Shown here: in pieces, positions 1-64,000 of the stretch
Layout: every line of letters starts with the position of its first letter
Numbering within the stretch: the first letter of the stretch is position 1
Assembly: GCF_048593235.1 (NCBI RefSeq)
Contig: NC_133622.1
Location: forward strand, 249,802,055 to 249,866,054
DNA length: 64,000 bases
Direction: 5' to 3'
Origin: Sminthopsis crassicaudata
Lineage: Eukaryota
Notes under the pieces: model-generated
Told to the model about the DNA's origin: nothing
Database searches by the model: none
Seen by the model: the letters and a program-made list of their open reading frames with translations, nothing else
Program-made: the position numbers and the translations under genes

Positions 1-226
1 ACCGGGCACTTACTGAGACCCCCGTCCAATCCCTTCCCTTGTCTAGACCTCAGTAAAGATGCTGCTGGGCCAGGAGAGCTCTAGGCTCTCATCCAGCCCC
101 CCCAGTTTAGGAGAGGTAGGGCCTGGCTTGGAGAAGCCGGCACAGCAGGTAAGCGGGACTCCAGTGCATGGTGCAGGGGGCGGGGCACTTTGTTGACCTG
201 GTAATCCCCTCCTTCCCGTTCTGCAG

Positions 227-2686
227 GAGGTGGCCAATGACCTGTCCATGGGTGCTGACCCCAGAGACCTCACCAACGTCTCTCGAACAGCCTGGAACTT
301 GGGCAGTGCCTTCTTCTTCGCTGGCACCATCATCACCACCATCGGTGTGCAGGCAGGGGTGCTGAGGGGCCGGTCACGGGCAGAGCTAAGGTCAGGCCAT
401 GGGAGGAGAGGCAGGGTGGGGCACTCACAGAAGGCACTTGAGCTTAGGTTCTTCAGGGGCTCTTGCTTCCTAATAAGCATCGAGCACCCCTCAACTTTTT
501 CTAAGCGCCCCCCAATTTTTCTGAGCACCCCCAACTTTTTTCATGCACTGGCTCATCACCTCAGTGATCAGTTAAACTGGAAATGAAATGAGAGGAAGTC
601 CCAACTTCTGGTGCGGACCAAAACCCCGGGGGCTGTTGCCCACTTTCCTGGCCTACTCTTCCCTCTCCTCAGGCTCAATCTCAGCTGACGGGGCTTTGTG
701 GGGGGTTAAAGGACAAAGGTCTGTGTCAGGGTTGTGACTGAGGAGGTGACTCCCAGGCCCCGGAGCCTGCCCTGATCCTCCGGGTCCTCCAGGCTATGGG
801 AACATGGTCCTGCTCACAGACGAGGCTCGCATCTTCTGCATCTTTTATGCGCTGGTGGGGATCCCGCTGTTCGGGATGCTGTTGGCGGGGGTCGGCGACA
901 AGCTGGGCTCTTCCTTGCGCCGGGGCATTGGCCACGTGGAAGCCATCTTCTTGGTGAGCGTCCCTGCGATCGGCGCGTCCAGTCCCCACACGGTCCCTTC
1001 CGCATCCCCACCCCAGGACGTGTGGAGCTAGAGTCCGAGACACCTAATGCGATCCGCCGCCCCCGCCGGGGAATCCTCAGCCCCTTTTGAGTGGCAAGTT
1101 CCTCACGTCTAAGGTTCTCTGATCCTGAGTAATGGTCGGGCTGCCTTCCTGGGCCTCAGTTTCCCCCTCGGTAAAAAGGGAGGGCTGCACTAGGGGCTGC
1201 CTGAGCGAACAGCCTGACCGCGCTCTCTCCGTACCGCCCCCCTCCCTCAGAAGTGGAAGGTCCAGCCGGCTCTGGTCCGCTCGCTGTCGGCCATGCTCTT
1301 CCTCTTGGTTGGCTGCCTCCTCTTCGTCTTGGCGCCCATGTTCGCGTTCCGCTACATCGAGGGCTGGAGCTCGCTGGAAGCGCTCTACTTCATCATCGTG
1401 ACGCTCACCACCGTGGGCTTCGGGGACTACGTGGCCGGTGGGTGAGAGGCCCAGCCAGGGAGGGAGGGAGCCGGCCGTTCGGCCCGGAGCCGCGGCCAGG
1501 CGGTGGAGGGCAGGGGCACGGAAGCTGGAGCAGGTTCGCGCCTTGGGGGCTCGGGGCAGGGGAGGACAGCCGCAGCTCCGGGCCGCACCCAACCGCAACT
1601 CCGCCGGCTGCCCCCAGGCACGAAGCCCGAGCAGTTCCCGGCCTACCAGCCCATGGTCTGGTTCTGGATTCTGATGGGCCTCGCCTACTTCGCCTCCATC
1701 CTCACCATGATCGGGAACTGGCTCCGGGTCGTGTCGGCGCGCACTCGGGCGGAGGTAGGGAGGCTCCTCTCCCCGACGGGGCGGCCGGGGAAGCTCTTTC
1801 CACTTCCCGCCTCGCTCCCCCCTCCCCCCAAGCTCCGTAGTACGCGGAGCGGTCGCCTGGGGGCCCCGGGGCGCCAGGGATTCCTAGGAGGTGCCAACCC
1901 GGCTGTCCAGGAACTTGCTAAAAACGGCAGCGGCTCCCACGCTCGCCCCTCCTCCCCCCTCTCCTTCCACTGGAGCTTGCTTTCAGATCGTTTCTCCCTC
2001 GCAGCCATCCAGCCTGGGGGGTGATGGTGGGCGTTTTAACACGGCCAGAGAGCCTGAGGGCAGAGCCGGGACGTTTAGCCAAATCAGTACGCAGTGACGC
2101 ACGGGGCCAGGAGGTCTGAGTTCTAATGCCGCCCTGACTCTAGCCAGGTCGCTTCTGGTCTCGCTTCTTCAATCCCTTTGGTGCAAATGGCTAGGCGGTC
2201 CGGATAGGGCGTGCGGAGCCCTCCAGGCGCTGGCAGTTTCGTCCCAGCCCCCCGAGGCGACGGGAGACACACTCCGTCCTCCCTCCTTTCCCTCCGCAGA
2301 TGGGCGACCTTACCGCTCACGCAGCCAGCTGGACCGGCACGGTGACGGCGCGGATGACGCAGCGCGCCGGGCCGGACGCGCGGGGGCCGGAGCCGCCGCT
2401 GCCCGAGAAGCCGAGCTCCGGGCCGCCCCCGACGCCCCCGGCCAAGCCGGGAGCGGGGCCGTCCAGCCTGGAGGAGAAGCCCCCTTCCTCGGCGCCCACG
2501 AGCTCAGTTTCAGCGCCCCTCGATTACCCGGGAGAGAACTTCGCCTTCATCGACGAGTCGTCGGACACGCAGAGCGAGCGGGGAAGCGTGCTCCCCCGCA
2601 GCCGCCGGGCCGGCCTCAAGCAGCCCAGGAAACCCGCCCGGCCTCGCCACTCCCGCCACGGCCCGGACAAGAGGGAGCTGGCCTAG
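227..2686 (+). CDS. KCNK4: Potassium channel subfamily K member 4 (TRAAK), 5'-partial; coding exons 227-344, 793-953, 1251-1437, 1618-1754, 2300-2686
   Basis: Spliced translation gives both K2P pore motifs (TIITTIG|YG and [11 protein letters not shown]), TM segments ([16 protein letters not shown]) and the TRAAK tail [18 protein letters not shown]...[17 protein letters not shown]. All introns are GT-AG with matching phase. The first coding exon lies upstream of the window. Confidence 0.97.
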
Positions 2687-2879
2687 GCCGGGCCGGCCTC
2701 TCGGGCGCAGCGACCCTCGGGGGCTCCTGCTCCTCTCGCCTCCCTCCGGGTTTTCGTTCAGCCAAAGAGCTCCCATTCTCCGGGAGTGGGGCATCCTAGG
2801 AACCGGTGCTCCGGCTCTAGCCCTAAAAGCTTCCTGCCTGTCTTCCCTCCCCAGACCCTCCCGCCCGAGCTTCCCACTC

Positions 2880-2885
2880 AATAAA
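2880..2885 (+). terminator. KCNK4 polyadenylation signal AATAAA
   Basis: AATAAA about 195 nt after the KCNK4 stop, followed by GT/T-rich sequence. Confidence 0.75.
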
Positions 2886-3167
2886 GTCTTGCGCCTGCCT
2901 GCTTCTGTGTCTCCTACCTGTAGGGGGCCGACGGCGCAGAGGTGTGCGCGCGGCCCCGCGGAGGGGCTCGGATGGGTCCCTGAGGGGGCAAGGGCAGCCC
3001 CAGGCTCGGGGGCGGCTTGAATTGGACGGACCATGCAGTGGGTGTGAATTCAGGTTTCTCCTCTAGGGGAGCTCGGGGAGCTCGCGCAACAGTCACTTGG
3101 GAGGGAGTGAGTGAGATCTTGGTTTAGGAGACCGGTGTTTCCCAGCCCCTCGCCCCCTGCCCGATGG

Positions 3168-3310
3168 AGGCAGCTAGTGGCGCGGCGGACGGAGCACTGA
3201 GCCAGGATCGGGAAGACTGCTTCCCCAACTCAAATCAAGCCCCGGGCGCTCGCTAGCTGCGTGACCCTGGCCGAGGATTGTAAACTCTTTGTAAAATGAG
3301 CCGAAGAAGA
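3168..3310 (+). mobile_element. Degenerate MIR/MAR1-type CORE-SINE upstream of CATSPERZ
   Basis: SINE head gcagctagtggcgcg..., core gctagctgcgtgaccctggcc and tgtaaaatgag. Confidence 0.55.
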
Positions 3311-3582
3311 AGACGGCAACTACTGCAGCCCCTTTGCCAACAAGGGAACCACAGTGAGAGGGAGGGGCTGGCGGCGTGTCGGGTGGCTGGTCCTGGGGTT
3401 TAGGATCCTGGCAGCCTTCGGAGCTCCGACTTGGGCCGAGGGGAAGGAGTGCCCTTTAAGTGGTAGGGTCCGAATTCCCAACTCGTGACTTAATCCCAAC
3501 GTCTCCTCCCCCACCCCACTTCCCGAGAGCACGACCTCCAGAGATCAGTTGTATAACGGGCTCTGGTCGTTGGGGCAAGAGG

Positions 3583-5266
3583 ATGGAGGGACAAGACGGC
3601 TCAGCCCCGGCGAAAGCCGGATCACAGCAGCAAACCTTTGTTCGGAGGATCGAAGCCCGGGAAGGCTCTCTCCAGAACTCGACCGAAGTAAGGCCTCGTT
3701 TGGGACCCAGGCTGCCAGGAGCCGCCCTGGACTCTAATCCTCGGTCTCCCATGCCCCCAGCCCGCGCCCATTCCCACCGCTACGGCCCCAGCCTCGGCCT
3801 CCTCCGCAATGTCCAAGCTCTGTGCCTTCTCCTTTCTGGCTCTCCTCACTGCCCAGGGGCCACCTCACCCGGGAAGAAGGCTGAACTGTACCCAGGACCC
3901 TTTAGAAGGGGGGTGGGCTGGGATGCCCTCCCCCGGACCTAAGCTGGGGCCTTGGGCTTCGGCTCGTTCCTCTCCCTAGCCTCGGGCCTCCTTTTCTCCT
4001 TCCCTGGGCAGGAGTCCGAAGATTCCCCGTGGGAGGAAAGCCCTCCCGATTCCCGAAAGGAAACGCGGAAGCATCGATTCTCGTTAGTCCAGCGTATCAG
4101 CAAGTCGAGTAGGGAACGGGACAGCAGCGTAGAATCCGGCTCCAGCAGGGTTGCACCCCATAACGAGGGCCCGTTAGAGTTTGCCCGCGGGCCGAGCAAA
4201 ACCTTGCGCGAGGAGGGCACCCGCCACGAGCTGCCGTCCGGCTCCACCTCTCCGAGCGTCGGAGACCCAGCAGATAACAGTGGTGAGTGGGGGCGGGGGA
4301 TGCGCCCTGGCTGAGCGCTAATGCGGGCGCAGGCGGGAGTCCCCGGAGCGCGCGCGGGGATGTAGGGGAGGGCCCTCTCCCCTTCAGCACCTCTCCCAAG
4401 TCCCTGAAGGGGAAGAGCCGGCACTTCTGGACTAGGAGGAAAGATGTGATCTCCTCGGTGGCCATCCTCGGCCCTTCAGTACCTCAGGAAGGCTCCAAGT
4501 GACGGCCCTAATAACCCTCCTCTCTTCCCAGAGTTGGAATTCGAGAATTTGTTGGAATCGCGCGAAGCTATGCACCGCGCCTACTGGGCTGAGCTGCAGA
4601 ACCGAGTGCGTGCGTGCGGCGAGATGGGGGGCGGGGCGGGAGGGCTGGTTGGCGAGTCTCTCCCCTCGGGCGGGCTTCTGGGAAGCTTCTGCCTGCCCCC
4701 TCTCTCCCCCCCCCCCCCCCCCCCCCCGCGTCCTAGCAGCCGCTTCTTTTTTTCCCATCCCCAGCTGCCTCTGCCTCTGGCTCACCTCATGGAGGATGAG
4801 GCGCTGCAAATCCTAACCAAGAGCCTCCAAAGTGAGCGCCCCGGGGAACCTCTACTTGGAGATCAGGCCCATGACTCATTAAGCAGGGAGGGGGGTCCCT
4901 GGAAGTGGGGTTCGGGGGAGGGGAGGTCACCTAGAGGGGGACCTTGTCTCTCTCCAAAGTCCATTCCTACATTTCCGACACGCCGTCAAGGTAAGAATTA
5001 CGATCATTCTCCCGGTGAAGGGCGGAGACTCCTGGCCCCCAGATCCGATCGATTCAGAGAGGACACTGAGGTTCAGATAACTGGCTCCCTGGGCGAGAAA
5101 GCCGCTGGGGGGCGAGCAGGTGCCCAACTGCGCGCCCTAAATCCCCCTTTCTGATCTCCGCCCAGGTTACCGCAAGGGGATCGGGAAGGACCACAAGCTG
5201 ACCCAGCAGCTGCAGCGGCACGTGGACAAGCTGCTCAGGAACCAGAAGTATCGCCAGTTCACCTGA
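3583..5266 (+). CDS. CATSPERZ: CatSper channel auxiliary subunit zeta (TEX40); exons 3583-3687, 4012-4282, 4532-4605, 4765-4831, 5166-5266; 205 aa
   Basis: C-terminal exons encode MHRAYWAELQNR|LPLPLAHLMEDEALQILTKSLQ|SYRKGIGKDHKLTQQLQRHV, matching the conserved CatSper-zeta C-terminus as I recall it (HRAYWAEQQSRLPLPLMELMENEALEILTKAL-SY-GIG-DH-LT-LQR). The gene sits in the syntenic slot between KCNK4 and ESRRA, and the 618-nt CDS is phase-consistent. Exons 1-2 rest on splice signals and phase only. Confidence 0.88.
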
Positions 5267-5350
5267 GCACAGGGCGTTCCTCCCACCCCCTCCCCGGGAA
5301 GCCCGCCCCGCCGGGGCTGGCCACGCCCATCCGGACTCCGCCCCCAGATA

Positions 5351-5356
5351 AATAAA
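5351..5356 (+). terminator. CATSPERZ polyadenylation signal AATAAA
   Basis: AATAAA 85 nt after the stop codon. Confidence 0.75.
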
Positions 5357-5477
5357 GGCGCTCCGCGCTCTGCTCTGCCAGCCTGGGTGTCTGCGCCTGC
5401 GTGGGACGCGTGCGAGCCCGGAAAAGAGGGGGTGGAGGTGGTCGGCCACGGTGCCACGTGACAACGAGTCCCGCCCC

Positions 5478-5568
5478 GCGACCTTCAACGGTCACCGCAG
5501 TGACCTTGGGCGCCTTGCGCCCTCCTGCGGGCTCCGCCCCCTTCCGTACGCAGCCCTGCGACCTTGAG
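5478..5568. promoter_or_regulatory. ESRRA autoregulatory multi-hormone response element (ERRE cluster)
   Basis: GCGACCTTCAACGGTCACCGCA-GTGACCTTGG (5478-5509) and CGACCTTGA (5559-5567). These resemble the human ESRRA 23-bp element GTGACCTTCATTCGGTCACCGCA. Confidence 0.75.
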
Positions 5569-6045
5569 TGACTTTCTCCTCTGCCCGCCTTCGTGCCATA
5601 TAAGGCGCCGGTCCCACCCCTAAGAGGCTCGTCCGCAGTCTTATTTGCATATGCGGGAGGCCGTGCAGCGGCCCGCTCTCGCTCTTTGGATCCGCCCAAA
5701 CGAAGTCATGCGAAGGCCCCACCCCCCGTATCCCGCCTATTTAATGTGGGTCCTAACTCTAGACTTAAACATCTCCGGTTTCATCTCAGCCACGCGTGGC
5801 TTGGAGTTGGTAGGGGGCGAAGGGATTTCTGCCGGTCCGGCGAGTGCGTGCTCACTCCGGTAACAGATTTTCAGGAAGACTCTTCCACGTCCGCCCGGGG
5901 CTTTGCCCAGGTGCCTCTAGGTTCCACCTCCTGGGTTCTTTTGCATACGCTTCAGGGTCGCTCCGCCCCTTCCCTTCCTCGGCCCCGCCCAACTCCGCTT
6001 TGCAGAAGCCCCGCCCCCTCGACTCCCCACCTCGTGCTTCGAGTT

Positions 6046-6120
6046 CTGCTTTGCATACGCGCCGGGCTGGCCCCGCCCCCGCCCCTGCTTTGCATACGCG
6101 CCGGGCTGGCCCCGCCCCCG
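6046..6120 (+). repeat. Tandem duplication, 39-bp period, in the ESRRA promoter
   Basis: ctgctttgcatacgcgccgggctggccccgcccccg is identical at 6046-6081 and 6085-6120. Confidence 0.95.
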
Positions 6121-6129
6121 CTGTCAGCT

Positions 6130-6389
6130 GGAGGAAGCCGAGTAGGAAGCGGCCGCGATGTCCTTTTGTGTCCTACAAGCCGCCGGCGGCGCCGAGTGAG
6201 CAACGGGCCGGGCCGGGCTGGGCCGGGACGCGGCGGAGGAGGAGGCGGGGCCCGGGCCGGGCGGCTTCCGTCCAGCACCGCGCAGCCCCGGCGCCGCGGG
6301 GCCCCCATGCCGGGCCGGCCGCTGCTGCTGTTGCCGCCGCCGCCGCCGCCGCCGCTGCTGCTGCCGCCGCCGCTGCTGCGGAGCCCCAG
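6130..6389 (+). other. ESRRA: ESRRA 5' non-coding exon 1 (start approximate) with a (GCC/GCT)n tract
   Basis: Lies in a CpG island and ends in gagccccag|gtccgg. This is the same EPQ|V junction as the human exon1/exon2 boundary as I recall it. The TSS cannot be determined from sequence alone. Confidence 0.7.
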
Positions 6390-7369
6390 GTCCGGAGCCG
6401 GGCCGGGCGGGCAGGGCCGGGCTTCGGGACTGCGGCCATGTGCGGTCGCCTAGGCTCCCGCCGTCGCTGGGCGTCCGGGCCGAGGCCGCGCCGCCCCGGG
6501 AGACACGTGGGGGCCGCGGGGCCGCGTGGGCGGGGGCTCCTCTCCCCGGGGCGGTGCGGGTTTTCTGGGTCAGGGGTCACGGCTGGCGGGCGGGAGGGGG
6601 GGCGCAAGTTTGTGAACCATCCCCCCAGCTGCCGGGAGGTGGCCCGGGCGGGGAGGGGTAGGGGTGTTATAGGAGCTGGAGCGAGGCCCCGCCCCTCCCC
6701 CCTCGTTGCCCTCCCTCTCCCCCCGCCGGCGCACTAGCCAGGTGAGCGGGCGGGCAGGTGAGTGCGCAGGCCCTGGGGAGACGGGAGGGAAGTTCATGCC
6801 CCCTGGGTGGGGGCGGGGAGTAGGCCCCCCCCACACCCTATGGAGGAAGTGAAGGGCGTGTTGTGGGAGGCCAGGTGTGGGCCTTGTCCAGGGAGGACCC
6901 CGGGCCGGGAAGCCCGTGGGGTGCTGAAGGTCGCCGGCTTCTAAGTTTAACCTGGCGCTGAGTGTGACTCACGTTGGGGGCCACGGGGCCCCTTCCTTAC
7001 TTTGGGGGGCTCAGGCGGGGGAGGGGGCAGTTAGTGAGTTTCTTGAGACTTTTCCCTTGCTGCCCCCTGCTCCCAGCCTGTTTCCGTCTCTTTCTGGGAA
7101 TGAAATTCCTCTGGACTCTGCTCCCTGTCTCCTTCCCCCCCACCTCCCCAGGTGCTGGCTCCGTGCCCGGCTGTTGGGCAACCAGCACGGATGCCTCCCC
7201 GGACATCCCAGAGGCTTGGACCCTGGGCTGGGGGCGAGAGACGGCCCGATGGAAAGCGCAGGGTTTGGGGGAAGCTCTCCTTCACGTTTGTAACTCGGCC
7301 TCCCCAGCGCCCGGCCAGCTCAGGGAGCTGCTCTTTCCGTGGTCCCCTTCCTCATCCCGGCCGCCCTGA

Positions 7370-9717
<2,348 letters not shown>

Positions 9718-10588
9718 TGGGGGATGGACATGTGTGTGTGGGGGTGCTGGCAGGACCGGCTAGGGGGGGAGGGAGGGGGTTGAGCCCCAGAAGAAGCCCA
9801 GGGGAGGGCATGGGCAGTGCCCACAGCCTGCTGGCAGTGCCAGGGCAGTGCCAACAGCCCATGGGAACCAGGCCCGTGCCCCCCCTGCTCTGTTCCATAG
9901 GCACCTAGAGGATCGAGGCTAGTCAGTGCAGCTCCAACCGCTAGGGGGAAGCACTGCCCCTTGCAAGCCATAATCTACCCCCAGGGTTGGGGGGGCCTTG
10001 TGGAAGCCATAAAGGGGGGCTGCTGGGGAAGGGTTAAGAGATCTCAGGGAGGGAAGGGTTGAGGGGCCCAGCTTCCCCTTTGGTTAGTGCTTTTTGCTGC
10101 TGCTTGGCCCATCCCCAGGGGCCTGGCTCCCCCCTCTAGCAGAGCCGGGGGCTGGAGAGCAAGGACCCCTGAAACTCTTCCCTCCTTGCCATTTATACTG
10201 GGCATTATTACTGCCCCCGAACTCCAATCCTTTTCCCCCTTTAAAGCAATAAATCAGAGCTGGCTCCTCCTCCCCGCCCCGCCCCTGGAGCTGGGGCCCA
10301 GGGATGATCCCAGACCCCGGGGAGGGGAGGGGGGCCGCAGCATCTACTCTACCCCTGCATAGCAATAACACTATATTTATTTTTAGGGTTTGGACTGAGG
10401 GAGGAGCAGGGGCCATTGAGTGGGGAACAGAGCTGTACAGAGACTCTATTTTAATGTATATTTGCTGCAAAGAAAACACGTGTTCAGTTTTGAACCTTTA
10501 ATGAGGAAAAAAAAATATAACAGCAATCATCCCATCCCCCAGGGCTCTGTGTGGTCTGGGATCCAAAGGAGAGGGGGTGGGGTGCGGC

Positions 10589-11605
10589 CTAGGACGCAGC
10601 CTCTTCGTCACTCAGCAGCATGTTGGGGATCCCTCGGCTGATGGGGAACAGGCGGCCGGACTCCGGACACTGCAGGGTGCCTTCCACCACCTCCACCTGC
10701 TCAGATCAGAGGGAGACGTGAGCAGGGCCCGGGCCGGGCCGACCCCCCCAGACCCTGGGAGGAAGCCTCACCTCCAGAAGGACGTGGTGCACCTTCCGCA
10801 GGAACTCCTCGTCCTTCTCGTAGCCCTCCGCCAGCTCCCGGGGCAGCTCCGACAAGTGGCCCAGCTGCGGGAGGCAACCGAGGCAGTAAACCGGGTGCCG
10901 CCCTTTCCCCACCCCCCCGGGCCCTCCCCCTAAGTGGCTCCAGGAGAATGGAACTAAGGGTATTGGGCGCCCACAATTCGCCAGGGCCCGTGCGGGCCTC
11001 CAGCGTGACACATCCTCCGTCCCCGCGGGTGGGGCCTCAGGGCCCCTCCCCTTTCCTATTCTGCTCGAAGCTTCCTCCCCGAGTAGCACTTAAGGGGTCT
11101 GGGCGGAGTCATCAGAACTCAAACCCATGTCCTCCAGAGACCGAATGCGGCGTTCTGCCCACAGAGCCCCCCAAAGGCATCCCCAATAAGTGCTTGTGAC
11201 TGACGACACTTCGTTCAAGGGCTGTTAGCGTGAGCTTCGCAACCACAGGGGAGTCGGGGCGGCCTTTACGGAGGACACTGAGGTCTACTGGGGTGGAGGT
11301 GGGAGATGCGGGGGCAGGGGGCGTGCGTGGGCGCTCACGCTCTCGGCCGCTTCCACCAGCGCTGTCCACTCCATCTTGGGGATCATACGCGTCACGAAGT
11401 CCGGGTTGAAGTCCACGGGGCTCACGCGCACCTCGGTGGCCTGGGGGAGGGGGGACACGCAGGGATTGTCACGTGGGCCGCCGGCCGGGCACGGCCCCTT
11501 CCCCCCGTCCCACTCCACCTCGAGTACCTGGATACGCAGTGGGAAGCCCCGGGGCCCCACCCCACGCACGTGGGAGCTCAGCAAGTTGTGGGTCAGCAGC
11601 TTCAT
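10589..11605 (-). CDS. TRMT112: tRNA methyltransferase activator subunit 11-2; exons 11605-11528, 11440-11339, 10864-10772, 10696-10589; 126 aa
   Basis: [26 protein letters not shown]|[25 protein letters not shown]...|...[13 protein letters not shown]|[28 protein letters not shown]. All introns are phase 0 GT-AG. Confidence 0.98.
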
Positions 11606-11627
11606 CGCCGCCTGCGCGCGCACCCGC

Positions 11628-11947
11628 ACCGGAACCGGAACCGGCAACCTCCGTACGCCACTTCCTTCTTCCAGTTAGCTTCCCCCTGCCACTCGAGAAT
11701 TATCCTTCTCCCGCCCCACCATCCACTTCCGTAAGGGGCGGGGCATCCTCCTCCTCCAACAGGATGTTGCAGGAGCTGCTGCTTTTAGTTCCGGAAACTT
11801 CTCATTTTCCAGTCTCTAGATGTAAATAATACAGCTAAAACCAGGTGCGCATGTGCACTCGCATTCGCGCGGGAGCCGGGGGCTAAGCTTTTTGATACTG
11901 CAAGAGGGCGGTACCAAAGCACGTAGTCTGGCCAATGTGCGCATGCG
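11628..11947. promoter_or_regulatory. TRMT112 proximal promoter with ETS/GABP and NRF1 motifs
   Basis: Repeated CCGGAA/CACTTCC (about 11628-11800), TGCGCATGTGCA (11846-11857) and TGCGCATGCG (11938-11947) in a CpG island. Confidence 0.65.
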
Positions 11948-12119
11948 TTCTCATACCTTGCGCTGCGTCCGGGATCCTGCAGGTACATTTCTGCGCAAGC
12001 ACGTCGCGCACAAGCATTTGCCCCTAGATGGCGGAGTGGCGAGTGTGCCGGAGAACCGAACAGGAAGATGTTTTGAATTCGAATCGTCCCTGACACTTTC
12101 TGTAAACCTTTTCAGCCGA

Positions 12120-12385
12120 TTACTCAGCCTCAGTTTCCTCATCTTTAAAATTGGGTTGAAAGTGGTTCCTGGCTCCCAGGATTGTTGTGAGGACCAAATG
12201 GGATAATAATAGCGCTTAGGTAGTAGCAGCCTTGCAGAGAAAGGTGCCATTATTAAAAGGGCCGCTAGGTGGCGCAGTCAAGAAGACCCGAGTTCTAAAG
12301 CAGCCTCGGACTCTTCTAGTTTGGTAACCAAGGAGCAAGTCCCTTCACCCGGTCTGCTCGGTTTCCTCATCTGTAAAATGAACGG
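12120..12385 (+). mobile_element. MIR core fragment plus MAR1/MIR-type SINE between TRMT112 and PRDX5
   Basis: cctcagtttcctcatct..aaaat..ggattgttgtgaggaccaaatg (12120-12205). A second SINE starts gggccgctaggtggcgcag at 12259 and ends ggtttcctcatctgtaaaatg. Confidence 0.7.
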
Positions 12386-13618
12386 AGAAGAAAATGGCCC
12401 ACCACCCCAATCTTTTTATCCAGACAACTCCAGAGGGCCACACGAGTGGATTCGGCCATCAAAGTGATTCCTTAAAGGCCAGCTCTGACCGGGGGCTCGC
12501 CTCCGTCTCCGGGAGCAGATGGGAAACCTGTTTGGTCAAACCTGCTCCTCTTCCCTTTCTCATCCGTCGCTGGCCTGGAGGAAGACCCTCCCTCCCTCCC
12601 CTTCTGCCCAATCAGGGAATTTTCTGCCGCCCTACAATCCCGGCCCGCTCTTCGTTATCTCCGGTTCTTCCCGTGCACCTTTTGTTCCCTGTCTCCCCCT
12701 CAGACGCTGGGCTTCTTTCTGGGGGGTAGGGGCGACTCTGGGGGCACTTCGTATGGTGCCCAAAGCTGTGGGGGAGTGGCCTGCCCAAAGACGTGATGGA
12801 CGGGATGGTCTGGGGACTGGCAAGGGGGGCGGGTCTAGGGCCTGGAGGGTTTTTGGACACCAAGTAGAGGAGTTTGTATTTGCTCCTGGACATCACCGGG
12901 AACTCTGGTTTGTTAAGAGACAGCGTGGGCGTGAGTCACCTTCCGACCTGAGCGCAGCAACACCGATTTGGCGGGACTGGCGTGGGGCAGGTGCCAGCTG
13001 CCGGCTACTTCCGGGGACGGGCAAGCGGAGGCACCGGACAGGAAGCTTGTGAGAGGGGGGCTGGCGCGGATGGAAGGTCAGCGAGGGCCTCTAAGGCTGC
13101 AGAAGCCCCAGCCGCGTCGGGAGGCTGACAAGGGGACAGAGCTCTGCAGGAGGGGAGGGACGGGACAAGGAGCACCGCAGCAAGGTAGACGGGCGGACGA
13201 GGGCGCGGAGGAGCGGCTGCGCCAAGTGTGCCCTGGCACCCGAGGGCTCAGACTACGTTCTTACGCCGAACTCCCCGGGCTCGGCCCGGCGCTCCCTCCT
13301 CCCACGCCACCTGTCAATCACACACTGAATCGCTGCGACACTCCGCCGCTGGGGCAATCCCCGGAGACAGAAGGCGGCCAGGCCAATGACCGACATGCCC
13401 CGCAGGGTTCAGCCCCGCCCCCTTCGGCGCTTCGCCCCCGCCGCCGGCTGCGTGCAAATTTACTGGTTGCCCCATAGACATGCCCGCCCCACCGCTCCCC
13501 CTTCATGACAGGAGCTGAGTGGCTGGCTGGCTCTAGGCCCCGCCCCTTCATGCAAGTGAAAATCCCTGCAGGGGCGGGGCTTCAGCCGGGGGCGGGCCAT
13601 ACGCGGAACCGGGCGGGG

Positions 13619-16600
13619 ATGGGGCTGGCCGGGCTGCTCGCCCTCGGGCGCCGCGCTGGGCCGGCGCTTAAAGGGGCGTCGGGAGCTGCCTCAGCAGCCC
13701 AGAGCTTCCCCGGCGCGTCGGTTCGGACCCTGCGCAGCGCACCTGCAGCCATGGCCCCGATCAAGGTGAGCCGTGGCCAGACCTTGCCTTTGACCTTGGC
13801 CGCCTCCTCCCTTCCCCTCCCCCGGGACCGACCCCTCCCCCATGCAGACTGAGCTCCCCCATCATCCCCCAAGTCAGGGGCAGCCACCTCGTGGACTGAC
13901 CGCCGGTGACTCGTGTACTGTGAGCCTTCCCCGTCCATTCTCCTCCCCATAACCTCGACTCTCCATTGGACTGATCTAGTTTATAGAGACACCCCTCCCC
14001 CCCCATCGAACGAATCTCCCCTAACGCAGGGATAAATCCCCTCATACCCTGACCTCCCTGCCCAGCCTCCTCAGCGGACCCCTCCTTGCGGACCGGCCAT
14101 ATGGGGGGTCCCTCCCTGGACTGACCCTCCTCCCGTTTATAAACAATGATGAATATAGACAGAATTCCTCATTGCTCCCCTGGGCGTCTGCCCTCTGCAG
14201 GGGTTCCGTGGGCTCATCCACGCTCCCTTTGGCGGGAGCAGCTTTCTGTCCGCTCCTTTACAGACGGGGAAACCGAGGTGTGGGCGGAGTGATGGGCCTG
14301 GGGGGCTGGGGGAACTAAGGAGGGTGGGCTTTAACATAGCTCTTAGTGAGCCGAGCCTCCCAGGGAGGAGTCATTTTTCCTGGCGTGGCCCCTCAGTCGG
14401 ACTGACAGCTGCCCCCTCATCCCTGGTCGTCCCCATTGCGCACCTTCCATAAGGAGTGGCCTGACCTTCCTGAGGGTCCCCAGATCTACTGCCGTCTCCC
14501 TGAGGGATGGATGCCCCAGTGCTCTAGTGCCCCGCCCCGCAGCTCCTTCCCCAAGTCTGTGCCTCTGGACCCAGTTTTCTCCTGCCTGGCCTGTCCCTCC
14601 CACCCCTGAGGCTGAGATCTGAGTGGGGGAGGGGTGTGTGAGACAGAAAGAGATGAAAAACAGGAGACAGAGACACAGAAAGAAACAGATGAGAGACACA
14701 CAGGAGAGACAGAAATGAGAGACAGAGGAAAGAGGCAGAAAAATAGAGATAAAGAGGAGAGACAGAGACACAGAGAGGAGAGACAGACAGAAAAACAGAA
14801 AAATGAGAGACACAGAGAGCAGTGAGAGATACAGAGGAGAGACAGAAATGAGAGACAGAGGAAAGAGACCGAGAGAAAAATAGAGATAAAGAGGAGAGAC
14901 AGAGACACAGAGGAGACAGACAGAAACAGATAAATGAGAGAGAGCAATGAGAGACACAGAGAGACAGAGACATAGAGAGGAAAGACAGAAAGAAACAGAT
15001 GAATGAGAGACACAGAGGAGAGACAGAAATGAGAGACAGAGGAAAGAGACAGAGAGAAAAATAGAGATAAAGAGGAGAGACAGAGACACAGAGAGGAGAG
15101 ACAGACAGAAAGAAACAGATAAATGAGAGACACAGAGAGCAGTGAGAGGCACAGAGGAGAGACAGAAATGAGAGACACAGGAGAGACAGAAATGAGAGAC
15201 AGAGGAAAGAGACAGAGAGAAAAATAGAGATAAAGAGGAGAGACAGAGACACAGAGGAGACAGACAGAAACAGATAAATGAGAGAGAGCAATGAGAGACA
15301 CAGAGAGACAGAGACATAGAGAGGAAAGACAGAAAGAAACAGATGAATGAGAGACACAGAGGAGAGACAGAAATGAGAGACAGAGGAAAGAGACAGAGAG
15401 AAAAATAGAGATAAAGAGGAGAGACAGAGACACAGAGAGGAGAGACAGACAGAAAGAAACAGATAAATGAGAGACACAGAGAGCAGTGAGAGGCACAGAG
15501 GAGAGACAGAAATGAGAGACACAGGAGAGACAGAAATGAGAGACAGAGGAAAGAGACAGAGAGAAAAATAGAGATAAAGAGGAGAGAGACAGAGACACAG
15601 AGGAGACAGACAGAAACAGATAAATGAGAGAGAGCAATGAGAGACACAGAGAGACAGAGACATAGAGAGGAGAGACAGAAAGAAACAGATAAATGAGAGA
15701 CACAGAGGAGAGACAGAAATGAGAGACAGAGGAAAGAGACAGAGAGAAAAATAGAGATAAAGAGGAGAGACAGAGACACAGAGAGGAGAGACAGACAGAA
15801 AGAAACAGATAAATGAGAGACACAGAGCAGTGAGAGGCACAGAGGAGAGACAGAAATGAGAGACACAGGAGAGACAGAAATGAGAGACAGAGGAAAGAGA
15901 CAGAGAGAAAAGTTAGAGATAAAGAGGAGAGACAGAGACACAGAGAGGAGAGACAGACAGAAAGAAACAGAAAAATGAGAGACACAGAGAGCAGTGAGAG
16001 GCACAGAGGAGAGACAGAAATGAGAGACAGAGGAAAGAGACAGAGAGAAAAATAGAGATAAAGGAGAGAGACAGAGACACAGAGGAGACAGACAGAAACA
16101 GATAAATGAGAGACAGAGAGCAGTGAGAGGCACAGAGGAGAGACAGAAATGAGAGACACAGGAGAGACAGAAATGAGAGACAGAGGAAAGAGACAGAGAG
16201 AAAAGTTAGAGATAAAGAGGAGAGACAGAGACACAGAGAGGAGAGACAGACAGAAAGAAACAGAAAAATGAGAGACACAGAGAGCAGTGAGAGGCACAGA
16301 GGAGAGACAGAAATGAGAGACAGAGGAAAGAGACAGAGAGAAAAATAGAGATAAAGGAGAGAGACAGAGACACAGAGGAGACAGACAGAAACAGATAAAT
16401 GAGAGACACAGAGAGCAGTGAGAGACACAGAGGAGAGACAGAAATGAGAGACACAGGAGAGACAGAAATGAGAGACAGGAAAGAGACAGAGAGAAAAGTT
16501 AGAGATAAAGAGGAGAGACAGAGACACAGAGAGGAGAGACAGACAGAAAGAAACAGATAAATGAGAGACACAGAGAGCAGTGAGAGACACAGAGGAGAGA

Positions 16601-19268
16601 CAGAAATGAGAGACAGGAAAGAGACAGAGAGAAAAATAGAGATAAAGGAGAGAGACAGATAAATGAGAGACACAGAGAGCAGTGAGAGACACAGAGGAGA
16701 GACAGAAATGAGAGACAGAGGAAAGAGACAGAGAGAAAAGTTAGAGATAAAGAGGAGAGAGACAGAGACACAGAGGAGACAGACAGAAACAGATAAATGA
16801 GAGAGACAGAGCAATGAGAGACACAGAGAGGAGAGACAGACAGAAAGAAACAGATAAATGAGAGACACAGAGGAGAGACAGAAATGAGCGACAGAGGAAA
16901 GAGACAGAGAGAAAAATAGAGATAAAGAGGAGAGACAGAGACACAGAGAGGAGAGACAGAAAGAGACAGAGAGAGAAAAATTAGAGATAAAGGAGAGAGA
17001 CAGACACAGAGAAGAGACAGACAGAAACAGATAAATGAGAGAGACAGAGAGCAATCAGAGACACAGAGAGGAGAGACAGAAAGAAACAGATAAATGAGAG
17101 AGACAGAGCAATGAGAGACACACAGGAGAGACAGAAATAAAAGACAGAGGAAAGAGACAGAGAAAAATTAGAGATAAAGGACAGAGACAGAGATAGATAA
17201 AGAGGACAGAGACACAGAGAGGAGACAGACAGAAACAGATAAAGAGAAACAGAGAGGAGAGACAGAGACAGAGAGAGAGACAGACAGCGAGAACAATGAG
17301 AGACACAGAGAGGAGAGACAGAAAGAGACAGAAAAATTAGAGATAAAGGAGAGACAGATAGATAAAGAGGAGACAGAGACAGAAAGAAACAGATAAATGA
17401 GAGAAACAGAAATGAGAGATATGGACAGAGGAAAGAGAAAGAGAGAAAAATTAGAGATTAAGGAGAGACAGAGACAGATAAAGAGGAGAAAGAGAAAAAG
17501 ACAGGGAGACAGAAAAGAGCCAGAGAGAAAGCACAATGAGAGAGAAACAGAATGCTTTAGACTGTGTGTTGGAGACATAGCCACATGTTGGAGCCCATTT
17601 TCCCTCCCCTTCTTCCTGAAGCCAGATATTCTGGTCTCTGTGTCTTCTTCCAAACCATAGTGTCCTAAAGGGGCAAATCCCAGCCTCTGACCAGCTTTTG
17701 CCCTCTCCTTTCTCTACTCCAAGTCTTCCTGCCCCTCCCCTCCCATCCCATCCCTTCCCCATCCCACTCCTTTCCCAGAAGGCAGGCTTTGGTCTTGCTC
17801 CACACAAGCTATTAATCTGGATTATGCAACCCTGGCTTGGCCACCAAAAAAAACTCCCATGTTACCAACCATCCTTTTGATGCCCAAGGGAGGGACCATA
17901 ACTTCCCGGAAATTGAGGTCCTGCTCGGGTGGAGATGGCCGTGGAGTGATCCAGCTCTCCCGGCGACAGAGAAGGGATCAGGAAACTTTCCTGGGGAATT
18001 TCCCTTCGCTGTTCCAGGCACGGAGGCTGTGGGTCCACTCCTGGCTTCCCGGGCCCTGAGCCTTCTCTTCCTCCAGGTGGGTGATACCCTTCCATCTGTG
18101 GAGGTATTTGAGGGAGAGCCAGGCAAGAAAGTGAACTTGGCGGAGCTGTTCAAGGGCAAGAAGGGGGTGCTCTTTGGAGTTCCTGGAGCTTTCACACCAG
18201 GCTGTTCCAAGGTAAGAAATGATGCTTAACAGGACCTAGCTGTGTTAGGGTGAAATGAGCTCCCTTTGGGGGGCCCTTATCACCCTTGTTTTGGGCACCG
18301 GAGAAGTACGGGTTAGATAAGCAGTCCCTTCCCACTCTCTTGAGTGGGATCCTTGGAAGATCCAAGGGGAAATGGAGGACTTGGGGAGGACCTGGGGAGG
18401 GGGGAGAAGGCAGGGTGAGAAAGGCTGTAGGGCTGCTAACCCCTGTGCTCTGGTTCCCCAGACCCACCTACCTGGATTTGTGGAGCAGGCTGAAGCCCTG
18501 AAGGCCAAGGGGGCCGAGGTGGTGGCTTGTCTCACTGTCAACGATGTCTTTGTAGTCAGTGAGTGGGGCCTAGCACAAAAGGCTGCAGGGAAGGTGAGGC
18601 CCTGGGGGAGGGACACTGGGTGGGGAGGGCTCATTGAGAGGAGGGGCAGCAGAGGAGGCTGACCCCCCCTACTTGTTCTTCTATCTCCAGGTTCGGCTTC
18701 TGGCTGACCCCACGGGGGCCTTTGGGAAGGTGAATCTTTGCTGTCACTCTTGGGGACCAACTTGAGAAAGGGGGGCAGCCACCACAGCCGGAGATCCCTG
18801 GGGCCTGGCTCGGGGCGGGGAGAGGCAGGAGGGAGTCGGTTGGTTGGGGGCCCATCCCAGTTGAGTCACTTCCTAGCTCCTCCTGGGGCCTGTGAAATGA
18901 TAGGGCTGCACTAAAGCTCCCCAAAGCCGCCAGGTTCGTTCTGGGGGTGGGGTCCGGACGGTGACCTTCCTTGGTGACCTTGGCCTCTCTCCCCCCTCCC
19001 TCTCCTAGGCAGCAGAGCTGCTCCTGGACGACTCCCTCGTGCCCCTGTTTGGGAACCATCGTCTGAAGAGGTGAGTGCTCCAAAGCCCTCTGCAGGCAGT
19101 CCTCCCTCCCCCCCTCCCCCATGTGCCCCTGGGCGTCCCCTGACCCCTGTGACCATCTGCAGGTTCTCCATGGTGGTGCAGGATGGCGTTGTGAAAGCTC
19201 TGAACGTGGAGCCAGACGGCACTGGTCTCACCTGCAGCCTCGCCCCCAACCTCCTGTCGCAGCTCTGA
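13619..19268 (+). CDS. PRDX5: Peroxiredoxin-5; exons 13619-13765, 18077-18211, 18462-18593, 18691-18729, 19009-19070, 19163-19268; 206 aa, with a second in-frame ATG at 13751
   Basis: Arg/Ala-rich presequence, then MAPIK|VGD, peroxidatic motif PGAFTPGCSK|THLPG, resolving Cys in TGLTCSL, and a C-terminal SQL PTS1. Confidence 0.98.
14641..17550 (+). repeat. About 2.9-kb purine-rich (GA/GACA/GAAA) compound satellite in PRDX5 intron 1
   Basis: Recurring blocks gagacagaaatgagagacagaggaaagagacagagagaaaaatagagataaag; the + strand is almost all A/G. Confidence 0.97.
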
Positions 19269-19341
19269 AGCCTGAACCCCAGGGAGACAGCGCCAGCTGG
19301 CGTCCGGGCCCCCACCTCTAGGTGCCCCTCTCGAGGCTCTC

Positions 19342-19347
19342 AATAAA
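19342..19347 (+). terminator. PRDX5 polyadenylation signal AATAAA
   Basis: AATAAA 74 nt after the stop codon. Confidence 0.8.
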
Positions 19348-19644
19348 ACATGTCCGTTCGCTGACTCGAGGCTCTCCTTTCTGCTGGGGGCATCTCAGGG
19401 CAGAAGACAATGGAGGGCCAGTCTCCTACAGCACAAGGGATGGCATGGGCCCAAGGGGGCAAGTCTCCTCTTGGTGTGGGCGACCAGGGTGGGCTCTGGG
19501 GAGACCAGTCTCAGTCTGGGGTATCTGGTGTGACAGAGCGTCTGTGGGGGGGCGGGGCGGGGCGGGGAGAGCTTCCTCCCGTGGCCATCCATCCTCCACC
19601 ATTGCTCAAGTCTGGACTCAGACTCCCTGGGTTCTCTCTCTGGA

Positions 19645-20200
19645 GGTAGAGGGCATTTTTCACCACAGATCCTTCAAAATGGTCTTGGATCATCACGTTA
19701 ATCCCGATGGCGCCGTCATTCATGGTTGGTCACGGCGCCCCATTGCTGTTTCTGTGCCTTTCTGGTTCCGCTCACCTCACTTTGCATGGGTACACACATG
19801 TCTTCTGGGCTTTTCTGAACATCTCCCTCCTCATCTCTGATATTCCATCAACCTGTCCAGCCATTCCCCATTTCATGGACATCCCCTCAATTTCCAGTCC
19901 TTAGCCACCACAAAAAGAATTGCTAGAAAGATTTTTGTACGTTTAGGTCCTTTTCCTTTCCCTCTTTGGGGAAAGTGCTCTTGCTGGTTCACAAGTTCAT
20001 AGCCCTTAGGACAATTCCAGTTATTCTCCAGAATGGTTGAGCTAACTCATGGCTGCACCCACAGGGCATCAACATGCCCGGTTCCCCACAGCCTCTCCAC
20101 CAATAGTCACTTTCCTTATTTTTTGGTCATTTTTGTCAATCTGTAAAGCACTTTGCAAACCTTAAATCTCTCTACAAGTACCTGGAATTATTTTTTAAAT
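19645..20200 (-). mobile_element. Old L1 3'-region fragment
   Basis: ccagccattcccc..ggacatcccctcaatttccagtcctt.gccaccacaaaaaga..ctccagaatggttg, a marsupial L1 3' motif repeated elsewhere in the window. Confidence 0.6.
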
Positions 20201-21260
20201 TTTCTTGGGAAAGATTGAAGGTCAAATAAAAAGGGATGGCAAAGGGTGAGAGGGAGAGACAGAGCCATGGAAACAACGAACGTAAACCGGGACAGGCTTA
20301 GGGAGAGAACGGAGGATGGAGGACTTAGTGTACTGTGGTTAAGAAGAGTTAGACAGGATCCAGCGACTGAACAACAAGCAGCAGAGCGCTTTTAATTGGG
20401 AGGTGGTGGATTGAGAAGCAGCATGCCTGGGGGTGGATTTATTTTGGATTCTGTATGCTGCTGAAACCATGAGTTTTGTCCATTATAACATGATACTATT
20501 AAGGTTGAAAATTATATCAGTTCTTTAGGCGATTGTCCTTCCCTCCCATGATTTTGTGAGTTGAAGATAGTCCTGGGTGGGAGCACGGGGCCTTCTGGGG
20601 GCCATCGCCAGCTGTCTCGACTCTTGCCTTGCCACTGGGCACCAATAACTCTGGACTAGGTCCTCCATGAGCCTCGCCTATGTCGGGAGAAGGGCCCCAG
20701 TTAGGAGCCAGGCTAGGTCCACTGTGATCCCTGGCTCTGCTTCTCAATGACCTTAAGTGTTGCTAGGCGAGCCTACCTTTGTCTTTATCAGACATCCTCT
20801 TGGGTCTGCTCTCTCCTCCTTGCGCTTCTACTCTCCCTCCCTCCATCCCCTGTCTTTCTGGTGTTTCTGGTCTGAGTTATCTCTGGGCCTGTTGAAAGGT
20901 CAGATGGTCAGGAAGACTGACCACAAAGTAAGGGAGTAGAGCGCTGAGGTTAGAGGACCTTGGTTCAATGCAGTCCCAAACCACCCTGAGCCTCTTTTCC
21001 CTGGGGCCAGTGGCCCGTGCTGTGGGTTAGGCGCTCTGTGACTGGGATTTGCTTTTTAAAAAAAAAGTCAGACAAGCCTGGACCTGCCCCAGAATATGAC
21101 CCAGGACCAAGCATGCTGAGCTCTGGGTACGGGTGGATTGTGGATTCCAGCTTGGGTCACCCTCGCCCTCCCATTGATGGGCCTTCACAGCTAAGCAAGC
21201 ACTGACAGGAGAGAGCCTGGCTTACTGTCCGAGTTACTCCCAGAAGCTAGCAGGGAGGAG

Positions 21261-21826
21261 CACTGATAGGATCTTTTTTTTTTTTTTTTTTGCTTAATCA
21301 GCAAGCATTTATTAAGCACCTCTGTGTGCCTGGCATTGTATTACATGCTGGGGATGAAAAGACAAATAGTCTTTATTTTCAACAAAGTATCAATATGTTT
21401 GATTGGTATGCCATAGTGTCAAATGCAAACTCCTTTGTTGGGCCACCTGTCTCCTTTTCTTTTCTTTTCTTTTTTTTAGTAGCTTTTTATTTTCAAAACA
21501 TATGCATGGATAATTTTTTCAACACTGATCCTTACATAGCCTTGTGTTCCAAATTTTCCTCTCCTTCCCCCCACCCCCACCCCTAAATGGTAAGCAACCA
21601 ATATATGTTATACATGTTACAATATATGTTAAATCCAGCCTATATAAACATATTTGTGCAATTATCTTGTTGCACAAGAAAAATCAGATCAAGAAGAAAA
21701 GAAAAGGAATAAGAAAACAAATGCAAACAAACAAAGTTGCGGTCCACACTCAGTTCCCACTGTCCCCTCTCTGGGTGTAAATCATCCCAAGATCATTGGA
21801 ACTGGACTCACACTGATAGGATCTTT
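21261..21826 (-). mobile_element. 5'-truncated L1 insertion with 3' transduction, flanked by a target-site duplication
   Basis: TSD cactgataggatc(ttt) at 21261-21276 and 21811-21826. Inside are an L1 3' end (21478-21810), its A-rich tail (21454-21477), about 160 bp of non-L1 sequence, and a second poly(A) (T18, 21274-21291). Confidence 0.85.
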
Positions 21827-22082
21827 ATTAGGGCTTTATTTCGATTCGCCCTGGTTGAATTCTTTGTTCAATTCCTTGCACTGATGAATTCTATGTTTCT
21901 GTATCTAATCAGAAGGTTAAGTTATGATATCAACCACTGATAATAATAATTAATAATAATAAATCTAATAAAAGAGCCTTATTTATATAATTTTAATTAT
22001 ATAGATTATATATTTATTATGTAATAATTATTTATAATAATAATAATAAATCTAATAAAAGAGCCTACTTATAGCTCACTCC

Positions 22083-22496
22083 TGTTAGGACCCTAACTCT
22101 TTTTAGGATTAGCCCAGCAATGGCAGAATCCCAATGGCTAACTCCTTAGCCCAACTGACATAATCCCTAGCTAACCTTTTTTTTAGGAATTTAGCCCACC
22201 TTATGGCAGCAAGTTCTTTAAGAACTTGCCTTACCTTTATGGCGTCTTTCCCCTTAAAGGTATATTCCCCCTGCTCACTTGTGAACTCTGTTAGGGAATT
22301 TAGCTTGTGTCTTTCTCCTTTCTTCTCTAAAAGTCCTATATAGAAAGTAAGCCCTCTGTTATATAATAAAAAGTAGATAAATTTTTTGCCTCTTGATTTG
22401 GAGATGATCTAAGTGTACAATTCTTTTTGAGATACCTCTTAATACCAGCCTAAGACCTCAATTTATTTTGAAGGTCCCAATCCCTTCTCCCCAACA
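22083..22496 (+). mobile_element. Probable ERV/LTR-retroelement long terminal repeat
   Basis: TGTTAGG...CCCCAACA termini, internal TATA-like and AATAAA (about 22366) motifs, followed directly by TTTGGTAG, a PBS-like position. Confidence 0.55.
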
Positions 22497-24049
22497 TTTG
22501 GTAGAGAGTCCTAAAACCCCAATATATTATTTGTGGTTCAGCACTTCTATACCATTGTACCCCATTATTTGGTGGCCTTGTATGGGGAGAGTAACTCCTG
22601 TATCCCATTACCATCACATCAGTTTTGCTCGTTTTGCTTCAATCCAGAGTTTTCTTTGGAAAATGTCAGATCATAGATCTCTTCACAGATATGAGTAAAA
22701 AAAGGTTCCTAGATTCTGTTCCTAGAATCTGTATTTGTGCCCAAGGGAATGGTGCATGTTAGGTATAAGGCAGCCTGCATTTGTCCCACAGAAATTATAA
22801 GAGAAAACCGAAAAGACTTGTAGGCTCCTAAAAGAATCAGTGCACTTCTCCTCCCTCCTCACCCTAAGACCTCATACAGGTTTCCAACCTCATGAATGAA
22901 AATGTATTTATTAAGTACTTAGCCTAGGCTAGATTTGGTAATGGGTGCTGGTGATAAAAATAGAAAGGAATAGTGGAGCTTATGCACTGGTAGGGGAAAC
23001 ACCATACACGTGGGCAGTGATGGCCTAAGAGGGCAGCTTCGTTCTGGAAAGTCACAGGGATGGTGAGTGGACTCATGTGACAGATCAGCCGAGAAGATTG
23101 AGGGAGAGATGGGTCAACTATGAAGAGAACCAGGAGAGAGCAGGGTCACCAAAACTTAGGGAGAAGAGTATATCTAAGAGGAAAAGGTGCTGGAGAACTC
23201 AGAAGAGCACAATGGATTTGGCAAAGAGGAGAGCTGTGATGACCACATTAGCTCCCTGGATACCTTAGAATCAGCTGGAGTCAGGATAAGCAAAAGTCCT
23301 TGGTCTTTATTCTTGGTCTTTAGGGGTAGAAGTGAATTGGATGGATGCAGGATCTCCAGGACCTCTTCTCTTTGTTTATCGCCCAAAAGTCACTGGCTAG
23401 TCTTACTCCACCCTCTAGTCCCTCCTACAACTCTCTGTATACAATTATCAAGCCAGTACAGTATAGTGGGAAGGGCCATTTTCCAAGCACATGCTAATAG
23501 AGTATTGTCCAATCAGTAATTATCCTTAAGTGCTATGTTGTCCGACCTCAGTGCATCAACTCAAGAGTTTCAGCCCTTTACAGAGATCCTTGAGATTGAT
23601 GGGGCATCTGTTCCTTACTGTAAAAGCTGGCTCAAATCTCTCTCCTTCAGCAAGCTCTCCCTGATTTTTTTGGTCCTTCCACCTTGAGCCTTACCTATCA
23701 CTGTCTTCATCTCTGATATCCTTATCACAAAATACTATATATTAAGGTTATCTGTGTTAGTATATTGTTCCCCTACTTGACTATGAAGGCAAGAATCATG
23801 CCTTATCTTCATTTTGTGTCTTTTCTTAACCTCATATAGGGTGCTACATATAGGAGGTGCTTAATGAATGCTTGTATTTTGTAGGGATACGCATTGGCTG
23901 TGGGAAGAGACATCTCCCGTTGGATCTACAGGTAAGGGCTGTGAGACTTCTTTTAGAGGATTATGATAGGCTCATAGGTCATATAGTGGGAAAGTGAAGG
24001 CTAGAACTAGACCAAAGAATTCCTTAATTCTTTTCTATTCCATAGATAT

Positions 24050-24940
24050 TAAAAACCTTTCATTCAGATTCCTCTCTAGATCATCATCACCCTTGTCCTA
24101 GCTACATTCTTCTCCTCTATCTCAACTCCTTGGTGAACCAGTTTAACTTCATACTCTTCTGTTCTTGAATCCATGCCCCCTTATCCTATCACAGGTTATG
24201 TCTTTCTGAACTCCAACCTTAAATTACTCTCATCTTCTGCCTCCTTTGCTCCTATTCTTGTTCTGCTGAGTGGGGCTAGAGAAAATCATAAAATGGTGAT
24301 GACTAGATGCACAGATTTATGTTATGGGCTCTCACTTTATCAAGGCAACCCTTTTGTAACTTGCTAACTGGCTCACTCTCCCACTCAGCATAGTGGCCCT
24401 TTCAAATCTTTCTATCTCTCCTCAAGCATTCTACCATGTTACCCTTTTCATGCCCACCAGCTCACCTGAGAATCTTGCCTTCTACTTGATTGAAAATTGG
24501 AGGTCCCGTACCAAGAGCTTCCTCTTCCCTCTTCCTCCTCAACTCACAGCTTCCAGAAGCCTTCTTCCACTATTTCTTCCTTCACCCATTTCACATGAGG
24601 CAGTGTCCTTTTTTTGGCCAAGACAAGTCCTTTTCACACACAAGGGATCCCATTCCATTTCATTTTTCTCCTCAGATTTCCCTCTCTTTCATACCCACTT
24701 TCTTTCCAATCTGTAATCACTCCCTGTCTACTGTTTGCTTCTCTGTTGCCTTCAAATACCTTCATGTCTCTCCCATATTTTTTAAAAATTCCAAATTGAT
24801 CTGAGCTTCCTTGATAAATACCATCCTATGTATCTCTTCCATTTTGTGGTTAAACTCCTTGAAAAAACCATCTACATTTACTGCCTCCAGATATCCTCCT
24901 AGCTCTTGTAAGCCCTTTGCAGTGTGGCTTCCAACACATC
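24050..24940 (+). mobile_element. L2 LINE fragment
   Basis: Pyrimidine-rich L2-type text (ttgtggttaaactccttgaaaaa.ccatcta..., gtggcttcc), interrupted at about 24945 by a younger L1. Confidence 0.6.
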
Positions 24941-24944
24941 ATTA

Positions 24945-38268: not shown

Positions 38269-41200
38269 ATGGCTGGGGGCGTGGGGCCCAGGCTCAGGGA
38301 CTTCCTGAGTGGGAGCCTGGCCACCTGGGTGAGGTAGACGGGAGGGGAGAGGACTAAGAGGGGGGAGGCTGGAGGGGATGTGGGCCGAGGTAAGGGAGGA
38401 AAGTCCCAGGGAAGTGAGGGCATCAGGAGAAGGGAGATCCAGGCAGTTCATGGCACTGGTCAGGCTGGCCAGCTGTGGGATGGTGGAGGAGGGTCCAACT
38501 GAGTCCAATCTTCTCCCCCGCAGGTGCAGGGCCTGGCAGGGCTGGTTGGGGAGGGGCAGCAGGAGGAAGATGGGGAGGAGGAAGTTGAAATGCCCCTGGC
38601 TCCCGAGGATCGGTTCCTGAGGCTCAGTGACGGCGCTCTGCTGCACCGGGTCATGGGGCTCATGTAAGGGGGTGCGGGGGAAACTCCAGCCTGGGGGCAG
38701 ATCTTGTATGTGGGGGGAGATCTGGAGGCCATGGGGAGGAAAGGGCCAGGGCGGGTGGAGCAGGAAATAGGCCGTCCCTGCCTCTGTGTGATGTCTGCCC
38801 CCCTCCCCACAGAGCCCCCAGCTCCCGAGGGAGTCTCCACCTGGGAGGACTTCAGGGGGGCCCCGGGGCCCGCCGGGTGAGGCGCCTGAGCCACCTGCAG
38901 GCTCGGCTGAGAGATTTCTACCAGGTGAGAGGCGGGGGCAGGCGAAGTGGTCACCCCTGACCCCCTTCATAGGGAAACAGGGCTCAATGAGGCGTTGGGG
39001 GACTGAGCTTCAGGCCTGGCCGGGTGAGCTCAGGCCGCTCTCAGCCCTTCCTGGGTCCTGTCCCCCGACCGGGTGGCGGGTCTGGGGGTACCGGGGATCC
39101 CCTCTGGATCCAGAGCCGCTTTTAACCCTCTCTCCCCTCAGGAAGAACTGCAGCTGTTGATCCTGGCGCCGCCCCCAGACCTCCAGATGCTGGGCTTGGA
39201 GCCGCTCTCAGGTACCGCTGCCCCCTGCCCCCTCCCCACTAGCACCTGCCCCATGCTCCCTGCTGACTTCTTGTTATCTGGGTGCCTGCAGAGGAAGCCA
39301 TAGAGGAGCTGGAGGGGATCCTAAAGTTGATGCTAGGGGCGTCTGTGCAGGTGAGAGAGGAAGGTGGGGGGCCTGGGGACCCAAGTGAGGGACTGGGGGA
39401 GGGGAGGATGGGGGAGTCTGGGGGACTCCAAGGGATAAGAAGTGGGAGAAGTGGGGGCCTCTCTGCAGGGCGGATTGGCTGAGGACCCACGCACGGGATC
39501 CCTCCCCCTCTTCTCACAGTGTGAGCACCGGGAGCTCTTCATCCGGCACATCCAAGGCCTCAGCCTGGCGGTGCAGAGCGAGCTGGCAGCTGCCATCCAG
39601 GAGGTAGGCCGGCTCCTGGCCTGTCCCTCTGCTCCTCCACCCCCCCCTTCCCCCCAGCATCCGAGGCTGGACAGAGCCTAGAGTCATCTTGCCTGCCCCT
39701 TCTTTTCTATTTGGGGATACTGAGGCCCAGAGGTGGGAAGGCCCCGGGGCAGGGAGCTGGGGAGAGAGACCCTGGAACTCAGGCTTTCTGACTATTGCCC
39801 AACGAGCTCGTGTCTCTCCCGCCCCCACTGTCTCCCAAATGCCACGTGCCAGGCCCCAAACCAGGGGTTGTCTCCCAGGAGCTTCCATTCTCTTGGGGGG
39901 GGGAGTCTTAGCATGTCCACAGGGGGGAGGGGGTCCCTGGGCCTAAGGTCTGAGGGGGCTATAGGAAGAGAGCAGGGTTTGGGGTCCGAGGGCCCGGGTT
40001 CAAATCCTCGCTTGGCAGCTGGTTCCCGTGTGGTCTTGGGTGACTGAGCCTCTGCATGCCTCCATTTCCGTGTAGTCAGAGGCCGCTTCAGTGCCCTTCT
40101 CCCACTACAATGGAGGCTCTAAATCATTTCTTCATGTGTATGGGAGGGGTTGAGCCTTCTGGCTTCTGAGGCCTTGTCTCAGGATGCTGAGGAGACAGAA
40201 GAATCTCGGCTGGAGAACAGGGAGGGCTTCCTGGAGGAGGGGGCATGAGGGGGCACAGTCTGGGCTCCCTGTCCCCAGCTGCAGGGGCGGGAGTTCTTGG
40301 GCTAGCCCCAAGCTGGCTCTCCTCCGTCCCCAGGTGAGCCAGCCGGGCGCAGGCGTGGTACTGGCCCTGGCAGGGCCCGAGCCGGGGGAGCTGGCGGGCC
40401 CGGAGCTTGAGCTGCTGCTCCGGAGCCACGTGGAGGCCTTGGTGAAGCTGGCAAGGGAGCGGGACCGGGCCGCCCAGGTCCGAAGCACAGGCCAGGATGG
40501 GTCGGGCATGGGCAAGGGTGGGCAAATGGGGGGCGCTGGGGCCACTGAGGGAGGGGCTGCAGCAATCATCATAACTAGTTATTTGGGGCATTGGGGGGCA
40601 GAGGGAGTGGTCTTGGGTCTGAGGGAGATGGGGGAAGGGGGAGCAGTCTGCGCTGATTGGGGGTTGCGGGGAGGAAGAAGCCCGTGGGGACTCCCGACTC
40701 ACAGGGCGCCTCCTCCACCCTCTCAGCGCCTGGCAGAGACGCTCCAGGATCAAGAGCTGCTCTCCCTGCAGCCAGAGACCCCCCAGAGGGGCCCTCACGA
40801 GGGGCCCCACCACCACCTGACTCTGCAGCTGGCAGATGCCAAGGCCCAGCTCAGGAGGCTGAGGCAGGAGCTGTGAGTGACCATGTGGGAGCACGAGGGA
40901 GAGGAGCTGGAGCTGGTGGGGGGTGGGGGTGGCTGAAGGGGAGGGGTCCGAGCTGGGGGATGGGTGGAGTTAGTGAGGTTGGGGCTGAGTTCTCAGGGGT
41001 CTCCCAGGACCATAGTATCTCCTCACAGCCTCCATCCCCCTTTCTCCAGGGAAGAGAAGGCTGAGGAGTTGTTGGACTCCCAGGGAGAGGTGCAGGGGCT
41101 GGAGGCTGAGATTCGGAGGCTGCGGCAGGAGGTAGGGCCCCCCTTGCTGCTGCCTCTGAGGCATCACCCTGCCCAGGGTCACCCTGTTCTGCTTCTCCCT

Positions 41201-44200
41201 GCGAGCCCGCTCCATCCCTGCCCCTGGCTTCCCTGCGGGACTTCCAGGCTCCCTGCGCTGCCCCGGGCCCAGGCTCCTCCTCGCTCTGCAGGCGCAGGTG
41301 CTGTCGGGCCAGGCCAGGAGAGCCACTGTGTACCGAGAGGAGGCAGAGACGCTCCGGGAGCGGGCCGGGCGCCTGCCCCGGCTGCAGGAGGAGCTGCGGA
41401 GGTGCCGGGAGAGGCTCCACGCGGCCGAGGCTTACAAGGGCCAGCTGGAGGTGAGAGGGAGGGGCTGGTCATTAAGTCCAGGGGGAGTCCTTCATTTGAC
41501 AGATGGGGAAACTGAGGCCCAGAGAAGTGAATTGTTTGAGGGCACGTGGCTGACTTAGCAAATTGGCCTGCCTTTCTCAGGTGTCCCATTCCAGCTAAGG
41601 GGCAGCAGGGGGAGTAGGCCAGAAAGCCGTGGGTCCCACTCCTGGCTCATGCTAGCTGGGGGGGGGAGCGACCTCAGGAGCAGACCCCAATCACGTCATG
41701 TACGGCAGATGTCTGCACATGTTCCCCACTACTAAGTGGGAGCCCCTTTATTATGTGTGGGGATCTGCCGTGGGCCGTGCTGGCTGGTGGAAAGAACACA
41801 AGAGCTGAAGCCAGAGGAGCGAGTGGTCATCTGACTCTGCTGCTGAGAACCTGGCACAAGCCTTCTCCTCTCGGGGCCTCAGTTTCCCCTTCTGCACAGT
41901 CAAGGGCTCATAGTAGCTGATCTCCAGGAGCAGGCCCTTTCCCGATCCGCTTCTTCCTCCCCAGGAGGAGCGGGCCCTGTCGGGAGCACTGGAAGCTGCC
42001 CGGGCGTTGCTGGAGGGGCAGCTGGACGCCGCCCGGGAACGCTGCTCTCGTCTCCATGAGACCCAGAGGGAGAACCTCTTGCTGCGGGCCCGGCTTGGGG
42101 AGGCCCAAGTGGTGAGGGCAAGGTGACCCCGACCCCAGGTGGCTTCCCCATGGAGTGGCTCCTTTCTCTGTGACCCTTGACCCCTGACCCTTGGCCCAGA
42201 CAGACACCAATGGCCTTCTGGGAGCCATATGTGTGTGGAGGCAAGGAATTCTTTCTCTCTTGGGCATCCCCAGGAGTTGGAATCCACCCGACAACAGCTG
42301 GACAAGCTGGTGGAGGAGAATGTGGAGCTGGAGGCGGAGCTGAGTCGGACCTTGCAGCCCCCCGGCCCCTGCTCTCCTGGGGATGGTGAGAGGGGTCTCC
42401 AGAGGCTCCAGGAGTGGGTGGGGAGCAGCTGTTCAGCCTAGTGGGAAGATCCAGGGGGATCTGGAATCAGAGGATCATTTGCTTCCCTATCTCCTTCTAC
42501 CTGTACACCTCTGAGCAACTCACTTACCCCCTCCTGGCCTCAGTTTCCCCTATTGGAAGGTTTGGTCTTAGCTTCTTAAATTTTTCTACTCATACTCCTT
42601 TTTGCCTGAGAAAATTTTACATGACCCTGGGTGTGTAGGTATATGAAATGGGCATCCACATCAAATATTTACCGATAATAAAGCGTGATTTTGCGACCCT
42701 CACATTCAGTCTGGGACCCCCTATGGGTTAGGGAAGCAGTTGCAGAAGCCGGGGTCTAGAAGAGCCTCTCCCAGCCAGAGCTCCTGGGCAAGCAGCAAGA
42801 ACCCCAATCGACTTTGTGACTTATGATGTGGAAAAAAAAAATCACACCAGCAGTAGTTGGGACAGTTTCGGTCCAGTGGGAGGAGAGATCAGTGACTATA
42901 GTGACTCATGGGTTACCATAGTGCTTCACAGTTGCCTATTATNNNNNNNNNNNNNNNNNNNNNNNNNNNNNNNNNNNNNNNNNNNNNNNNNNNNNNNNNN
43001 NNNNNNNNNNNNNNNNNNNNNNNNNNNNNNNNNNNNNNNNNNNNNNNNNNNNNNNNNNNNNNNNNNNNNNNNNNNNNNGGTCACATTTGAACTCAGGTCC
43101 TCCTGACTTCAGGGCTGGTGCTCTGTCCACTGCGCCCCCTAGCTGCCCCCTGTTTTCTGTTTTCACTAATTATTCTTGCTAAGCTGCAGATTCACTAGTT
43201 GCCAAGTTCATTTGTTTCTGCACAGTTGTTGTTGCTCTGTCAACAAAAACTTATTAATTTAAGTGTCGGGCACTGGGTTAAAGTTATAGGAGGTCATGGG
43301 TTCCATTTTTGCCTAGAACAGGACTTTGGTGCCTTTCCTAGTCCGACTCTGCCTCTAAATCCGCACCTCCCTTTTCTGGGCTTTAGCCAAAGCCGTAAAG
43401 ACGGGCAGACATTGAGTTCCGGGCAGGGCTCAGCCTTCCTTGAGCGACCTCCAACGTCTCTGTGCCCGTTTGGCTGGGAGGGCTGGAGCTGTGGGCAGAG
43501 GGAGGCAAGCTGCCTCTGGGGAGTGGGGCTCCGCATCTCTCAGCAGGTCCTGATGTTGCCCCCTTCTTCTCCCTCTTGTAGCGCCCCAGCCTTTCTGGGC
43601 GCCCTCCTTGCAGGATGAAGTGAGAGCAGTAGAGGCAGGGTGCCTGCGGAGCTTGGAGCAGGAGAACCGGGACCTGCGAGCTCAGCTTCAGGAGCTGAAG
43701 GCAAGGAGATGGAGCCAGGTACATTAGCGATACCCGGCCCAGTTCCCCAAACCCCTTGGCCCCGTTTCCTGAACTTTGCCCTTCCCCTCTGGTGCCTTGC
43801 TACTTCTGAGTGTCTTTTCCAGCCTCCCTTGACTGAGGTGGAAGATGAAGAATCGGAGATCGCCAGATGGGAGGAAACCCGCCAGGTCTTGGGGCCTTCA
43901 GGCATTGGTCATGGCCATGAAAAATCTCTGCTGGTTGCAGAAGGGTCAGTGGTCCAGTGCTCCGGACCCTCACACTCAGCAGGGGCCCAGCCTAATGCTT
44001 CTGAGGAGGCAGAGAAGCCAGTCGGAGCTCAGGACCCGGAACCTTTGGCCTTGACCCCACCACACCCGGAAGGGAAGCTTGTGCAAGGGAAAAGGCTAGA
44101 AGGGGAAATGGAGGCTGCTTCCGGGGACTTGAAAAGGAGGGTCTCAAGGACCGATCATAAACCTTTGGAACCAAGGCATGAGGGGGAGCCGGGGGGCCAG

Positions 44201-47200
44201 GCTCCCAGTCAAAAGCTGGAGGTGATGGAGGGAGATGAGGAACATGGAGAAAATGAGTCCTTGGTCCACGACCAGAGACTAGAGTGTGAGCTCCAGGATG
44301 AGAAAGAGTCATTTCAAGAGGTAGGGGAAGCTGAGGCCTGGGAAAGAGAACAGCAGGCTCTGAAAGCAGAGATAGAGATTCTGAAGAGGGCTACAGAGGC
44401 TTTGGAGAAGGAACGGGAATCTTTGAAGGGAGAGGTGGAGGCTGGGGAGCAGAGACTGAAGGCCTTGAAGGGGAAACATGAAGCTCTGAGAGAAGAGCAA
44501 GAAGTCCAGGGACAGAGACTGGAGGCTCTGGAAAGGGAGCTAGAGAGTCTTCAGCAGGAGCGGGAGTCCCTTCGGGGTGAGCTGGAGGCTCAGGGGAGGA
44601 GGCTGGAGGCTCGGGGAGAGGAGGCTGCCCGACTTGGGGAGGAGCTGGCTCTGGCCAGGAGAGCTGAAGCAGAGGCACACTCTGAGGCTAAAGCTGAGGC
44701 TCAGGAACGAGATGGGCTTCGGGAAGCCCTAGAGGCTGCTGGGCGAGAGTTGGAGGCTGCTGGACGGGAGCGAGAAGCTCTGGCAGAGGCTCTAGGAGCT
44801 GCCGGGCGGGAACGAAGGCAATGGGAACGGGAGGGACCCAGGCTGCGGGCCCGGGCAGAGGTTGCTGAGCAGAAGCTGCTGGATCTGGAGAGTGAAGCAC
44901 GAGCCTTGCGGGATCAGGCTGAAAAGGAGCGGCAGGTGATGGAGGTAACGAGAGAGGTAATGGCACCGCATCAGCCACACCTCTGATCTGAGGCTGCTGG
45001 ATGCCCACTCACTCTTGTTCTTCTTTTTCTTGGGGAAAAGAACTAGTCTAATATTTGGTTTCACAGAGAAACATCTCACTTTATAGAGAAGTGGGAAGGG
45101 GAAGGGGAAAGGAAATGGGGAGACTAATAGAAGGGAAAACAGAAGTAGTAGGAGAAAGGTACAAGGAAGGGGCACTGTAAAGGAGGAGGGCTCCACAAGA
45201 CTAGCCATGTCTCCTCTCTTCCTTTACCAACCAGTGCCAGGTGGTATAGATACAAGAATGTTGGATTCAGACCTGGGCTCTATGATCAGCTCTGCCATTG
45301 ACCAACTGGTTGGCCTTGGTCATTTCCCATCAGACCTCTGTTTCCCCATCTGTACAATAGGAGACTAGAATAGTTATTTTTTCCCCTAGCTTTTTTAGTT
45401 GTAAGCCCAATTCATTGGTATTCTTTTTCTCTATTTTATTCAAGTAAGCATCTAGAGATAGAAAATTTCTAATAACCACTTTGGCTGCATCCCACAAATT
45501 TTGTTATGTCGTTTCATTATTGCCATTCTTTTGGATGAAATTATTGATTGTGTCTATGATTTGTTGTTTCATTCTTTAGGGTTAGATTATTTAGTTTCCA
45601 ATTAATTTTTAGTCTATTTATTGCATGTGATTTTTATTGTGTCATGGTCTGAAAATATGCATTTACTATCTCTGCCTTTCTGCATTTGATTCTGAGGTTT
45701 TTATGCCCTAATACACGATCAATTTTTGTTTAAGTTCCACAAACCACTGAGAAAAAGTAAACTCCTTTCTGTCTCCATTCAATTTTCTCCAAAGATCTAT
45801 CATACCTAACTTTTCTAAAATTTTATTTATCTCCTTAACTTCTTTCTTATTTATTTTGTGCTTCAATTTATCTAGTTCTGAGACAGCAAGGTTGAGATCC
45901 CCCATTAGTATAATTTTGCTTTCTATTTCTTCTTGGAGCTCTCTTAACTTCTCTAGGAATTTGGATGCTATACCACTTGGTGCATATATGTTTAGCATTG
46001 ATATTGCTTAATTATTTAAGCTACCCTTTATCAAGATATAGTTCCTTTCCTTATCTCTTTTAATTAGATCAACTTTGGCTTTTGTTTGATCTGAGATTAG
46101 GATGGCTAACCCTGCTTTTTTTTTTTTTTACTTCACCTGAAGCATAATAGATCTGTACCAGCCCTTTACTTTTACTCTGTATGTTTTGTTCTGCTTTAAA
46201 TGTGTTTCTTGTAAACAACATAATGTAGGATTCTGGCTTTTTATCCAGTCGGCTGTCCATTCTGTTTTATGGGAGAGTTCATCCCATTCACATTCATAGT
46301 TAAAATAACTAATTTTGTATTTCCTGACCTTTTATTTACCCCAAGTTATGCTTTTCTTTTTCCTTTTCCCCTTTCCTCCTCCCCAGTATTTTGCTTCTGC
46401 CCTCCTCCTTTACAGTGCCCCTTCCTTGTACCTTTCTCCTACTACTTCTGTTTTCCCTTCTATTAGTCTCCCCATTTCCTTTCCCCTTCCCCCTCCCACT
46501 TCTCTATAAAGTGAGACGTTTCTCTGTGAAACCAAATATTAGACTAGTTCTTTTTAAAGAAAATATATTTTCATTCTGAACTTAACATACTAAAAAGAAA
46601 CAAGCATTTCTAAAGGACTGAAAAAAAAGCTCCCTATCTCTTATGTCCAGCTTGTCTTTTCTTTTTAAGTATATAACACATTCAGCCTGTAGCTTTCAAA
46701 GCTGTCCTTCTAGTCTGTGCTTCCTTCTGGCCTTCCTTCAGTTCTCTTTCTTTGTATTTTAAAAAAGAAATGTTTCAATGACCTTCTTTGACCTTCTCTT
46801 TCCCTTCCTGACTCTCAGTTCTGTCCCTTCTTCTTCCTTTTCTTTTCTGTCACTTCCTCTTCCTCCCCTTCTCTTCCCATCATCTCTTCTTCCCTCCTCA
46901 ATCCACTTTTGTATATATAGCTCATGTTGTTCAGGTTTTCTCTACAGAGGGGAAATTTGCTTCTTTGTCATCTTCCTTTCCTTTTTGCCTTCTAAGTCTA
47001 AGCAGAAAAAGCTGTAGTGTTGGGGAAACAATTTGCCCAGGTTTACTCAGTTACTAAGTTGCAGAGTCTGGATTTGAATTCAGGTCTGCAGATTGTAGGG
47101 ATTCTGTAGTTGCTGTCTTCCTAGGGGTTGCAAGCAGAGGCTTGCTGGCTACTGGATGGAACTGCTAAAGAGGAGTTGTAGTCAGGGGAGGTGCTGCCCC

Positions 47201-47350
47201 AAAGCATCCCCATTCCCTGAGATCCTGGGGCTTGCCTGAGATCTGCCTATTTCATTGTGTCTGAGCCGGGACTTGAACCTGGCACCAGGTCCTGTTATTT
47301 TACTATTGCATAATAATGAAACAATAATATATACTATTAATACTACTACT

Positions 47351-47400
<50 letters not shown>

Positions 47401-50400
47401 GATACTAGAACATGGCCCCATTCCTCCCTCTTTAATTCAGTCAATTAATTGATAAACATGCATTAAGTGCTCACTGCGTGCCTGGCACTGTGCTAAGTGC
47501 TGGTAGTTTGCGTGGGCCTCAGGGTAGTGAGGTGTATAAGGCAGAGACTTCTGGCTTCATTTTATAGATAAGGAAACTCAGACTCTGAAGGTCATAGAAT
47601 GTCAGGGCCAGAATGGGCCTTGAAGGAAATCAGTTCATCACAGTCTCTCATTTAAAAGGCTCCCTGGAGATTTGATGATAAAGGTCCTACAGGGTGTGAG
47701 CTGCATCTTGAAATATCCAGTCCAAGGCTTGCCCTGGCTCCCAGCCCTCTCTGTTCCTTCACCGTCCTTCAGCCCAGCTTTCCTTCTACAGGTCTCTGGC
47801 TTCTCTTTTCCAATAAGGTCTCCTTGACTCCTTCCCCTAAGCTAAACTGAATGGAATGGTGCTTGACCAGCTTTCCCTTCCTGGTCCTAACCTCCTAGTC
47901 TCTGATCACATAGGAGCTCCAGGGGAGATCGGTCGAGAGTCAGCAGCTGAAGAGCCAGCTGGAAGAGCTGCGCTTGGAGCTAGAGCAGGTGACCCAGGAT
48001 CGGGACAAACAGCTGAGGGAGCAGGAGAAGCAGCAGGAGAGGTGGGTCTGGGCCCAGGAGGGATCTAGAGAATGGAGACAGGATGGAAGAGAGAGGCAGA
48101 AAGAGGGAAGATCAGCTCTGTGCTGGTGAAAGGGTGGCCAAGGGAAGGACATTTCAACTTGATGATGGGACAAACCACTTGAGCTGTCCCAGTGTGGAAT
48201 GGGCTGCTTTGGAGATAGCGAGTCATCCATCCCTGGAGGTGTCCATGCAGAGGCTGCACAGCTGCTCCGTGACAATGTTTGAGGGGGATTCCTGTCCAAG
48301 TTTGGTCCCTCTTGATCTGCAACACTTGAGTCGGGACTTGGGGCTTCAGGCTGGGAGGGAGATAGCAGAGGGTTTAGCCTTAGAAAGCTGGAATCGAGGT
48401 TTGGAAGTGAGCACGAGGGGGATGTGTGATGTCCTTCCTCCCCCACCCTCGGGCAGGGCACACCAAGCTCTGCAAAAGCGTCTGGAAGAAGAGACTCGCG
48501 TTGTCCTCGCTGCCAAGGATGAGGAAATGATGGCTCTAAAGGCTAGGATCCAAGGCCTGGAGGATCAGGTGAGCAGCCGTGACTCCACATTCACGGGAAT
48601 GGCAAAAGCAGCCTCCACCCCAAAGCCTCCCCTTCTCCTCCTTTGATTTTCTTCCTTATCACTGTCTAGCCCTTCATTTTTTAATTTAATTTTTAAAATT
48701 TATTTTTATATCTTTACATATTACATCAATTTCTTGACATAACACCTTCCCCTTCATGATCATGTCACAGAAACAGTTCAGCAAAGACAACTGAGACGGT
48801 GAGCTTGTCTGACAGTCTTCAGCATCCAGCCCCTCTTGCCCCCACTCTCTGCAGAGGCGAGAGAGGCTTCCGGCTGCTTTCTAGGCCCTAACAGTTTTTC
48901 AGCTGCTTCTCGGGGTACCATTTTTAGTGATCTCTTCATTTAAGTTGTTACTCATTCTTTTGGCTTTGCTTACTTCTCTCTGAATCAGTTCATAAAAATC
49001 TCATGTTTCTCAGAATCCCTCCATTTTCCTAGGCTTAAAGCTTAGGTAGCTAGGTGGCTCAGTGGATACAATGCCAGGTCTGGAGTTCAAATTCAGCTTC
49101 AGTCACTTGCTAGCTGCATGACCCTGGACAAGTCACTTTACTCTGCTTGCCTCAGTTTCCACATCTGTAAAATGAGCTGGAGAAGGGCTCTAGAATTTTT
49201 GCCATGAAAACCCCATTGCCAGTGATGAGGGGCCTGATCCATTGGTGGGCGGCCCTCTTTGTAGGGCCAATGACATTTAATGGTTAATTACGATTCCTCA
49301 TCGAGCCCATCGATCGGTTGACTGATAAGCACGTATTGTTTCTACGCGTTGGACACCGTGTTAGGTGCCGGAATCAGGTCCTGCCCTCAACTTGGCATTT
49401 TACTGTCCATACGTGTCTGTGTGACTGCCTCTGTGTACATGATGCATGTGGGTGTGCACATAGGACAGACCAGATGAGAGGACGCACTTGGAGTGAGGTG
49501 GGGCAGGGCTGAGGGGGAAGGGTTGCCCAGAGAGCTTTGAAGGGCCTAAGCATGCTGGGGTGGGGGGAGTTTAGGGGAGAGAACGCTCCGAGCTTGGGAG
49601 ACAGGGAAGGCCAATGGGACAAGACTGGGTATGGAGGAAGCTTAATTCTAGTGTGGGCAGGAGAAAGCTGGGGGCAGGTGGCAGGGAGTTTTCAAGGCCG
49701 AATCACAGGGCTTGTCAGGATTGCTGAGAAGGGACATGAGTTTTAGGTAGATCGCTTTGACAACAGAATGAAGGATGCATTGGAGAGCTGGCCTGGGAGG
49801 TAGGGTGGCTCAGTGAGAGACTACTGCCACAGAACAGGAGATGATGGGAGCCTGAGCCCAGGGGCTTGTCTAATGGGGTTCGGGATCTTGGTCTCTGGAA
49901 GGCTGCTCCCCTTTCTTCTAATGCTGACCTCATGGGCTGCTCTCCTTGGTCCCCCCCTCCTCCCTCCAGTGCTGACCCCATGGGCTGCTTTCCTTGTAGA
50001 TTCAGCACCAGGCTTCCTTGAGGCTGAAGGCAGAGGACCCCTCTGGGCCAGGGAGAGCAGCAGAGGCCCCCCCTGCAGCGGAGGTGGTCCAGGAGACCCT
50101 GAGTGGGCGGCTCATCACGGTGGAGCGCAGTGTGAGTTGGGGCCTGGCAGGGCCGTGCTGGGACAGGTGAGTTGATGAGAGCTGACCCTGCTTTTCCTCC
50201 CTGGACAGAATGCAGCCCTGGCGGCTGAGAAGGCTGCTCTGCAGGGGCAGCTGAGGCAGCTGGAGGGCCAGCTGGGGACTCTGCAGGGCCGGGTCCAGGA
50301 GCTGCAGCTTCAGAGCAGTCGGGCTCAGGAGCACAGCAGCCATCTCCAGGTGAGTCCCCAGCCCAGCCAGGGAGGACCCTTCTGCCCTCTGGGACGGTCC

Positions 50401-62531: not shown

Positions 62532-63624
62532 GCCTGTGATTGAAGTGAGCTCTGCCTCTGGCCTGTCCCGGACAGTCCGATTGGACGCTGGGGTCCCATT
62601 GGAGGAATGTTTGGGCTCCAGGACAAGCTCGGGCCCTGGTGCTTGGTTGTAGGTGTGGGAGTGTGCCCGGGCACTCACATGTGTGATTGTGTATGTATGT
62701 ATACAATGTGTGTGTGTGCGTGCACGGTATGTGTGTTTAATGTGCTTGGTGTGTGTGTGGGCAGGGCTCATCAGGGCAGGACCTAGGTGTGGGCAGGGGT
62801 TTGGCGAGAATGTTCAAGGCCCTTCCACCAGGAAATGGGCCCTGAGTGTGGGGGCAAGCCTGACCTGGCAGGTTTTTCTGGCCCATATCCTGAATTGGCA
62901 AAGGGTCCTCAGCACAGCGCAGGGGTGACCTTGAATTCTCCAAGGCTCTGCCAGATGGGTGCAAGCTTGGCCAGGCTCTGTCTTACTGGGAAGAGTTCTA
63001 GTGGACTCCCAGAGACCAGCGAGCACCGGGAGCCACTTAACCATGACAACTGATGAAAGAGGGAAAAATACAGATGGGACTGAGGGCCCTCAGTCCCCTC
63101 TGCCCTTGTGCAGTGATGAGAAAAGCCCCCAGAGGAGGCTGGGAAATCAGTTTTCCAACTTGGGTGTCAGTGTGCTAAATGGAAACTCTTCGACCAGAGG
63201 TCAGGGGGTGCCCATGAGCTCAAAACATCACAGCATCACAAGCTTAGAGTGGGGCAGGAGCCTTCCGAGGCTGCAGAGTGGCGTGGTCTCACTTTAAGTA
63301 TGAGGAAACAGAGGCACATCCAGGCGAAGTGACCTGGAAACACAGCAACTGCTCCCAGGTGGGTATTCTCACTAAACCCATCTAGAAGAAAGGAGGAGGT
63401 GGAGGTTAGGGGAAGGAAGCCTCCTAGGCTCTCAGGGCAGAGGCCTTAGAAGGAGGAGGAGATCTTAGGTTAATCCTGCATCCAAGGGCAGCAGAACATG
63501 ATCCTCTCATAAGGAAGAGCTCTGGACAAGTATTTGTATTTAGATCAGCATGAAAATAATTGTAGAGAATGACCGTTGTTGCAGAGAATGAGGAAGTAGA
63601 GAAATTCCCTGAAGAACTAGAGCT

Positions 63625-63745
63625 AGTGGGCAGTTAGATGGCCCAGTGGATAGAGCACAGGCTCTGGAGTCAGGAAGATCTGAGTTCAAATCCAACCTCA
63701 GTTTTGATACACATTAGCTGTATGGCCCCAATTGCCTTAAAGCAA
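63625..63745 (+). mobile_element. WSINE1/MAR1-type SINE fragment
   Basis: gggcagttagatggcccagtggatagagcacaggctctggagtcaggaagatctgagttcaaatcc. Confidence 0.75.
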
Positions 63746-64000
63746 ATAAACAAAAAGAACTTATTGTAGTCCTGCAAAGCAAGGCAGCATATAGTCTGAT
63801 ACTCTATAACCTCGGCATAAAGGAGGGTGGTGAGAAAAACCCAGAAGGCTAAGGTGTAAGATAAGCCATAGATGGGCAGACTGTGGAGGAAGAAACTTCA
63901 CCTCGAGAGACTATGATGAGCATTTATATTCACGAAAAGTTTTGGTCCAAGACAATCCAAATAAATTTTGGGTAAAAAATGCCATCTGCCTTCAGAAAGA

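What the first reader, a model, noticed from the sequence alone, without database searches (positions are those of the whole stretch)
21261..21826. L1-mediated 3' transduction that captured about 160 bp of foreign DNA using an L2-derived poly(A) signal
On the minus strand the order is: 5'-truncated L1 3' end (21810-21478) with its own AATAAA (21491-21486) and A-rich tail (21477-21454); about 160 bp of non-L1 sequence; AATAAA (21313-21308) inside an L2-tail-like motif ggtgcttaataaatgc; 16 nt; then A18. The whole unit is bracketed by a 13-16-bp TSD (cactgataggatcttt) with an L1-endonuclease-like CTTT/AT site. The transduced tag should identify the source L1 locus. I am not aware of many documented marsupial cases.
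Basis: partly seen in the sequence, partly recalled or inferred. Interest (0 to 1): 0.7.

Follow-up and report, generated by a model that had tools for sequence, protein, structure and literature searches.

The report
Old L1 insertion carrying flanking DNA
A 566-bp retrotransposon insertion downstream of PRDX5 in a dasyurid marsupial joins an L1 3' end to about 160 bp of non-L1 DNA inside one target-site duplication; this is most likely an ordinary, old L1 3' transduction, and its donor locus could not be found.

Summary
The anatomy is exactly as described. On the minus strand the order is: TSD, whole L1 3'UTR, patterned A-rich tail, 162 bp of non-L1 DNA, A-run, TSD. The non-L1 DNA ends 16 nt after an AATAAA in a MIR/L2-type tail. 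The 16-bp repeat is exact and far beyond chance.

The L1 identity is shown. Other window copies that align to it lie directly downstream of L1 ORF2p C-terminal coding sequence (E = 6.6e-21).

The first ~100 nt of the captured piece are essentially single-copy. Its last ~60 nt are a dispersed repeat.

A 3' transduction remains the best reading (about 0.6), but two points change.
1. The insertion is not young. Contigs of two other organisms, about 10-13% diverged, bridge the flank/TSD/L1 5' junction, so no empty site was seen.
2. The donor locus was not found. Those relatives each hold one copy of the captured piece (~91% alike), in contigs that run on for 1.4-1.7 kb into DNA unlike the window's flank. 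This could be the orthologue with a later insertion, or the donor locus.

L1 3' transductions are already documented in Tasmanian devil tumours, and this scan noted other unverified candidates elsewhere in this genome. The finding is ordinary.

The parts
21811..21826 (-). 5' target-site duplication (AAAGATCCTATCAGTG on the minus strand)
   Evidence: Exact 16-nt direct repeat with 21261-21276. Contigs of organisms B and C run across it from the flank into the L1 (records 30 and 15).
21823..21828 (+). L1 endonuclease-type nick site CTTT/AT on the strand opposite the element
   Evidence: Read directly from the sequence. The comparison with the consensus TTTT/AA is from my own knowledge.
21478..21810 (-). 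5'-truncated L1: essentially the whole 3'UTR, starting about at the ORF2 stop
   Evidence: It aligns at 70-77% to five other window copies that all end at ...TTTTGAAAATAAAAAGCT plus an A-tail. Two of those copies lie directly downstream, on the same strand, of L1 ORF2p C-terminal coding sequence (PDB 9k6g/8uw3: E 6.6e-21 and 1e-12). About 26,000 contigs per run lie on it.
21486..21491 (-). L1's own AATAAA, bypassed under the transduction reading
   Evidence: the hexamer is conserved in the other copies that reach the L1 3' end.
21454..21477 (-). Internal A-rich tail with an (AAAAG) pattern
   Evidence: Four regularly spaced G's, against none in the terminal A-run. This suggests a tail that was copied from DNA, or one older than the terminal A-run.
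21354..21453 (-). Captured non-L1 DNA, unique part (about 100 nt)
   Evidence: No other copy in the window. At 21406-21414 only one contig lies on it in each of X1 and X3, and one each in B and C.
21372..21377 (-). Internal AATAAA inside the captured DNA
   Evidence: In the copies of B and C the first A is G, giving GATAAA (table 3, place 21377). The hexamer may therefore have arisen after the event.
21292..21353 (-). Captured DNA, MIR/L2-type 3' tail carrying the used AATAAA (21313-21308) and the cleavage site 16 nt further on
   Evidence: About 74% alike over 50 nt to 47503-47454, and 20 of 21 to 23854-23874 (alignment). Depth over 21310-21360 is about 12 times the single-copy flank in X1 and is raised in all four runs.
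21277..21291 (-). Terminal poly(A); the pure A-run of 18 reaches 21274
21261..21276 (-). 3' target-site duplication

Best explanation
This is one L1 target-primed reverse transcription event, older than the split of this organism from two related organisms. An L1 at another locus was transcribed past its own weak AATAAA and through its DNA-encoded, degenerate A-tail. Transcription continued into about 162 nt of downstream DNA. The RNA was cleaved and polyadenylated 16 nt after an AATAAA supplied by an old MIR/L2-type tail.

L1 endonuclease nicked CTTT/AT in the PRDX5-CCDC88B intergenic region. Reverse transcription stopped about at the ORF2 stop, and a 13-16-bp duplication formed.

Shown: the anatomy, the L1 identity, the near single-copy state of the captured piece, the repeat nature of its last 60 nt, and the presence of the 5' junction in relatives. 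Inferred: the read-through itself and the existence of a donor L1.
For: - One exact 16-nt TSD encloses L1, tail, foreign DNA and A-run. No second convincing TSD surrounds the foreign piece; AAAAG is the most that can be found.
- The L1 part ends exactly where the other window copies that reach the 3' end do.
- The internal tail is patterned while the terminal A-run is pure, as expected if the internal tail was transcribed from DNA.
- AATAAA plus 16 nt plus the A-run is the signature of real polyadenylation.
- The bypassed internal hexamer reads GATAAA in relatives.
- The captured piece is not a SINE: 21406-21414 is single-copy and there is no tRNA or Rfam match.
- Hint of a second locus in the same organism. 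X3 record 18 (150 nt, depth 15.9) matches the L1 3' end at about 86% and would reach 21425. The depth at 21427 in X3 is 8.03 + 15.9. X1 has about two extra copy-equivalents there, and B and C have none.
- 3' transduction by dasyurid L1 is documented.
Against: - No donor locus was demonstrated.
- In relatives B and C the only contigs with the captured piece (records 24 and 10, about 91% alike) run on 1411 and 1757 nt past the poly(A) site without matching the window's flank. Other contigs hold the flank at 21208-21263, and in C record 9 holds 20864-21137.
- If those contigs are orthologous, an extra insertion of at least 1.4-1.7 kb in B and C is needed.
- No full second copy at 85% likeness or more was seen in the same organism.
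Confidence: 0.6

Rival explanations
1. Two events. An old, plain 5'-truncated L1 insertion is shared with the relatives. Later, and only in this lineage, a short polyadenylated retrocopy landed in the end of the L1's A-rich tail. The retrocopy would be an orphan transduction or the 3' end of some transcript.
For: - Relatives carry the L1 5' junction, yet each holds the 162-nt piece only once, in contigs whose sequence past the poly(A) site is not the window's flank.
- The divergence of that piece (about 9-10%) is no greater than that of the orthologous flanks (10-13%).
- The old patterned tail beside a pure A-run fits two ages.
- The original 3' TSD can be read straight after ...GAAAAG.
Against: - The parent copy should then be present and very similar in this organism. 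Two samples show only the focal contig at 21406-21414. The tool's filter for human-like contigs could hide it.
- The only possible TSD for the second event is AAAAG, with a poor TTTT/C nick site.
- B's contig ends 13 nt past 21444, at the tail.
- C's 300-nt overhang would end within a few letters of where its junction contig stops (21743) if laid colinear. Both points are coincidences under this reading.
- Such insertions of unique retrocopies exactly at an L1 tail are rare compared with transductions (my own knowledge).
Confidence: 0.13
2. A template-switch chimera made in one event. L1 reverse transcriptase began on the poly(A) tail of a cellular transcript that ends at the MIR/L2-type signal. 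It copied 162 nt, then jumped to the poly(A) tail of an L1 RNA and copied its 3'UTR.
For: - A single TSD encloses both parts.
If that contig is the parent locus, it has no L1.
Against: - A post-transcriptional internal tail should have started pure, like the terminal A-run of the same age. Instead it carries four regularly spaced G's, against none in 18.
- There is a hint of another unitig in this organism that joins an L1 3' end and tail to the start of the 162 nt.
- Chimeras with L1-poly(A) as the 5' part are far less often described than transductions (my own knowledge).
Confidence: 0.08
3. No retro-capture took place. The 162 nt and what follows it in the relatives are the original flank of an old L1, and this lineage was rearranged at the DNA level.
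For: It would explain why the relatives' contigs continue from the 162 nt into other DNA, and why each organism has one copy.
Against: It cannot produce an A-run 16 nt after an AATAAA followed at once by an exact 13-16-nt copy of the sequence in front of the L1 5' end. Nor is there any TSD match between the L1 5' flank and the start of the 162 nt.
Confidence: 0.03

Closest known systems
L1 3' transduction (read-through of the weak L1 poly(A) signal, as described for human and mouse L1; somatic cases in Tasmanian devil DFT2 tumours, bioRxiv 10.1101/2022.05.27.493404)
   Same: L1 3' end, then an internal A-rich tail, then unique DNA, then a downstream AATAAA, then a new poly(A), all inside one TSD with an endonuclease-type target.
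   Different: It is a fixed germline copy, old enough to be shared with two related organisms. It is severely 5'-truncated, with the 3'UTR only. Its donor element is not identified.
L1-mediated chimeric retrocopies by template switching (U6-L1 and related chimeras)
   Same: Two unrelated transcripts are joined inside a single TSD.
   Different: Here the 5' part is an L1 3' end with a patterned A-tail rather than a small RNA. The order of the parts is the one expected from read-through.
Poly(A) sites supplied by MIR/L2 tails
   Same: The used AATAAA lies in the conserved ...GGTGCTTAATAAATG... tail motif, of which the window holds other copies.
   Different: Here it ended an L1 read-through transcript (inferred), not a gene's mRNA. 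MIR and L2 cannot be separated on 60 nt.

Membership tests
L1 3' transduction | L1 sequence in sense orientation that runs to the canonical L1 3' end | tested here: met
   Alignment to window L1 copies that all end at ...GAAAATAAAAAGCT plus an A-tail. Those copies follow ORF2p C-terminal coding sequence.
L1 3' transduction | Non-L1, non-repeat DNA directly after the L1 tail, ending in its own poly(A) 10-30 nt after a poly(A) signal | tested here: met
   A 162-nt segment. Its first 100 nt are single-copy. AATAAA is followed by 16 nt and an A-run of 18.
L1 3' transduction | One target-site duplication around the whole unit, with an endonuclease-type target | tested here: met
   Exact 16-nt repeat. 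CTTT/AT at the nick site.
L1 3' transduction | Donor locus: a longer L1 directly followed by the transduced DNA, which continues past the poly(A) site | tested here: inconclusive
   B and C contigs continue past the poly(A) site into other DNA, but an upstream L1 was not shown. One unitig of this organism (X3 record 18) appears to join an L1 3' end and tail to the first 20-29 nt.
L1 3' transduction | Empty target site in a relative or allele that lacks the whole unit | tested here: not met
   Contigs of B and C bridge the flank, TSD and L1 5' end (21743-21932). No listed joint skips the unit. This shows age and does not speak against the mechanism.
MIR/L2-type 3' tail | Similarity to other dispersed copies that end at the same tail motif | tested here: met
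   About 74% over 50 nt to 47503-47454 and 20 of 21 to 23854-23874 (alignment). Depth is about 12-fold in X1 and raised in all four runs. No consensus library was on hand, so the assignment to MIR or L2 is from memory.
Poly(A)-tailed SINE (WSINE1 and other CORE-SINEs) | tRNA-related head and CORE region, at high copy number | tested here: not met
   No tRNA or Rfam match. The first 100 nt are single-copy. The WSINE1 structure is as described in PMC3403934.

The most novel reading that the evidence does not exclude
The 162-nt piece was added to an already old L1 tail only in this lineage, after it split from the two relatives that were examined. It would then mark L1-driven retro-insertion later than the shared L1. 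The relatives' contigs would show the native locus of the captured transcript.
Probability: 0.13. Interest if true: 0.3.

Novelty: new member of a known kind. Interest (0 to 1): 0.15.

Why it matters
It matters little beyond annotation. It is one more fixed L1 insertion that carried flanking DNA, in an intergenic region about 2 kb downstream of the PRDX5 stop and antisense to the gene.

The captured tag could in principle identify an L1 source element that was active before these dasyurid lineages split. The case also shows that a perfect TSD and a pure A-run do not prove a recent insertion.

Tried and rejected
- **SINE reading of the captured piece:** rejected. There is no tRNA or Rfam hit. 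The first 100 nt are single-copy. WSINE1 has a tRNA head and CORE region.
- **Extended L1 3'UTR variant:** rejected. The other window copies that reach the L1 3' end stop at the canonical end, and the piece is single-copy.
- **Pfam on eight ORFs upstream of window L1 3' ends:** nothing found. A PDB sequence search of stop-free frames then gave L1 ORF2p.
- **Fishing for the relatives' contigs with the 98-aa ORF across the captured piece:** no candidates.
- **The search of earlier findings by sequence:** blank, which means nothing.
- **Paralogues of either flank in the window** (an empty-site test by paralogy): none.
- **Scans of metagenome and bacterial collections:** not run, because they cannot be expected to hold dasyurid DNA.

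Full report
**Observation.** Everything below is read on the minus strand.
- Sixteen bases, AAAGATCCTATCAGTG, lie at 21826-21811.
- L1-like sequence follows to 21478, with AATAAA at 21491-21486.
- A 24-nt tail, A8-G-A4-G-A4-G-A4-G, lies at 21477-21454.
- Then come 162 nt of other DNA (21453-21292). This stretch holds an internal AATAAA (21377-21372) and a terminal AATAAA (21313-21308) followed by 16 nt.
- An A-run of 18 lies at 21291-21274.
- The same sixteen bases recur at 21276-21261.

The repeat finder reports the pair as exact over 16 nt. Outside the PRDX5 intron satellite, only five complex exact direct repeats of 13 nt or more at 300-800 bp spacing occur in the 64 kb. At least two of the other four lie in homologous repeats. 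The position of this one, to the base at the L1 5' end and behind the A-run, is not chance. The nick site on the opposite strand reads CTTT/AT.

**L1 identity.** The 333-nt part matches five or more other stretches of the window at 70-77%. In the alignment, the copies that reach the 3' end all stop at ...TTTTGAAAATAAAAAGCT plus a few bases and an A-tail. The focal L1 therefore ends at its canonical 3' end.

Two of these copies (26004-25656 and 32439-32206) lie directly downstream, on the same strand, of frames that match the C-terminal part of human L1 ORF2p. Residues 1112-1178 match with E 6.6e-21, and residues 1094-1142 with E 1e-12. Homology to the focal copy starts about where ORF2 ends. 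The focal piece is therefore essentially the whole 3'UTR.

Pfam found nothing on eight larger ORFs.

**The captured piece.** It has no other copy in the window; only its last 50-60 nt find relatives. It gives no tRNA and no credible Rfam match.

The last 62 nt align to other window copies of the tail motif ...GCCAGGCAC...GGTGCTTAATAAATG... (alignment). From memory this is the shared MIR/L2 3' tail, and the two cannot be separated here.

Laid contigs agree. Over 21310-21360 the depth is about 12 times the single-copy flank in X1, and it is raised in all four runs. At 21406-21414 only one contig lies in each run.

The piece is not WSINE1 or another CORE-SINE, which have a tRNA-related head and a CORE region (PMC3403934).

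**Context.** PRDX5 exons lie on the + strand, with the last codons ending at 19265. The element is about 2 kb downstream, intergenic and antisense.

Three PRDX5 exons were compared one at a time. They match the Tasmanian devil protein at 119 of 124 residues and other marsupials at 114-115.

**Reads.** Twenty-two runs were listed, from four coded organisms. I laid two samples of the window's organism (X1, X3) and one run each of organisms B (X7) and C (X16) at 85% likeness. All are Logan contigs. The tool masks 21264-21301, 21445-21483 and 21933-21966, so piece ends at those borders are artefacts.

- **The window's structure is real.** X1 record 1 covers 17303-21499 without a mismatch. X3 records 16 and 17 cover 17303-21274 and 21245-21476.
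- **The insertion is shared, hence old.** B and C each have one contig (records 30 and 15) that runs from the upstream flank (22072-22300 and 21827-21932) across the TSD into the L1 as far as 21743. Both contigs end there. At 21833-21849 they are the only contig in each run, so they are single-copy. No empty site was seen among the listed joints. The orthologous flanks differ by about 10-13%.
- **The captured piece in B and C.** Each holds it once (records 24 and 10; 21302-21444; 12-13 mismatches and one gap). Other contigs of B and C cover 21208-21263, and in C record 9 covers 20864-21137. On the L1 side, B's contig ends 13 nt past 21444.
- **No second full copy in the window's own organism.** At 21427, however, the depth rises by about two copy-equivalents: to 182.9 against 64.6 in X1, and to 23.9 = 8.03 + 15.9 in X3. 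B and C show nothing extra there. X3 record 18 (150 nt, depth 15.9) matches the L1 3' end at about 86% and would reach 21425. It looks like a second locus that joins an L1 end and tail to the start of the captured piece.

**Weighing.** The anatomy favours one event. There is a single long TSD and no usable inner TSD; AAAAG is the most that can be found, with a poor nick site.

The patterned inner tail next to a pure terminal A-run fits a tail transcribed from DNA. That favours read-through from a donor L1 over a jump onto an L1 RNA's poly(A).

The bypassed inner hexamer reads GATAAA in B and C (place 21377). It may not have been a signal at the time.

The relatives' data fit no model cleanly.

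- **If records 24 and 10 are orthologous.** A later insertion of at least 1.4-1.7 kb in the stem of B and C, within the A-run or TSD, must be assumed. Three points favour orthology.
  - There is one copy per organism, at orthologous divergence.
  - B's contig breaks at the tail, as the contigs of the window's organism do.
  - C's 300-nt overhang would overlap record 15's end by the usual 30 nt if C lacks the focal 21-nt tandem duplication (21599-21631) and a few tail bases.
- **If they are the donor or native locus.** The daughter copies of B and C are then missing, and the L1 upstream in C is not seen.
- **A two-step history** (old L1, later retrocopy into its tail in this lineage). This needs the parent copy in this organism, which two samples do not show. 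The tool's filter for human-like contigs could hide it.

I put 3' transduction at 0.6, a nested second insertion at 0.13, template switching at 0.08 and DNA-level rearrangement at 0.03. The rest is left open.

**Limits.**
The orthologous PRDX5-downstream regions of the devil and other marsupials (protein ids) could therefore not be read.
- A protein-word search with the 98-aa ORF across the captured piece found nothing.
- The single calls of the look-up of sequencing runs and read laying are spent.
- No tool here searches a marsupial genome.

**Known or new.** The mechanism is textbook. For dasyurids, somatic L1 insertions with 3' transductions from 35 source elements are reported in devil facial tumour 2 (bioRxiv 10.1101/2022.05.27.493404). 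Germline L1 activity after WSINE1 silencing is discussed in PMC4408412. This scan has noted other unverified candidate transductions elsewhere in this genome. This is one more member of a known kind, and it is older than it looks.

Noticed in passing
window 21599-21631: The focal L1 3'UTR carries a 21-nt tandem duplication (CAATATATGTTA at 21599 and at 21620). The other window L1 copies lack it.
   Followed up: partly
window 21415-21444: The window's organism has about two extra copy-equivalents of contigs here, and B and C have none. At least one (X3 record 18) seems to carry an L1 3' end and tail joined to the start of the captured DNA. It may be a donor or a sibling locus.
   Followed up: partly
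window 21406-21414: Five differences within 9 nt separate the focal copy from the copies of B and C. Four of them are shared by B and C (table 3).
   Followed up: no
window 21933-22071 and 21138-21207: Contigs of B and C skip about 139 nt of AT-rich DNA upstream of the element. Neither covers 21138-21207 downstream. These are lineage-specific indels or fast divergence next to the insertion.
   Followed up: no
window 25100-33200 and 51000-54100: Clusters of older, broken L1 copies on both strands. Their ORF2 C-terminal frames are still recognisable, for example 26544-26329 and 33122-32955. Assembly gaps lie at 28086-28239, 42943-43078 and 50762-50904.
   Followed up: partly
window 18077-19265: PRDX5 exons lie on the + strand. 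Three exons match Tasmanian devil PRDX5 at 119 of 124 residues and other marsupials at 114-115. The genome is a dasyurid other than the devil.
   Followed up: partly
window 21820-22230: The upstream flank of the insertion is AT-rich. It is a low- to middle-copy repeat in all four runs, at 2-20 times single-copy depth. Its kind was not determined, and it has no paralogue in the window.
   Followed up: no
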